DNA of 64,000 nucleotides. Source: Nitrospirota bacterium (GTDB lineage: Bacteria > Nitrospirota > UBA9217). Positions 1-64,000 of the stretch are shown in pieces (position 1 is the first letter of the stretch; the number at the start of each line of letters is the position of its first letter). The translations under genes and the position numbers were made by a program. The notes beneath the pieces were generated by a model that did not search any database, was not told where the DNA came from, and saw nothing but the letters and a program-made list of their open reading frames with translations. Where the stretch lies: the NCBI GenBank assembly GCA_963840455.1, contig CAWIYV010000010.1, positions 224,001-288,000 of the forward strand, read 5' to 3'.

Positions 1-2
1 AT

Positions 3-1088
3 TTATACGCGGGCGGCGATGGGGCGGGAACAGCCGATCATGCGAATATCCTTGTGCTTCTTCGCTTCGAGGAGCGCCATGTCCGCGGCGAGCACCAGGT
101 CGTGGGACGCGGTCCCGTCCTGGGGATACGATGCGATCCCGACAGTGACCCCGATGGCGGACCGGTCCGAGGGGAGGGACCGCAGCGCCTCTCCCATGGC
201 GTTCTTGACACGCTTGGCGAACACCTGGTAGGCCTTTTCGAGCCGCGTCTCGGGAAGGATAATAACCATCTCGTCCCCCCCGTAGCGGGCGGCGAGGTCT
301 GAGCTCCGGAGAGATGTCCGGAGGGCCGCGCCCAGCGCGGCAAGCGCCTCATCCCCCGCCTGATGACCGTACCGGTCATTGTAGAGCTTGAAATCGTTCA
401 CGTCGACAAGCGCCAGCGAGAACTCCCTCCCGTGCCGCTCGGCCCGCTGGAGCTCCCGATTCAGCAACTCCTCGAAATAGCGCCGGTTGAAGAGACCCGT
501 GAGCCCGTCAGTGACGGCCCGGTGAGCCACTTCACGGTGCAGCCAGGCGTGGCTGATGGCGATCGCGGCAAAGGATGCAAGGATCTCGAGAGCCTCCAGG
601 TCCTTGGCAGCCAGCATGCGCACCGTTCCGTCGTCGACGAAGAGGATGCCCAAGGTCTCTTTCTGGTGGACAAGCGGCACGCAGACAAGGGCCTTGACCC
701 GTGGTTCCACGTTGTCGGGATCAGTGAAGAACGCCCGGTGGGGGGTGTCGGTGATGACCGTCAGACCCTGGCTCCGGAGCAGGCGGTCCATCAGGCTGTC
801 CGGCCGGACGAGCCATTCACGGTTGGAAATGAACGAGGGAGGAAGCCCCTTGTGGGCGTGGATGCGAAGGGTGTTCGTGATTGGGTGGTACAGGGCGATG
901 CTGCCGGCGGTGGTACCGCTCACTTCCATCGCTTTTCGCAGAATGACGGACAGTGATCGATCGAGATCAAGATGGGACACGACGGCCCGTGCGGTTCCGA
1001 GGATGTCCTGCAGGTCACTATGGCTCTTCAAGACTCCCACGGCTGCTCGTTGTCCCTCCTTCGGCGTATGACGCAACCACGCTCCCAT
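3..1088 (-). CDS. GAF-sensor diguanylate cyclase (GGDEF)
   Basis: GAF domain followed by TDGLTGLFNRR, DVNDFKLYNDRYGHQAGD, RSSD I-site and RYGGDEM active-site motif. Confidence 0.92.
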   Translation of the reverse strand: MGAWLRHTPKEGQRAAVGVLKSHSDLQDILGTARAVVSHLDLDRSLSVILRKAMEVSGTTAGSIALYHPITNTLRIHAHKGLPPSFISNREWLVRPDSLMDRLLRSQGLTVITDTPHRAFFTDPDNVEPRVKALVCVPLVHQKETLGILFVDDGTVRMLAAKDLEALEILASFAAIAISHAWLHREVAHRAVTDGLTGLFNRRYFEELLNRELQRAERHGREFSLALVDVNDFKLYNDRYGHQAGDEALAALGAALRTSLRSSDLAARYGGDEMVIILPETRLEKAYQVFAKRVKNAMGEALRSLPSDRSAIGVTVGIASYPQDGTASHDLVLAADMALLEAKKHKDIRMIGCSRPIAARV

Positions 1089-1103
1089 GAATGAAAAACC
1101 TTA

Positions 1104-1946
1104 TCACACCACCAGCAGATTGTCAATGAGCCGTGTAGCGCCGATGCGCACGGCGACAAGCAGTACTATTCTGTCCTTGATGGTTGCAAGCGGTGAAAGG
1201 TCGTCCGGATCAGCGACCTCGACATAATCAATCTCAACACCTTTCTCCTGTGCAATGATCGCGCGCATCTTCTGCTTCACCTTTTCCGGCTCCCGCACAC
1301 CCGACCGGACGAGCTCTTGTGCAGCCAAGAGCGCCCGGTACAGACAAGCTGCCTTTTTGCGATGCTCCGCGTCGAGATAGGAGTTCCGCGAGCTCATGGC
1401 AAGCCCGTCGGACTCGCGCATTGTCGGCAGGACCGCGATCTCAACATCGAGGTCAAGACCCTTCTTCATCCGCTTGATCACCGCGCACTGCTGATAGTCC
1501 TTCTGACCAAAGTACGACCGGTGGGGTTGAACGATATGGAACAATTTTGCCACCACCGTGGCAACGCCCCGGAAGTGACCGGGCCGGATGGCTCCCTCGA
1601 GGATGTCGGAGAGCCCTTCGACGGTGATGAAGACCATAGGCTTGTCCGGATACATCTCCGCAACCGTTGGCATGAAGATGACATCCACGCCGACGGACTC
1701 GCATTTCTTGCGGTCGCCCTCCACGTCGCGGGGATAGCGGGCCAGGTCCTCCTTCGGCCCGAACTGCACGGGGTTCACGAAGATGCTCGCGACAACAATG
1801 TCATTCTCCTGCCGGGCCGTCCGCATGAGCGACAGGTGCCCTTCGTGCAGGAACCCCATCGTCGGCACGAAGCCGATGCGCTTGCCCTCCTTGCGGAAGG
1901 ACTCGGCAAGGGCTTGCATGCCGGCAATAGTGGTTATGATCTGCAT
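1104..1946 (-). CDS. panC: pantoate--beta-alanine ligase
   Basis: GFVPTMGFLHEGH, SIFVNPVQF, RPGHFRGV, FGQKDYQQ, GLAMSSRN, RLIDN motifs. Confidence 0.98.
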   Translation of the reverse strand: MQIITTIAGMQALAESFRKEGKRIGFVPTMGFLHEGHLSLMRTARQENDIVVASIFVNPVQFGPKEDLARYPRDVEGDRKKCESVGVDVIFMPTVAEMYPDKPMVFITVEGLSDILEGAIRPGHFRGVATVVAKLFHIVQPHRSYFGQKDYQQCAVIKRMKKGLDLDVEIAVLPTMRESDGLAMSSRNSYLDAEHRKKAACLYRALLAAQELVRSGVREPEKVKQKMRAIIAQEKGVEIDYVEVADPDDLSPLATIKDRIVLLVAVRIGATRLIDNLLVV

Positions 1947-2197
1947 TGACGGGAACGGCCCCCGGGGATCACGAACCTCTCGGTTATGATCCGCTTGAAC
2001 CGGGGTGCATAGACAAGGTCGTAGACGTGCTCCTTGTCCGGGAACAGAGCAAGCGCCGCGTTCTTCGTGTTGCGCATGATCTCGAAGGCCTCCCGGAGCG
2101 TGAGGTTCGCCTGCATCAGGACCGCCTGGTTCAGATCGACAAGCAGCCTAAGCCGCCGCATGCGCTTCTCTTCTTCCGCCAGATCGTCCCGGTGCAT
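1934..2197 (-). CDS. small hypothetical protein
   Basis: MHRDDLAEEEKRMRRLRLLVD...ALFPDKEHVYDLVYAPRFKRII; overlaps the panC start as expected in an operon. Confidence 0.75.
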   Translation of the reverse strand: MHRDDLAEEEKRMRRLRLLVDLNQAVLMQANLTLREAFEIMRNTKNAALALFPDKEHVYDLVYAPRFKRIITERFVIPGGRSRQCRS

Positions 2198-2274
2198 AGT
2201 GCGTACATGATACAACTTCGCACGGTTCTTTTCAATCAGTTCGCCGTTCTTGCGCGGGGACGCGGCGGAGGAGA

Positions 2275-2928
2275 TCACCGCACCGGAAGGACATAGAAGA
2301 AGATCGCGAAGTAGTGGAAGACGCTGCCTGCCAGGACGAAGAGGTGCCAGATGGGATGGGCATAAGGCAGCCGGTGCCAAGCGTAGAAGACCACACCGAC
2401 CGTATAGGAAAGTCCCCCGGCAACGAGCCAGACGAGCCCGCGGACGCTCACGGCATCCATGACCGGCTTGATGGCGATCACCACGATCCAGCCCATCAGC
2501 AGATACAGGATCGTCGAAATGAACCCCAGCCGGCCGAAGAAGAACACGTTGAGCAGGATGCCGGTGACCGCCAGCCCCCAGATCAGGCCGAACATGGTCC
2601 AGCCCCAGGGGCCCCGCAGGCTGACCAGGGTGAACGGCGTGTAGGTCCCGGCAATGAGGAGGTAGATCGCGGTGTGGTCGAAGAACTGCAGGAGACGCTT
2701 GGCGCGGGGAGACCGCGCGCCGTGATAGAACGCCGACGCGAGATAAAGCAGGACCAGCGTCGCACCGTAGATGATGAAACTCGCCGTCCGCCAGGCATCG
2801 CTATGTCGCCAGGCGCCGACCGCGAGGGCGCCGAGGCCGGCGATGCCGAAGACCGCTCCGATGCCGTGGGTGATGACATTGACCAGCTCTTCGCCTGAGG
2901 TTTGGCTACCGTTCGGCTTCCACTTCAT
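2275..2928 (-). CDS. hemolysin III / PAQR family membrane protein
   Basis: EELVNVITHG, SAFYH, DHTAIYLLIAGTYTP, HPIWHLFVLAG motifs; 7 hydrophobic segments. Confidence 0.93.
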   Translation of the reverse strand: MKWKPNGSQTSGEELVNVITHGIGAVFGIAGLGALAVGAWRHSDAWRTASFIIYGATLVLLYLASAFYHGARSPRAKRLLQFFDHTAIYLLIAGTYTPFTLVSLRGPWGWTMFGLIWGLAVTGILLNVFFFGRLGFISTILYLLMGWIVVIAIKPVMDAVSVRGLVWLVAGGLSYTVGVVFYAWHRLPYAHPIWHLFVLAGSVFHYFAIFFYVLPVR

Positions 2929-2985
2929 AATGCTCCGATCAGGAAAAGGGCGGGGCCCCGCATCAACAGGACCGCCTTCGATGGT

Positions 2986-3495
2986 CTACTTGCCTCTGCT
3001 GCGTGTCCGCGGCCTGCCTTCCTTGCGCACATAGGTCCCGCTCTTGCCCCCGGTCTTTTTGAGCAGGCGGACATCATCAACGGTCATGGCCCGGTCAACC
3101 GATTTGCACATGTCGTAGATGGTAAGGCCGGCGACCGCGGCGGCAGTGAGCGCCTCCATCTCGACGCCCGTCCTGCCCGTAGTCCGGACCGTGGCGAGGA
3201 TGTCCACACACGAGGCTTTCCTGTCGGGTTCGAAGGCGATCTCAACAGCGGCGAGGTCCAGGGGATGGGACATGGGGATGAGGTCGGGCGTCCTCTTGGC
3301 GGCCATGATCCCGGCGACCCGGGCAACACCGAACACATCGCCCTTGGCGACCTTCCGGTCCACAATGAGCCTGAGCGTGGCATGTTCCATGGTCACCCGC
3401 GCTCCGGCAACGGCAACACGGACGGTTGCTTCCTTTCCGGAAACATCGACCATGCGGGCGGCGCCTGTTTCGTCGAAGTGGGTCAGTTTCTTCAT
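2986..3495 (-). CDS. moaC: cyclic pyranopterin monophosphate synthase MoaC
   Basis: LTHFD, MVDVSGK, GIMAAKRT, TGVEMEAL, YDMCKSVD, KTGGKSG. Confidence 0.97.
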   Translation of the reverse strand: MKKLTHFDETGAARMVDVSGKEATVRVAVAGARVTMEHATLRLIVDRKVAKGDVFGVARVAGIMAAKRTPDLIPMSHPLDLAAVEIAFEPDRKASCVDILATVRTTGRTGVEMEALTAAAVAGLTIYDMCKSVDRAMTVDDVRLLKKTGGKSGTYVRKEGRPRTRSRGK

Positions 3496-3574
3496 CGGGA
3501 GGCTGCCTCAGATCGGCAGAAACGCTTGCTATCGATGTTCCTCCGCACTCCGAACCCCGATCTCCGCACTGCCG

Positions 3575-4564
3575 TCATCCTCCAATTCGCGACATCGTCC
3601 GTTCGAAGCATCCGCCCGGCAACTCAGCGATATAGTGCCGTTCGGGCTTGATCTCGAGGGCGAGCCGGAGCAGACGCTCAAGCTCGGCGTCGCTGCAGCC
3701 TCCCCGCATGGGCGACTTGACGTCGATCTCGGTGTCGGACAGAAGGCAGGGCCTGATCTTTCCGTCAGCCGTCAATCGGAGCCTGCGGCATGAGTCGCAG
3801 AAATGCTTGGAGATGGGGGTGATGAAGCCGATGACCCCTTGCCCTCCGGGAACCCGGAAGTTCTGCGACGGCCCGGCGCCCGCGCCGGACCCTGCGGGCT
3901 CCAGGGGCCCGAACACGTTCTCAATGGACCGACGGATCTCGCCGGCCGGCACACAGACGTCGGTGTTCCAGCGGTCACGAGCGCCGATGGGCATGAACTC
4001 GATGAACCGGACGTGGATCTTGCGTTCCAGGGTCAGGCGGGCGAATGCCACGACCTCGTCGTCGTTCACGCCCCTGACCGGTACCATATTGAGCTTGATG
4101 GGATCGAACCCGATCTCCTCGGCCGTTTCAATGCCTTGCCAGACCCTGCTCCAGAGATCGCTGCCCGTGATGGCGGAAAACCGCTTCGGGTCGAGCGTAT
4201 CGAGGCTGATGTTGAGGCGCGAGATCCCGGCGGCCCGGAGCCCGGCGGCCATCTCCTGGAGCAGGACGCCGTTGGTGGTCACACTGATGTCCTCGATGCC
4301 TGCGATGTCCCGGAGCGAGGCGATGAACGGCACGATCCCCCGCCGGACCAGCGGTTCACCGCCCGTGATGCGCACATGGGAGATCCCGAGCGGCGCAGCC
4401 ATTGCCACAAGGCGGCGGATCTCCTCGTACCGGAGGATGTCGGCGTGCGCCAAAGCCTTCATGCTCGTTCGCGGTCTGCAGTAAACGCAGGAGAGATTGC
4501 AGCGGTCGGTGACGGAGACCCGGAGATAGTCGATGCGCCGGTTGCGGGGATCGATGAGCGGCAT
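3575..4564 (-). CDS. moaA: GTP 3',8-cyclase MoaA
   Basis: YLRVSVTDRCNLSCVYC radical-SAM motif, FCDSCRRLR...PCL second cluster, C-terminal IGG; start placed at MPLIDP. Confidence 0.97.
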   Translation of the reverse strand: MPLIDPRNRRIDYLRVSVTDRCNLSCVYCRPRTSMKALAHADILRYEEIRRLVAMAAPLGISHVRITGGEPLVRRGIVPFIASLRDIAGIEDISVTTNGVLLQEMAAGLRAAGISRLNISLDTLDPKRFSAITGSDLWSRVWQGIETAEEIGFDPIKLNMVPVRGVNDDEVVAFARLTLERKIHVRFIEFMPIGARDRWNTDVCVPAGEIRRSIENVFGPLEPAGSGAGAGPSQNFRVPGGQGVIGFITPISKHFCDSCRRLRLTADGKIRPCLLSDTEIDVKSPMRGGCSDAELERLLRLALEIKPERHYIAELPGGCFERTMSRIGG

Positions 4565-4715
4565 GAAAAACTCTACCACAGGCCCCCTTGAACTGCAAGG
4601 CGAAATTATCGCCTTGACCTGTCTTCCGATTGTGAGTATACTTTTTTTCGTGCAGGTTCCCGGCTGTTCTGCAGCGGCAGGATGCCCAGGCAACCGGCAC
4701 GGGAACGATATTCGT

Positions 4716-5267
4716 ATGACGAAGCCCGTCAAAAGAGAGTATTTCACCCAGGGCAAGGGGTTCCTGAGCTCGACCGGGCCTCAGGCGCGGTTCATCCTTT
4801 TTCTCATCTTCCTTCTCATCGCCTATACCTTTCTCATCATGATCTTTCGGAAGTTCGCCAAGATCGTGGATCTGCCGGTCTTCATTCCCATCGCCCTGAC
4901 CTCCCTCGTGGCCTTCATCGGCATCGCCGGTACGCTCTATTCCCACCGCTTCGTAGGCCCGGTGGTGCGCATCAGGAAAGCCCTCGAACAAGTGGCGCAG
5001 GGCGACTGCTCGGTGACGCTCCGGCTTCGGGACTCCGATGATCCCATGCTCAAGGACCTGGTCCGGACGATCGGCGGCCTGTGCGAGCATACCAGGCATT
5101 CCCACCGTTCCGTCCACGAAGCTGCGCAAGGCCTGTTCACTGACCTCGCTGCCCTCCAGGAAAGCATCGCGAAGGGCGCGCAGGGGGTCATTCTGGAAAA
5201 ACAGCTGGCAGCAGTCCGTCAGAGACAGGCGACGCTGGAAAAGGCCGTTCAATCGCTCGGAACATAA
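4716..5267 (+). CDS. two-TM HAMP-domain protein (MCP-like fragment)
   Basis: two hydrophobic segments then SHRFVGPVVRIRKALEQVAQGD...LRLRDSD HAMP pattern and a coiled coil. Confidence 0.7.
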   Translation: MTKPVKREYFTQGKGFLSSTGPQARFILFLIFLLIAYTFLIMIFRKFAKIVDLPVFIPIALTSLVAFIGIAGTLYSHRFVGPVVRIRKALEQVAQGDCSVTLRLRDSDDPMLKDLVRTIGGLCEHTRHSHRSVHEAAQGLFTDLAALQESIAKGAQGVILEKQLAAVRQRQATLEKAVQSLGT

Positions 5268-5282
5268 CGCAAAGGGGAAGCC

Positions 5283-5573
5283 ATGGCGTCTGGAGGCGGA
5301 GGCGGTGTAGGCGGAAAAAGCATGAAGGCCGTCGCCAATGATGTGAGCGAGGGCTATATGACGATCAATCCCCTGGTCCTGAAAAAGTTCGACAAGGACA
5401 TGATCAAAGACCTCTTCGAACATCTCAGCAAGGCCATGGCTGCGGCCAGGAACCTCGCCGCGCCGTTCAACGACATGCCAGCCCTGCGTCAGAAGAACAT
5501 GAAGCTCCAGCGTCTTCACAACGCCATCATCATCCTCCGAAACTTCGCCCGCGAGAGGCGCATCCCCATCTAA
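5283..5573 (+). CDS. hypothetical protein
   Basis: 96-aa ORF with RBS (aaggggaag), followed by a terminator hairpin. Confidence 0.75.
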   Translation: MASGGGGGVGGKSMKAVANDVSEGYMTINPLVLKKFDKDMIKDLFEHLSKAMAAARNLAAPFNDMPALRQKNMKLQRLHNAIIILRNFARERRIPI

Positions 5574-5579
5574 TCAAAA

Positions 5580-5610
5580 CGGGGAACGACCTTAAAAAGG
5601 TCGTTCCCCG
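5580..5610. terminator. intrinsic terminator-like hairpin between convergent genes
   Basis: cggggaacgacct-taaaa-aggtcgttccccg perfect inverted repeat. Confidence 0.7.
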
Positions 5611-5683
5611 ACTGCCCATGGCTGATCGCTCATGGTTCATCGTTTACGTCGTGGCTATGACCTATGAGCTGTGACCTGTTTTT

Positions 5684-6919
5684 CTACTCCACGGCGATCG
5701 CGAAGCGCTTCTTGAAGTCCTCGGGCTTCATCTTCACCGCCGCCGCCAGCTTCTGCAGCATCTCGCCCTCAAGGTCCTCCTTCTCCAGCCGGATCATGTA
5801 GCGCCGCGCCATGTGGTAATCGTCCGAATCGATCTCGACGGTGCGGATCCTCGTCTTCTTCGTTGCCGGGTCGATGAGGTCGGCGAACTTGATCGGGATG
5901 CTCTTGCCGTCCTTCAGCATGATCATGGCGCCGGACCCGCCGTTGACCAGGAACTTGACCGCGCTGAAGCCCAGATAGCGCGTATATTCCCGGTCATAGG
6001 AGATCGGGGGATGGCATCGCAGCTCGTAGCCGATGTCCTTGCCGATGATGGTCATCTTGAGGCCCAGCGAGGCAAGCTCCTGGAGGACGTGCTGCTTCAG
6101 CATGTCGGCCAGCGGGATCTCGGCAAGCCGGATGTTCCCGTGCTCGTCCCGCGGCACATCCTTCAGGATCGTCATCTCTTCGGGGTCGAAGCGGATCGCC
6201 ACGCCCTCGCCAATCACCGCCACGCCGTGGTTCCTCCCCGACACCATACGCTTAATGATGGCGCCCGTCAGGATGGCCACGACCTTCTTCCATGATATCT
6301 TGTTGCCAAGCTCCTCAGGGATAAGCGTCAGCGTGGCGCCGGCGCCCATGCCCATTCCGAGCGCGAGGTGGCCGGCCGACCGGCCCATGGCCACGATGAA
6401 ATACCACCGAAAGGCCGTTTGCGAGTCCTCCATCAGGTTCTCGACGAGCTGCGCGCCGAGCTGCTTGGCGGTCTCGAACCCGAAGGTCGGCACGCCGTGG
6501 GGGAGCGGAAGGTCGTTGTCGATGGTCTTGGGCACGTGGCAGACCGCGATCTTCCCTCCCGCCACCTTTTCCACCTGTGTGGCCGTGAACGCCGTGTCGT
6601 CGCCGCCGATGGTCACGAGATACTTGACATTCAGTTCCGTCAGGGCCTTGATGACGTTCGCCATCTTGGCGGGATCCTTCGTCGGGTTCTCCCGCGAGGT
6701 GCGGATGATGGACCCGCCGCGCATGTGGATGCGCGAGATATCCTCGGGGTTCAGGTCCATGATCTGAGACGAGTCGCCCTTGGAAAGCCACTTGAAGCCG
6801 TCGTAGATGCCGATCACCTCAAGCCCCTGCTTCGAGGCCTCGAACGTGACCGAGCTGATCACGCCGTTGATCCCGGGCGCCGGACCGCCGCCGACCACAA
6901 TCGCGAGCTTTCCTGCCAT
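5684..6919 (-). CDS. pfp: pyrophosphate-dependent phosphofructokinase
   Basis: GGGPAPGIN, GGDD (Asp characteristic of PPi use), PKTIDND, MGR, IGYELR. Confidence 0.92.
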   Translation of the reverse strand: MAGKLAIVVGGGPAPGINGVISSVTFEASKQGLEVIGIYDGFKWLSKGDSSQIMDLNPEDISRIHMRGGSIIRTSRENPTKDPAKMANVIKALTELNVKYLVTIGGDDTAFTATQVEKVAGGKIAVCHVPKTIDNDLPLPHGVPTFGFETAKQLGAQLVENLMEDSQTAFRWYFIVAMGRSAGHLALGMGMGAGATLTLIPEELGNKISWKKVVAILTGAIIKRMVSGRNHGVAVIGEGVAIRFDPEEMTILKDVPRDEHGNIRLAEIPLADMLKQHVLQELASLGLKMTIIGKDIGYELRCHPPISYDREYTRYLGFSAVKFLVNGGSGAMIMLKDGKSIPIKFADLIDPATKKTRIRTVEIDSDDYHMARRYMIRLEKEDLEGEMLQKLAAAVKMKPEDFKKRFAIAVE

Positions 6920-7117
6920 GCCTGCCTCCTGCGAATATCGACAGATTAACGTGTGAAACAACGAGACAATGTTACCCTTGATACCGCGGCAAATCTAACA
7001 AAACAACGGGAACTTGTCAATGATAAAGGGGTGGGAAAGCATCGGCACAGCCGGCGGTCACCGGATGGGCTCACGATCAATGAACGGGCCCGAGAACAAC
7101 CGCCTTCGCGTGATTTG

Positions 7118-7312
7118 CTATTTCCTGAAGACCTGCATGATGCCGAATGCCGTACATGCCCCGCCGCCGATCAGCAGGAACAAGGCGCGTTCTGACGGGC
7201 CTCTGCCGACCGCACGGGAGATACTCGAACCGAATGCGCCGAACTCCTGCATGCCCAGGACAAGAAGAATGATGCCGATGACCAGAAGCACTATCCCCAG
7301 ATTCTTTTTCAT
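7118..7312 (-). CDS. small two-TM membrane protein (DUF3185-like)
   Basis: MKKNLGIVLLVIGIILL...SSISRAVGRGPSERALFLLIGGG; RBS ggagg upstream. Confidence 0.75.
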   Translation of the reverse strand: MKKNLGIVLLVIGIILLVLGMQEFGAFGSSISRAVGRGPSERALFLLIGGGACTAFGIMQVFRK

Positions 7313-7358
7313 GGTCCAGGCCCCTCCTGAAGTATGGTTCTGATGCCCTGTCGAGCTG

Positions 7359-8474
7359 CTATTTTCCCTTCTCCCCGAAGATCTCCTTCACCTTCTCGAA
7401 GAAGCCCTTGGTGATCGGTGTGCATTCATCCTTGGACAGGCAGTCGAACTCTTTAAGCAGCTCCTTCTGTTTCGACGTAAGCTTGGTCGGGATCTCCACC
7501 ATGACCCTGCAGAGCTGGTCGCCGGAACCCGAGCCCCTGAGGTGCGGGAACCCTTTGCCGCGGAGCCGGAAAGCGTGGCCCGGCTGGGTGCCGGCCGGCA
7601 CCTTGAGCTTTTCGGTCCCGTTCAGCGTGGGAACCTCAAGCTCCGTGCCCAGGGCGGCCTGGGCAAAGCTGACGGGGATGTCGAGGATGATGTTCTGCCC
7701 CTCGCGCCTGAAGAGCGGGTGCTCCTCGACGGTCAGGTAGATGTAGAGGTCGCCAGGGGGTCCACCGTACTCTCCCAGTTCACCCTCGCCGGACAGCCGG
7801 ATGGTGTTTCCGGTCTCTACGCCGCCGGGGATCTTGACGGACAGCGTGCGCTCGCGTTCTACGCGCTTCCTCCCCCTGCAGACGGGGCAGGGGTCGGTGA
7901 TCACGTTGCCTTCGCCGCCGCAGCGCGAGCAGGTGCGGGTAATGCTGAAGAATCCCTGCTGCATGCGGATCTGGCCCGTCCCCCGGCACGTGGTACACGT
8001 GCCGATGCTGTCCTTGGTTTTGGCGCCGCTCCCATCGCAGGCCTCGCAGCGCTCCCACCGCGGAACGCGGATCTTGGTCGAGGTACCGGAGGCGGCATCG
8101 GCGAAGCTGATGGTCAGATTGTAGCGAAGGTCCTCACCGGCAACAGCCCGGGTCCGGCCGCGTCCCCCTCCTCCGAAAAATTCGCCGAAGATATCGCCGA
8201 AGATATCGCCCATTCCCGCGCCTGCGCCGAACCCGCCAGGGCCTGCGCCTTGCGTGCCGGGCGCTACTCCGTATTGGTCGTAATAGGCCCGCTTTTCGGG
8301 GTCCGAGAGGACCTCGTAGGCGTGGCTGATCTCCTTGAACTTCTCCTCGGAGGCCTTGTCACCGGGGTTCTTGTCGGGATGGTACTGGTGGGCCAGTTTC
8401 CGGTAGGATTTTTTGAGGTCAGCTTCGGTGGCGTTCCGGTGCACGCCCAGCAGTTCATAGAGATCTTTCGCCAT
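7359..8474 (-). CDS. dnaJ: chaperone DnaJ
   Basis: J domain with HPD, G/F-rich region, four CxxCxGxG repeats. Confidence 0.98.
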
Positions 8475-8498
8475 AAGAAACCCTGTCAAGCCAGTTTA

Positions 8499-8638
8499 GC
8501 TGCAGAGGACACAGAGCGCGCCGAGGACAGTACGAAATACGGCATTTACTGCACAACGAGAACAGTCGGCCATTTGTTACCTGATCAGCTTCCCATTTGG
8601 TTCGCGGGTTTCTCTGTGTTCTCGGTGACCTCGGTGGC
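8499..8638. repeat. inverted pair of 9-bp-period tandem repeats between dnaK and dnaJ
   Basis: left gctgcagag-gacacagag-cgcgccgag; right ctctgtgtt-ctcggtgac-ctcggtggc. Confidence 0.6.
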
Positions 8639-8717
8639 CGCCTTGTCCTTTCAAAAAAAAGGATAGCAGTTCGGCGCAGTTCCCGCCCGTTCCCTGCTAT
8701 CCTCGCGTCATGCTGTA

Positions 8718-10652
8718 TTACTTCTTGTCCTTGTCCACTTCCTCGAACTCGGCGTCGACGACCTTCTCCTCGGGCTTTGAGCCGCCGCCCGCCGTCCCTG
8801 CGGTCGTGCCGCCGCCCGCCGCACCGCCGCCCGGCCCCTGCTCCCGGTTCATCTTGGTGTAGACCTCTTCGGCGATCTTATGGGACGCCTTGGAGAGGTC
8901 GGCCACGGCCTTCTTGATGGCCTCGACGTCGCTCTTGTCCTTCACTTCCTTGGTGGCCTCGATTGCCTTCTGGATGTCCGCCCTCTCTGCGTCGCTCAGC
9001 TTGGAGCCGAAATCAGTGATGGACTTTTCCACAGAGTAAATGAGCGTTTCAGCGTCGTTCCGGACCTCGGCCAGCTCCTTCTTCTTCTTATCCTCGGCGG
9101 CGTGCATCTCGGAATCCTTCAATGCCTTATCGATCTCCTCCTTGCTCATGCCGGAGGATGCCGTGATCTTGATGGACTGCTCGCGGCCGGTGCCCAGGTC
9201 CTTGGCCATGACATGCACGATCCCGTTCGCATCGATGTCGAAGGTCACCTCGATCTGCGGCAGGCCACGCGGTGCCGGCGGGATGCCCACCAGCTCGAAG
9301 CGGCCCAGGGTTTTGTTGTCGCCGGCCATCTCGCGTTCGCCCTGCACCACGTGGATGGACACTGCCGTCTGGTTGTCCGACGCCGTGGAGAATATCTGGC
9401 TCTTCTTGGTCGGGATGGTGGTGTTCCGCTCGATGAGCCGGGTGGCCACGCCGCCCAGGGTCTCGATGCCGAGCGACAGCGGCGTCACGTCGAGGAGCAG
9501 CACGTCCTTCACCTGGCCGGTCAGCACCGCACCCTGGATGGCCGCGCCGACGGCCACGACCTCATCAGGGTTCACGCCGCGATGCGGCTCTTTTTTGAAG
9601 AACTCCTTCACCGCGGCGATAACTCTGGGCATGCGCGTCATGCCGCCCACCATGACCGCCTCGTTGATCTGCTCGGTCGTCTTGCCCGCATCGCCAAGCG
9701 CCTTCTTCACCGGCTCGATGCTCTTCGTAACAAGGTCATTGACGAGCTGCTCGAACTTGGAGCGGGGCAGCTTGTACAGCAGATGCTTCGGACCCGTGGC
9801 GTCTGCCGTGATGAACGGCAGGTTGATCTCGGTCTCCGCCACCGTGGACAGCTCGATCTTGGCCTTCTCCGCCGCCTCCTTGAGCCGCTGGAGCGCCATC
9901 TTGTCCTTCCGGAGATCGATCCCGGAGTCCTTCAGGAACGAGTCCGCGAGCCAGTTGATGACCCGCTCATCAAAATCGTCGCCGCCGAGGAATGTGTCGC
10001 CGTTCGTGGACTTCACCTCGAACACGCCCTCTCCCAGTTCCAGGATGGAGATGTCGAACGTGCCGCCGCCCAGGTCGTAGACCGCGATGGTCTCGTCCTT
10101 CCGCTTGTCCAGCCCGTAAGCAAGCGATGCCGCCGTGGGTTCATTGATGATGCGCAGCACGTTCAGGCCCGCGATCCTGCCCGCATCCTTCGTGGCTTGG
10201 CGCTGGCTGTCGTTAAAGTAGGCCGGTACGGTGACGACCGCATCGGTGATCTTCTCACCCAGATAGTCTTCGGCGGTCTGACGCATCTTCTGCAGGATCA
10301 TGGCCGAAATCTCGGCCGGGCTGTAGACCTTGCCGCGGACCTCGACGTGGGCATCGCCGTTCGCCGCCTTCACGATCTTATAAGGAAGGTGCTTCATGGC
10401 TTCCTGCACCTCGGCCGTATCGTACTTGCGCCCGATGAGCCGTTTGATGGAAAAGATCGTGTTGTCGGGGTTCGTGATGGACTGCCGTTTCGCGATCTGC
10501 CCGACCAGCCGCTCACCGCTCTCTGTGATTGCCACGACCGATGGCGTGGTCCTGCTGCCTTCCGAATTCGCGATCACAACCGGCTCGCCGCCCTCCATCA
10601 CGGCAACGCACGAGTTCGTAGTGCCCAGATCGATCCCAATGACTTTACCCAT
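8718..10652 (-). CDS. dnaK: chaperone DnaK
   Basis: [31 protein letters not shown]. Confidence 0.99.
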
Positions 10653-10755
10653 ACTAGTATCCTCCTTCAGTTATCCTTCGTATGAAAATTAAGGGCGGTG
10701 AGCCGGCAGGGACCATTGTGACTTCCGCGCCATGCCGCCCGGTACCTCTTCTCTC

Positions 10756-11433
10756 TCAGTCTTCCGTGTCCGCGTCAGTATGATCTTCCGCTGCCGCCGT
10801 AGGCGGCTCCCCCGCCGCTTTGGCCGGCCTCTTTGAGACGCCGACCTTGGCATGGCGCAGCACCTTTTCGTGGTACCGGTACCCGTCCTGGAATACCTGC
10901 ACCACCGTGTTCTCAGGAACGTCAGCCGTCTCCACCTGCATCATGGCATCATGCATAGCGGGATCAAACGGCTCGCCCTGGGCCTTGAAGGGTACGATCC
11001 CGAACTTTTCCAGCACGTCTCGGAACTGCTTGTGGACCATTTCCACGCCCTGCTGCAGACCCTCGCCGCCGCCGGTCTCGTTCGCATGCTTGATGGCCAA
11101 ACTGAGGTGGTCGATGACCGCCAGCAGTTCAAGGGCCATCTGCTCATTGGCGTATTTCTTGAAATCCGTTTGGTCGCGCTGCACACGCTTCCGGTAGTTC
11201 TCGAAGTCCGCGTAGGTGCGGAGATACTTTTCATTGGCCTCAGCCGCCTCTTTCGTCTTCTGGTCCAGGGCGATCGCGAGGTTCTCGATCTCCTTGGCAA
11301 GGCTGCTTGCTGCCTCATTAACCTCGGCGACTTGGGCCATACTTTGGAGCCCTTCGTCGGACACACCCTCGTCGGGAGGCAGTGCCGGCTCAAGCTCGGG
11401 ATCCAACGGCTCGTTCCTGTGCTTTTTGGTCAT
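10756..11433 (-). CDS. grpE: nucleotide exchange factor GrpE
   Basis: ADFENYRKR, FDPAMHDAM, GYRYHEKVLRHAKVGV. Confidence 0.97.
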   Translation of the reverse strand: MTKKHRNEPLDPELEPALPPDEGVSDEGLQSMAQVAEVNEAASSLAKEIENLAIALDQKTKEAAEANEKYLRTYADFENYRKRVQRDQTDFKKYANEQMALELLAVIDHLSLAIKHANETGGGEGLQQGVEMVHKQFRDVLEKFGIVPFKAQGEPFDPAMHDAMMQVETADVPENTVVQVFQDGYRYHEKVLRHAKVGVSKRPAKAAGEPPTAAAEDHTDADTED

Positions 11434-12473
11434 CGCTCGATGCCCCTCTGCAGTCGCTCGTCAAGGATGCGGGAAAGCAGCCGAGACGTATAGTCCACCA
11501 CCTGGATCACCTGCTTGTACTGCATGCGCACCGGCCCGATGACACCCAGGGTCCCGACCACGTTCCCCGCCTGGTAACTGCTTACGACCAGGCTGCACCC
11601 CTGCATGCCGAAGAACGGGTTCTCCGAGCCGATAAAGACCTTGATACCCTCAGCTGCAGCAGTCTTGTCGAGGAGCGTGATGAGCTTGTACTTGTCCTCG
11701 AAGGCGCGAAAGAGCGACCGCATCTTTTCCACGTCGGCGAACTCCGGCGTTTCGAACATCTGGGAGGCACCCCCAATGAACACCTGTTCTGCGTCGCGCT
11801 CGCGGACCTCCTGGCTCGCCTTATAGGTTTGCTCCAACAGACCCACCAAGATCGCCTTTTCCTCCCGGAGCCTCTCCCGGAGACGCTGACGGACCTCGGT
11901 GAAGGCATAGTGCTCAAGCTCCTCATCGAGATAGGAGCTGAAGGAGTTCAGTTCGTGCTGCGAGATTACTTCGTCCAGTTCGATCAGCTTGTTCAGCACC
12001 GTGCCCGTGTTCGTTACGAAGATGATCAGCACCTGATTGCCGCGGAGCCGGACGAATTCAATGTGCTTCAGCGTTCCCTCAGGTTCCGTCGGCGCCACCA
12101 CCACACCGGTATGGTGGGAAAGCTTCGCCAGGAACTGGCTCGCTTCCTCCATGATATGCCGCAGGTCGCTGCCCTGCATCACCGGCGACTGTTCGAGGTG
12201 CTCCTGGATCTCCTGTGTGTCGCGGTCGAAACTGATGAGCGAATCGATATAATAGCGGTATCCCTTGTCCGTCGGCACTCTCCCGGCGGATGTATGAGGA
12301 TGGGTCAGGAATCCCATCTCCTCAAGTTCGGCCATGATGTTGCGCAGCGTCGCCGAGCTCAGGCTGAAGTTGTAGGTCTTCGCAAGGACAGTAGATCCGA
12401 TCGGCGAACCCGTCTGGATATAACTGTCGATGACCGCCTGCAGGACTTTTCTTGTTCTTTCATTCAATTCCAT
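11430..12473 (-). CDS. hrcA: heat-inducible transcription repressor HrcA
   Basis: SSATLRNIMAELEEMG, PHTSAGRVPTDKGYRYY, GVIGPVRMQY. Confidence 0.97.
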   Translation of the reverse strand: MELNERTRKVLQAVIDSYIQTGSPIGSTVLAKTYNFSLSSATLRNIMAELEEMGFLTHPHTSAGRVPTDKGYRYYIDSLISFDRDTQEIQEHLEQSPVMQGSDLRHIMEEASQFLAKLSHHTGVVVAPTEPEGTLKHIEFVRLRGNQVLIIFVTNTGTVLNKLIELDEVISQHELNSFSSYLDEELEHYAFTEVRQRLRERLREEKAILVGLLEQTYKASQEVRERDAEQVFIGGASQMFETPEFADVEKMRSLFRAFEDKYKLITLLDKTAAAEGIKVFIGSENPFFGMQGCSLVVSSYQAGNVVGTLGVIGPVRMQYKQVIQVVDYTSRLLSRILDERLQRGIER

Positions 12474-12509
12474 ATCGCACCGGTAACTACTATGCCATGA
12501 ACGAAGGCC

Positions 12510-12566
12510 TTAGCACTCAAGCCAAATGAGTGCTAACAATCTAACATATCATCTTTTTTCTGTCAA
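12510..12566 (-). promoter_or_regulatory. perfect CIRCE operator plus sigma70 promoter of the hrcA operon
   Basis: TTAGCACTC-N9-GAGTGCTAA at 12510-12536; minus-strand TTGACA-17nt-TAGATT immediately upstream. Confidence 0.95.
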
Positions 12567-12700
12567 GCATTTAGGCGCCCGCAGGTTGAGCGATACATTG
12601 TCAATCATAGGCGAAGAAAAAGGCCACCCCGAACAACCCAAGGGGTTCCGGGATGGCCAGCCTTTTGGACTGATGGTCCAAAGCGGTTATGCCAACCAGT

Positions 12701-13222
12701 TCATGCAGCCTTTTTGACCGTTGTTTCCGCAGCGATCTTCTTCGGCTCCTCGGTCTTGATCTCGATCTTCTTTGCTTTCGGAACCTCGGGTATCGGTACC
12801 GAAACCTCAAGGATGCCGTTGGCGAAGGCCGCCTTCAGGTCCTCGGTCTTGACACCCTCAGGGATCAGGAAGCGGCGCTCAAAGGAACCGTAGGAGATCT
12901 CACGATACGTATAATCCTTTTCCTTCTCGTCCTTCTCGGCCTTCCGTTCACCCTTGATCACAAGCTCCCGGTCGTCGATGGTGACATCAAGATCCTTCGG
13001 GTCAACGCCCGGAAGCTCGGCCTTGATGAACAGCTTCCCTTCCTTCGTATAACTCTCGATCGACGGCAGCCAGAGGCCGAGACGCCCGACCTCCCCCCCT
13101 CTTTCTGTTCCAAGAAGCCGGTCGAACAGCCTGTCCATATCCCTCTGCATGGTCCTCATTTCATCGAAAGGGTCCCATGCCCTCATGGTCCTGAACGGAT
13201 CCCAACGAATTATGCTTTTCAT
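12701..13222 (-). CDS. small heat shock protein Hsp20/alpha-crystallin
   Basis: AELPGVDPKDLDV, ISYGSFERRF, AAFANGILEV. Confidence 0.96.
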   Translation of the reverse strand: MKSIIRWDPFRTMRAWDPFDEMRTMQRDMDRLFDRLLGTERGGEVGRLGLWLPSIESYTKEGKLFIKAELPGVDPKDLDVTIDDRELVIKGERKAEKDEKEKDYTYREISYGSFERRFLIPEGVKTEDLKAAFANGILEVSVPIPEVPKAKKIEIKTEEPKKIAAETTVKKAA

Positions 13223-13451
13223 ATGAATCCCTCCCTTTCAAGTTATTGCCGGTTGCCTTTGAAAAGGTCGGCTCTTAATATTGTCGACCTTCATACCTCG
13301 TAATGGAACAATGGTCATCATCTCCTTTCTCCGGCTGCTGAAGCCTTGAGATAAGGGTTGAAGGTCAATTCCGAAAAGACCCCACGATCGGACCAGCCCC
13401 ATCACCTCCCAAAATGATGATTTCCTTTGACATTTATTATATACCATATCA

Positions 13452-13478
13452 TTGGCACTCTGTCAAGAAGAGTGCTAA
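13452..13478 (-). promoter_or_regulatory. CIRCE operator (1 mismatch) upstream of hsp20, with a -35 box inside it
   Basis: TTGGCACTC-tgtcaagaa-GAGTGCTAA; the spacer reads TTGACA on the minus strand. Confidence 0.88.
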
Positions 13479-13594
13479 TAACGCTCAACCATTTGATTTA
13501 TAATATTTTTTTCGTTATGGGCGCAATGTGAGACAGGATGGGATATCCAAAAAGAGGAATGGATCACGGGGTAATAACAGGATGCGCTATGCGG

Positions 13595-14254
13595 TCACCC
13601 CTGGGACCGGGGAACGTAATAGAGGGTCCCCGGCCGCATACTCAGGATCTCTCGAATGAGGTCGTCCAGGTCCTGGGGATTGTGAACGAAATCGATGTCC
13701 GATGTATTGATGACGAGAAGCGGGGTCTCGGCGTACCGGAAAAAAAAGTGGCTGTACGCATCGTTCACTGCCTCGATGTAATCGCGGCTCACATCTTTCT
13801 CGAATGGCCGTGCCCGCTGCTTGATGCGGCGCAGAATGGTCTCGGTGTCCGCCTGGAGGTAGATAACGAGGTCGGGCCTGACGACCTTGGGTTCGATCAT
13901 CTTGTAGATCTGCTCGTACAGGGCGAGTTCGTGGTCGTTCAGGTTCAGGTAGGCGAAGATCCGGTCCTTGGCAAAAAGGTAGTCGCTGATGGTGACCTGG
14001 TTGAACAGATCGTGCTGGGAGAACTCCTCCTGCTGGGCGAACCGGCTCATGAGAAAGAATATCTGCGTCTGGAACCGGAAGCGGGCGGGATCGTGGTAAA
14101 AATCGGTGAGAAACGGATTTTCCTCGGCGCGCTCGAAGATGAGACGCGCGTTCAGCTCAGGGGCGAGCAGCGTCGCGAGGCTGGTCTTTCCCACGCCGAT
14201 GGGGCCGTCGATCACGATATACCGGGCATGCCGGATTTCAGAGTTCTGGTTCAT
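13595..14254 (-). CDS. deoxynucleoside kinase
   Basis: IDGPIGVGKTS P-loop, NPFLTDFY, SDYLFAKD, PDLVIYL; typical folK-dNK linkage. Confidence 0.93.
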   Translation of the reverse strand: MNQNSEIRHARYIVIDGPIGVGKTSLATLLAPELNARLIFERAEENPFLTDFYHDPARFRFQTQIFFLMSRFAQQEEFSQHDLFNQVTISDYLFAKDRIFAYLNLNDHELALYEQIYKMIEPKVVRPDLVIYLQADTETILRRIKQRARPFEKDVSRDYIEAVNDAYSHFFFRYAETPLLVINTSDIDFVHNPQDLDDLIREILSMRPGTLYYVPRSQG

Positions 14255-14751
14255 GGCGTCCCGGACCTCCCGCTGCATTTCATCACGAGGTGACGGTCGT
14301 TCAGCCCATCGAGCAGTTGTGCTGCAGTCCGGTGAAGCAGTGGATTGACCGCATTCGGGGAGATCTCCACCAGCGGGATCAGAACGAATTTCCTCATCGC
14401 CATGCGTGGATGGGGAATGGCAAGACCCGGCTGGTTGACCACCTGGCTTCCGTACAGCAGGATATCGAGGTCCGCGGTACGAGGCCCCCACCGCAAACCG
14501 CGCTTTCGGCCAAGCCGGTCCTCGATGGCATGGCACACCCGCAACAGATCGTCCGGCGTGCAGTCGGTCTCGACCGCGGCCACAGCATTGATGAAATCTT
14601 CCTGTTCGTGGTATCCCACCGGCTCAGTTCGATACAGAGAGGAAACGCGCACGACCCTGCCGGCCTCCGCCAGAAGCTCAATGGCCTTCCGGCAATTTGC
14701 CTCCCGGTCGCCCACGTTCGATCCTATCCCGATGTATGCGATGACCGGCAT
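14251..14751 (-). CDS. folK: 2-amino-4-hydroxy-6-hydroxymethyldihydropteridine diphosphokinase
   Basis: IGIGSNVGD, SSLYRTEP, RWGPRTADLDIL, IPHPRM. Confidence 0.96.
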   Translation of the reverse strand: MPVIAYIGIGSNVGDREANCRKAIELLAEAGRVVRVSSLYRTEPVGYHEQEDFINAVAAVETDCTPDDLLRVCHAIEDRLGRKRGLRWGPRTADLDILLYGSQVVNQPGLAIPHPRMAMRKFVLIPLVEISPNAVNPLLHRTAAQLLDGLNDRHLVMKCSGRSGTP

Positions 14752-14843
14752 GGTGATTCAGGTATTCGTGAACGGTGATTGGGTCATAAAGGAGGGACCC
14801 TGCTCGCTCAATTATTCAATTACCCAATTACTTAATCACTCGT

Positions 14844-16085
14844 TTAGAACTCGAACTGAAGCCCCCCCATCCGCTTCTTGAACTCGTCCAGGACCCGCTG
14901 TTCATCGGCCTTGCCTTTCGTCTCGAAGGTCGCCGAGAAGCGAATGTAGGAGCCGGCGTCGTCCCAGGGCACGGTGCTGATGAGCTTTTCGGTGATCAGG
15001 AACTCGGAGAACTCCTCCGCGTTGGAGAACCTTCTGCCGTTCTTCACGCCCTTGGGCATCTTCACATACAGGTAGAAGGTGCCCGCAGGCATGCTTGCGG
15101 CGAAGCCCATGTCCGTGAGGGTCTTGACCAGGGAGCGGAGCCGTCGCTCATACTTCTCCTTGATCTCGTCGGTGATCTCAGGATGCTCGAGCGCGTAGAT
15201 GCCGGCCTTCTGGATGGCCTTGAACTGTCCCGAATCGTAGTTGTCCTTGACGTTCCCGTAGCCTGCGACGACCCGGTCGTTCCCCGCGACGAACGCAAGG
15301 CGCCAGCCGGTCATGTTGTACGCCTTGGAGAGGGAGTGGATCTCGACACCCACCTCCTTCGCTCCCGGCACGGACAGGAACGACAACGGCTTCGTTCCGT
15401 ACATGAGCGCCGAGTAAGCGGCGTCGTGCACGACAATGACCTCATTCTCCTTCGCGAACCTTACAGCCTTCTCGAAGAACGCCTTTGTGGCCCCTGCGCC
15501 CGTCGGATTGTTGGGATAGTTGAGATAGAGAAGCTTCGCCTTCTTTCGGACTTCTGCGGGAATGGCGTCGAGGTCGGGCAGGAACCCCTTCTCCTCGGTA
15601 AGCGGCAGGTTCACCACGGAACCGCCGTACCACCGCGTATGCGTCGCCATCACGGGATAGCCGGGCACGGTCATGAGCGTCACGTCGCCCGGATTGATAA
15701 AGACCGACGGGAACATGGCAAGCACCGGCTTGCTGCCGATGCCGTGCAGCACCTCGGTCTCCGGGTTGATCCCGGAAACGCCGTAGACCTTCTGAAGATA
15801 AAGCGCTGCGGCTTCCTTGAACTCCGGGATGCCGTTGTCCGCATAGCCGCGGTTCTCCGGCCTCTCGGCCGCCCGCTGCAGCGCCTGGACCACGCCGGGG
15901 AAGGCCATCTCATCGGGTTCGCCGACGCCCAGGTCGATGAGCTCGGTGCCGGGGTTCGCCGCAAGGGCAGCCCGCTTCGCTCGCTTGATCTTCTCGAACT
16001 TGTAGATCTTCGTGTCCTTGCCGAACATCCTGCCGCCGAGACGCTCTGCAAAAAGGGACTGGATGTAGGTATCATCGGTCTGCAC
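14844..16085 (-). CDS. dapL: LL-diaminopimelate aminotransferase
   Basis: class I/II aminotransferase (NYPNNPTG, HDAAY, SLSKAYNMTGWR) with the N-terminal IYKFEKIKRAK pattern; downstream of the dap operon. Confidence 0.88.
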   Translation of the reverse strand: MQTDDTYIQSLFAERLGGRMFGKDTKIYKFEKIKRAKRAALAANPGTELIDLGVGEPDEMAFPGVVQALQRAAERPENRGYADNGIPEFKEAAALYLQKVYGVSGINPETEVLHGIGSKPVLAMFPSVFINPGDVTLMTVPGYPVMATHTRWYGGSVVNLPLTEEKGFLPDLDAIPAEVRKKAKLLYLNYPNNPTGAGATKAFFEKAVRFAKENEVIVVHDAAYSALMYGTKPLSFLSVPGAKEVGVEIHSLSKAYNMTGWRLAFVAGNDRVVAGYGNVKDNYDSGQFKAIQKAGIYALEHPEITDEIKEKYERRLRSLVKTLTDMGFAASMPAGTFYLYVKMPKGVKNGRRFSNAEEFSEFLITEKLISTVPWDDAGSYIRFSATFETKGKADEQRVLDEFKKRMGGLQFEF

Positions 16086-16191
16086 GCTCTTGCTTCCTCC
16101 GGCTACAATAGAATTAGGAAATATCCCATTAAGAATCGATCAGCGTCCGAGTTCGCTCCGTGCTTTTCAATTTCCCATTTTCATGTTTCAA

Positions 16192-16944
16192 TCATCGCAC
16201 ACCGTTCTTCAGGCATCCGATCCCCTCGATCCGGACCTCTACCTCATCACCGGCCTGCAACGGCCCGATGCCGGCGGGGGTCCCGGTGATGATGAGGTCG
16301 CCGGGCTCGAGCGTCATGACCTGCGAGATGAAGCTGACGAGAAGATCGACGCCGAAGATGAACTGCGAGGTCCGCGACGACTGCCGCCGCTCCCCGTTCA
16401 CGTACGATTCGATAAGAAGGTCATCGGGGTCGAGGTCCGTTTGGATCCATGGCCCGATAGGGCAGAAGGTATCGAAGGACTTGGCCCGCGTCCATTGCCC
16501 GTCCTTCTTCTGGAGGTCCCGGGCGGTCACATCGTTGGCGCATGTGTAACCGAGGATGTGGTCCCGGGACGCTTCGGGAGGAATGCGGCTGACATGGTCC
16601 CGGACGACGATGCCCAGCTCCGCTTCGTAGTCGACCCGGGAGCTCATGGCGGGTCGTACGATCGTTTCGCCCGGACCGATCACACTGGTCGGCGGCTTGA
16701 GGAAAAGGATCGGGCTCTCCGGGACCTGCATGCCAAGCTCCCGGGCATGGTCCCGGTAGTTAAGGCCGACGGCGACGATCTTCGTCGGGACGCACGGTGC
16801 AAGGAGGATCACATCCGCGGTCCGGTGGTGCGCCCCGATGGACGAGAGCGAAGCGTATCCTTCGCCATCCAGCTCTGCAGTCTCATCGTTGTTCAGGATG
16901 CCGTATGCCGTCCTGCCGTGCACCAGGAACCGAACGAGCCGCAT
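16192..16944 (-). CDS. fumarylacetoacetate hydrolase family protein
   Basis: KIVAVGLNY, DYEAEL, ANDVTARD, AKSFDTF, IITGTP. Confidence 0.95.
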   Translation of the reverse strand: MRLVRFLVHGRTAYGILNNDETAELDGEGYASLSSIGAHHRTADVILLAPCVPTKIVAVGLNYRDHARELGMQVPESPILFLKPPTSVIGPGETIVRPAMSSRVDYEAELGIVVRDHVSRIPPEASRDHILGYTCANDVTARDLQKKDGQWTRAKSFDTFCPIGPWIQTDLDPDDLLIESYVNGERRQSSRTSQFIFGVDLLVSFISQVMTLEPGDLIITGTPAGIGPLQAGDEVEVRIEGIGCLKNGVR

Positions 16945-16955
16945 CTCACGCTCCG

Positions 16956-17071
16956 TTGAAGCTCCCTGCAGCAAGCTACAGGGAATCTTCGATCTTCAGG
17001 GTAGAATGTTTATCCTAATCGCTCGCTAACCCCGCAGCAAGCTGTGGGGAATGCGCTCGCTCCTGAATTCA
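16956..17071 (+). repeat. ~116-bp palindromic dispersed element (family A), copy 1
   Basis: TTGAAGCTCCCTGCAGCAAGCTACAGGGAATCTTCGATC...CCCCGCAGCAAGCTGTGGGGAATGCGCTCGCTCCTGAATTCA; recurs across the window. Confidence 0.9.
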
Positions 17072-17180
17072 CCTGCTGAAAAAAACCGCCGACCTCGGTC
17101 GGCGGAGCATGACTTCTACAGAAAATAGCGGTACAGCCCGCCTCTGATGGTGGTCACGGGTCGCTGCCCCCGGGCAGAAG

Positions 17181-17945
17181 TTATTTACCGTCGATCCACT
17201 CGATGAGCTTGTCCGCAGGCATTGTCCCGCTCATCAGCGTGCCGTCCTCCCGGATCAGCGTCGGCGTTCCGTTGACGTTCAGCTCCCTGCCCATCGCAAT
17301 GATCCGCTCCAGCGCCTCATTGGAACATTTCGGCTCGGGCACGGCCTTGCCGGAGAATGCGTCGTCAACGAGGGTCAGGGACTTCTCGCACAGGGCGGCC
17401 TGCGCCTTGGGATATGCTTCCTTGTGCATCGGTAGCGGGAACAGGAGCAGGTAGAAAGCAATGTCCTTCCGTTTTGCGATCGCCTGTTTCATCTCCTCAT
17501 GCAGTTTCCGGCAATAGGGGCAGTCGGGATCGGTGAATACCGCGACCTTCTTCTTCGGGTTCTTCGCCCCCAATACCACGGCATCCTTCAGAGACACCTT
17601 GGAGAAATCGACCTTTTGCGGTTTTGCCTGCTGCTCCGCCTGGCGGATAGCAAAATCCAGCGGCACGAGCTGCGACGTCAGGTACTTCTTGGTGAAATCC
17701 AGGTAGATCCCGCCTCGCTGGCCGTTCATTTCCACTTCGATCACCCAGAAGCCCTTCACCGGCGCCATCTTGACGTCGGTCACCGTGGCTGCCGGGAGGA
17801 GCTTCTTGATGATATCCTCGGCGTCCTTCTTTTCCAGTTTATGGCAGTCAAGGCAGTTCCCCGTCTTATCAGGCGGGAAGGCCTGAGCACCGGCCGGCGC
17901 GAGGAGCAGCAGACATCCGATCAACAGCACATGCACTTTGTTCAC
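17181..17945 (-). CDS. DsbC-family thiol:disulfide isomerase with N-terminal CxxCH
   Basis: signal peptide, CLDCH, DsbC dimerisation-like segment, FTDPDCPYC, GTP loop. Confidence 0.88.
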   Translation of the reverse strand: MNKVHVLLIGCLLLLAPAGAQAFPPDKTGNCLDCHKLEKKDAEDIIKKLLPAATVTDVKMAPVKGFWVIEVEMNGQRGGIYLDFTKKYLTSQLVPLDFAIRQAEQQAKPQKVDFSKVSLKDAVVLGAKNPKKKVAVFTDPDCPYCRKLHEEMKQAIAKRKDIAFYLLLFPLPMHKEAYPKAQAALCEKSLTLVDDAFSGKAVPEPKCSNEALERIIAMGRELNVNGTPTLIREDGTLMSGTMPADKLIEWIDGK

Positions 17946-18076
17946 AATAGACTCCTTCCCATGGAGCCCCTCCGGCAGGAGCCGAAGGAGCCAAAGATTA
18001 CGCCGCATCCTTCTGAGACGGACACCATGGCCCGTGGCGGCCGCGCGGCAACATACCCCGCGGTGACCTGCGCCTC

Positions 18077-18880
18077 CTATTTCAGGCCCAGCACGTCCTG
18101 CATATCGTAGAGGCCGGGCTTCTTGCCGACGACCCACTTCGCGGCGCGCACGGCCCCTCGCGCGAACATGTCGCGCGTGTGCGCCCGGTGTGTCAGTTCG
18201 ATCCGTTCGCCCATCCCGATGAAATAGACCGTGTGCTCGCCCACGATGTCTCCGCCGCGGACCGTCTGCATGCCGATCTCCTCGTTCGTCCTGACACCGG
18301 TCACGCCCTCACGGTGATACTTGGCTGCCTTCTGGTAATCGCGGCCAAGCGCTTTGGCAACGACCTCGCCCATGCGCACGGCCGTGCCGGAGGGGGCGTC
18401 CTTCTTCAATCGGTGATGCCATTCAACGATCTCGGCATCGAACTCGGGGCCCAGGATCTTCGCCAGGTCGGCGAGCACCTTGAAGCAGACGTTCACTCCC
18501 ACGCTCATATTCGGCGACAGCACGCACGGCACCTTCTGGACGAGCTTTGCGACCTCGGCCATCTGCTCCTTGGTGAAGCCGGTAGATCCGATGACGATCG
18601 CTTTTCCCTGTTCAGCACAGACCTTGAGATTCCCGAGGCTGGCCTCGGGAAAGGTAAAATCGATCAGCACGTCGCCGGACCTGACCGCGGCGCCCAGATC
18701 ATCGACGATCTTGATGCCTGTCGCCGCGATGCCCGCAAGCCCGCCGGCGTCCTGGCCGAGCAGGGTGTGGCCCTTCCGCTCCAGTGCGCCGCCGAGCGCG
18801 ATGCCTTCCGACGTCGAGAGCACGTTGATGATGCGAGAACCCATCCGGCCTGCGGCGCCGGTCACGATCGCTTTGATCAT
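18077..18880 (-). CDS. dapB: 4-hydroxy-tetrahydrodipicolinate reductase
   Basis: GAAGRMG, IDFT, EWHHRLKKDAPSGTA, GDIVGEH. Confidence 0.98.
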   Translation of the reverse strand: MIKAIVTGAAGRMGSRIINVLSTSEGIALGGALERKGHTLLGQDAGGLAGIAATGIKIVDDLGAAVRSGDVLIDFTFPEASLGNLKVCAEQGKAIVIGSTGFTKEQMAEVAKLVQKVPCVLSPNMSVGVNVCFKVLADLAKILGPEFDAEIVEWHHRLKKDAPSGTAVRMGEVVAKALGRDYQKAAKYHREGVTGVRTNEEIGMQTVRGGDIVGEHTVYFIGMGERIELTHRAHTRDMFARGAVRAAKWVVGKKPGLYDMQDVLGLK

Positions 18881-18960
18881 AAAGAATCTCCTTCCGTCAA
18901 CTGCCTAGCCGGCCAGCTTGCAGGCTTGTAAGCTCATTCTCTGCGGTGAATACAGTGGGT

Positions 18961-19833
18961 CTAGATCAGCCCGTAGTCTTTCAGCGCCTTCTTCAGCTTG
19001 TCCTTGTTCGCATCGGCTATGGGACAGAGGGGGAGCCGGAACTCCTCGGCGATCTTCCCCATGAGCGCAAGCGACGTCTTCACCGGAATGGGGTTCGTCT
19101 CGATGAACATCGGTCCGTGGAGCGGCTCCAGCTTGAAGTGGTACTTGAGCGCCTCTTCCCTCTTCCCGGCAAAGAACGCATCGAACATGGCCGCGGCGTC
19201 CGCGGGCGCGATGTTCGCCGTCACCGAGATTGCCCCCACACCGCCCAGGCACAGGAGCGGGAGTGTGGTGAAATCGTCGCCGGAGATGACGTCGAAGTCC
19301 GTTCCGCAGAGCCGGATAAGCTCGCTCACCTGCTTCATATCGCCGGTGGCCTCCTTGATGCCCACGATGTTCTTGAACGTCCTGAGCCGCGCCACCGTGG
19401 ATGGTAGCATGTTCACGCTGGTCCTGCCCGGCACGTTGTACAGGATGATAGGGATGTCCACGGATTCCGTCACCTTCTTGAAATGAAGGAACAGGCCCTC
19501 CTGCGTGGGCTTGTTGTAATAGGGCGTGATGAGCAGAACGCCGTTGGCGCCCGCCTTCTTAGCATAATTGGCAAGTTCGAGGGTCTCCGTGGTCGAGTTC
19601 GATCCGGCGCCGGCCACGACCGGGACACGTTTGTTCACGGCCTTGACCGTGAACTCCACCACGCGGTGGTGCTCCTCATGAGAGAGCGTGGCCGACTCGC
19701 CCGTGGTCCCGCAGGGGACGATCACATCCGTGCCGTTCTTGATCTGGAACTCGATAAGGTCACCGAGGGCCTTTTCATCCACTTTGCCGTTCCTGAACGG
19801 CGTCACGATCGCAACCATTGAACCCTTGAACAT
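18961..19833 (-). CDS. dapA: 4-hydroxy-tetrahydrodipicolinate synthase
   Basis: AIVTPF, GTTGES, PYYNKP, YNVPGRT, GIKEA, ETNPIPVK. Confidence 0.98.
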   Translation of the reverse strand: MFKGSMVAIVTPFRNGKVDEKALGDLIEFQIKNGTDVIVPCGTTGESATLSHEEHHRVVEFTVKAVNKRVPVVAGAGSNSTTETLELANYAKKAGANGVLLITPYYNKPTQEGLFLHFKKVTESVDIPIILYNVPGRTSVNMLPSTVARLRTFKNIVGIKEATGDMKQVSELIRLCGTDFDVISGDDFTTLPLLCLGGVGAISVTANIAPADAAAMFDAFFAGKREEALKYHFKLEPLHGPMFIETNPIPVKTSLALMGKIAEEFRLPLCPIADANKDKLKKALKDYGLI

Positions 19834-19877
19834 AACAGCCTCCTTGTGTTGATCCGTGCCGGGACGATGTTTCTCCG

Positions 19878-20690
19878 CTAACAGTACAGCGTCCCTTCGC
19901 ACACGACCGTTGCTTCACCCTCGAGATACAGGTCGATGAACTCTTCGCCTTCGCGCGTAAAGGTAGCGACGAGCCGGTCACCGCCCCGCGTGGTGACCGT
20001 GACCGGCGATGCAGCCCTTCTGAGGGATGCAGCGATAAGCGCAGCAGCCACCGCACCGGTCCCGCATGCGAGGGTCTCCCCCTCGACGCCGCGCTCATAG
20101 GTCCGGATGCGCAGCTTGTGCGGACCGTCGATCTGGACGAAGTTCACGTTCGTGCCTGCGGGCTTGAAGAGCTCATGCCAGCGCGTAGCACTGCCCACGG
20201 CCTGGACGTCCTCGCCGTCGAGGTGGTCGGAAAAATAGACCAGGTGCGGCACGCCGGTATTGATGAAGTGTCCGGTGCGCGTCCCACCCGCCACCGGGAC
20301 GGCGATGTTCTGCCGCAGGCCGCCGGCGCCCGTCATCTGCACCCGGACCGTCCCCTTCTTCACCTCGGCGTGGATGATGCCCGCCAGGGTCTCGAAGGAC
20401 ATCTTCTTCGGGGCGATCTTCCTGAGAACGGCAAACCGTGCGGCGCAGCGCGAGCCGTTGCCGCACATCTCGGCCTCGCTCCCGTCAGCATTGAAGAACC
20501 GCCACTTGAAGTCGGCCTTCTTCGACGGCACGATCACAATGAGCCCGTCGGCGCCCACGGAACGGTTCCGGTGACAGACCGTCTTCGCCAGTCCGCTGAG
20601 GCCCTTCCCCTTCAGGATGCCCCGGCGGTTGTCGATCAGGATGAAATCGTTGCCGTTCCCCTGGATCTTATAAAAAGGAATCTTTTTCAT
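19878..20690 (-). CDS. dapF: diaminopimelate epimerase
   Basis: GNGNDF, NADGSEAEMCGNG, YERGVEGETLACGTG. Confidence 0.98.
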   Translation of the reverse strand: MKKIPFYKIQGNGNDFILIDNRRGILKGKGLSGLAKTVCHRNRSVGADGLIVIVPSKKADFKWRFFNADGSEAEMCGNGSRCAARFAVLRKIAPKKMSFETLAGIIHAEVKKGTVRVQMTGAGGLRQNIAVPVAGGTRTGHFINTGVPHLVYFSDHLDGEDVQAVGSATRWHELFKPAGTNVNFVQIDGPHKLRIRTYERGVEGETLACGTGAVAAALIAASLRRAASPVTVTTRGGDRLVATFTREGEEFIDLYLEGEATVVCEGTLYC

Positions 20691-20747
20691 GTTCGTCTCT
20701 GATGCGGGGCTCCCTGTCTCCCCGTCTCCGCGTCGACCTGTCCGGCG

Positions 20748-22010
20748 CTACCCTTCCAGCCATCGCGGGAGCTTCTCGCCTTTCACCAGGTCATTGTAGG
20801 TCTCGCGTTCGCGCACGACGTAATAATCATTTCCCCGCACCAGCACTTCGGCCACCCGGGGACGGGAGTTGTAGTTGGACGCCATGGAGAATCCGTAGGC
20901 GCCGGCGCCCATGACCGCCAGAAGCTCGCCTTGCTTCACCGCCGGCATCTCGCGGTCCTTGGCGAGAAAGTCGCCGGACTCGCAGATGGGCCCCACCACG
21001 TCCACCACGACGTTCGCCGGCTGTTCCTGCCTGGCAACGGGCCGGATATCGTGATAGGCCTCGTACAGGCTCGGGCGGATGAGATCGTTCATACCCGCAT
21101 CCACGATCACGAACTTCTTTTCGCCGCTTTTCTTGTGATAGAGCACCTTGGTGACCAGGATCCCTGCGTTGCCCACGATGGCCCTGCCGGGCTCCATGAC
21201 GATCGTGCAGCCGCACTCCTTGAGGAGCGGCTGGACAGCCTGGGCCACGTCCTTCGGCAGCGGCGGCGTCTCGTCCTTGTACGTGATGCCGAGGCCGCCC
21301 CCCATGTTGATGTACTTGATGCCGATGCCTGCCGTTCGGAGCTCTTTCACGAAGCCCGTGACCTTGGTGAGCGCGTCGACGAACGGCTGGATCTCAGTGA
21401 TCTGCGAACCGATGTGCTGGTGGATGCCGACGACCTCGATGTTCGTAAGGCCTTTCGCGACCTGGTAATGCTCCAGCGCCTGCTCGAGGGGAATGCCGAA
21501 CTTGTTCTCCTTGAGCCCCGTGGAGATGTACGCGTGGGTCCGGGGATCGATGTCCGGGTTCACGCGCAGGGCGATCCGCGCATTCGTACGCATGTCCTTG
21601 GCCGCACGGTCGATGGCCTGCAGTTCGTCGCCCGACTCGACATTGAACATGAGGATGTCCATCTTGAGCCCGTACTCGATCTCGTCGCGCCGCTTGCCCA
21701 CGCCGGCGTACACGATCTTCTTGGGATCGATCCCGGCCCGGAGCGCGCGGAAAAGCTCCCCTCCGGAAACGATATCGGCGCCCGCGCCCTCCCGGCCCAG
21801 CACCCGGAGGACCGCCGCGCCGGGGTTCGACTTCACGGCAAAACAGATGAGATGCGGCACTCCGGCGAAGGCCCGGTCAAAGGCGCGGAAATGGCTGGCC
21901 AGTGTGTTGCTGCTGTAGCAATAGAACGGCGTCCCCACGCGCTGGGCGATGGTCCGGAGCGGAACCCCCTCGCAATGAAGCTCCCCGTTCTTGTATTCGA
22001 AATCGTGCAT
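20748..22010 (-). CDS. lysA: diaminopimelate decarboxylase
   Basis: FAVKSN, HIGSQ, EPGR, GPICESGD, GAYGFSMASNYN. Confidence 0.98.
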   Translation of the reverse strand: MHDFEYKNGELHCEGVPLRTIAQRVGTPFYCYSSNTLASHFRAFDRAFAGVPHLICFAVKSNPGAAVLRVLGREGAGADIVSGGELFRALRAGIDPKKIVYAGVGKRRDEIEYGLKMDILMFNVESGDELQAIDRAAKDMRTNARIALRVNPDIDPRTHAYISTGLKENKFGIPLEQALEHYQVAKGLTNIEVVGIHQHIGSQITEIQPFVDALTKVTGFVKELRTAGIGIKYINMGGGLGITYKDETPPLPKDVAQAVQPLLKECGCTIVMEPGRAIVGNAGILVTKVLYHKKSGEKKFVIVDAGMNDLIRPSLYEAYHDIRPVARQEQPANVVVDVVGPICESGDFLAKDREMPAVKQGELLAVMGAGAYGFSMASNYNSRPRVAEVLVRGNDYYVVRERETYNDLVKGEKLPRWLEG

Positions 22011-22014
22011 GGCG

Positions 22015-23085
22015 TTACCTGATCTTTTCCGTGTAGGTCTTCTGCTCTTTTGAGCGGCGGCTCTCGTTCCCGCTCTTGTCCACGGCGGTGATGAAGTAGT
22101 AGTACGTTGTGCCCTGTTTCACCGTCTCGTCGGAGAAGGTCGACCGGTTGAGCGGCTTAGCCGTGAGCCGCTCGTAGCCGGCGCCGCTCTTGACCGACCG
22201 GTAGACATGGTATCCAGCCAGATCGCTCTCCTTGTTCTCGCTCCAGGTGAGGAACACGCGTCCGATGCCCGGAACCACCGTGATGTTCGTCGGCGGCCCG
22301 GGAGGGGTCGTGTCCCGCGGCGTGGCCGAGACCTCGATCGAGTCGAGGCTCTCCTGCCACGGTTTCACCGGGCTGTCCACGCTGCGGACACGGTAGTAAT
22401 ATTGTTTGTCGTTGGCGACAGTTGTGTCACGGTACATGGCAGCCGCTACTGGCTCCCTGTTCAGCGGCGCTTCATCATACTTGCCCGGTCCCGTCCCACG
22501 GTAGATGACGTACCCCACGAATCCCTGATGCAGGCTGCCGTCGGACTTCGTGGTGACGGCGTCCCACGTGAGCGTCACGACGGTGTCCCCGCTCTCCGCG
22601 GCGAGATTCTTCGGCGGGGAAAGCGACAGGAGCGGCGCTGCCCGCACCTCGTCCGAATACCCGCTCACGCCACCCTTCATGCTGTACGCCCTGACGCGGT
22701 ACACGTACACCCTGCCGTACTGCAGGCCGGTGTCGCTCCAGTTCACGATGCCGTTCCGCACCTCCGCGGGCGCGGGATTCGCCATGCTGATCTCGGCTAC
22801 CTGCCGGTAGAGCGGCCGCTTCCGGTCGCGGCCTGCTTCTGCCCGATAGACCCGGAAGCCCCTGATCTCCGCGGGGTCCAGGTTCTTGCCCTCCACGTTC
22901 TTCGCAGGAAACGGCCAGGAGAGATAGGCCACCGCGTCCCGCACGGCGACCCTGATGCCGGTCACGGCAGCGGGCCGCGGGCTGTCGGGCGTGATGGGGT
23001 CAGTCTTCCTTCCGCAGGAGACCGCCGACACAAGAAGAAGGACCGCGGCCGCTGCAAGAACTGCTCTGCGCGGTCCGGTGTTCAT
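22015..23085 (-). CDS. lipoprotein with three fibronectin type III domains
   Basis: lipobox AVS-C followed by GRKTDPITP; three W...Y(V)YR...YxYxV FN3 repeats. Confidence 0.85.
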   Translation of the reverse strand: MNTGPRRAVLAAAAVLLLVSAVSCGRKTDPITPDSPRPAAVTGIRVAVRDAVAYLSWPFPAKNVEGKNLDPAEIRGFRVYRAEAGRDRKRPLYRQVAEISMANPAPAEVRNGIVNWSDTGLQYGRVYVYRVRAYSMKGGVSGYSDEVRAAPLLSLSPPKNLAAESGDTVVTLTWDAVTTKSDGSLHQGFVGYVIYRGTGPGKYDEAPLNREPVAAAMYRDTTVANDKQYYYRVRSVDSPVKPWQESLDSIEVSATPRDTTPPGPPTNITVVPGIGRVFLTWSENKESDLAGYHVYRSVKSGAGYERLTAKPLNRSTFSDETVKQGTTYYYFITAVDKSGNESRRSKEQKTYTEKIR

Positions 23086-24503
23086 TTCACCAGCTTCTTG
23101 AGCGCTGCGAGCCGCTTTTTGAGGTTTGCCGGGGCGGTGCCGCCGTAGGAGATCCGCCTGCCGACCGACGCATCGACGGACAGCGACCGGTACACATCGT
23201 TGGTGATGAGCGCCGAGAGCTTCTTATACTCGGCGAGCGGCAGGTCCTTGAGGCCGCAGGTCAGTTCGAGCGCCTTGAGCACCGCCCTGCCCACGACTTC
23301 GTGGGCCTGGCGGAACGGCAGCCCTTTCCGGACCAGATAGTCTGCAAGGTCCGTTGCGGTGATGAAGCCGTCCTCGGCGGCATGCCGCATCACGTCCCGG
23401 TGGACGGTGATGCTGTCCAGCATCGCCGCCATCACCGCCAGCGCCTGGCTCACCGTGTCGGCGGTGTCGAAGACCGGTTCCTTGTCCTCCTGCATGTCCC
23501 GGTTGTACGACAGGGGAAGCCCCTTCATGATCGCAAGAAGGGCCATCAGGTTTCCGAAGACCCTGCCCGCCTTGCCCCGCGACAGCTCGGCCACGTCGGG
23601 ATTCTTCTTCTGCGGCATGATGGACGAGCCGGTGGTGAAGGCATCGGCAATCGTGATGAAGCCGAACTCTGCCGACGACCACAGCACAAGCTCCTCGGCA
23701 AGCCGGGAGAGATGAACCATGATCTGGCTGCACGCGGACACGAACTCGACAGCAAAGTCGCGGTCCGACACGGCGTCCATGCTGTTCTCTGCGATGCCGC
23801 CGAACCCGAGCAGGTCTCCCACCATCTTCCGGTTAATAGGCAGCACCGTTCCCGCTAGTGCGCCGGCACCAAGCGGCATGATATTCACCCGGCGGTAGCA
23901 GTCCGCCAGGCGGTCGCGGTCCCGCTCGAACATCTCATAGTAGGCGAGCAAATGGTGACCGAACAGCACCGGCTGTGCCCGCTGGAGATGGGTATAGCCC
24001 GGCATCACGGCGTCCTGGTTCCGATCGGCGAGGCCGATGACCGTCTTCTGCAGCCCCCGAAGGAGCCGCCGGATCTCCATGATCTCGTCCCGGAGATACA
24101 TGCGGAGGTCCAGGGCCACCTGGTCGTTCCTGCTCCGTGCCGTATGGAGCTTGCCGCCCACCGGCCCGATCTTCCGGACCAGCCTGTTCTCGATGTTCAT
24201 ATGGATGTCTTCCAGCTCCATGCTGAACTCGAGCTTGCCGTCGGTGATCTCCTGGAGGATGCCCTTGAGCCCGTTGATGATCTTCCGGGCTTCTCTCTCC
24301 GTGATGATCCCGGTCTTGCCCAGCATGGCTGCATGGGCGACGCTGCCGGCGATATCGTAGGGGAAGAGGCGCCAGTCATACTGGATCGACGCGGTATACT
24401 CCTCCACGAGCGCGTTCGTCGCTTCGGTGAACCGGCCGCCCCAGGGCTTCCGCACCTTTTCCTTCTTGGCGCCTTTTTTCTTTTTAGCTGTTCGTTGTGC
24501 CAT
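23082..24503 (-). CDS. argH: argininosuccinate lyase
   Basis: WGGRF, HTARSRNDQ, GYTHLQRAQP, GSSIMPQKKNPD. Confidence 0.98.
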   Translation of the reverse strand: MAQRTAKKKKGAKKEKVRKPWGGRFTEATNALVEEYTASIQYDWRLFPYDIAGSVAHAAMLGKTGIITEREARKIINGLKGILQEITDGKLEFSMELEDIHMNIENRLVRKIGPVGGKLHTARSRNDQVALDLRMYLRDEIMEIRRLLRGLQKTVIGLADRNQDAVMPGYTHLQRAQPVLFGHHLLAYYEMFERDRDRLADCYRRVNIMPLGAGALAGTVLPINRKMVGDLLGFGGIAENSMDAVSDRDFAVEFVSACSQIMVHLSRLAEELVLWSSAEFGFITIADAFTTGSSIMPQKKNPDVAELSRGKAGRVFGNLMALLAIMKGLPLSYNRDMQEDKEPVFDTADTVSQALAVMAAMLDSITVHRDVMRHAAEDGFITATDLADYLVRKGLPFRQAHEVVGRAVLKALELTCGLKDLPLAEYKKLSALITNDVYRSLSVDASVGRRISYGGTAPANLKKRLAALKKLVK

Positions 24504-24586
24504 GGTTTTTCTTCGTGCTGAAGGTACGAAGTTGAGAAGGTGGGACTCGGCAATAGCCTTGTCCCCGCCTTGTTGCCTCCCCCCTC

Positions 24587-25789
24587 TTACCCTCTCGCCT
24601 TTGCTCCCACCCTCAGCCGCAGGGCGTTCAAGCGGATGAAGCCTTCGGCGTCCTTCTGATCGTACACCGTGTCGGCCTCGAAGGTCGCGAGGTCCGGACG
24701 GTAGAGCGAGACGGCTGATTTCCGTCCGACGACGTCGCAGTTCCCTTTGTACAGCTTAATGCGCGCCGTGCCGGTCACGTTCTTCTGTGCCTCGTCGATG
24801 GCGGTCTGGAGCATGGCACGCTCGGGCGAGAACCAGTACCCGTAGTACACGAGTTCGGCATACCGGGTGATCAGGCTGTCCCGGAGGTGCAGCACCTCAC
24901 GGTCCATGGTGATGGATTCGACCGCCCGGTGCGCGGCATGGAGCAGCGTGCCGCCCGGCGTTTCGTACACGCCGCGTGACTTCATGCCCACATAGCGGTT
25001 CTCGACGAGGTCCACGCGGCCTACACCGTGCGCTCCGGCAATGCGGTTCGCCTCTGTCAGGAGCGCCGCCGGCGCAAGTTTCCTGCCGTTGATCGCCACG
25101 GGATTCCCAACCGCGTATTCCACCTCGGCATACTCGGCCTTGTCCGGCGCCTTTTCCACCGGAACTGCCATGGTATACATGTCCGCCGTGGATTCCTCCC
25201 ACGGATCCTCGAGCACGCCGCCTTCGTAGCTGATGTGCAGGAGGTTCCGGTCCGTCGAGAACGGCTTCGACTTGGTCGCCGTCACCGGGATCTTGTGCTT
25301 TGCCGCATAGTCGATCAATTCCTCGCGGCCTTTCATGGTCCATTCGCGCCAGGGCGCGATGATCTTCACACCGGGCTTGAGCGCGAAGTAGGTCAGCTCG
25401 AACCGGACCTGGTCGTTCCCCTTGCCCGTGGCGCCGTGGCAAACCGCGTCGGCGCCCTCTTTCTCGGCGATCTCGATCTGGCGCTTGGCGATGAGCGGCC
25501 GGGCAATGGAAGTGCCGAGGAGGTAGCGGCCTTCGTAAACGGCATTCGCCCGGAGCAGGGGAAACACGAAGTCCCGCACGAACTCCTCGCGGAGGTCGTC
25601 GATGTAGATCTTCGAGGCGCCGGTCCTGATCGCCTTGTCGCGGAGCGGCTCCAGTTCTTCACCCTGGCCGATATCGGCCGTGAAGGCGATGACCTCGCAG
25701 CCGTAAGTCTCCTTGAGCCACGTGATGATGACCGAGGTGTCCAGGCCGCCGGAATAGGCGACGACGATCTTCTTGATGTTCTGTTTCAA
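24587..25789 (-). CDS. argG: argininosuccinate synthase
   Basis: [39 protein letters not shown]. Confidence 0.98.
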
Positions 25790-25798
25790 TTGGGTCCT

Positions 25799-25914
25799 TT
25801 GAAGGTCCCTGCAGCAGGTTGCAGGGAATCTTCGATCCTTAAGGAAAGCTTTTTATCCTAATCGTTCGCTAACCCCGCAGTAAGCTGCGGGGATTGCGCT
25901 CACTCCTGGATTCA
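25799..25914 (+). repeat. family A element, copy 2
   Basis: TTGAAGGTCCCTGCAGCAGGTTGCAGGGAATCTTCGATCC...CCCCGCAGTAAGCTGCGGGGATTGCGCTCACTCCTGGATTCA. Confidence 0.9.
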
Positions 25915-26041
25915 GCACATCAAAGCCAACGACAGCGTTCTGGTAACCGGAGAGGTCGCGGGAGGATACAGAATCTCACGATACTGAGACGCAGCCATTT
26001 TTTATCCCCCTCTCTCCGCGTCCCCCTTCCCCGTGTCGGCC

Positions 26042-26662
26042 TTACGGATTCTTCGGCTCTATGATCTTGATCTTCATCTCGATGCGGTCGTTCGGGTTAT
26101 CGTTGGCGTCCCGCGGCTGCGAGACGATCTTGTCGGCAACCTCGATGCCGCTCTCCACCTCGCCGAACGCCGTGTACTGCCGGTCCAGGAAATTCGAATC
26201 CTTCACGCAGATGAAGAACTGCGAGCCGGCACTGTCCGGGCTCTGCGACCGGGCCATGGAAAGGACACCGCGCTTGTGCGGCTTGTTGTTGAACTCCGCC
26301 TTGATGGTATAGCCCGGGCCGCCGGTGCCGTATGCCCGCCGCTTGGCCGGGTCCTTGGAGGTCGGGTCGCCGCCCTGGATCATGAATCCCGGGATGACCC
26401 GGTGGAACACCGTGTTGTCATAGACACCCTGCTTCGCGAGGTCGATGAAATTCTTCACATGGCCCGGCGCGACATCAGGATAGAATTTCAGCGTAATGTT
26501 CCCGAATTTCGTTTCAATGACCGCTTTCGTCTCCGACATTTTTTTGATCTCCTCTTTCGTTGCCGTAATGGTCTTTGGCGCCGGCATGCCATACTGGGCA
26601 TAAGCGGCGAAACTCAAACAGATGCCGATGATCGCTGCGAAAAATATCCTACCGGTTCTCAT
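26042..26662 (-). CDS. cyclophilin-type peptidyl-prolyl cis-trans isomerase (exported)
   Basis: signal peptide; FHRVIPGFMIQGGD, LSMAR, SAGSQFFI. Confidence 0.95.
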   Translation of the reverse strand: MRTGRIFFAAIIGICLSFAAYAQYGMPAPKTITATKEEIKKMSETKAVIETKFGNITLKFYPDVAPGHVKNFIDLAKQGVYDNTVFHRVIPGFMIQGGDPTSKDPAKRRAYGTGGPGYTIKAEFNNKPHKRGVLSMARSQSPDSAGSQFFICVKDSNFLDRQYTAFGEVESGIEVADKIVSQPRDANDNPNDRIEMKIKIIEPKNP

Positions 26663-26859
26663 CCTGTGCGTTCCTCCTTGCATTGATTGCGTGATTGCGC
26701 TCGTGAAGGGACAAAGATATACACTTTTACCAGAAACCCGGGGGGAAGTCAAACAAAACATGGAATTACATGGATTTACAGGGCAGGGACCGCGGTATTG
26801 CTCCGTCCGGTTTGACGATGGATGATGATGTTGCTATACTGAAGGCAGGACCGTGAACC

Positions 26860-27255
26860 ATGACAACACCTGCCAATGAACGACGAGAGTTCATCCGCGT
26901 TCCCTTCCGTACGGAGATCGAGATCCATACGCCCGCCCGCACGATCCGTTCCCGCAGCAGCCTGGATATCAGCATGAACGGGCTCCACACGGAAACGGAT
27001 GGGCCTGCTCCGGAACCCGGCACCCCCTGCCACGTCAGGATCACCCTCTCGCTTGAAGAACCCCGGATAAGCATCACAGTAAAGGGCTTGATCGTCCGCG
27101 CTGAGCCGGGCACCCTCGCCGTCCACTTTACCGAGATCGACATCGACAGCTATGAGCACCTGCAGAAGCTTATTTTGAACAACGCGAAGGACCCCGAGCG
27201 AGCGGAGCAGGAGATCAGCACGCATTGGGGCATCCGTAAGCCTCTGGACCCTTGA
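26860..27255 (+). CDS. PilZ-domain protein
   Basis: RxxxR (RREFIR) and DxSxxG (DISMNG) c-di-GMP-binding motifs. Confidence 0.9.
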   Translation: MTTPANERREFIRVPFRTEIEIHTPARTIRSRSSLDISMNGLHTETDGPAPEPGTPCHVRITLSLEEPRISITVKGLIVRAEPGTLAVHFTEIDIDSYEHLQKLILNNAKDPERAEQEISTHWGIRKPLDP

Positions 27256-27332
27256 AGCTCCCTGCATCCCGCCGCGGGGAATCTTCGATCCTCACCGTGC
27301 ATTCGTAATCCTCATCGCCCGCTCGTGGATCC
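27252..27332 (+). repeat. family A element, degenerate copy overlapping the PilZ stop codon
   Basis: TTGAAGCTCCCTGCA...GGGGAATCTTCGATCCTCA...ATCGCCCGCTCGTGGAT. Confidence 0.7.
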
Positions 27333-27496
27333 CTCTGCGGAGCGAACTGCCGGACAACGGCACATCCGCCGTTAGCCGGCACGTATCCGATCTGATCAGC
27401 GCCACATGCAGTTCTTTAGGATACGAGGGTCTCTCCAGATCAGAGAGCCTGCAGGAATATCGTGAAGGAGAGGAGTTACGAACGCCCGGCACACGG

Positions 27497-29680
27497 CTAC
27501 CGTCCGTGCAATGCCTTTTTGTTATCGATGATCTTCCTGACCAGGGCAAGCAGCTCGCCGGCGTCGAAGGGCTTCTGCAGGAAATAGTCCGGCTTGACGT
27601 CATCACTCTTTTCGCTGTACCTGCTATACCCGGAAACCGTCAGGAACCGGGTCTGAGGATCGATCTCTGCGATCCGCTTCATCATTTCTCTTCCGTCGAG
27701 CAGCGGCATGACCACGTCCGTGATAACGAGCGATATTTCGCTATGCATCTTCGTGAACGCATCGATAGCGCTCATCGGGTTCGTCGTCGCGATGACCTTG
27801 TATCCGTTCTTCTCCAGCGCCTCCTTGATGAAGTTCAGCACGCTCTCATCGTCGTCCACCAGCAGGACCATTTCGCTACCGCGAGCCGAGAGGACAGCCT
27901 GCTTCCTGGGCATCGATGTGACCTTTGCACTGACCGGCAGATACACCGTAAAGGTCGTTCCCTGGTTTATCTTGCTCTGGACCGTGACGAATCCCTTGTG
28001 CTCCGTGACCACGCCGTAGACCATGGCGAGCCCCAGGCCCGTTCCCTTGCCCCGCTCTTTGGTCGTGAAGAACGGCTCGAAGATCTTGCGCTGGATCTCT
28101 TCCGGGATCCCGACGCCGGTGTCGGCGATCGAAAGCATCACATAGTTGCCTGCGGGAACATACGGAGGAACGCCGTCCACGCCGGGGCGGGCATCGATGG
28201 CCGACGACGTGACCGTAATGATGCCGCCGTACGGCATCGCGTCCCGGGCATTGACCATGAAATTCATGAGCACCTGTTCGACCTGGTTCATGTCGCCCTC
28301 AATGGGCGGAAGACGCTCTCCGAGCGCCAGACGGATCACGATCCGCTTGTCGATCACCCGCTCGAGCAGCTTGACGGTATCGCGCACGACGTCGTTGACA
28401 TCGAACGGCACCCGTTCGATCTCGCTCTTCCGGGAGAAGCCCAGAAGCTGGGACACCATGGTGCCAGCCTTGCGCGAGGCGTTCTCGATGACACTCAGCC
28501 TGCTGAGCACCTTTTCGTTCGCACCGACGTCCCGCCGGATGAGGTCCGTGTATCCCAGGATTGCCGTGAGCACATTGTTGAAGTCGTGGGCGATCCCGCC
28601 GGCCAGCATGCCGATGGAGTCCATTTTCTGCGCCTGGAAGAGATGCTCCTGGATCTTCTTTTTCTCGGTAATGTCCCGCTGGAATGACTGGATGAACACC
28701 TCATCATGAATGGGGATCGCTTTCGAGCTGACCTCGAGAAAAATGCGGGTGCCATCCTTCTTGAAGTGTTCGGTTTCGTATACGAGCGTTTCTCCTTTCA
28801 AGATCCGCTGTAAACGCTCTGCCGCTTCACCGCGCCGTTCGTCCACTTCCAGCAGGCCGCTATGGGAACCGACCAGTGCTTCTTTACTGAAACCGTGCAT
28901 CTCGGAGGCGCGATCGTTCGCGTTCATGATGATGCCGTTCTGGTCCAGGACCATGATGCCGTCGGTCGCGTTATCGAAGAGCGCCTGATGCCACTGGTTG
29001 GACTTGCTCAGCTCTTTGGTTCTGTCCTCGACCATGGATTTCAGCTGGAGGGAATAGACTTCCAGGTGCTTTTTCTGTTCCTCGAGGTCGTATTGGAGAG
29101 CAAGGTTATCCATGAGGAGCTTCTGGCTGAAATAGCGCCATCCGAGACTGCCAAAAATACTGGCGACTAAAAATATATTGCTATTAATGAAGACCCGTGA
29201 ATTAGTAATGGGATCGAGGAGGAGGATTGGAACGACATATATGCCATAGGCGATCGAATTAACGAGCGCCGTCATCTTGACAGAAAGTGGGAGAAAACCC
29301 AGTATAAAGATCAGCACCACGATCAGCCCGGTATAGTAGATAGACTGATGACCGCCAAAATGCAGGATCATGTATTCGACCATCGATATCGGTATCACCG
29401 TGGAAAGGATTATGATACCGCGTTGAAAGTTTTTCCCATGATTTTTCTTCAGCTTGGTAATGATAAAGAGCAGCATAACCGCCGACGAGGCAATCAACCG
29501 ATCGAAGAAGAATCTCGTGAAATTCTCAGGGGTAACAAAGTAGTCCAATATCCCTAATATCAGAAGAAAGAATGCACCATAAGGCAAAAGCACGGCCAGT
29601 GACGAGCTAGTCAGGGCAAAAAGCTTGTCTTGTATATACCGCTCTTTTTTATAGTACGCTTGACCTTCGATATCAGCCAT
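27497..29680 (-). CDS. membrane hybrid sensor histidine kinase (multi-TM, PAS, HisKA, HATPase, REC); PhcS-like sensor
   Basis: about 6 TM segments ([11 protein letters not shown]...SIYYTGL), [14 protein letters not shown]-box, [17 protein letters not shown] with VITDVVMP. Confidence 0.92.
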
Positions 29681-29684
29681 AATA

Positions 29685-31111
29685 TTAACTGGTGCTGCCC
29701 CGCTCCCTTCTTATGATCGTTTGAGCAGTATCATACCCTACGTACGTGACGCCGGATATTCCCAGCCCCTGGGTCGTCCAATGTCCGGTTAAATACAGGT
29801 TTCTGACGAATGACGGTTTTTTGAAGCCAGATACCGCTAACTGTGAGGGCATCCCTGCCCACCCAAAAGATGCCCCCTGATAATTTAACGTGTATCGATG
29901 CAATGTATGCGGTGTGGCCGCTGTCCTATATTTTATACAATTTGATAGCTGAGGTATAGAGTTATTCTCGATTTTCTTAATGAGCAGCTCAAGCGCCTTA
30001 TTTTTATTTTTCAGCCAAAATTTTTTAGTTTTATAGGGCGCCGGCACGAGCGCGATCAGTGTTGATCTGTCCTTAGACAACCGCAGCATATAGCCGCCAA
30101 AGCCGTCCACATCCCCTTCACAGGCAGCACGGTATGACCGATCTAAATCATAGTGCGAGAGAAACCAAAGATTCGTTCCTGCCCTAGGTAAAAACTTGCT
30201 TTGACAGTCTATACCGAGGTAGGCAATGAACATTGACGTGGAGGGCACAAGGGCAGTCAGCTGCTCGCAAAGTTCTTCCGGAATTTTCTTTTTCCCAAGA
30301 AGTTTGAGAAACGTTTGTCGTGCATCTCCATTAGAGATAACATAGTGGGAGGGCAGGTAGCCGTCTTTTTCGACAACAATACCTTGTACCTCGCCATCTT
30401 TTGCTTTTATTTTTTTGACCAAACAGGACAATCGCAATTCTCCGCCAAGCTCCCTGAATCTTTCGGACAAAGCATCAGGGAGCGCCTGCATGCCGCTCTC
30501 CGGATGATATCCGCCATCAAGAAGAAACTCCGAGAACAGCTTCGAACCAATAAATGCGGACATACGTGATGGCGGCAGGCCACCGAGCCCCAGCAAGGGG
30601 GCGGCCAGAAGTGTCTTGATCCTGTCATTGGTACAATACTGATCGAGAAGGTTTTGGAAGGTCCAGCTCCTGATGCGGGAAAATGAATGAGGGTCCGGAT
30701 TCAACAGGAATTGAAAAAAATTCTTTACGTTTTCCCGTTCCTCCGGAAAGATTGTTGCAAATCCTTCAATGGTCCGATGGATATCCGTCCAGAAAGAGAC
30801 CGTATGATCCGGCGTAATCACCGTATCCGACGGATCGGACCTTGGTAATGTTGAGTTTCTTATCTATTCCCAGGTCTGCTACATACTTTTCTTGTAATTC
30901 CATCTTTCCGATAACCGCCAAAACAATGGGCCGCAGCGTCAAACGTAAAGCGTCCTCTTCGGAAGGACGTGCAGTATCCTCCCGGTTTATGGTGTTGTTC
31001 GGCGATGAGCACCTTCAGTCCGGCCTTCGCAAGATAGCACCCGCAGACCAGTCCGCTCATACCCGCACCGATAATGATAACATCGTACGTTTCTTTATCG
31101 GGTTTTGCCAT
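29685..31111 (-). CDS. phytoene desaturase-like FAD oxidoreductase (two +1 frameshifts near 30840-30885)
   Basis: N-terminal DVIIIGAGMSG...EQHHKPGGYC in one frame; C-terminal AATPHT...GASFG...NLYLTGHWT in another; removing two bases gives a 475-codon ORF. Confidence 0.82.
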
Positions 31112-31112
31112 C

Positions 31113-31364
31113 TCAGGTCTTTTTTTGCTCAATTAATTTGCTGACCAGATCCATCGCCTGTTTCACCGTTGCAAGCTTCGGAACATCCTCGTCCCTAACC
31201 GAGATCTTGAATTTTTTCTCAATGGCAACGGTTATTTCTATGGCCTTGATAGAATCGATTTCCAGGTCTTGGAAAAAATTGGTGTCCGGCTTGATCTCTT
31301 CCGGTTCGTAGCCAGAGACCTCTGAAATGATCGCGATGATGTCCTTCTCGATGTTCTCTCGCAA
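31113..31364 (-). CDS. acyl carrier protein
   Basis: DLEIDSIKAIEI phosphopantetheine Ser motif; acidic 83-aa protein. Confidence 0.95.
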   Translation of the reverse strand: MRENIEKDIIAIISEVSGYEPEEIKPDTNFFQDLEIDSIKAIEITVAIEKKFKISVRDEDVPKLATVKQAMDLVSKLIEQKKT

Positions 31365-31379
31365 ATCCCTGCCTCCTTC

Positions 31380-32588
31380 TCACGACTGAAATTTTTTTAT
31401 GACCAACGAGGCATTGTTCCCACCAAAAGCGTATGAATTATTGAGGGCGATGTTAACTTCGTGCGCGCGAGCTTTATTGGGCACACAGTCAATATCGCAT
31501 TCCGGATCAGGTGTTTCATAGTTGATCGTCGGCGGGATCATATCATCCTTCACGATCAGTGCGCATGCGATGGCCTCAAGGGCCGATGCCGCACCCATGG
31601 TATGTCCGAGCATAGACTTAATCGAGCTGACCGGGATCCTGTTGTACCGTGGGCCAAAGACCTCCTTGATCGAAGCGCATTCCATCTTATCGTTCGCAAG
31701 CGTGCCGGTCCCGTGGGCGCTGATATACGATACGTCATCTTTCCCGATGCCGGCTTCGCGCAATGCCCTTGTCATGCATGCTGATATGCCTTCGACCGTG
31801 GCCGTCGTCATGTGGTGTGCATCGCAGCTGAGACCATAGCCGCCTATCTCGGCATAGATGTTGGCCTTTCTCCTTACGGCAGCCTCAAGCGACTCGAGAA
31901 TGATGATCCCTGCGCCTTCAGCGGGGATCATTCCTTTTCTATTTTTGTCAAATGGCTGGCATTTCTCCGGCGCTACCGCCTTGAACTGATTGAAGCCGGT
32001 ATACTCGATCCGAGAAACCGCGTCAGATGCGCCGGCAAGTACAATCTCGGCCCGGCCCAACCTGATGAGATCATAGGCATATGCAATTGCATAGTTGCCT
32101 GCGGCACAGGCAGTAGAAAACATAAAATTAGGACCATGGCAGCTCAGCTCGGCGGCAATGGCGGCCGGTGCCGTGTGCGTCGGCATTTGAGAGAACAGCT
32201 CTTTTCCCGGCTTCCGCTGTCGAACGAGCAGCACATCAACATCTTCTATTGCCTGGGCAGCACCTAATGTCGTTCCATGGGAGACGCCGATCGTGCGGTC
32301 AGCAGCATCCCCGGCCGTGATGCCTGCGTCGTCCCACGCAAGTTTAGCCGAGGCCACGGCCATCTGGGTGGCGCGGTTCATGAATGGCAGCCGGTCCCCG
32401 GGGATGAAATTTTCGGCCCTGAAATCTCGCACTTCGCCGCCGTTGTGGGTGAAATGGTTCGCAGTATCGAAAGACGTAACCGGGCTGATCCCTGATCTCC
32501 CGTCCAGAAGATTCCCCCAGAACTCCTTCCATCCGATGCCGATGGAGGAGACGACGCCCAGGCCAGTTATGACGACGCGCTTATTCAT
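31380..32588 (-). CDS. beta-ketoacyl-ACP synthase (FabF-like, catalytically intact)
   Basis: STACAAG (Cys), SAHGTGT (His), KSMLGHTMGA (His), NSYAFGGNN. Confidence 0.95.
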   Translation of the reverse strand: MNKRVVITGLGVVSSIGIGWKEFWGNLLDGRSGISPVTSFDTANHFTHNGGEVRDFRAENFIPGDRLPFMNRATQMAVASAKLAWDDAGITAGDAADRTIGVSHGTTLGAAQAIEDVDVLLVRQRKPGKELFSQMPTHTAPAAIAAELSCHGPNFMFSTACAAGNYAIAYAYDLIRLGRAEIVLAGASDAVSRIEYTGFNQFKAVAPEKCQPFDKNRKGMIPAEGAGIIILESLEAAVRRKANIYAEIGGYGLSCDAHHMTTATVEGISACMTRALREAGIGKDDVSYISAHGTGTLANDKMECASIKEVFGPRYNRIPVSSIKSMLGHTMGAASALEAIACALIVKDDMIPPTINYETPDPECDIDCVPNKARAHEVNIALNNSYAFGGNNASLVIKKFQS

Positions 32589-33021
32589 GCTTTACGCTGA
32601 ACACCAGCTCCGCCTCAGCGACCTTTGTCTCGCCTACCGAGGCCGCTCCCGACACATAGGCTCCGGTTGGCAGGGATTTGACGTTTTCAACGGTTATTCT
32701 GATCTGATCTCCCGGAGTGACCGCATGCAGAAAGCGGGCTTTGACCGAGCCGAAGTAGTACAGAGGCTTTGGAGCCCCCTCCGGCGGCCCGTTCTTCGAT
32801 GCGAACATGACAATGGCCGCCTGCGCCATGGCCTCGATGATGGCCGCCCCGGGCATGACGGCCTTTTCCGGGAAATGGCCGAGAAAGAAGATGTCGTTCC
32901 CTGAGACGTTCTTGATCGCCACCGCGCGCTTGCCCGGCTCGATCTCGACGATCCGGTCCAGCATGATGAAGGGAAAACGCTGGGGGATAAGCTTCTTGAT
33001 CTCTTCAAAATCGAGCTGCAT
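32581..33021 (-). CDS. fabZ: 3-hydroxyacyl-ACP dehydratase (FabZ-like)
   Basis: IPQRFPFIMLD, GHFPEKAVMPGAAIIEAMAQ. Confidence 0.9.
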   Translation of the reverse strand: MQLDFEEIKKLIPQRFPFIMLDRIVEIEPGKRAVAIKNVSGNDIFFLGHFPEKAVMPGAAIIEAMAQAAIVMFASKNGPPEGAPKPLYYFGSVKARFLHAVTPGDQIRITVENVKSLPTGAYVSGAASVGETKVAEAELVFSVKHE

Positions 33022-33024
33022 GTG

Positions 33025-34260
33025 TCACCGTCCTCTGCCGCCGAGGATGACGGCCGCATTCTGTCCGTAGGGGTCGGCAGCGGTCACGAGCACCCTGCCC
33101 ACCGGCCGCTGTCGGGCCGAGTTCGGCACGTTGTCGAGGTCGCAGTGCGGGTCAGGCCTGTGATAGCTCACCGTGGGGGGAATAAAGCCCTTTCGTATGG
33201 CTCCGACCGCGGCAGACAGCGCCAAAGCGCCCGAAGCGGAGAATGACTCTCCTATCATCGACTTGATCGCGCTCACCGGAACGCTGGACGCATGACTCCC
33301 GAGCACCTCCTTCAAGACCCTCGTCTCCATACGGTCGAGCCCTGGCGTTCCGTTCGCGCAGGCGCAGACATATTCAAGATCTTCGGGCCGGCTTTGAGCG
33401 TCTTCGAGCGCAAGTTCGATGGCGGTCTTCAGGCCTTTTCCTGCACGTTCAAAAGAACTGTCCGATCCGGGATCAAAGGCGTTCCCGGCGCCCAGCACCA
33501 CGGCGAGTATCTCGGCTCCCCGGCTCACGGCATGCTGTTCATCTTCCAATACCAGCATTGCCGCGCCCTCAGACAGGACGAACCCATCCCTGGCCGCATC
33601 AAAGGGCCGGCTGACCGGTTCGCCGCCGCTCATCCCGGACAGATATCCCAGGTTATGGAACAGGAGAAATGTCTCTTCGCAGAGCTCTTCCACACCCCCG
33701 GCAAGGACAACATCAGCCCTTCCCTGCCGGATGAAATCAGCTGCGTAGGAGACGGCATCGAGCCCGGCACAGAAGCCGGTGGATATGGTGGTATTGAAAC
33801 CCTTGATGTTGAAACGGATCGAGACCTGACTTGCCGGAGCGTTGATGACCGTGTTCGGGAAATGGGATGGATTGACGAGCCTCGGTCCTTCGATGAGGCC
33901 TGAGCGGTCGAACTGGGAGATGCTGTGGAGGCTTCCGAAGGTCGAACCAAGCGATACGCCGATCGCGCCGGTATTGACGTTAGTGATATCAAGCCTGCTG
34001 TCGTCCAGGGCGAGCTTCGCTGCGGAACAGGCAAGACGCGCGCTCCGGTCAAGTTCCCGAAGCCCTTTTTTCCCGAGATATTCCACCGGGTCGAAACCGG
34101 CGATCTCGCCCGCAAGCTTCACAGCATACGGAGCCGCGTCAAAAAGCGTTATGGGCCGGAAGCCCTTCTCACCGTGTGCCAGTGCCTGCCAATATGCATC
34201 CCTGCCCTTTCCGATCGAGGAGATGACCCCCAGACCGGTTATGACGACCGTTTTCCCCAT
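33025..34260 (-). CDS. ketosynthase-like chain-length factor (non-catalytic KS)
   Basis: KS fold with the catalytic triad replaced: STGFCAG, CACANGT, KSMIGESF. Confidence 0.85.
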   Translation of the reverse strand: MGKTVVITGLGVISSIGKGRDAYWQALAHGEKGFRPITLFDAAPYAVKLAGEIAGFDPVEYLGKKGLRELDRSARLACSAAKLALDDSRLDITNVNTGAIGVSLGSTFGSLHSISQFDRSGLIEGPRLVNPSHFPNTVINAPASQVSIRFNIKGFNTTISTGFCAGLDAVSYAADFIRQGRADVVLAGGVEELCEETFLLFHNLGYLSGMSGGEPVSRPFDAARDGFVLSEGAAMLVLEDEQHAVSRGAEILAVVLGAGNAFDPGSDSSFERAGKGLKTAIELALEDAQSRPEDLEYVCACANGTPGLDRMETRVLKEVLGSHASSVPVSAIKSMIGESFSASGALALSAAVGAIRKGFIPPTVSYHRPDPHCDLDNVPNSARQRPVGRVLVTAADPYGQNAAVILGGRGR

Positions 34261-34266
34261 GTCCCC

Positions 34267-35022
34267 TTACATTCCCAGGCCGCCGTCTATCTGGACAACC
34301 TGCCCGGTCATATAATGCGACGCATCGCTCACCAAAAAAAGCACCGCCTGCGCAACCTCGCCGGCCGTGCCGAACCGTCCCAACGGGATCTGCTGGAGGG
34401 CCTTTTCCCGGAATTTTTCGCCAAGCTGCGATGTCATGTCTGTTTCGATGAATCCGGGAGCGACGGCATTTACGCGGATGTTGTACGGTGCCACTTCTTT
34501 TGCCAGCGACTTCGTGAATCCGATGATCCCCGCCTTGGCCGCGGCATAGTTCACCTGGCCCGCCATGGGCCGGATGCCGCTGACCGACGAAACATTCACG
34601 ACGTTCCCGCTTTTCTGCTTGAGGAAAGTGATGATACAGGCGCGGGTCGTATTGAAGACTCCCGTCAGATCGGTGTCGATGACGTCGCCCCAGTCCTCCC
34701 TGCTCATCGCCATGAGCGACCGATCGCGGGTGATGCCGGCGTTATTGACGAGGATGTCGAGCCTGCCGAACTCGCCTTTGACCTGCTCGATCATGGTTTT
34801 CGCGCCTTCGAAGTCCCGGACATCGAGCCGTATCGGTAAAGCCCGTTGTCCCAAAGCCCGAACCTCGGCAGCCAGGGCCTCGGCGGCTTCCTGGTGAGCC
34901 GTATAGGTGAACGCGCAGTCAGCGCCCTGCCCGCTCAGGGCAAGCACAATGGCGCGTCCTATGCCCCGCGACCCGCCCGTAACAATGGCCGTGTTATCGC
35001 GCAGCCGCTTCTGGTCCAACAA
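34267..35022 (-). CDS. fabG: 3-oxoacyl-ACP reductase (FabG-like)
   Basis: TGGSRGIG, NNAGITRD, YAAAKAG, APGFIETDMT; TTG start after ggagg. Confidence 0.92.
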   Translation of the reverse strand: MLDQKRLRDNTAIVTGGSRGIGRAIVLALSGQGADCAFTYTAHQEAAEALAAEVRALGQRALPIRLDVRDFEGAKTMIEQVKGEFGRLDILVNNAGITRDRSLMAMSREDWGDVIDTDLTGVFNTTRACIITFLKQKSGNVVNVSSVSGIRPMAGQVNYAAAKAGIIGFTKSLAKEVAPYNIRVNAVAPGFIETDMTSQLGEKFREKALQQIPLGRFGTAGEVAQAVLFLVSDASHYMTGQVVQIDGGLGM

Positions 35023-35137
35023 ACCTCCCGGTCCTGCGGAACGATACGTCATCAGCGAAGCCAGGTGAACGAGAATTCCCGCCCGCTCGATTTCAGAGGC
35101 CTTGGTTTCGTCCGCTCCGCCTGTCCCGTGCGCCCCA

Positions 35138-36187
35138 TTACTTGGTGGACGAATAGAACACGATCACACCGCTCCTGTCGCGGGTCATGGTCATCTTGTC
35201 CACAGGTATTCCCGCCTCGCCAAGGATCCGCTCGAAGTCCTTCACTGTCCGCTGCAGGAACCCGTCCCAATCCGCGATCCAGTGGTACTCCTGGGCACGG
35301 TAGCGGTCCGCATCCTTGAACGCGGCAATGAGCTTCCCGCCTTTGTTCAGCAGCTGGTAGAGGGACCGCAGCAGCTTTACGAGAAAATCATCAGGGAGGT
35401 AATCGAAATATCCCACGCTGTAGATCACATCCTGGGGACCGAACTCAGCTTTGGCGATGTCGTGGTCGAACATCCTGAGCGCGTTGTACTTGGTCACCGT
35501 TATCTGCTCAGGAGCCAGGTCCGCAGGCGCGAACCGTTTCACGGCGAAATCCAGGGCGTCGCCGTCGAGGTCGATGCAGGTGAACTTCGCCTTCGATTGT
35601 CTGATATCCGGGACCAGCATCGAGACCTCACGGCACGAACCGCAGGCAATATCCAGCACTTTCAGGTCCTGCCTCGCGGAAAGCTCGGCATGGAGAAGCT
35701 CGGTCAGCTTCTCAAGCCTCCCTCGCAGGGCGTGGGCGAGCGGCCAGTCCAGGATATATTTGTCCAGATAGTATCCAATTCCGTCGGACATTGGCGTGTT
35801 CCGATACGCGGTTTCTAGTGTCTTGTAGTCTCCCTGGTAGCCCTGCGGCCAGGTCCGGATCCGGTTGATGGCATAGCTTTTTGAAAGAAAGGGGTGGGTC
35901 CTCTTGCGGAAATAGGACCGGGTGGCCTTTATCACGTTCTCATCCTTGACCTCCGCCTCGAACTGTGCACAGACCTTCAGGACCGTATCGTTCAAGGTTA
36001 CGATGTCCCGGAGAATGGCCTCCTCATCCGCCTGGTCACCCGCGATGCGTCGCTCCAGGGTCCTCAGTTCCTCCATGTAGCGCTCGATCGCCTGCCCGAG
36101 GATGAGCGTGTATTTTTCCTGCTCTTCTCCGACCGACCAGAGGGCATCCTGCTCAGCATTAACCCCGTATTTCAGTTCGTTCTCCAT
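35138..36187 (-). CDS. class I SAM-dependent methyltransferase, PhcB-like
   Basis: WPQGYQGDY, VLDIACGSCRE, CIDLDGDAL, DVIYSVGYFDYLPD; resemblance to the PhcB family is from recalled motifs, not a search. Confidence 0.8.
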   Translation of the reverse strand: MENELKYGVNAEQDALWSVGEEQEKYTLILGQAIERYMEELRTLERRIAGDQADEEAILRDIVTLNDTVLKVCAQFEAEVKDENVIKATRSYFRKRTHPFLSKSYAINRIRTWPQGYQGDYKTLETAYRNTPMSDGIGYYLDKYILDWPLAHALRGRLEKLTELLHAELSARQDLKVLDIACGSCREVSMLVPDIRQSKAKFTCIDLDGDALDFAVKRFAPADLAPEQITVTKYNALRMFDHDIAKAEFGPQDVIYSVGYFDYLPDDFLVKLLRSLYQLLNKGGKLIAAFKDADRYRAQEYHWIADWDGFLQRTVKDFERILGEAGIPVDKMTMTRDRSGVIVFYSSTK

Positions 36188-36439
36188 AATAATTGCTCTC
36201 CTTATTGTCAGAATGTTTGATGTGATGCCGGCACACCGGATACCGTGGGGCGTGACCACTTGGGGCACGGCAGCGGTCAGCTCATGAACAGATGCGGGGG
36301 GTCACCTCCTTCTTCTAGCAAAGTGATAGTGCATCAATGCTCAGCCCCGATAGTGCCGGCCAGGGGCTATTTCTCAGTACAGTGAACGATTGATAATGAA
36401 AAGGACAGGGTAGCGTAACGAGCGACTGCGACGACTAAA

Positions 36440-36478
36440 ACATTACCTGCAGAGCGGAATTAAGTCAAGTTTTTTTTG
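36440..36478 (-). promoter_or_regulatory. putative sigma70 promoter of the methyltransferase/FAS/kinase operon
   Basis: minus strand TTGACT-17nt-TAATGT with an upstream A-tract. Confidence 0.55.
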
Positions 36479-36609
36479 TTTCAAAAGTGGTCGTGCGAAA
36501 GGTTCAGGAAGGCATAAGAGGACTACTTTAGGATTATGAACGAGCAACGCCTCGTCGTTGCGGTTATGTGCGCTGCATCTGATGCGAGAACAGGAAAGGG
36601 AGGGGAGCT

Positions 36610-37290
36610 TTAGATGGCGGAGATTATGCCGCGGTCCATACGGAAGTGCTGCTGGGTCTGGCGGGCAAGGTCGGAATTATGGGTGACCATGATGAAGGTG
36701 GTGCCGTGCTCTTTGTTCATCCGGAGAAAGAACTGCATCATGTCGTTCTCGGTCTCCTCGTCAAGGTCGCCCGTCGGTTCGTCGGCGAGGATGAGCTCGG
36801 GGCTGTTCATGAAGGCCCGGGCGATGGCCACGCGGCGCTGCTGACCGCCCGAGAGCTGGGAAGGATGGGCATTGATCTTGTCGCTGAGCCCTACTGCACG
36901 GAGGAGCTCCGTCGCTCTCTGCTCGTGGCCATCACCGGCTGTCCGCTGCGGCCGGAACGCGACAGGCAGCAGGAGGTTCTCCTTCGCCGTCAGGATCGGG
37001 AGCAGGCTCGCGGACTGGAACATGAAGCCGACCTGCTCGCACCGGTACTCCGAAAGCCGGTCGCTGGTCCAGGTATAGAGGTCCTCGCCGTTGAACAGAA
37101 CCCGGCCCGCTGTGGGAGAGACCATCCCGCCGACGAGCGACAGGAGTGTCGTCTTGCCCGAGCCGGAATGGCCCACGATGGAGACGAACGATCCCTTCTC
37201 GATGGTCAGGGATGCGTTCTTCACCGCGACGATGGTGTCGCTTCCCACCGGGTACTCCTTCACTACCTTGTCGATCACGATCTGGCTCAT
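36610..37290 (-). CDS. ABC transporter ATP-binding protein (LolD/MacB type)
   Basis: GHSGSGKT, LSGGQQRRVAIARA, ADEPTGDLD, VTH. Confidence 0.95.
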   Translation of the reverse strand: MSQIVIDKVVKEYPVGSDTIVAVKNASLTIEKGSFVSIVGHSGSGKTTLLSLVGGMVSPTAGRVLFNGEDLYTWTSDRLSEYRCEQVGFMFQSASLLPILTAKENLLLPVAFRPQRTAGDGHEQRATELLRAVGLSDKINAHPSQLSGGQQRRVAIARAFMNSPELILADEPTGDLDEETENDMMQFFLRMNKEHGTTFIMVTHNSDLARQTQQHFRMDRGIISAI

Positions 37291-37292
37291 GC

Positions 37293-38483
37293 TTACTCCG
37301 TTTTGATCACCATCAGGGGCTCCATCTTCTTGAGACGCTGGATCGGCCCCAGTGCGCCGAGCACGCAGATCGCCGTCCCGCCCAGGAAGCTCATTACCGA
37401 GATCACGACCCGTTCCATGACGGAAAGATCGGTGGAGAGATGCTTGACGATGGAGAATGTCTTCGCGAAGAGCGCGGATAGGCCAGTCCCCGCGACGATG
37501 CCGAGGACGCTCCCGGCAAGGCCGATGACCAGCACCTCGATCAGGAATATCCGGAAGATGTGCCGTTCCTTCGCGCCCAGGGCGCGCATGATGCCCACCT
37601 CCTTGGCCCGCTCGTTCGCGATGGCGGTAAAGATGGCCCAGACCAGGAAAAAGGACATGATCGCCGTCAGGGAGATGGTCATGGTGAAGATCCTGCTCAT
37701 GTCCGTGAGCGTTGTGATGATGTTCTTGCCGATGTCCTTGCGGGCCATGGCATCGGCCTCGATGATATTGTCCTCGACCTCCGCAGCAACCGTTGCCGGG
37801 TCGACACCGGGCTTTACCTTGACCAGGATCACCGAGATATCATCAGGCTGCAGGTTCTTCACCTTGCCGCTCGCGACGATCGCCAGCATGTTCTCCATCC
37901 CGATGAACACCGCCCTGTCGTACCCCGTACCGGTCCTTTCCAACGACCCGACGAGCCTGAACACGTTCCCGAACAGCATGCTGTCCATCTCGACGAGCCC
38001 CAGCCGGATGTTGAACGCCGATTCGTCGCCGGCGACCGCCTCTCCCTTGCCGAGCCTGCGCTGAAGCTTCTCCGCCAGCCAGGGCTTGATGATGAAGTCC
38101 GTGTCCTGGTTGAAGGCGATCACCATCGAATCGGGGACGGAGCAACATACGCCCGCGACCGTGACGAGGTACACCTGCTCGGTGGCCTTCTCGACGCCCG
38201 GAAGGGCCCGCACACGATCAAGGATGCTCCGTTTCATATAGAAGGTCTTGATCCGGTTCTCGAGCAGGATCTCCTCGGCCGCTCCCCGCGCGTTGGTGGG
38301 CACGACCAGCACGTCCGCTCCGAGCCGCTCCGTGCTCTTCTTGATGCTGCCGTTCACACGCTGGACAAAGGACAGCGAGAACACGAGCGCCGATGACAGC
38401 AGCGCAATGGCGAAAATCAGGATGGCGGTTCGGAGGGGCTTCCGCTTGAGGTTCTTGATGGCAAAGGGAGTAAGGCTCGGCAT
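37293..38483 (-). CDS. ABC transporter permease (MacB-like periplasmic core + FtsX)
   Basis: KNLKRKPLRT, LGADVLVVP, periplasmic CC motif, ERAKEVGIMRALGA. Confidence 0.92.
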   Translation of the reverse strand: MPSLTPFAIKNLKRKPLRTAILIFAIALLSSALVFSLSFVQRVNGSIKKSTERLGADVLVVPTNARGAAEEILLENRIKTFYMKRSILDRVRALPGVEKATEQVYLVTVAGVCCSVPDSMVIAFNQDTDFIIKPWLAEKLQRRLGKGEAVAGDESAFNIRLGLVEMDSMLFGNVFRLVGSLERTGTGYDRAVFIGMENMLAIVASGKVKNLQPDDISVILVKVKPGVDPATVAAEVEDNIIEADAMARKDIGKNIITTLTDMSRIFTMTISLTAIMSFFLVWAIFTAIANERAKEVGIMRALGAKERHIFRIFLIEVLVIGLAGSVLGIVAGTGLSALFAKTFSIVKHLSTDLSVMERVVISVMSFLGGTAICVLGALGPIQRLKKMEPLMVIKTE

Positions 38484-38695
38484 GGGAAGGTCTATCTTTC
38501 TCGCATCATGATCGCGGTTCAATATCTAGATCATTATACCGGATGGATGAATTCTTATGCAAGCGGCAAATGAGACGATCTGCCGGATTCGGCCCGGGCC
38601 CATCCGGGGCGCACCAGCTCCGGCGCGCAGGCACAAAAAAACCTCTCCCCGCGGATGGACCGCAGGGAGAGGTCATGGTCAGCAGATGGTGGTGA

Positions 38696-39853
38696 TTACT
38701 TCTTGAAGTTCGCGTCGAGGCCGCAGAGCACGGCGTTCTTGTCGCCCTGGCCCATGCTCTTGTGGCAATTAAAGCAGGTCGACATGGTCCTGGAGGAGAC
38801 CGTCCTTGCGCCGGCATCATAGAGCATGAACACGCCGTCGGTGATGGTCTTTGCTTCGCCCTTCTCGTCCTTGATCCCCTTGCCTTCCACATCGCAGCCC
38901 TCGGCAACGTTGCGGACCGTCAGGAGCGCGAACTTGCCGTCAGGCGTCGGCATGGCGTCATGGAGCTGATGGGCGGCAGGCATCATCTTCTCGTCAACGA
39001 GCTTCAGGGTCTTGGCATCGAGCACCCAGAGGCGGTCGGCAGCGGACTGCATGATGTACTTGCCGTCCTTCGTGAAATACTGGCGGAAGGTGATGGTGTT
39101 GTTCGGGTCGCCCTTTATCGTGTTCTTGGTGATGACCTTCAGCTTGCCCTTCTCGAGCTGAGCCAGGTCAACCAGCACGAAGTCCACGTCGCCGGTCATC
39201 TTGCCGTCCTTCACCTGGTTCATGGTGAACACCCAGGTCTTCATGTCAGGCGAGTTCGTGCCGTGCGTGAACTTGTAGGTGCCCTTGGCATAGCCCATAT
39301 CGCTGATGAACACGCGGTGCAGGTGCTTCAGGTCCTTCTTGCTGAACACGTCCACATAGCCTTCCACGCCCATGAATACCGGCATGTAGTTATCCTTGCT
39401 CTGGCCGGAAGCGCAGTATAGCGGAGGCTTGTCACCAGGCGCGCGCGCCGGATCCGGCGTCAGAGTTACGTCCTGAATGACCTTGCCGGTCTTGAGGTCG
39501 GACTTGCCGACATGCATCTTCTTGTTGGTATCGGGAATATAGGTGGACCAGAACAGCACGGTCGGGTCGTTCGAGTCGATCCGGGCGTCATGCGTGGCAT
39601 GAGAGGTCTTGTCCCCGATGTCCACTTTATCCAGCTTGGTGATCTTCACCGGCTCGTTGGCATTGCTCGGGTCGATGATCACCTCAGCCTGGGCGAAGTG
39701 GCCGCCGTGACCGGCAACGTACACCGTGGCCGAATAGGTCGGGCCGGCCGCGACCGCTGTAGGCACCGCGGTGGTCGGCGCGACCGTCGTGAGCGCAAGA
39801 TAGCTCACCAAGACTACTGCGACAATTGCGAAAAGCACTGCAAACTTTTTCAT
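38696..39853 (-). CDS. exported His/Cys-rich putative beta-propeller protein with C-terminal CxxCH
   Basis: N-terminal signal/anchor; blade-like repeats (SPDMK, TKDGKY, TPDGKF); CFNCH. Confidence 0.75.
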   Translation of the reverse strand: MKKFAVLFAIVAVVLVSYLALTTVAPTTAVPTAVAAGPTYSATVYVAGHGGHFAQAEVIIDPSNANEPVKITKLDKVDIGDKTSHATHDARIDSNDPTVLFWSTYIPDTNKKMHVGKSDLKTGKVIQDVTLTPDPARAPGDKPPLYCASGQSKDNYMPVFMGVEGYVDVFSKKDLKHLHRVFISDMGYAKGTYKFTHGTNSPDMKTWVFTMNQVKDGKMTGDVDFVLVDLAQLEKGKLKVITKNTIKGDPNNTITFRQYFTKDGKYIMQSAADRLWVLDAKTLKLVDEKMMPAAHQLHDAMPTPDGKFALLTVRNVAEGCDVEGKGIKDEKGEAKTITDGVFMLYDAGARTVSSRTMSTCFNCHKSMGQGDKNAVLCGLDANFKK

Positions 39854-40046
39854 TGTGGATCTCCCCTTTCCTTCGTATGATTAAGATACCTTGTTGAGTT
39901 AGTGACCAGAACGTTTACTTCTGACTCAAGAGTGTTGTATTCTTGCCCGCTCTCACCTCCCCTTTTTACAAGATCTGCAGGATCGTTAATGAAGTCTTTC
40001 CGAACAGGCCACGTCATGGGCCCGCCCCTTTTAACCTTTATCTTAT

Positions 40047-40502
40047 CTACTTCTGGAACTGGAACGGCACCGTCCGTTGTCCGGACCGTTCGAACCGGAG
40101 CGTAAGGGCCAGCTCCGATCCTTTCTGGATGGTCTTCGGCATATTAAAGATCATGATATGGAAGCTTCCCGGTTTGAGCTCCACGGTATCCCGGGCAGGG
40201 ACGGGGATCTCCTCGATCCGTACCATCCGATTTTCCCTCACGTCGTGGAACTCAATCACCGTCTTCGGCAGCGACGCCGTGACCCCGATCAGGTTGTCAC
40301 GGCCGCCGGCGTTCCGGATCGTCATGTAGAGAGAGCCGGAGCCGATAAAGAGCGGCGAAAGCTCGGCATACTGGCCTTCAATGGTGATCTGCGGCGGGGA
40401 AGAGGAGCATCCCGTGCCCGCGATGATCAGGACCGCCAGCACCACCCCCCGAAGAACGATCAACGATGCATGTGAGCGGTTGGCTTTCCGTTGCATCATC
40501 AT
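40047..40502 (-). CDS. copper chaperone PCu(A)C lipoprotein
   Basis: lipobox GTG-C; YMTIRNAG, H...M...HIM metal motif, LTLRFE. Confidence 0.88.
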   Translation of the reverse strand: MMMQRKANRSHASLIVLRGVVLAVLIIAGTGCSSSPPQITIEGQYAELSPLFIGSGSLYMTIRNAGGRDNLIGVTASLPKTVIEFHDVRENRMVRIEEIPVPARDTVELKPGSFHIMIFNMPKTIQKGSELALTLRFERSGQRTVPFQFQK

Positions 40503-40752
40503 GGAAGAATTGCCGGATCCATCAGATATGAGCTATGAGCACACGAGAGCATTCTGATGAAGTACCGTATATTAGTGCAGGGTCTTGCGGCATGTCAACG
40601 TAAAATTCTAACTTGAGAGTATATATTGTTCATTTTTAGGGGTTTTCTTTGCTCTTTTCGTTACGAAAAGTGATGCGTGGCGCGCCCTTCCCCTTTTCCG
40701 CTTTTTTTGGTATGATTATCACCAGCCGGACATCACGAAAGGAGACCGAACA

Positions 40753-41178
40753 ATGGTACAGAAAGCCAGCACCAAGCTGACCGATATGCTCCAGCAGGCG
40801 ATCGCACGGGAGATACAGGTGAGCGTGCAGTATATGTGGCAGCATATCATGGCAAAAGGCCTCGAATCGGCGGAGATCGCCGATGTCTTCGAGGATGCCG
40901 CGATCGAGGAGATGAAGCACGCCGAGAAGATCGCGGAGCGCATCTTCTACTTCGATGTCGCCCCCACCACCAAACCGTCGCCCATCGTCGTCGTGCCGGG
41001 CCTCAAGGAGATGCTCGAGGCAGATGCCAAGGCGGAAGAAGAGGCGATCGACCTCTACAAGGCCATCATCAAGCAGGCCGAATCCGAGGGCGACTCCACG
41101 ACCCGGCTCCTCTTCGAGCAGATCCTCGCCGACGAGGAACGGCATCACGACACCTTCACGACGCTGCTCGGGAAATAG
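40753..41178 (+). CDS. ferritin-like / bacterioferritin-related di-iron protein
   Basis: E...QY, EEMKH, E..AIDLY, DEERH di-iron ligands. Confidence 0.9.
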   Translation: MVQKASTKLTDMLQQAIAREIQVSVQYMWQHIMAKGLESAEIADVFEDAAIEEMKHAEKIAERIFYFDVAPTTKPSPIVVVPGLKEMLEADAKAEEEAIDLYKAIIKQAESEGDSTTRLLFEQILADEERHHDTFTTLLGK

Positions 41179-41210
41179 TTCCCGTCACCAGCACGACCGT
41201 CCCGCGAACA

Positions 41211-41246
41211 AGAAAAGGCCGAAGCTTCACGCTTCGGCCTTTTTCT
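41211..41246. terminator. bidirectional intrinsic terminator
   Basis: agaaaaggccgaagc-ttcac-gcttcggccttttt between convergent genes. Confidence 0.8.
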
Positions 41247-41268
41247 TCCCGATGGGACGAACCGCTCC

Positions 41269-42012
41269 TTATGCCCTTCCCATGCCGTAGATACGGTCAA
41301 GCAGATCCCTGTCCTCCAGCACTTTGGCGTGGAGCCACGGCATGTACTCCAGGGTAACGACGCCGTTCCATTCCAGCTCCTGCAGGCGGTCCAGGAGGTC
41401 GAGGCAGAAGTTGTCGCGCTCAACGGGCTGGAATTTCTTCGCGACGCCCTTGAGCTCGCGGTCGCGGGTCACCGCCGAAAGATGAAGGTTGACGATATGA
41501 GTATGGTAGCTTTCAATGACCCAGGTGATCTCCGGCTTGGGAAGATTCGAAGTGTCCAACACCATCGGCAGGCTTTCCTTCATGATCAGATCGGGCGTCA
41601 GGACCAGCTTTGAGTTCCACAGGGTCTCCACGGCGATAACGACCCGCGTGCGCTCCTGCAGATGCCTGATGTTCTCGACCACGGACAGATGGTCCAGGTC
41701 GCCGCTTTCTGGGCCCACGGCCTCGGGGTGGAAGACCGCGATGCCGGACCCCACGGCCTCGGCGAACTGGACGGCCTTCCCTGCCCAATCGATGAACTTG
41801 CCGTCGGCCAGATGTCCGTCAGGGGCGTGGACCGAGTAGACAGGAACCTGGTAGTCCCGGACCTGCCGCTCGATGTCCGGAAGGCGGTCCTTGTCCTTCA
41901 GGAACGCGTCAAGGTCCTGCGGCAAGGCCAGCTCGATGGGCACGCCCTGCAGCTTGCTGAGCCGCTCATCGCTGTTGATATACTCGATCTGTCTTCGAAT
42001 ACAGAAGTACAT
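41269..42012 (-). CDS. xylose isomerase-like TIM-barrel (sugar phosphate isomerase/epimerase family)
   Basis: SVHAP, VFHP, AVET, LDTS, NLHLS, TLEY pattern. Confidence 0.75.
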   Translation of the reverse strand: MYFCIRRQIEYINSDERLSKLQGVPIELALPQDLDAFLKDKDRLPDIERQVRDYQVPVYSVHAPDGHLADGKFIDWAGKAVQFAEAVGSGIAVFHPEAVGPESGDLDHLSVVENIRHLQERTRVVIAVETLWNSKLVLTPDLIMKESLPMVLDTSNLPKPEITWVIESYHTHIVNLHLSAVTRDRELKGVAKKFQPVERDNFCLDLLDRLQELEWNGVVTLEYMPWLHAKVLEDRDLLDRIYGMGRA

Positions 42013-42222
42013 TAGGTATTGTGGCCAGGCTTCCGGCGAAACTAAGCGGCTGCAACGGTCCGGAGGCGCGGCCGGAAGGCCGCGCTTGTGAAAAAAGATT
42101 ATAGCATTGACCCGGCTCATTTTGTTGTTTTTTTTACCATCGTCCGGATAGTGGGTCGGTCCGCCTTCAAGCATTTTCTATAGATTTATTAGGAATATTT
42201 ATGGGCATTTCCGGGTTTCTGC

Positions 42223-42251
42223 TTGACAAGAAACTGGCTTTCCGGTAGATT
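42223..42251 (+). promoter_or_regulatory. sigma70 promoter of atpBE
   Basis: TTGACA-17nt-TAGATT about 40 nt before the atpB ATG. Confidence 0.7.
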
Positions 42252-42291
42252 TTTCGAGCATAGCATCATCCCCCCAAGGAGCGCTCAGGTT

Positions 42292-42969
42292 ATGAAAGAA
42301 GGCCCTCTGCTGTTGCCGGAGATCCACGGAATTCCGGAGATCGTCACCTATACGTGGTTCGCCATGGCCGTGCTGATCGTGCTTGCCCTTGCGGCGCGCG
42401 CCAGCCTGAAAAGGACGGCGCCCACAGGCATTCAGAACGTGTTCGAGGTGATCTTCGAAGGCCTTGACAATTACATCGAAGAGATCATGGGACCCGACGG
42501 AAAACGGTACTTCCCGCTCATCGGCAGCCTCTTTCTCTTCATCCTGGTGTCCAACCTGCAGGGGCTGGTCCCGGGCTTCGAATCGCCCACCGGGAACATC
42601 AATACGACCGCGGCCCTGGCCATCACCGTGTTCTTCGCGACCCATATCATCGGCGTGTCGAGGCACGGCTTCTCGTACTTTAAGCACTTTGTGGGCCCCA
42701 TGGTGCTCCTGGCGCCGCTGATGATCCCCTTGGAGGTCATCAGCCACCTTGCCCGGCCTGTCTCTCTGGCATTCCGTCTCTTCGGCAACATGCTCGCGAA
42801 GCACAAGCTGCTCGTTGCGCTCCTCGCGCTGTCGCCCTTCGTGCCTGTGTTCATGGTCCTGGGCCTCGGTGTGTTCGTGGCCTTCGTCCAGGCGGGCGTG
42901 TTCACGCTCCTGACCATGCTGTACCTTGCCGGCGCCATCGAAGAAGCGCACGGCAGCGAACATCATTAG
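42292..42969 (+). CDS. atpB: F0F1 ATP synthase subunit a
   Basis: PTGIQNVFE, SPTGNINTT, RPVSLAFRLFGNM, QAGVFTLLTMLY. Confidence 0.96.
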   Translation: MKEGPLLLPEIHGIPEIVTYTWFAMAVLIVLALAARASLKRTAPTGIQNVFEVIFEGLDNYIEEIMGPDGKRYFPLIGSLFLFILVSNLQGLVPGFESPTGNINTTAALAITVFFATHIIGVSRHGFSYFKHFVGPMVLLAPLMIPLEVISHLARPVSLAFRLFGNMLAKHKLLVALLALSPFVPVFMVLGLGVFVAFVQAGVFTLLTMLYLAGAIEEAHGSEHH

Positions 42970-43120
42970 AAGACCCGCTTGCAGGCCTGCAAGCTGACAA
43001 GCTGGAAAGCTTAAGTCACCCTGGCGAACGCTGTTCCCGCGAATGCGGGAGTCGCCTGGAGGTAGCAACCCGGCACGATTCCGGCCAGAAGTCTATATTG
43101 AGAAGAAAGGAGAGAAATCG

Positions 43121-43432
43121 ATGAAAAAGCTCGCAGTTCTCGTTCTGACCCTCAGCCTGGTCCTCGTCGCCGCCGTTGCGTTCGCGGCCGAAGGAGCAGC
43201 CCCTGCAGCGGCAACCGGCGGCCTGACCACTGGCGTGGCAGCGCTCTTCGCCATCGCCATCGCGGCGTTCGGCGGCAGCCTCGGCATGGGCCTGAGCATC
43301 AGCAAGGCGGTCGAAGGCATCGCGCGCAATCCCGAAGCCTCCGGCAAGATCATGACCACCATGATCATCGGTCTGGCGCTGATCGAATCGCTGGCCATCT
43401 ACACGCTGGTCATCATCTTCATCAAGGCGTAA
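43121..43432 (+). CDS. atpE: F0F1 ATP synthase subunit c with signal-peptide-like N-terminal extension
   Basis: GIARNPEA loop, GLALIESLAIY. Confidence 0.96.
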   Translation: MKKLAVLVLTLSLVLVAAVAFAAEGAAPAAATGGLTTGVAALFAIAIAAFGGSLGMGLSISKAVEGIARNPEASGKIMTTMIIGLALIESLAIYTLVIIFIKA

Positions 43433-43457
43433 GCCAGACCAGCGAGAGCAGTACCCG

Positions 43458-43491
43458 AAGAGGGGACGGTGAGAACCGTCCCCTCTTTTTT
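43458..43491 (+). terminator. intrinsic terminator of atpBE
   Basis: aagaggggacggt-gaga-accgtcccctcttttttt-type hairpin followed by a U-tract. Confidence 0.85.
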
Positions 43492-43492
43492 A

Positions 43493-43524
43493 TTGAAGAT
43501 CCCTGCAGCTTGCAGGGATCTTAA
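43493..43524. repeat. family A element reduced to a single hairpin
   Basis: TTGAAGATCCCTGCAGCTTGCAGGGATCTTAA. Confidence 0.6.
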
Positions 43525-43745
43525 GCAGGACTGTGCACAAGCATGCGGATGCAGTCATGGCCGATGACATCACCAATTTCTGTTCCGCCTGATCCTCGTT
43601 CATCGGACCTTATCCATGTCCCTTTGATTTGCTTTTCTTCTGGCGTTCGAAGTATCATCGCGGTTTTTTCCCTTTTTCCCTCCTCCCCTTTGCGGTATAA
43701 TAACGCCTCGATTCCGACCATTATCAAAGGAGCATCACTATCATC

Positions 43746-45185
43746 ATGAATACCGTTCGCGTAAGGTTCGCGCCCAGCCCCACCGGCGCGCTGCATATCG
43801 GCGGCGTCCGCACCGCGCTTTTCAACTGGCTCTTTGCCCGCCATCACAAGGGAGCCTTCATCCTCCGCATCGAGGACACGGACCAGGCGCGGTCCACGGA
43901 CGAGTCCATCAAGATCATCATCGACGGCATGAAGTGGCTCGGCATGGACTGGGACGAGGGTCCGTCCGTATTGTCGGACGGAGCGGTCAAAGGGCACCGT
44001 CAGACCGAGCGCATGGACATCTACCGCGAGTACGCTGACCGCCTCTTACGTGATAACAAGGCATATTATTGCTACTGCTCGCCGGAAGAGCTCGACATGC
44101 GGCGCAAGAAGGCCATGGCGGCCGGGAAGGCGCCCAAGTACGACCGAAAGTGCCTCGGCATGAAGGAGCCGGTCGCAGGGCGGATGCCGGTGCTCAGGTT
44201 CCTGTCCTCCGATGAGGGCGAGACCGTGGTGCGCGATCTGATCCGCGGAGCAGTGACCTTCGAGAACAAACAGCTCGACGACCTGATCATCATGCGTTCC
44301 GACGGGTTCCCGACCTACAACTTCGCCGTCGTGGTGGACGACGTGACCATGAAGATCTCCCATGTGATCCGCGGCGACGACCACCTGAACAACACGCCCC
44401 GCCAGATCCAGATCTACCGGGCGCTGGGGTACGAGCCTCCGGAGTTCGCCCATCTTCCCATGATCCTCGGGTCGGACAAGACGAAACTATCAAAGCGCCA
44501 CGGCGCGACCGCGGTCACCGAATATATCGACCTGGGTTATCTTCCCGAGTCGCTCGTCAACTATCTTTCCCGGCTCGGCTGGTCCCACGGTGACCAAGAG
44601 ATCTTCTCCCGCCAGGAGCTGATCGAGAAGTTCACGCTCGACAGCGTGGGCAAGGCGCCGTCGGTCTTCAATCCTGAAAAGCTGCTCTGGCTGAATCACC
44701 ACTACATCCAGCAGGCGGACCATGGCAGGCTGGCGGGGCTCGTGCTCGATCTCCTGAAGAAGGACGGCATTGTGCAGGACGGCAAAGAGCCTGACGCTGC
44801 TTGGATGAAGAGTCTCGTCAAGATACTGACGGAGCGCAGCCACACGCTCGTCGAGATGAAAACAGGCGCAATCCCGTTCGTCCAGGATGAGATCGCCATG
44901 GACGAGAAGGCAAAGACCAAGCACCTGACGCCCGATGTGGCCCCGCTCCTGATTGAGCTTGCAGGGGCGCTCAAGGCACTTGAGCCCTTCGTCCATGACA
45001 CGATCGAGAAGGCCTTCAACGATCTCGTGGCCGCAAAAGGCATCAAGCTCGGCAAGCTCGCCCAGCCCGTGCGCGTGGCCTTGACCGGCGGGACCGTAAG
45101 CCCCGGCATCTTCGACGTCATCGAGGTCATGGGGAAGGACAAGGTGGTCCGCAGGATAGAGGCGGCGGTTCATCTGATCAGTTAA
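43746..45185 (+). CDS. gltX: glutamate--tRNA ligase
   Basis: [25 protein letters not shown]. Confidence 0.98.
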
Positions 45186-45345
45186 GCAGAACAGACAAGG
45201 GCCGGACCCCCGATGCAACGATTGGACGCGGATGAACGCGGATAGAATCCGAGTCTTAGGTTCTTGCGTCAGTGATTCATAATAGGTTGTGTTGTCAGCC
45301 GTGATCATATCTGATCCGCGTCCAAGTGATCTTGCAGGATTAGCC

Positions 45346-46128
45346 ATGCCAGACCTCATGCCGCTCCTGTTCGTCGGTCACGGTTCGCCGATGAACATCA
45401 TCCAGCAGAACGATTTTACCGAGAGCCTCCGGAAGGCAGGAACAGCGCTGCCGAAGCCCCGCCTCATCCTCTGCGTCTCCGCCCACTGGGTGACCGACGG
45501 CACCTTCGTCACCGGCGCGTCCAAGCCGAAGCAGATCTATGACTTCTACGGCTTCCCGGACGAGCTCTACCAGGTCGCTTATCGTGCAGCCGGCTCCCCG
45601 AAGGACGCGGAATATATTACAAAGCTCGGCAAGAACATCCCGGTCTCGCCCGATGACCATTGGGGCATCGACCACGGCACCTGGGCGGTCCTGCATCACC
45701 TCTATCCCGGGCACGGCATCCCGGTCATCCAGCTGAGCCTCGACGGCAACAAGGAAGAAGATGAGCACTACCGCCTCGCGTCATTCCTCCAGCCGCTCCG
45801 GTCCGAGGGTGTGCTCATCATCGGGAGCGGCAACATCGTGCACAACCTGCGGCTCATCAGCTGGCAGCAGTTCGGCGAGGAGCCCTTTCCCTGGGCGAGG
45901 AAGTTCGACGAGCAGGTGAAAGATGCGCTGGCACGGAAGGATGATGATCTCCTGATCAACTTCGACAGCCGTGACCGGGACATGGGATTCCATGCTGTCC
46001 CGACCAACGAGCATTACCTGCCGCTTCTATATATCGCCGCTCTTCGCGGCAAAGTAGAGAACGTCGAATATATTCATGAAGGCTTTCAGCATCGCTCAGT
46101 ATCGATGCGGAGCTTCATCGTACGTTAA
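45346..46128 (+). CDS. ygiD: 4,5-DOPA extradiol dioxygenase (YgiD/LigB family)
   Basis: FVGHGSPMN, SAHW, YDFYGFP, DHGTW, GSGNIVHNL, EHYLPL. Confidence 0.92.
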   Translation: MPDLMPLLFVGHGSPMNIIQQNDFTESLRKAGTALPKPRLILCVSAHWVTDGTFVTGASKPKQIYDFYGFPDELYQVAYRAAGSPKDAEYITKLGKNIPVSPDDHWGIDHGTWAVLHHLYPGHGIPVIQLSLDGNKEEDEHYRLASFLQPLRSEGVLIIGSGNIVHNLRLISWQQFGEEPFPWARKFDEQVKDALARKDDDLLINFDSRDRDMGFHAVPTNEHYLPLLYIAALRGKVENVEYIHEGFQHRSVSMRSFIVR

Positions 46129-46140
46129 AGGCGGAAAAAG

Positions 46141-46482
46141 ATGACCGGTCCTGACCCGAGAACGCACGCTGTTATGAACGTCGAAAAAGGCGAGAAAGGA
46201 GCAGGCCTCTGGGCGACGCCGCAGATACCGGACATCGGGATCTACAAGCTGGCCGTGAAAAAACGGCTGGACGGTAAATTCGAGTGGGTCCACTTCCAGC
46301 ACCGTTTGGACGGCACGCGCAAGGTCCTGCTCCGGGGCGAGATAGAGTCCAAGGACCGGCTCTCCGCTGTTCTGGAGGTGACGAACAGCACGCTCTTGCG
46401 CATCTATGGCGTCATCATGCAGGTCGCCGACTTCTCCGCATCAACGACGGACGGCAAGAAGTTCGACGGCCCTGTGCAATGA
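46141..46482 (+). CDS. hypothetical protein
   Basis: 113-aa ORF in operon position; its stop overlaps the next start (ATGA). Confidence 0.7.
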   Translation: MTGPDPRTHAVMNVEKGEKGAGLWATPQIPDIGIYKLAVKKRLDGKFEWVHFQHRLDGTRKVLLRGEIESKDRLSAVLEVTNSTLLRIYGVIMQVADFSASTTDGKKFDGPVQ

Positions 46483-46988
46483 ATATCCAGAATCGTTTTT
46501 CTCTCGCTTGCATGCGGCTCTGCATTGAAAAGAAAACGCTCCTCTCCGGTGAAGTCCACACCTACCCCTGCGAGCTGCTCCATTACGAGAGCGGCTCGGG
46601 CATCCTGCGGTATGTCATCGACCGGAAGTATGACATCCATGGAGTGAAACTCTCACCCGGGGACGAGACCATCGCCCTGTACTGGGAAGGAAGGCCCTAT
46701 ACCTTGTACGTCTGGCGCAGGCGAGCGAAGAAGGACACGACGTACTATTTCAACATCGCCGACCGTATATCGCTCACGCCGCAGGAATTCATCTGGCGTG
46801 ATCTTGCCGTGGACATCCTCGTGGACAGCAGGGGCGTCCATGTCCTTGACGAGGACGAGCTTCCTTCTGGTCTTGATGCTGGTTTCCTTCATTCCATCCG
46901 GGAAGCGCAGGCGCATATCCTCAGCAACTACCCCCGCATCATCGACGAAGCTGTCTCAAAACTGCTCTCTTTCGCACCTCCGTGCTAG
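46479..46988 (+). CDS. DUF402-like protein
   Basis: YYFNIAD, WRDLAVDILV, VLDEDEL pattern. Confidence 0.7.
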   Translation: MNIQNRFSLACMRLCIEKKTLLSGEVHTYPCELLHYESGSGILRYVIDRKYDIHGVKLSPGDETIALYWEGRPYTLYVWRRRAKKDTTYYFNIADRISLTPQEFIWRDLAVDILVDSRGVHVLDEDELPSGLDAGFLHSIREAQAHILSNYPRIIDEAVSKLLSFAPPC

Positions 46989-47043
46989 GGATCCTTCACT
47001 CTTCTCTGTTTTGCATTGTTAAATCGCTCGCTTTACGCTACAA

Positions 47044-47334
47044 TTGTCCGTGCGGCTCGACCTGTTCCTGAAGACCACCCGGCTGGTGAAACGAAGGACC
47101 GTGGCGCAGGAAATGTGCGATGCAGGAAAGGTGCTGGTGAATGGCAGCCCTGCCAAATCGGCAAAGGAGGTCAGGCCCGGTGACATCCTGCGGTTATCGT
47201 ACGCTTCGCGGACCATCGACATCGAGGTCCTCGGCGTCCCGGCATCGTCGAAAAATATCAAGACCCCTCCGGAAGAACTGTACCGGGTGACCAGAGACCA
47301 GCGGCTGCAGCGGGAAGATCGCTTGCCCGGATGA
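47044..47334 (+). CDS. S4-domain RNA-binding protein (Hsp15/YabO-like)
   Basis: RLDLFLK..RLVKRRTVAQEMC..GKVLVNG..AKSAKEVRPGD. Confidence 0.9.
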   Translation: MSVRLDLFLKTTRLVKRRTVAQEMCDAGKVLVNGSPAKSAKEVRPGDILRLSYASRTIDIEVLGVPASSKNIKTPPEELYRVTRDQRLQREDRLPG

Positions 47335-47476
47335 ACCGGAACAAGACCTTGGAACCGCGGCGTGCGATGGTTTGACGATATTTCAGAAAAGCACAGGCTC
47401 CAGGGTTTTCTTCCGCTTTGCGTGCTTCGCGGTAAACGGGTTTTGTCACACTCCATAAGCAGGGTTCAGGGTGAAG

Positions 47477-47594
47477 TTGAAACTCCCTGCACCAAGCTGC
47501 GGGGAGTCTTCGATCCTCAAGGTTGTACTTTTATTCAAATCGCTCACATTCCCCGCAGCAAGCTACCGGGGAATGCGCTCGCTCCTGGATTCAA
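47477..47594 (+). repeat. family A element ending immediately before the pdxA ATG
   Basis: TTGAAACTCCCTGCACCAAGCTGCGGGGAGTCTTCGATCC...CCCCGCAGCAAGCTACCGGGGAATGCGCTCGCTCCTGGATTCAA. Confidence 0.9.
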
Positions 47595-47595
47595 T

Positions 47596-48615
47596 ATGAA
47601 TAAAAAACCCCTCATTGCATTGACCATGGGCGACCCGGCGGGCATAGGGCCGGAGATCATCGCCAAGGTCTTCGACACCGGCGAGGTCTTTTCTCACTGC
47701 CGTCCGGTCATCGTCGGCAACGCCGGCGTCATGAAGAAGATCGTCGAGGACCTGCGCCTCTCGGTCTACATACGCACCATCGGCACCATCGCTGAGGCCG
47801 ATCCGGCTTCCGGCAAGGCCGACGTCCTGCACCTCGCCAACGTTGACCTCGCGAAGCACCTTTGGGGCCGGCCGAACGCAGCGTCGGGGAAAGCGGTCGT
47901 CGAGTACATCAAGCTGGCAGCAGAGCTTGCGATGTCGCGGAAGGTCGACGCCATCGTAACGGCGCCGATCAACAAGGAACTGATGAATGCGGCCGGGTTC
48001 GACTATAGCGGCCATACGGAGCTCCTGGCGAGCCTTACCAACAGCACGAACTACGGAATGATGTTCGTCGGCGGCGGGCTCAAGCTCATCCTCGTGACGA
48101 TCCACCACGCGATCACCGACCTCCCCCGGCTCATCACCCGTGACCGCGTGCTCAGGACCATCAGGCTGGCGCATGCTGCCATGCAGGGGTTCGGCATCGA
48201 GAAGCCGCGCATCGGCGTTGCCGCGTTCAATCCCCATGCCAGTGAGGGCGGCCTCTTCGGCCACGAGGAATTGAATGAGATTCTTCCCGCCGTGCTCGAA
48301 GCGCGTGGTGAAGGCATCGACGCCAGCGACCCCCTTCCGGCCGACACGCTGTTCTTCAAGGCAAGGAACAACTACTTCGACATCGTGGTCGCCATGTACC
48401 ATGACCAGGGCCTGGCCCCTTTGAAGATGCTCGCCTTCGGCAACGCCGTGAACGTCACCGTCGGCCTTCCGATCATCCGCACGTCTGTTGACCACGGCAC
48501 GGCCTACGACATCGCCGGAAAAGGGTGTGCTGATCCGACCAGCCTGCTCGAGGCCGTCAAGCTCGCCGCACAGATATCAAAACAGCAAAAGAGTCCCGGT
48601 GAGGAGCGCGCATGA
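47596..48615 (+). CDS. pdxA: 4-hydroxythreonine-4-phosphate dehydrogenase
   Basis: MGDPAGIGPE, TAPINK, GHTE, NPHA, MYHDQG, RTSVDHGTA. Confidence 0.96.
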   Translation: MNKKPLIALTMGDPAGIGPEIIAKVFDTGEVFSHCRPVIVGNAGVMKKIVEDLRLSVYIRTIGTIAEADPASGKADVLHLANVDLAKHLWGRPNAASGKAVVEYIKLAAELAMSRKVDAIVTAPINKELMNAAGFDYSGHTELLASLTNSTNYGMMFVGGGLKLILVTIHHAITDLPRLITRDRVLRTIRLAHAAMQGFGIEKPRIGVAAFNPHASEGGLFGHEELNEILPAVLEARGEGIDASDPLPADTLFFKARNNYFDIVVAMYHDQGLAPLKMLAFGNAVNVTVGLPIIRTSVDHGTAYDIAGKGCADPTSLLEAVKLAAQISKQQKSPGEERA

Positions 48616-48790
48616 GCGGCCAGCCCTCACTTTTTCTCACCCGCCCCCATCTCTTCGCCGTGATCTTTTTCGCGATCTTCATCTTTCTGCTCTACCAGAT
48701 GACGGGGCTCCTTGCGCCATTTTCCTCGTCCCTTCTGTGGGCGGCGATCATCGCGCTTGCACTGGCCCCGCTCTACCACCGCGTGGAAAT
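48612..48790 (+). pseudogene. truncated AI-2E-family transporter N-terminus
   Basis: LLAPFSSSLLWAAIIALALAPLYHR resembles the AI-2E/YdiK N-terminus, then breaks off into repeat DNA. Confidence 0.55.
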
Positions 48791-48966
48791 AGGAACAGAG
48801 ACTTATCGGGCAAAGCATTGCGCCACAGAGGGCATGGCCGCAGGCCACAGGCAGAGTTCAACGGGATAGGCCGAAGGACCGGTATTTGTTATTCCTCGGT
48901 GTGCTCGGTGAGCTTTGTGGCAGATGAATTCTGCTCTTGTTTGCATCGGGAAGGAGAATGGGGAGA

Positions 48967-49650
48967 ATGGAAGATCTTGCTAAATCCGACACATGGCGGG
49001 TGTTCCGCATCATGGCGGAGCTGGTCGAAGGATTTGAGGCGCTGAACGGCATCGGACCGGCGGTGACCGTCTTCGGCAGTTCGCGGCTCCAGCCCGGCTC
49101 GCCGTACTACAACAAGTGCCTGAAGGTCACGGAAAACCTCGCGAAGAGCGGCTTCACCGTCATCTCCGGCGGTGGTCCCGGTATCATGGAGGCCGCGAAC
49201 AAGGGGGCTCAGAACGGCAACGGGATCTCCGTGGGGCTGAACATCGCGCTCCCCCATGAGCAGTCGGCGAATCCTTTCCAGGACATCAAGGTCGAGTTCC
49301 GCTACTTCTTCGTCCGAAAACTGATGTTCGTGAAATACGCGGTGGGATATGTCATCTTTCCGGGCGGGTTCGGGACCATGGACGAACTGTTCGAGGCGCT
49401 CACGCTCATCCAGACCAAGAAGATCCGGAGCTTTCCGGTGATCCTGGTGGGGAGGCAATACTGGGCGGGAATGATCGACTGGATGAGGACCGCCGTCCAG
49501 GGCATGGGGAATATTGACGCCGGGGACCTGGACCTCTTTCATGTGGTCGAAGAACCCGAAGAGGTCTGCGAGATCATATTCCGGCGGTACAAGGACCGGA
49601 CAGCGGCATTTCCCAGCGACAAGCGCGCGTCCCACCGCAAGGGCGTGTAG
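48967..49650 (+). CDS. LOG family (TIGR00730) nucleotide phosphoribohydrolase
   Basis: VTVFGSSR, GGGPGIMEA, FFVRK, PGGFGTMDE. Confidence 0.95.
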   Translation: MEDLAKSDTWRVFRIMAELVEGFEALNGIGPAVTVFGSSRLQPGSPYYNKCLKVTENLAKSGFTVISGGGPGIMEAANKGAQNGNGISVGLNIALPHEQSANPFQDIKVEFRYFFVRKLMFVKYAVGYVIFPGGFGTMDELFEALTLIQTKKIRSFPVILVGRQYWAGMIDWMRTAVQGMGNIDAGDLDLFHVVEEPEEVCEIIFRRYKDRTAAFPSDKRASHRKGV

Positions 49651-49668
49651 CGATCCGCTCGGGCGGCG

Positions 49669-50406
49669 CTACGGCTCATTTTCCCATTTTTTCCTTCGTT
49701 TTTCCGCGCGGACCTTCCGATGGTGCCTGGCCCGATGCATGCGGAACCACGCCTCGATGTTCTGCCGGTAGATCATGACCAGCAGGATGGCGGCGATGCC
49801 GATGCCGACCACCGTGAAGAACGCCCCATACCGAGCGTCGCGGAAGAACGTCCCGCCGACGGTCAGGAGCGTCGTGCCGAGGAGCCTCCCACTGGTCGAC
49901 ACAAGCAGGAAATCCCGCTGACCCATGTGCCCCAGTCCCAGCACGTAGCACAGGATGTCCTTGGGAAAACCCGGGACCAGGAACATGATGAAGGCCAGGA
50001 ACAGTCCCTTGTGCTTCATCACATAGTCGTACCGCTTGATGACCTCGGCGTTCACAAACACCTCGACAAGGTGCCGTCCCAGCATCCGCGCTATCAGGAA
50101 CGCTATCCAGGAGCCGATAGCCAGCCCGATGGTCGAGTAGACGATCCCCCAGAAGTTTCCGAAGAAATACCCTCCCACGAAACCCGTTACCTCACCCGGC
50201 ACAGGCGCGGCCACGACCTGGAGAGCCTGCAGGCCGATGAAGATGAGCGCGGCATTCGCGCGGTGCTCATGGATGAGCATCGTCATCCGGCGCCGGTCCA
50301 GGAACAGATCGATCAGGCCGAATGAGTACAGCAGGTAGGTCCCTACGGTGAGCAGTGTGCCAATGAGCAGGAGCTGGATGATGGATTTTCTGTCGAGTTT
50401 GAACAT
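49669..50406 (-). CDS. TVP38/TMEM64 (DedA/VTT) membrane protein
   Basis: QVVAAPVPGE, FLVPGFPKD, GRLLG. Confidence 0.9.
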   Translation of the reverse strand: MFKLDRKSIIQLLLIGTLLTVGTYLLYSFGLIDLFLDRRRMTMLIHEHRANAALIFIGLQALQVVAAPVPGEVTGFVGGYFFGNFWGIVYSTIGLAIGSWIAFLIARMLGRHLVEVFVNAEVIKRYDYVMKHKGLFLAFIMFLVPGFPKDILCYVLGLGHMGQRDFLLVSTSGRLLGTTLLTVGGTFFRDARYGAFFTVVGIGIAAILLVMIYRQNIEAWFRMHRARHHRKVRAEKRRKKWENEP

Positions 50407-50425
50407 GGCTGATAACGCGGTCAGG

Positions 50426-50713
50426 TCATTTCTTGAACAGGTCGTCCAATGCCTTTCGGGCATTTTCAGGACCGTCTCCGGTTCGAGAACCCGCCGCAGC
50501 TTCAGCGAACAGGAAAAGGTCGCAATGGTTGGCCTTGTCCTTCTCCCGCACCAGCTCCGCGATCGGCTCGCGGCACTGCTTCGGCGCCGTCCGGTCGAAG
50601 AACCGGCAGTTCAAGCAGCAACGCAGGTCGGCATGGCAATAAGGGCACTCGTCCCTGCGACCGATCTCGCGTGCGAGGGCAAGCTCCTTCTTGCATGCGT
50701 GGCAGACCTTCAT
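50426..50713 (-). CDS. small Cys-rich (zinc-ribbon-like) hypothetical protein
   Basis: CxxC, CxxC, CCxxC, C, C pattern; ends ARKALDDLFKK. Confidence 0.8.
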   Translation of the reverse strand: MKVCHACKKELALAREIGRRDECPYCHADLRCCLNCRFFDRTAPKQCREPIAELVREKDKANHCDLFLFAEAAAGSRTGDGPENARKALDDLFKK

Positions 50714-50791
50714 GACTGGTTCTACTATATATCATCGCCTTTTGTTAGGCAAGAGCAATGGCCCGCATTTGCCCGTAAGGGTGCTGGACGC

Positions 50792-50825
50792 AAAAAAAGC
50801 AGGGCTGTATAGACCAGCCCTGCTT
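50792..50825 (-). terminator. intrinsic terminator of the surface-protein operon
   Basis: agcagggctg-tatagac-cagccctgct hairpin with a U-tract on the minus strand. Confidence 0.75.
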
Positions 50826-50860
50826 CGTGCGGTGTCAATGTGAGAATTTGACTCCTTCGC

Positions 50861-52358
50861 CTATTTAAACTTAAAGTCAGCTTTGTATTTGCTTCCGTCT
50901 CCCAGGGCAAGGACCATTGTTCTACACTGGCCGGCGTATGTCTTCGGTGTCTTCCAGTTGAACTGCCAGTAACCATCGCCATCGTACTGCAGCCCCGAAG
51001 CGCCTGCCGCATACTCTTCAATTGCGTCTGTCGGGTCCCCTGTCAGGCTGCCGCAGTTGATCATGTATGATCCTAAGTCCCTGAAGCTGGTCGGATCAGA
51101 GATCGCCACTCCGTTTGCGTCAGTGAGCCGCCATTTGACGGGGATGGCCTGACCGGCCTTTGCGCTATTCACGATCGGCAGATTATCGACGGGGCTGAAG
51201 AACCCGGAGAAGAGGATCTCCGTGGTCGTCACGCTGAAGGCGCCGCTCACGCCGCCAATGGTGAGTGTTGCATTCGTCGTGGTTGCATAGGATCCCGACG
51301 AGGTCAGCTGTACGCTCACACGATCCCCGTTGTTAATGGTCCCGGTTGCGGATGTATAGACCCCGCCGTTGATCGAATACTGCCCGCCCGTGATCGAGAC
51401 CGGTGCGGGCGAGTTGATCCCAGTAACGGTTATTGCATTTGACGTCATCACCGTGTTCAGCAGGACTCCGGTTTGAGCAATGAAAGTGTAAGGATCAGGC
51501 GTAGTGTCCACAGGTGCGTTCTGGGTCGTAACACTGAACGTGTCGCTCACGCCGCCGATGGTGAGCGTGGCATTCGTCGTAGTGGAATACGATCCAGACG
51601 AGGTCTGGCTGACTGCAACCGCAGAACCATTGCTAACGGTCCTGCGGATGCGGATGTGTAAATCCCGCCATTAATCGAATACTGGCCTCCAGTGATCGAG
51701 AGTTAGATCCCTGACTGTTACGATGAAGCTGGAAATTGCGTATTACCGATATGCGCGCAGGACGCGTTCATGCCAGAGACGGTTATGGTGTTCGAGGCGG
51801 GACGGACGCGTAACGATATCGCAGCAATGTGACGAGTGTATTCAGCGCAATATTGGTCTGGACTATGAAGGTGAATGGATCGGGGGTGATGTCTGACGGC
51901 GCAGTCCATGCAGTCTTTACGCAGGAGTTCGAAGCGCTGAAGTTGATCCACCCGATGTTCTCACCCCAGGCATAGCCGGTGAACTTGCCGTCGCTCCCAA
52001 TGATCACCCCTCCGCCTGAGGGCTTGAAGTTGATCCATCCGACGTTCTCCGCCCAGGCATAGCCCGAGAGGTTTCCCTTCCCATCATTCACAACGGCGCC
52101 GTTCGCGGGATCAAGCTTGATCCATCCGATGTTCTCCCCCCAGGCCATTCCCGTAACTGCCGTATCGGTAACTGTCACACCGGGCCCCCACGAGGGCTGG
52201 AAGTTGATCCAGCCAACATTCTCCGCCCAGGCATACTGGCAGCCTGTAGAGCCAGGATCCATGTTCTCGGCATAAGCGCCGAAAGCATACAATACAAAAA
52301 CGGCAGTGATGAGGAGGATGGTTGGACGTTTCCATTGACTGAGTATGTTTCGCTTCAT
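50861..52358 (-). CDS. secreted surface protein (AWxENxGWI repeats, two DxTPDPxTF Ig-like repeats, C-terminal PxKF-like domain), interrupted at about 51640-51830
   Basis: signal peptide; four AWxENxGWI repeats; repeat 1 matches intact repeat 2 but carries junk insertions; FSGFFSPVDN...AIPVKWRL...WQFNWKT. Confidence 0.7.
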
Positions 52359-52379
52359 GATTATTCTCCTCTTATCCAA

Positions 52380-52928
52380 TTACTGAACATCATGGCTCTG
52401 ACCGCCTCGCACACACCATACGTAATTGCCGGAAATAGGGAACGGGAGGCCAGTGGAGAAGTCTACGCTCCAATAATTAGAAGTCGACCAATGTAGGCTT
52501 CTAAAATAGGGCAATGGGGCTGCACCGAAGGAATAATTAAAAACTATATCGGAAAGGCTCGTTAACTGCTCAATTGTCGGGAGGTGCCATCCTTGCCGAC
52601 CGCCTACTACTTTAGCAACGCAGGTATCAATAGCGGTTTGCAAATCAATAATTTCAGTCTTACCCGCAAAGCTCTCCCAAACAAGGCCTGTTTCCTTGTC
52701 CAGCACTGCAGCGCCATCGAGCACCACCTCAAATCTTGGACACGCAGTGATGTCGCAACTAAGTTTCTGGCTCCAAGTCGGCGGAATCTGGTCCAGCGTC
52801 TTCATCGTCGGAGCAGGTACGGCTGAAGGCTCGAGACTGCCTGCGTTTCCCATTACGGGAAAGAACAGTACCACAGCAATTGCAATCACTATTGCTGCAC
52901 TAATAACGTATGACCCTTTTTTATACAT
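52380..52928 (-). CDS. DUF1566 (Lcl-type) domain protein, paralog 2
   Basis: VLDKETGLVWE, GWHLPTIEQL, YVWCVRGG. Confidence 0.88.
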   Translation of the reverse strand: MYKKGSYVISAAIVIAIAVVLFFPVMGNAGSLEPSAVPAPTMKTLDQIPPTWSQKLSCDITACPRFEVVLDGAAVLDKETGLVWESFAGKTEIIDLQTAIDTCVAKVVGGRQGWHLPTIEQLTSLSDIVFNYSFGAAPLPYFRSLHWSTSNYWSVDFSTGLPFPISGNYVWCVRGGQSHDVQ

Positions 52929-53065
52929 GGTCTGATACTTCTTTGCATTGAATATCCGGAAAACTTCATGACATGCTCATATTAGTCCACATCCGGTTAA
53001 TACAGCCAGCATAGGTTCACCTCTGCACCCAACTAACAAATTATCAACCATCTCAAATCACCCAA

Positions 53066-53641
53066 TTACTGACCATCATAGCTCTGTCCACCTCGCACAC
53101 ACCACACAAGCGCAGAGTCGGTCTTAACAAAGTGGCTCACGGCGCTAGTGCCGATCATCAAGGTAAACGCGCGGGAGGGAGTGTCGGGGAAGAGAGTAGA
53201 CGTCCAGTAGTAGCCCGTTACCACGCCTGTAAAGGGATGTCCTGCCGGCAGCTTTGGATATCCAGCGGAAGACGAGTCAACGAGGCTCGCGAATTGCTCA
53301 ACTGTAGGGATGTGCCATCCTTTTCGGCCGCCCAACCATTTGTCAATGCAACCATATACAGCATTAATCCAAGGTGCGGACGTCGTACTCGGCGACTTTT
53401 CCCACACTAGGCCTGTTTCCTTATCAAGAACAGCAGCACCATCGAGCACCAACTCAAACCTTGCTGCGCCGGAAGTCTTCTGACTCCAGGTCGGCGGGAT
53501 CTGGTCAAGCGTCTTCATGGTCGGAGCGGGTGCTGCTGAAGGTTCGAGACTGCCCGCAATCCCCATCACCGGAAAGAACATCACCACAGCAATTGCCAGA
53601 ACGATTACTGCGCCTACGACGTATGGCTCTCTCTTACACAT
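53066..53641 (-). CDS. DUF1566 (Lcl-type) domain protein, paralog 1
   Basis: VLDKETGLVWE, GWHIPTVEQF, YWTST, LVWCVRGG. Confidence 0.9.
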   Translation of the reverse strand: MCKREPYVVGAVIVLAIAVVMFFPVMGIAGSLEPSAAPAPTMKTLDQIPPTWSQKTSGAARFELVLDGAAVLDKETGLVWEKSPSTTSAPWINAVYGCIDKWLGGRKGWHIPTVEQFASLVDSSSAGYPKLPAGHPFTGVVTGYYWTSTLFPDTPSRAFTLMIGTSAVSHFVKTDSALVWCVRGGQSYDGQ

Positions 53642-53679
53642 GGCCTGTACCTCCTTCTCGACTGACATTAATTTCTGCC

Positions 53680-54405
53680 CTATTGTTTCTTTGCGCCTTT
53701 TTCATAGAAAGCAAGGTTCTCCTTGAGCCCCTTGTTCTCCGGCTCCAGCTCGATCGCCTTCTTTTCCGTTTCGATCGCCTCCGCCTTCTTGCCGTTGATG
53801 AAGTATGCCCGTGCGAGCGTGTCGAGCGCCTCGGCATTCTTCTCCTTCGTCATTTCCACGGCCCTCACTGCGTGCTCCAGGGCCTTGACCTTGTCCTGAA
53901 GCTTCTCGTCCTTTGCCGATGCATAGAGCCACGCCAGATTATTGTGCACACTCGGGTCCCTCGGGTTCAGTCCCAGGGCTGTGTTGTAGTCCTTCAGCGC
54001 GCCTTCCTGATCACCTCCTTGCATCCTCACCAGCCCCCGGTAGGTGTAGGCTGATGCCATTCGCGGGTCTAGGATGATCACCTTGCTGAGATCCTCCTCT
54101 GCCTTCTTCCCGTCCCCTTTCCGGTATGAGGCAACGCCCCGGTCGAAGTAATGGGAGGCCACAAAAGGAGAGGCCTCTATTGCCTTCGTGTAGTTGTCGA
54201 TGGCCGCTTGGTAGTTCTTCCGGTCCAGCGCGGCCTTTCCGTCGCGAACGACCTGTTGATAAGCCTGGTATTTCTGCGCAAAGTCCTCCTGCGCGGCGCT
54301 CGCGCGGTGAAGCGTCAGCGCCCATGCGCAGAGCAGAATAAAGGCAATGAGCAGCCCGCGAAGCGAACTAGAAAGATACGTTAAATGTGTGAACTTATTG
54401 CTCAT
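53680..54405 (-). CDS. exported tetratricopeptide repeat protein
   Basis: signal peptide; repeated AIxxYxKAIE / AYxYRG / NNLAW TPR patterns. Confidence 0.9.
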   Translation of the reverse strand: MSNKFTHLTYLSSSLRGLLIAFILLCAWALTLHRASAAQEDFAQKYQAYQQVVRDGKAALDRKNYQAAIDNYTKAIEASPFVASHYFDRGVASYRKGDGKKAEEDLSKVIILDPRMASAYTYRGLVRMQGGDQEGALKDYNTALGLNPRDPSVHNNLAWLYASAKDEKLQDKVKALEHAVRAVEMTKEKNAEALDTLARAYFINGKKAEAIETEKKAIELEPENKGLKENLAFYEKGAKKQ

Positions 54406-54434
54406 TGTGGTTTATCCCAAAAGGGGCATCATTC

Positions 54435-54483
54435 AAAACAAAAAGCCGAGCATACCAAAGGTGTCAACCTTCGGTAGCTCGGC
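54435..54483 (-). terminator. riboswitch expression-platform terminator
   Basis: GCCGAGCUACCGAAGG-uugaca-CCUUUGGUAUGCUCGGC-UUUUUGUUUU; the 5' arm is the 3' strand of the aptamer. Confidence 0.82.
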
Positions 54484-54547
54484 CGTCTTGATATCATCAG
54501 ACCCGTTGCTTTCCGTCCCCGCCTCACGACGGGTTTGGCTTTATCGA
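54470..54547 (-). ncRNA. cyclic di-GMP-I (GEMM-I) riboswitch aptamer
   Basis: minus strand UCGAUAAAGCCAAACCCGUCGUGAGGCGGGGACGGAAAGCAACGGGUCU...AGACGGCCGAGCUACCGAA matches the GEMM-I consensus. Confidence 0.9.
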
Positions 54548-54614
54548 GTTGGTTTCGCTATATCACGAAACAGATGCGAATATGCACGATTTCTAAAATG
54601 CGATATTGGAAAAC

Positions 54615-54730
54615 TGAATCCAGGAGCGAACGTATTCCCCGTAGTTTGCTGCGGGGTTAGCGAGCGATTAGAATGAAATTACTGCCTTGAGGATCGAAGA
54701 TTCCCTGCAGCTTGCTGCAGGGAATTTCAA
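54615..54730 (-). repeat. family A element (reverse orientation)
   Basis: reverse complement reads TTGAAATTCCCTGCAGCAAGCTGCAGGGAATCTTCGATCC...CCCCGCAGCAAACTACGGGGAATACG...CCTGGATTCA. Confidence 0.9.
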
Positions 54731-54923
54731 TGCTCGTGTTGCACTACGAATTTAGTTTGAATATAGCAGAGGAGGGGACACTATGATGGGGTATTTTTAG
54801 GGTATTGCATGAAATTGCAGCATATTCATGAAGCATACACTTGTGAGGATCGCGGGGATTTTCCGGGGACGGATGACGCTTCCTCGCGTTCTCTAACCGT
54901 CTGACGGTTCTTGGAAGAAAATC

Positions 54924-56252
54924 CTATCCCTTGTCGCTGTTCTGGATCGCCTGGTACAAACGCTGCACGAGGACCTGGTTGTAACCGTGAGAGGTCATGT
55001 TGGCCGTAATGCGGCCTTTGATGGGGAAACCGAGGAGATAGAGGTCGCCGATCAGGTCCAGGATCTTGTGGCGCACGAACTCGTCGGGATAACGGAGCTC
55101 CGTGTTGATGACCTTGCCGTCGTACATGATGATGTGCGACTGGAGATACCCGCCTCCGACCTTTCCCAGTTTCTGGGCCATATCGATGTTCTCAAAGGTG
55201 TTGAAGGAGCGGGCCGGAGCTATGTCCCGCGCGAAAGAGCCCGTCATCGGATTGAACGTAAGGACCTGTTCGCCTATGGGGAGCGGATAGTCGACGCGCA
55301 TCGATATCTCGAACCCTTCATAAGCCTCCGCATAGAGATGCTTTTCATGCTTTTCTTCTTTTCCAAATCCGATCTTTTGGCGGATGACAGCGACCTTGGT
55401 GGAGGCGGACTGTTCCTCGATCCCCGCCTCTTCGATGAGTCCGCAAAAATCCTTGGCGGAACCGTCCACGTTCGGTATCTCCTCGTCGACCTTGATGAGC
55501 ACATTGGTTATACCGTACATGGAAAGGACCGCCATCAGGTGCTCAACCGTGCGCACCCGCCGCCTGCCGTTGTCCAGGGTGGTGGAGTTGGCGGAGAAGG
55601 TCTTCGAGGAGCCGACCTGGGCGTAATCCTCAAGGGACGTAATATGTCCACGGATGGTCTGGCCGTCAAGCGTTTGATAGACGATCCCTTCGTTGATACC
55701 GAGGGGGCTTAGAATGATACCGGTGTTCCGGCCGCTCAGGAGCCCGATGCCGTTCAGGACCATGTTCCCCCGCAGGGTGCGCTGTGGTTCAGGGGAATCC
55801 ACCACGTCCACCACGCCGGGAGGCATCGAAAGATCGGCGCTGACGATCTCAAGCCTCGTATCCGAGGGCAGGACCGTGCTGCGCCCGGCAGGCCGGTGCT
55901 TCAGCGCGGACTCCACCTTGTCGAGCAGGACCTCCATATGCAGCGGCTTTTCCAGAAAATCGTAGGCGCCCGCCTTGATGGCGGCAACCGCCGACTCGAT
56001 GCCGGCATGTCCGCTCATCATGATGACAGGGAGCTGGGGGAACCGGCCATGCAGACGTTTCAGAAGCTGCATGCCGTCCATGCCGGGAAGCCAGACATCC
56101 AGCAGGACGAGAGAGGGCTCCATGGTAGCGAGCCTCTCCCAGAAGCTCTCCGAATCTGGAAATATGAGGGCCGGATATCCCTCGTCCTTCAGGATGCTCG
56201 CGACCGTGGAACAGATGGAAGGTTCGTCGTCTACTATACAGATAGGGTTCAT
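54924..56252 (-). CDS. lpxC: response-regulator receiver fused to UDP-3-O-acyl-GlcNAc deacetylase LpxC
   Basis: REC: IVDDE, LLDVWLPGMDG, MSGH, FLEKP; LpxC: QRTL..GIGL.SG, TVEHLMA, DGSA, IAPARSF, LRYPDEFVRHKILDLIGDL. Confidence 0.9.
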   Translation of the reverse strand: MNPICIVDDEPSICSTVASILKDEGYPALIFPDSESFWERLATMEPSLVLLDVWLPGMDGMQLLKRLHGRFPQLPVIMMSGHAGIESAVAAIKAGAYDFLEKPLHMEVLLDKVESALKHRPAGRSTVLPSDTRLEIVSADLSMPPGVVDVVDSPEPQRTLRGNMVLNGIGLLSGRNTGIILSPLGINEGIVYQTLDGQTIRGHITSLEDYAQVGSSKTFSANSTTLDNGRRRVRTVEHLMAVLSMYGITNVLIKVDEEIPNVDGSAKDFCGLIEEAGIEEQSASTKVAVIRQKIGFGKEEKHEKHLYAEAYEGFEISMRVDYPLPIGEQVLTFNPMTGSFARDIAPARSFNTFENIDMAQKLGKVGGGYLQSHIIMYDGKVINTELRYPDEFVRHKILDLIGDLYLLGFPIKGRITANMTSHGYNQVLVQRLYQAIQNSDKG

Positions 56253-56429
56253 AGAAGATCATGCCTCATGTTCGTACCGGGCAGATTGCGCGCTTCACCT
56301 ACGAGCAAGCAATGTCTGTTGATAATCAGGAGATCCAAAGTACCGGATGAAACACGCACATCGACGGAATTAACCGGCCCCTTTGATCCTATTGCCTATT
56401 TGGCGCGATGGCCTCACCAATGTTAGTGC

Positions 56430-56861
56430 TTATTTTGAAAAATCAAACTCAAATGCTGTTGCATCTCCATCGGCGAGAGACTTGACACCGTAATATTTAC
56501 CACCAGCTTTGAATATGTATTTGCACCATTTTTCAGTGCGTTTAGGCCATTCAAGCGTAACGCAATAAGTTCCATTTTTACCAATATGCCATGTACCTTG
56601 AGCGGTTACTTGCGTCATTAACTTTTTCATACTACGGCCAACATCGCTATAGGCAACAAATTTACCATCGAGCTCATTCGTCCACTTGCGGGTGCTCCCG
56701 GCGATATAGCTGATGACTTTGGCATTCGGCATAAGCTGGTTTAGCTCGTCTGTTGATAGCTGAACCCCGTTCTGTGCCTTAAGGTCGTTCAGAACCAGGT
56801 CACCAGCTTGAGCAGCCAAGGGAAAGGCAAGCAAAACGGATACAAGGATTGAACGAAGCAT
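56430..56861 (-). CDS. exported hypothetical protein (DUF995-like), AT-richer than its neighbours
   Basis: signal peptide; GTWHI..NGTYCV..W pattern. Confidence 0.7.
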   Translation of the reverse strand: MLRSILVSVLLAFPLAAQAGDLVLNDLKAQNGVQLSTDELNQLMPNAKVISYIAGSTRKWTNELDGKFVAYSDVGRSMKKLMTQVTAQGTWHIGKNGTYCVTLEWPKRTEKWCKYIFKAGGKYYGVKSLADGDATAFEFDFSK

Positions 56862-57119
56862 GAGACACCCCCTAATCAGTTATTCGGCATCTCCAGCTTT
56901 GATCACCTCGGCTATAAGTACAGGATGATCTTACATGACGACTATAGCATAAACGTTTTATTTCTAAAAGTAGTTTCCCGGCCGACGTACTTGCAAAAAA
57001 ACAAAGGCCCGTGCCATTCCGCAACGGGCCTTCCTTCATATTGGATCTTAAATAACGAATCGTCGCACTGAGAAAATGCATTTCTCCTTTGCCGAAATGG
57101 CAAAGAGGATGCCGATGAA

Positions 57120-58094
57120 CTACCCCTTTCCGATCGCAGCAAGGTCCTCCTCGATCATGCCACGGAAGAGCGGGACCTTATACTCGTTCTCTTTGAGCGG
57201 CTGCGCGTTCTTCATCGCGGCCTCTGCTGCCTTCGTGATGACATCAGCATCGAGCTTCTTGCCTGTAATGGCCGCCTCAATCTCCCGGGACCTCCAGGGA
57301 ACAGGCGCGGCGCCGCTCAGGACCGCGCGGGCATCAGCGACCACGCCGTCCTTGAACCGGAGCGCCAGTGCGATTCCGGCCAGGGCAAAATCCCATGACG
57401 CCCGCGCCCGCACCTTGCGGTACGAGCTGCGCAGTCCGCGTGCAGGCGGCAGCACGATCTCGGTAACGATCTCTCCCGGCTCGAGCACCGTTTCCCTGCG
57501 CACATCCGTACGCGGCAGAACGTGGAACTTCTCGACCGGAACGGTCCTCGAGCCTTTCGGTCCCGTGATCCGCACCGAGGCATCGAAGGCGACAAGCGCC
57601 GGCGCCGTGTCCGAAGGATGGACGATGAAGCAGGGCCCGCCGCCCAGGATGCAATGATACTGGTTCTCGCCGGCAACAGCGAAGCACTTCTCCCCGCCCT
57701 TCCGGAGGCAGTCGAACTCTCCGCGGTAGTACCAGCAGCGCGGCTTCTGGCAGAGGTTGCCGCCCATGGTCCCCTGGTTCCTAAGCTGGGGGCTCGCAAC
57801 CTCGCGGGCTGCCTGCGCAAGCGCCGCATAGTGTTCATTCACTGCCGGATGCTCCGCCACCTCGGTGATGGTCGTGAGCGCGCCGATGCGCAAGCCGTTG
57901 TCTGGGGTTGTGGTGATCCCTTTCAGCTCTTTGAGCCCGCTGATGCTCACCAGCTTCTTGACGGCAAAAACATGATCTCGCAAGCATCCGAGGAGGTCGG
58001 TCCCTCCCGCATGCAGACCGGCGCCTGGCGAGGAGAGTTGTTTCATTGCCTCCTTCAGGGTTTTTGGACGTACATAGGAAAAGTTTGTCAGCAT
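57120..58094 (-). CDS. xanthine dehydrogenase family FAD subunit (PaoB-like, with 4Fe-4S Cys cluster)
   Basis: AGGTDL, ASPQLRNQGTMGGNLCQKPRCWYYR...C...C...C, HPSD. Confidence 0.93.
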   Translation of the reverse strand: MLTNFSYVRPKTLKEAMKQLSSPGAGLHAGGTDLLGCLRDHVFAVKKLVSISGLKELKGITTTPDNGLRIGALTTITEVAEHPAVNEHYAALAQAAREVASPQLRNQGTMGGNLCQKPRCWYYRGEFDCLRKGGEKCFAVAGENQYHCILGGGPCFIVHPSDTAPALVAFDASVRITGPKGSRTVPVEKFHVLPRTDVRRETVLEPGEIVTEIVLPPARGLRSSYRKVRARASWDFALAGIALALRFKDGVVADARAVLSGAAPVPWRSREIEAAITGKKLDADVITKAAEAAMKNAQPLKENEYKVPLFRGMIEEDLAAIGKG

Positions 58095-58134
58095 GGATTT
58101 TCCTCCCGATGTTCACCTGACGCAAATGTTTCTC

Positions 58135-60459
58135 CTACTTCATTGCCTGGCTGAACAGCTTCATGAGCCGCGGCGGGATCATCGGCGTTTCAAAGACCCT
58201 CACGCCCGTGGCATGATACACGGCATTCCCGATGGCCGCTGCCGTAGGGATGGTCACAGGCTCACCCAGTCCCTTAGCGCCCGTAAGATTCGCTTCGGGA
58301 TCCGGCCGGTCTATGGGAAGGCACGTCATGTCCGACGGGACATCGAGCATGGTCGGCAGTTTATAGTCGTGCCAGTTCTTGTTCACCAGCTTGCCGGTCT
58401 GATCTTTGTCAAGGACCCTGCCCTCGGTCATGGCAAAGCCGATGCCCATCGTGATGCCGCCGAATGTCTGGTTGTCGAAGGTCAGCCGGTCCATTACCCT
58501 TCCGCTGTCCTGTGCCGCCAGGAAGCGGACGATCCGGACCTCGCCTGTCCTCGTATTCACCTCCACTTCGCAGAACTGCGCGGCAAAAGGGTTCACGACC
58601 TTGCCTTCCGGGTTCGGGCCGCGGTAGCCTACACCCACAATGACCCCGCGCTTTTTAAGCCCCGTGACACCGGTGATCTTGATCTTTTTCGACGGATCGG
58701 AGAGCGAGACGATCTCGTCCCCGCTCAGCACCAGGTCCGAAGAACTTGTTTTTAGATCTTCTGCCGCATGCTCCAGGAGCTGCTGCTTGACGCTCAAGGC
58801 CGCTGCGCGCACGGCCGGCGATTCCGTCGGCACGGTCTTGCTGCCGCCGCTCGGCGTTGCATACTGCGTCGTGCCTGTGTCGGCATGCTCGATCTGGAGC
58901 GCGTCGGGCTTCACACCCAGCTCTTCGGCGACGACCATGGCCATCACGGTCTTGGTGCCGGTGCCGAGGTCACTCGCGCCCATGTTGAGGTTCGCGCTGC
59001 CGTCGGCAAAGAACTTCACGAGTACCGTGGACGGAGGATTGCCGCCGCCAGCGACCCAGAGGCCGGCCGCCATGCCCACTCCTCTCCTGATATGTCCGGT
59101 CTTCGGCAGCCCGGCGATCTTGTTCCGCGCTTCCTTCCATCCGAAGGCTTGAGCGCCTTTCTCAATGCACACTTGCAGCCCGGTCGTGGTGTAGGGCGGA
59201 TTGTCCGGCCGCGCCTGGCTGAAGGCCGGAACGTTCTTGAGCCGCAGCTCGACAGGGTCCATCCTGACCGCCTCTGCCAGACTGTCGAGCATCTGCTCGA
59301 GCGCCCACGCACCCTGGGGATGGCCGGGCGCGCGAAACGGCCGGGCAGGACCGGCATTGATGTACACATCCGTCGTATCGGTGCTGACATTGGGACAGCG
59401 GTAAAGGTCGCGGACCAGCCAGTCAAGAAGCGATGTTCCGCCTGCGGGATAGGCGCCGCTGCTGCCGATGCCGCTGAATTCGAGGGCGGTAAGCGTCCCG
59501 TCCTTCTTCACCCCCGCCTTCAGTTTCATGGTGCTCGGCGGCCGGTTCCCCGCGGCGAGGTAGGTCTCTTCGCGCGAGAAGAACAGCTTGACCGGACGGG
59601 CGGTCCTCTTCGCGAGCAGCGCGGCGATTATGGTTGCCTTGTCCGCCATCAGCTTGCTGCCGAAGCCGCCTCCCATATAATGCCCGATGACGCGCACTTT
59701 CGAGAGCGGCAGTCTCAGCACCTCGGCGACCCGCGCCTGGACCGCGAACACCCCCTGCGTGGATTCCCAGATCGTGAGGGAATCGCCGTCCCACTTTGCA
59801 ACGCACCCGTGCAGTTCCATGGGCGTGTGGAGCTCGCTCTCGTTCCGGTACGTCTGCTCGAGCACGACGTCCGCTTCGGCAAATCCTTTCGCTACGTCGC
59901 CGCGCTCGTACTTGTCCGTCTTGACCTTGTTCCCTTCCTTGTGCACCTGCGCGGCTCCCGCATCGAGTGACTTGCGCTCATCGGACACGAACGGGCAGGA
60001 TATCATAGGCTCACCTTGATCGACCGCACGGCATCCCATGCCTGGTACGGGGTCTCTGCTGCCACTGCGGCTACGGTCTCTCCCTCGAACCGGCACTGGG
60101 GATCAAAGAGCTTTGTCTTCACCTCCGGTGTATAGGGCCACAGGATGTCCGCACCCGGCGTTTTGGCGGAGAGAACAGCTCGAACGCCCACAGCCTTCTC
60201 TGCCTCCCTCGTGTCCACGTCCTTGACCACGGCATGGGCGTGCGGACAGCGGAGGATCGCGGCGAACAGCATGTCCGGGAAGATGATGTCAGAAGGATAG
60301 ACTGCGTTCCCGCTCACGCGCTCGTAGGCGTCCACGCGCGGCAGGGGCTTGCCCACCACCTTCGTTGTCTGCCAGGGCTTCACTCCCGATGCGGGCCTGG
60401 GCGTCTCCGGCAAGGGAATGTTCTGTGCGATAATAAAGTTCTCGTTCGTCCTTTTTCAT
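58135..60459 (-). CDS. xanthine dehydrogenase family molybdopterin subunit (PaoC-like); three +1 indels near 60431, 60008 and 59995
   Basis: RVDAYERVSG, MGGGFGSK, FRAPG, GGSKT, GAKGLGE; pieces fall in different frames and rejoin if three bases are removed. Confidence 0.88.
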
Positions 60460-60543
60460 GGTCCACCTCGTTCGATGACGCTTTCGCGGTACAGGTGCTG
60501 TGTGTCCCTGTTCTGGGTCCTCGCTTACCGGTCTGAACTGCTC

Positions 60544-61191
60544 TTATACTTTTTTCAGCTCGGCCGCGCGCGTTGCGGCATTCACGATATGCTTATAGGC
60601 GCCGCACCGGCACAGGTTGCCGCTCATGCCGCTTCGGATCTCTTCGACCGAGGGTCGGGGCTTCTTCCGCAGCAGTCCCTCGACGGACATGATCTGGCCC
60701 GGCGTGCAGTATCCGCACTGGAAGGCGTCGTGCTCTGCAAAGGCCTGCTGGACCGGGCCGAGCTCCTCGCCCTTCATCAGCCCCTCGAGTGTCGTGATCT
60801 TCGCGCCCTCGGCCTCCACGGCAAGGGTCATGCAGGCATACCGCGGCACATCATCGATCAGCACCGTGCAGGCCCCGCACTCTCCGCGTTCGCATCCGAC
60901 CTTGGTGCCCGTCAACCCCAGCCCTTCCCGGAGCACATAGAGAAGCGACCACCGCGGTTCCACGAGCAGCCGATAGCTGCGGCCGTTGATCAAGAGCACC
61001 ACGTTCGTCATCTCGCCGCGTTCAGTCATCTCCGCTTCTGCTGCAGGCGTCGCGTTCAGCTTGTCCGCCATAGCAAGCGAAACGGCACCGACCCCCATGG
61101 TCGTCAGGAATCCACGGCGCGTCAGCCCGCGGGCCGTCTCCTGGTCCTTTGCTTCCTGGTCCTGCGTGTCGGCATCATTCTCGTTCGTCAT
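60544..61191 (-). CDS. (2Fe-2S) subunit with Tat signal (PaoA-like)
   Basis: TRRGFL twin-arginine motif; GCERGECGACTV, QCGYCTPG, NLCRC. Confidence 0.94.
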   Translation of the reverse strand: MTNENDADTQDQEAKDQETARGLTRRGFLTTMGVGAVSLAMADKLNATPAAEAEMTERGEMTNVVLLINGRSYRLLVEPRWSLLYVLREGLGLTGTKVGCERGECGACTVLIDDVPRYACMTLAVEAEGAKITTLEGLMKGEELGPVQQAFAEHDAFQCGYCTPGQIMSVEGLLRKKPRPSVEEIRSGMSGNLCRCGAYKHIVNAATRAAELKKV

Positions 61192-61540
61192 AGTGCTCTC
61201 CTTCTCAAAAAATGCGTCTCGCGCTGGTGAAAAGAACTTGTCCCGGGGAAAGTGCGGATACAGTTAAAGCATAGCGCGGCAGAAGGAAATTGGCAAGGGA
61301 GGGCGTTCCCCCGGATGATTCTAAAGTATGAATAACACAAAAGCGAAATTGAGCAAAGCTGCACCATTATGTAATTGTCGCTTAGTTAGAAGGTGCTTCT
61401 TGCTTGACGGCTTGAGGATACAAGTATTATTCCAAAAGTGGTTTCTTGACAGCCATGCTGGCCAGATAACAAAAGCCCGTACCGGACATCCGGCACGGGC
61501 CTTCTTGAATTATGAATCTTGAATATTGAATTGTGTTCAG

Positions 61541-61679
61541 TTAGAACACGCCCTTCACCTTGCCCGTTTCCACGTCAACATCCACGCGGCGGTAGGCCGG
61601 GTCGGACGAGGTCCCCGGCATGAGGGTGATCGTGCCGGCAACGGGTACCACGAAGCCCGCGCCCTTGTAGATCAGGATC
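61541..61679 (-). pseudogene. C-terminal remnant of a second formate--tetrahydrofolate ligase
   Basis: [45 protein letters not shown] parallels the C-terminus of the upstream Fhs. Confidence 0.8.
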
Positions 61680-61751
61680 GGCCTCCAGATTCTTGACCTT
61701 TGCCTCGGGCATGTGATCCATGCCGTCCGCGCCATGGGCCTCTTGAACTTC

Positions 61752-63515
61752 TTAAAACAACCCCGAGACCTTGCCGGTGTTCACATCCACGTCCACACGG
61801 CGATAGGCCGGGTCTGATGCCGTGCCAGGCATGAGACTGATCGTCCCCGCACAGGGGCAGAGGAACTTGGCGCCGGAGTAGATCAGGACATCTCTGATGG
61901 GCAGCGTCCAGCCCTTGGGCACTCCCTTGAGCGTCGGATCGTGGGTCAGGCTCAGGTGGGTCTTGACCATCATGGTGGCGAAGTCAGCGTACTTGGGATC
62001 GCTTTCCAGCATCTTGGCCTTGGCTTCCGCATCAGGCAGCCAGGAAACACCATCCGCACCGTAAACTTCCTTGGCGATTATCGCTACTCTATCGCGCAGC
62101 TTCATCTCAAGCGGATAGAGGAACTTGAAGTCGTTCTTCTCGTTGCAGGCATCGATGACCGCGTCAGCCAGTTCCAAAGCCCCGTCGCCGCCCTTGAGCC
62201 AGTGCTGGGACTCGGCGCAGCGCGCACCGGCTGCTTCGGCGGCCTTTTTGACCGCGGCAACTTCGGCATTGGTATCGGTATAAAAACGGTTGATGCAGAC
62301 CACCGGGTTTATGCCGGACTTGCGGATGACATTGATCATGTGAACCATGTTGGCGCAGCCCTTTTCAACGAGGCCCACATTCTCCTTGGTGTACTCTTCA
62401 GGAATCGGCTTTCCGGCCACGACTTTGGGTCCGCCGCCGTGCATCTTCAGCGCGCGGACGGTGGTGGTAAGCACGGAAACGTGCGGCTTCAACCCGCTGT
62501 TGCGGCACTTGACGTTCCAGAACTTTTCGAACCCGATGTCGGCCGCAAAACCGGACTCGGTCACATGGTAGTCGAACAGCTTCAGGCCGACACGGTCGGC
62601 GATAATGGACGACTGGCCCACGGCTATATTGGCAAAAGGCCCGGCATGCACGAGGCAGGGGTTGTATTCCGCTGTGCACATAAGCGTAGGATTGATGGTG
62701 TTGCGCATGAAAGCGGCCATGGCATTGCCGACCTCCAGATCACCGGTGGTGACCGGTTTGCCGCTTTTATCGAAGGCAACCGTGATATTGTTCAGGCGTT
62801 CTTTCAGGTCCGCGAGGTCCTTGGCAATGGACAGGATAGCCATGCACTCTGAACCGACGGCGATGCCGAACTTGGACTGCATCATGAATCCATCCGTTCT
62901 GCCGCCGATGCCGATGATGATATTGCGGAGGCTCTGGGCGCAGAAGTCTATGATCCACCCCATCTCCACGCGGGTGGGATCGATGTCGAGCCTTCTCATC
63001 CTGGTGAGCCTCTTGAGCTGCTCATCGTTGTAATTACGCTCATGCTGCATACGGGAGGTCATCGCAACCATGGCCAGGTTGTGGGCGTTCATGATATCGT
63101 TGATGTCGCCGGTAAGTCCCAGCGAGAACTCGGTCATGGGGATCAGCAAAGAGTTTCCGCCGCCCGCGGCCGTCCCCTTCACGTTCATGGTGGGGCCGCC
63201 TGAAGGCTGACGCAGTGCGCCGCCGACGTTCTTGCCCCGCTTGCCAAGGCCCTCCATCAGACCGCACGAGGTCGTGCTTTTGCCTTCGCCCAGGGGGGTC
63301 GGGGTGATGGCCGTCACCTCGATATACTTGCCGTCGGGCTTGTTCTTGAGACGGTTATGGACCTTCAGGAAGTCGATCTTGGACAGGCGGCCCATGGGCA
63401 GCATCTCGTCTTTCTGCAGACCCAGTTTTTCGCGCCAAGCCTCGGGTGTCGGCATGTTCTTTTCCGCTTCCTCGGAAATCTGCCAGTCAGCCAACTTCGT
63501 TGCATCAAATGACAT
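61752..63515 (-). CDS. fhs: formate--tetrahydrofolate ligase
   Basis: [40 protein letters not shown]. Confidence 0.97.
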
Positions 63516-63644
63516 AGTAATCTCTCCTTTCCTGCTTTAAAATTTGCGAGCCCCTTGCGGCTCGATTTAAATGCTGTCTCTGAGACCCAATACTATGAAT
63601 CGGAGAATCGGCGATGCATGCGAAACAAATCTCTGTTTCTCCGA

Positions 63645-63821
63645 TTGAAGCTCCCTGCAGCAAGCTGCAGGGAATCTTCGATCCTCAGGGTAGTTTTTAT
63701 TCAAACCGCTCGCTAAGCGCTCGCTCCTGGATTTAAGCTCCCTCCTGCAAGAGGCATGGAGCTTCGATCCTCAGGGTAGTGTTTATTCTAATCGCTCGCT
63801 AAGCGCTCGCTCCTGGATTCA
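63645..63821 (+). repeat. two tandem family A elements, each lacking the second hairpin
   Basis: 63645-63736 and 63732-63821: ...TTCGATCCTCAGGGTAG...CGCTCGCTAAGCGCTCGCTCCTGGATT. Confidence 0.88.
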
Positions 63822-63843
63822 TAACTATTTTTCTGAAAAAAAA

Positions 63844-64000
63844 TTAATAGCTGATCAGGGCCTTCATAAGCTTTTCGTTCATGGCGTGTACGTTCCTGCT
63901 CGCCATCCTGGCCATGGTCCTCATGATCTTGTACATCATGACCGGATGGGACCGCTCGAGCTCCTTGAAGTCATCGGTGGTGATGCGGTACAGCTCCGTG
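63844..64000 (-). CDS. C-terminus of a probable cyclic nucleotide-binding (Crp-like) protein, partial
   Basis: TELYRITTDDFKELERSHPVMMYKIMRTMARMASRNV...ISY*; truncated by the window edge. Confidence 0.6.
   Translation of the reverse strand, partial: TELYRITTDDFKELERSHPVMMYKIMRTMARMASRNVHAMNEKLMKALISY

Follow-up and report, generated by a model that had tools for sequence, protein, structure and literature searches.

A Nitrospirota operon joining a PhcB-like methyltransferase, a dedicated acyl synthase and a PhcS-like hybrid kinase in a probable lipid-ester signalling system

The 64,000 nucleotides analysed here (the window) were found to carry, in an uncultured Nitrospirota-type bacterium, an operon whose most likely function, at a probability of roughly 0.55 as judged from sequence comparison, is that of a self-contained Phc-type system which makes and senses a lipid-ester signal. 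As distant relatives of PhcB and PhcS flank a fatty-acid-building machine of their own, it is probable that the bacterium both produces a lipid methyl ester as a signal of its own and senses it. Quorum sensing by phcBSRQ and PhcA is known from Ralstonia, Cupriavidus and Paraburkholderia, where methyl 3-hydroxymyristate and methyl 3-hydroxypalmitate are the signals and PhcB esterifies the carboxyl group of 3-hydroxy fatty acids. The Ralstonia PhcB/PhcS pair is described in the literature as making and sensing a secreted signal, and a phc cluster is reported for Paraburkholderia phytofirmans in PMC3639386. A literature search returned no published description of an operon such as the present one.

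ORF calls, Pfam and NCBIfam identified eight co-oriented, tightly packed genes on the minus strand (27497-36187), all of which had been named for this region by a previous sequence-only reading of the DNA, and the gene order places methyltransferase and kinase on either side of a dedicated KS/CLF-ACP synthase, as that reading had likewise described. According to the coordinates, 85 nt separate the methyltransferase (MT) from the following reductase gene (KR), while all remaining junctions measure -8 to +15 nt. The features are as follows.

36188..36468, minus strand: leader of about 280 nt with a possible promoter (TTGACT-17-TAATGT readable near 36468)
35138..36187, minus strand: MT, PhcB-like class I SAM methyltransferase, gene 1 of the operon, 349 aa, Pfam methyltransferase domains at residues 178-337
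34267..35052, minus strand: KR, FabG-type 3-oxoacyl-ACP reductase (Pfam adh_short_C2, E 1e-68; TIGR01830, 310 bits, over cut-off)
33025..34260, minus strand: KSb, predicted catalytically dead, CLF-like KS partner with Ketoacyl-synt N and C domains, Phe/Cys/Glu replacing Cys-His-His
32581..33021, minus strand: FabZ-type 3-hydroxyacyl-ACP dehydratase (DH; Pfam FabA-like; NF000582, 140 bits, over cut-off)
31380..32588, minus strand: KSa, active-type ketosynthase with Cys-His-His intact
31113..31364, minus strand: ACP, dedicated acyl carrier protein (Pfam PP-binding, E 3e-15)
29685..31111, minus strand: CrtI/phytoene-desaturase-like (amine-oxidase-like) flavoenzyme with two +1 frameshifts, crtI_fam and Amino_oxidase matching its C part
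27497..29680, minus strand: hybrid kinase, last gene of the operon (membrane domain, PAS, HisKA, HATPase, REC)
29096..29680, minus strand: kinase sensor, a PhcS-like (MASE8-like) membrane domain of 5-6 helices, residues 1 to about 195 (BLASTP, hhalign, hydropathy)
27497..29095, minus strand: cytoplasmic part of the kinase with PAS, HisKA, HATPase_c and REC (Pfam)
29096..30880, minus strand: exchangeable low-GC block (GC 45-49%) of the flavoenzyme C-terminal part and the kinase sensor domain, as derived from identity tables and trees

The MT starts with an ATG at 36187 that is preceded by AAGGAG, its 349 aa agree with the lengths of its homologues, and it is present as a single copy in the genome. 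The promoter that had been predicted near 36468 was not called by a consensus scan of 27000-36700, which yielded 2 promoter-like sites, neither of them near 36468, against 6.0 expected from shuffles; Rfam gave no match over 36100-36700. Neither a thioesterase nor, according to Pfam and NCBIfam, a phospholipid acyltransferase gene was found in the operon, and no exporter is kept in the cluster beyond close relatives. Record titles of related loci (Nitrospirota/Thermodesulfovibrionia) are the sole basis on which an anaerobic lifestyle is suggested. Seven of the eight genes are intact. The FAD oxidoreductase gene of the sequence-only reading is present and CrtI/amine-oxidase-like, but it is not intact: its N part with the FAD-binding GxGxxG (30860-31132 frame) and its remainder (29685-30863 frame) lie in different frames, tblastn with intact flavoenzyme homologues splits over two frames, and DNA alignment revealed, in comparison with intact homologues of 474-477 aa, two insertions of one base each near 30848-30869. 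Public reads gave no coverage of this site. Relatives possess an unbroken copy of the gene, among them G067, which carries the same allele as the window. Unless the frameshifts are sequence errors, the product would hence be untailored in the window's genome.

Many of the 799 MT homologues carry the JGI name 'extracellular factor (EF) 3-hydroxypalmitic acid methyl ester biosynthesis protein', which is the KEGG name of phcB. The comparator used for PhcB was the methyltransferase of a Paraburkholderia phcBS-type operon (Burkholderiaceae) rather than PhcB of Ralstonia; with it, the MT shares 24% identity over 243 aa (BLASTP, E 5e-19), and hhalign (probability 98.3%, E 1.3e-14) extends over residues 73-319, a range that takes in the part preceding the Rossmann fold. 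The Paraburkholderia locus (L097) has the order MT-kinase-RR-RR, and relatives of its kinase carry the names PhcS or 'repressor of PhcA'. For the sensor domain of the window's kinase, BLASTP identified a Paraburkholderia PhcS-type kinase (E 1e-11), a Ralstonia insidiosa kinase (9e-10) and the 'repressor of PhcA' kinase of Cupriavidus taiwanensis (3e-7), and hhalign, run with 74 window-type sensor domains against 118 of the PhcS type, gave 98.8% and E 9e-17 over 171 columns, with hydropathy peaks at matching positions; Pfam MASE8 scored 18.2 bits on the window's kinase, below the cut-off of 26.2. The four motifs quoted in the sequence-only reading occur in the translations and align with the corresponding motifs of the Paraburkholderia phcB/phcS-type pair. 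The likeness to PhcB and PhcS therein proposed stands insofar as each protein is homologous to its Burkholderiaceae partner, whereas 24-28% identity and a different architecture support distant homology, which would place MT and kinase within the PhcB/PhcS family and outside its orthologue clade.

With phcBSRQ, the operon shares a homologous methyltransferase, in first position, and a homologous MASE8-type membrane sensor. It differs in its phylum and its low identity, in an MT that lacks about 120 N-terminal residues of the Burkholderiaceae protein, in a kinase with added PAS and receiver (REC) domains, in the dedicated acyl synthase and tailoring genes between MT and kinase, and in its regulators, as no PhcR, PhcQ, PhcA or LysR-type regulator was found among the 58 window ORFs scanned, which agrees with the previous remark that neither PhcR nor PhcA is visible. 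Hpt domains occur in the genome only within large proteins outside the window. A further likeness, in arrangement, exists to CqsA/CqsS and LuxM/LuxN, where a hydrophobic-signal synthase gene likewise lies beside a multi-helix hybrid kinase with its own receiver domain; the synthase chemistry differs.

Synteny of MT, synthase and kinase was followed over 80 related loci; in 32 of them the sequence stops no more than 609 bp from the last gene recognised, leaving 48 in which the presence of the kinase can be judged. The kinase was found downstream of the MT in 46 loci (46/80 overall, 46/48 judgeable) and is absent from L036 and L065 although room for it remains. In nine loci the MT lies directly beside the kinase without a synthase, like phcB-phcS. 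Throughout the phylum the MT-kinase pairing is kept, whether a synthase lies in between or not. KR, DH and flavoenzyme are dispensable in many loci, KR being located between MT and KSb in 36 of the 61 related loci that reach KSb. Also the tailoring genes differ: most relatives possess the flavoenzyme, others a second methyltransferase or a B12-radical SAM enzyme. Toxin-antitoxin (TA) modules, an IS110 transposase and homing-type nucleases were observed as insertions inside the cluster of relatives.

Concerning the synthase, KSa keeps the Cys-His-His residues and KSb has Phe/Cys/Glu at the same three positions, which bears out its previous description as CLF-like. The best solved relatives are 9s5h_B for KSa (E 5e-142, 476 bits, residues 1-401), 9s5h_C for KSb (E 4.6e-108) and 7qv0_A for FabZ (E 3e-34), and the PDB matches of the ACP include 7qv0_D, 7auf_A and 9s5i_E (E about 1e-13). 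We infer that the entries 9s5h/9s5i and 7qv0 contain the anammox proteins of Cluster I described in a recent preprint (10.64898/2026.05.19.726425), whose main text gives no PDB codes; on this identification, the core of the synthase is closely related by sequence to the anammox "ladderane Cluster I". According to the preprint's introduction, Cluster I (KustE3603-3608) comprises amxACP, amxFabZ, amxFabF2, amxFabFmut, a phytoene-dehydrogenase homologue and a B12-radical SAM protein; the preprint's abstract calls it unique to ladderane producers. Membrane lipids rather than signals are the presumed products of these closest characterised relatives of the synthase (10.64898/2026.05.19.726425). Active KS, dead KS partner, FabZ, ACP and CrtI-like flavoenzyme are common to both, as is the B12-radical SAM gene, which is present in related loci L033, L037 and L050; as far as that introduction describes Cluster I, the difference is that the present cassette lies in Nitrospirota and has the PhcB-like MT on one side and the PhcS-like kinase on the other. 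From the relatedness to the anammox amxFabF heterodimer, the 'unsaturated or unusual-length' chain of the sequence-only reading appears plausible.

This relatedness, together with the B12-radical SAM gene in some relatives, also speaks for the main alternative, possible though doubtful, in which the operon makes a specialised membrane lipid, as assumed for the anammox cluster, that is modified by the MT, so that no diffusible ester arises and the kinase, embedded in the membrane, senses this lipid for feedback or homeostasis. Membrane composition can be read by a sensor with several helices, which would likewise co-vary with a lipid-tailoring enzyme, and the lack of a thioesterase and of a conserved exporter fits. 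Against it, however, stand the nine loci in which MT and kinase pair without any synthase, the homology of both partners to the Ralstonia pair described for a secreted signal, and the absence of a phospholipid acyltransferase gene. It is unlikely that the MT instead methylates at an initial step of the synthesis, like BioC with malonyl-ACP, or modifies a polyene or secondary metabolite of a highly reducing type II PKS, with the kinase being solely regulatory. KS/CLF, KR, DH and ACP without enoyl reductase do resemble such PKSs, the ishigamide KS 6kxd_A comes second among the solved relatives of KSa (E 1.3e-99) and the MT heads the operon; yet neither BioC nor any other named methyltransferase model matched the MT (NCBIfam gave only a sub-threshold CpaM), the MT accompanies the kinase in the nine loci devoid of a KS, and KR, DH and flavoenzyme are often dispensable. 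The ishigamide system (Iga11/Iga12) shares the KS/CLF heterodimer working with KR, DH and ACP, but has no methyltransferase-kinase frame, and the closest KSa relative is the FabF-type heterodimer 9s5h rather than a PKS.

The exchangeable block indicates that the flavoenzyme C-terminal part and the sensor domain have been exchanged between lineages as one divergent unit. Within it, the window and G067 share 65-85% identity (150-nt windows) and L003 shares 41-71% with both, although in the flanks G067 shares about 90% identity with L003; in three comparisons the block ends on the right at kinase residue 195-212, at the sensor/kinase junction. Pairwise distances across 19 complete rows correlate between flavoenzyme C part and sensor domain (Spearman 0.68), weakly between these two and the kinase core (0.28, 0.22), and consistently among MT, KSb and kinase core (0.61-0.74); MT and sensor domain reach 0.14, the MT sharing its history with the flanks rather than with the sensor. 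Trees of flanks and block disagree, and in AU tests, for which the clades were chosen with the identity tables already known, each rejects the clades of the other (p 2e-6 to 3e-122). Gene-content labels require 9 changes on the sensor tree (0/200 shuffles as low) and 15 on the kinase-core tree (135/200). As both parts are adjacent, their joint transfer could be mere linkage. A neighbourhood inherited without functional coupling, or a system decaying in this genome, for which the two frameshifts and the insertions in relatives' clusters speak, is very improbable given seven intact genes, a kinase kept in nearly all judgeable loci and block boundaries at a domain junction.

Counted against the signal reading were the sub-threshold MASE8 match, the low identity, the missing thioesterase, conserved exporter and PhcR/PhcQ/LysR-type regulator, and furthermore the link of the synthase relatives to membrane lipids, the MT following the flanks, the broken flavoenzyme and the block linkage.

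For the preferred reading, a self-contained lipid-ester signalling system, it is suggested that the KS/CLF pair and the ACP, aided by FabG, FabZ and probably housekeeping FAS enzymes, would build a short or medium acyl chain, which a tailoring enzyme (the CrtI-like flavoenzyme in most relatives, the second methyltransferase or B12-radical SAM enzyme in others) would shape before the MT esterifies its carboxyl group in a PhcB-like manner. The hydrophobic ester would partition into membranes and be read by the 5-6-helix sensor domain, whereupon phosphate would pass from the kinase to its own receiver domain and on to some partner protein. In staphylococci (agr) and Bacillus (comQXP), specificity ('pherotype') loci employ peptide signals and unrelated proteins; the likeness, without homology, is that a hypervariable block extends over a gene for signal processing and the membrane-sensing half of the kinase, ending at the sensor/kinase junction, with the kinase core being conserved and following the organism's history. 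In the Nitrospirota operon, the exchangeable block may correspondingly set signal/receptor 'dialects'.

The operon was identified by ORF calling as eight co-oriented genes on the minus strand between 27497 and 36187, with identities assigned by Pfam and NCBIfam, which bears out the tightly packed arrangement that had been described in the sequence-only reading.

Genes of the operon (coordinates, strand, assignment, source of the assignment)
35138-36187, minus strand: MT, class I SAM methyltransferase (Pfam, NCBIfam)
34267-35052, minus strand: KR, FabG-type ketoreductase (Pfam, NCBIfam)
33025-34260, minus strand: KSb, ketosynthase-like protein (Pfam, NCBIfam)
32581-33021, minus strand: FabZ (Pfam, NCBIfam)
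31380-32588, minus strand: KSa, ketosynthase (Pfam, NCBIfam)
31113-31364, minus strand: ACP, acyl carrier protein (Pfam, NCBIfam)
29685-31111, minus strand: CrtI/amine-oxidase-like flavoenzyme (Pfam, NCBIfam)
27497-29680, minus strand: hybrid histidine kinase with PAS, HisKA, HATPase and receiver domains (Pfam)

The MT was assigned to start with the ATG at 36187, which is preceded by AAGGAG and results in a length that fits the 349-350 residues of its homologues. MT and KR are separated by 85 nt, while the remaining neighbours overlap by at most 8 nt or lie at most 15 nt apart. The promoter that had been predicted near 36468 did not hold up, as the promoter-like site can be read in the sequence but fails a consensus scan and promoter-like sites are fewer in the region than in shuffled sequences. 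The 280-nt leader yielded no match in Rfam, for which reason a riboswitch was dropped. Likewise, the upstream ABC transporter (36610-38522) was dropped as a candidate signal exporter because it is kept only in six related loci (L001-L006). Downstream, the operon is followed by a PPIase gene and a stand-alone PilZ-domain gene (26860-27255, plus strand, E 3e-15), the latter facing the end of the kinase gene in convergent orientation; it was dismissed as part of the system since it was found only in G067, a same-genus relative genome, and in L003, the closest full-length related locus. A PilZ domain is also located at the N terminus of some MT homologues from other lineages, which hints at c-di-GMP control. 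At the window edge, a GAF-GGDEF diguanylate cyclase gene is encoded (3-1088, minus strand).

Active-site alignment revealed the catalytic triad Cys-His-His in KSa and Phe, Cys and Glu at the same positions of KSb, hence the description of the latter as CLF-like is correct. The best solved relatives of KSa and KSb are chains B (E 5e-142) and C (E 4.6e-108) of the same entry, 9s5h, whose sister entry 9s5i holds an ACP too. These entries are presumably the anammox amxFabF structures; the main text of the 2026 preprint that describes crystal structures of the amxFabF2/amxFabFmut heterodimer, alone and with ACP, gives no PDB codes (10.64898/2026.05.19.726425). FabZ and ACP score only slightly better with the presumed anammox entries than with ordinary FabZ and ACP. 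According to this preprint, the amxFabF2/amxFabFmut pair acts like a KS/chain-length-factor complex, prefers C6-C8 substrates in cross-linking and belongs to Cluster I, which comprises amxACP, amxFabZ, two FabF homologues, a phytoene-dehydrogenase homologue and a B12-radical SAM enzyme and which the abstract describes as unique to ladderane producers; similar cassettes had earlier been noted in Desulfotalea (Rattray et al. 2009, PMC2649909). The operon possesses nearly the same part list, i.e., an active KS with a dead partner, ACP, FabZ and a broken flavoenzyme, but it is found in another phylum, and its cassette has the MT on one side and the kinase on the other. The B12-radical SAM gene of Cluster I is absent from the window, and a B12-binding radical SAM enzyme was identified in three of the related loci (L033, L037 and L050). 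The flavoenzyme gene is split: its FAD-binding N-terminal part and the remainder are read in different frames, and when aligned with intact relatives it shows two extra single bases near 30848-30869. The relatives' genes are intact with 474-477 codons, as is that of G067. In contigs obtained from four sequencing runs, positions 30716-30955 are uncovered, so that the frameshifts are neither confirmed nor dismissed there; among the matches listed, the runs contained at most 0.23 of the sampled words and none was derived from RNA.

The MT possesses a class I SAM fold (Pfam Methyltransf_12/25/23/11 at residues 178-337). A search of 5.8 billion proteins returned 799 homologues, many of the closest being named 'extracellular factor (EF) 3-hydroxypalmitic acid methyl ester biosynthesis protein' by JGI, which is the KEGG name of phcB, and among 1.84 billion cluster representatives, 4374 family members were identified with a profile at E <=0.001, many of them having about 450-490 residues with an N-terminal extension. 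A phc cluster has been described in Paraburkholderia phytofirmans (PMC3639386). As Burkholderiaceae reference, not Ralstonia PhcB but a Paraburkholderia graminis plasmid protein was used, where plasmid tblastn revealed a 468-aa methyltransferase, then a 445-aa kinase, then two response regulators. With this reference the MT shares 24% identity over 243 residues (BLASTP, E 5e-19), and profile comparison by hhalign gave a probability of 98.3%. MT residues 73-319 align to residues 177-435 of the reference, thereby placing WPQGYQGDY opposite KPLGYAGDY, and since the alignment starts about 100 residues ahead of the generic methyltransferase fold the likeness is family-specific. However, the full PhcB architecture of about 468 aa with its long N-terminal region is not found in the window, as the MT has 349 aa and is about 120 residues shorter at its N terminus than the Burkholderiaceae form. 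Among solved structures, the best matches were unrelated methyltransferases only (E 0.002-0.003), and the clusters of ten MT homologues of about 470 aa contained no Ralstonia names. One MT copy is present in the window's genome, and the MT was found in 43 of 63 genomes of the order that holds one related genome. Next to this, a type I polyketide synthase domain encoded on Enterobacter ludwigii plasmids (H6/H7) is 32% identical to MT residues 77-287 (E 9e-15), and therefore MT-family relatives occur as PKS domains as well.

Relatives of the Paraburkholderia graminis kinase are named PhcS by JGI and NCBI, and the protein itself is 65% identical to 'sensor histidine kinase, repressor of PhcA' proteins from Cupriavidus taiwanensis and 63% identical to a Ralstonia insidiosa kinase. 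The cytoplasmic part of the window kinase is ordinary; its membrane part, residues 1 to about 195, matches that of the Paraburkholderia kinase with 28% identity (E 1e-11) and the Ralstonia insidiosa and Cupriavidus taiwanensis kinases with E 9e-10 and 3e-7, respectively. When sensor profiles built from 74 window-type and 118 PhcS-type sequences were compared, hhalign returned a probability of 98.8% (E 9e-17, 171 columns), and hydropathy peaks locate to matching positions, with five above threshold in the window kinase and six in the Paraburkholderia protein. The MASE8 domain (PF20968) was identified in 120 of 120 PhcS-type kinases among the matches listed, while the window kinase scores 18.2 bits (E 0.003) against a gathering cut-off of 26.2. 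Among the papers listed for MASE8, none was seen there to link it to PhcS. A second MASE8-like match, likewise below threshold (20 bits), resides outside the window in the same genome (G000:C10:184532-184987, plus strand). In PhcS-type proteins of 440-450 aa the sensor is directly followed by HisKA and HATPase, with MASE8 as the only further domain, whereas the window kinase carries a PAS domain at residues 231-344 and a receiver domain at residues 605-714 (Pfam). As judged from their sequences, MT and kinase therefore belong to the PhcB and PhcS families as distant relatives and not as orthologues. The resemblance that had been proposed thus stands at the level of family homology for both proteins, but extends neither to the full architectures nor to the MASE8 cut-off.

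As had been noted before, neither PhcR nor PhcA is visible in the window: among the 58 window ORFs scanned there is no PhcR, PhcQ or LysR-type gene and no stand-alone response regulator, and a complete phc circuit, i.e., PhcR/PhcQ regulators within the operon together with a LysR-type PhcA, is not found within the window. An Hpt partner near the operon was dropped, because the three Hpt domains of the genome are all part of large proteins away from the operon. The sole other REC domain among the ORFs scanned is located 25 kb away and fused to LpxC, the respective 442-aa ORF (54924-56252, minus strand) comprising a receiver domain at residues 4-113 and LpxC (lipid A deacetylase) at residues 157-433, which suggests that lipid A synthesis is controlled by phosphorylation.

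When one genome per species was scanned with the MT, only the close family was returned, with 80 related loci, almost all of them titled Nitrospirota or Thermodesulfovibrionia, whose gene content was counted by tblastn with the window proteins. A downstream same-strand kinase with a homologous sensor domain is present in 46 of the 80; 32 of the other 34 end no more than 609 bp past the last recognised gene, and the kinase is absent despite sufficient room in L036 and L065. Hence, next to the window itself, the kinase is kept downstream of the MT in 46 of the 48 loci that can be judged, and its presence beside the cluster is a conserved feature. In nine loci no synthase separates the two genes, and the kinase comes directly after the MT. 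KSb is reached in 61 loci, 36 of which carry KR between it and the MT, and of the 37 loci having both synthase and kinase 29 possess the flavoenzyme and eight do not. Six loci encode a second methyltransferase weakly resembling cyclopropane-fatty-acid synthases.

Comparison with L003 revealed that the operon does not diverge uniformly. Protein identity is 73-90% for MT, KR, KSb, FabZ, KSa, ACP, the N-terminal part of the flavoenzyme and the kinase core, but 55% for the C-terminal part of the flavoenzyme and 52% for the sensor domain, which together are referred to as the exchangeable block. Between about 30880 and 29096, 150-nt windows gave 65-85% nucleotide identity of G067 to the window and 44-71% of G067 to L003, whereas G067 and L003 are about 90% identical in the flanks. 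From about 29000 to 31400 the GC content drops to 45-49%; neither foreign DNA nor chimeric assembly was retained as the cause, since the block is low in G067 and L003 too and G067 carries the same allele. As G067 groups with the window there and its flavoenzyme is intact, the exchangeable block is real and does not stem from chimeric assembly, and only the window's sequence carries the frameshifts.

Pairwise distances were compared by Spearman correlation for the 19 rows that lack none of the parts, namely 17 loci together with the window and G067; related rows among them are not independent. The flavoenzyme C-terminal part correlates with the sensor domain (0.68), while correlation with the kinase core is 0.28 for the former and 0.22 for the latter; MT, KSb and kinase core correlate pairwise at 0.61-0.74, and MT with the sensor domain at 0.14. 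PhcB has been reported as a specificity determinant; for the MT this role was dropped, as its distances track the flanks and not the sensor. Flank and block trees are in conflict: in AU tests, whose clades were chosen with the identity tables already known, block data rejected the pairs L003/G067 (p 4e-54) and L011/L013 (p 3e-122), while flank data rejected L003/L011 (p 2e-6) and window/G067 (p 4e-75). The pair L003/G067 was also rejected by the flavoenzyme part alone and by the sensor domain alone. In two further pairs the right boundary again coincides with the sensor domain's end (about residues 197 and 212 of the kinase), and the left boundary is variable, at times reaching into KSa. A strongly divergent stretch within KSa was also seen in L011/L013 and L009/L015, pairs that are nearly identical elsewhere (identity 0.56-0.78 versus about 0.9 in neighbouring genes), which might change chain-length preference. 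Gene-content labels of 36 kinases, 12 further loci with a kinase match having been dropped for partial coverage, require nine changes on the sensor-domain tree (0 of 200 shuffles as low) and 15 on the kinase-core tree (135 of 200 as low), whereby the 'minimal' label of L017 is an artefact of a fragmented KS. As flavoenzyme C-terminal part and sensor domain are adjacent, their joint transfer can be plain linkage. Just upstream of the block, between the ACP and flavoenzyme genes, insertions were observed in six loci (L023, L026, L028, L046, L053 and L056); found at this same intergenic spot are toxin-antitoxin pairs (Phd/PIN, nucleotidyltransferase/HepT or HEPN, DUF433/DUF5615), an IS110 transposase and GIY-YIG and DUF559 nucleases.

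Taken together, the conserved frame of MT and kinase, the homology to the Ralstonia pair, by which a secreted ester is both produced and sensed, the nine pairs without a synthase and the pattern of a specificity locus are best explained by assuming that the operon encodes a signal/receptor system, a reading to which we assign a probability of about 0.55 and which as a whole rests on sequence comparison. As main alternative, the synthase would produce a specialised membrane lipid for which the kinase serves as feedback sensor. This would fit the role assumed for the anammox cluster as well as the finding that neither an exporter nor a thioesterase is present, but it is considered less likely. 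Returning to the signal/receptor system, the block alleles are predicted to define cross-specific signal/receptor pairs. A more tentative idea is that anaerobic Nitrospirota may use a polymorphic, pherotype-like language, in which the PhcB-type MT would esterify a short acyl chain provided by the Cluster-I-type KS/CLF synthase, and interchangeable blocks of tailoring enzyme and sensor would constitute mutually unintelligible dialects.

To our knowledge, studies of Phc-type signalling have been confined to Ralstonia and close relatives, and in the literature searched neither a Phc-type system from Nitrospirota nor this cassette with an MT-kinase frame was found to be described. A pair of the same PhcB and PhcS families is now found in another phylum, most of whose bacteria are uncultured, where it is combined with an acyl synthase of its own and thus presumably produces a different signal. 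As this synthase is a close relative of an anammox cassette that was called unique, the finding bears on how that cluster is understood: if the idea of dialects holds true, Cluster I, supposedly specific for ladderanes, would be part of a broader group of synthases for small lipids, of which some serve signalling, and the anammox cluster would be interpreted differently.
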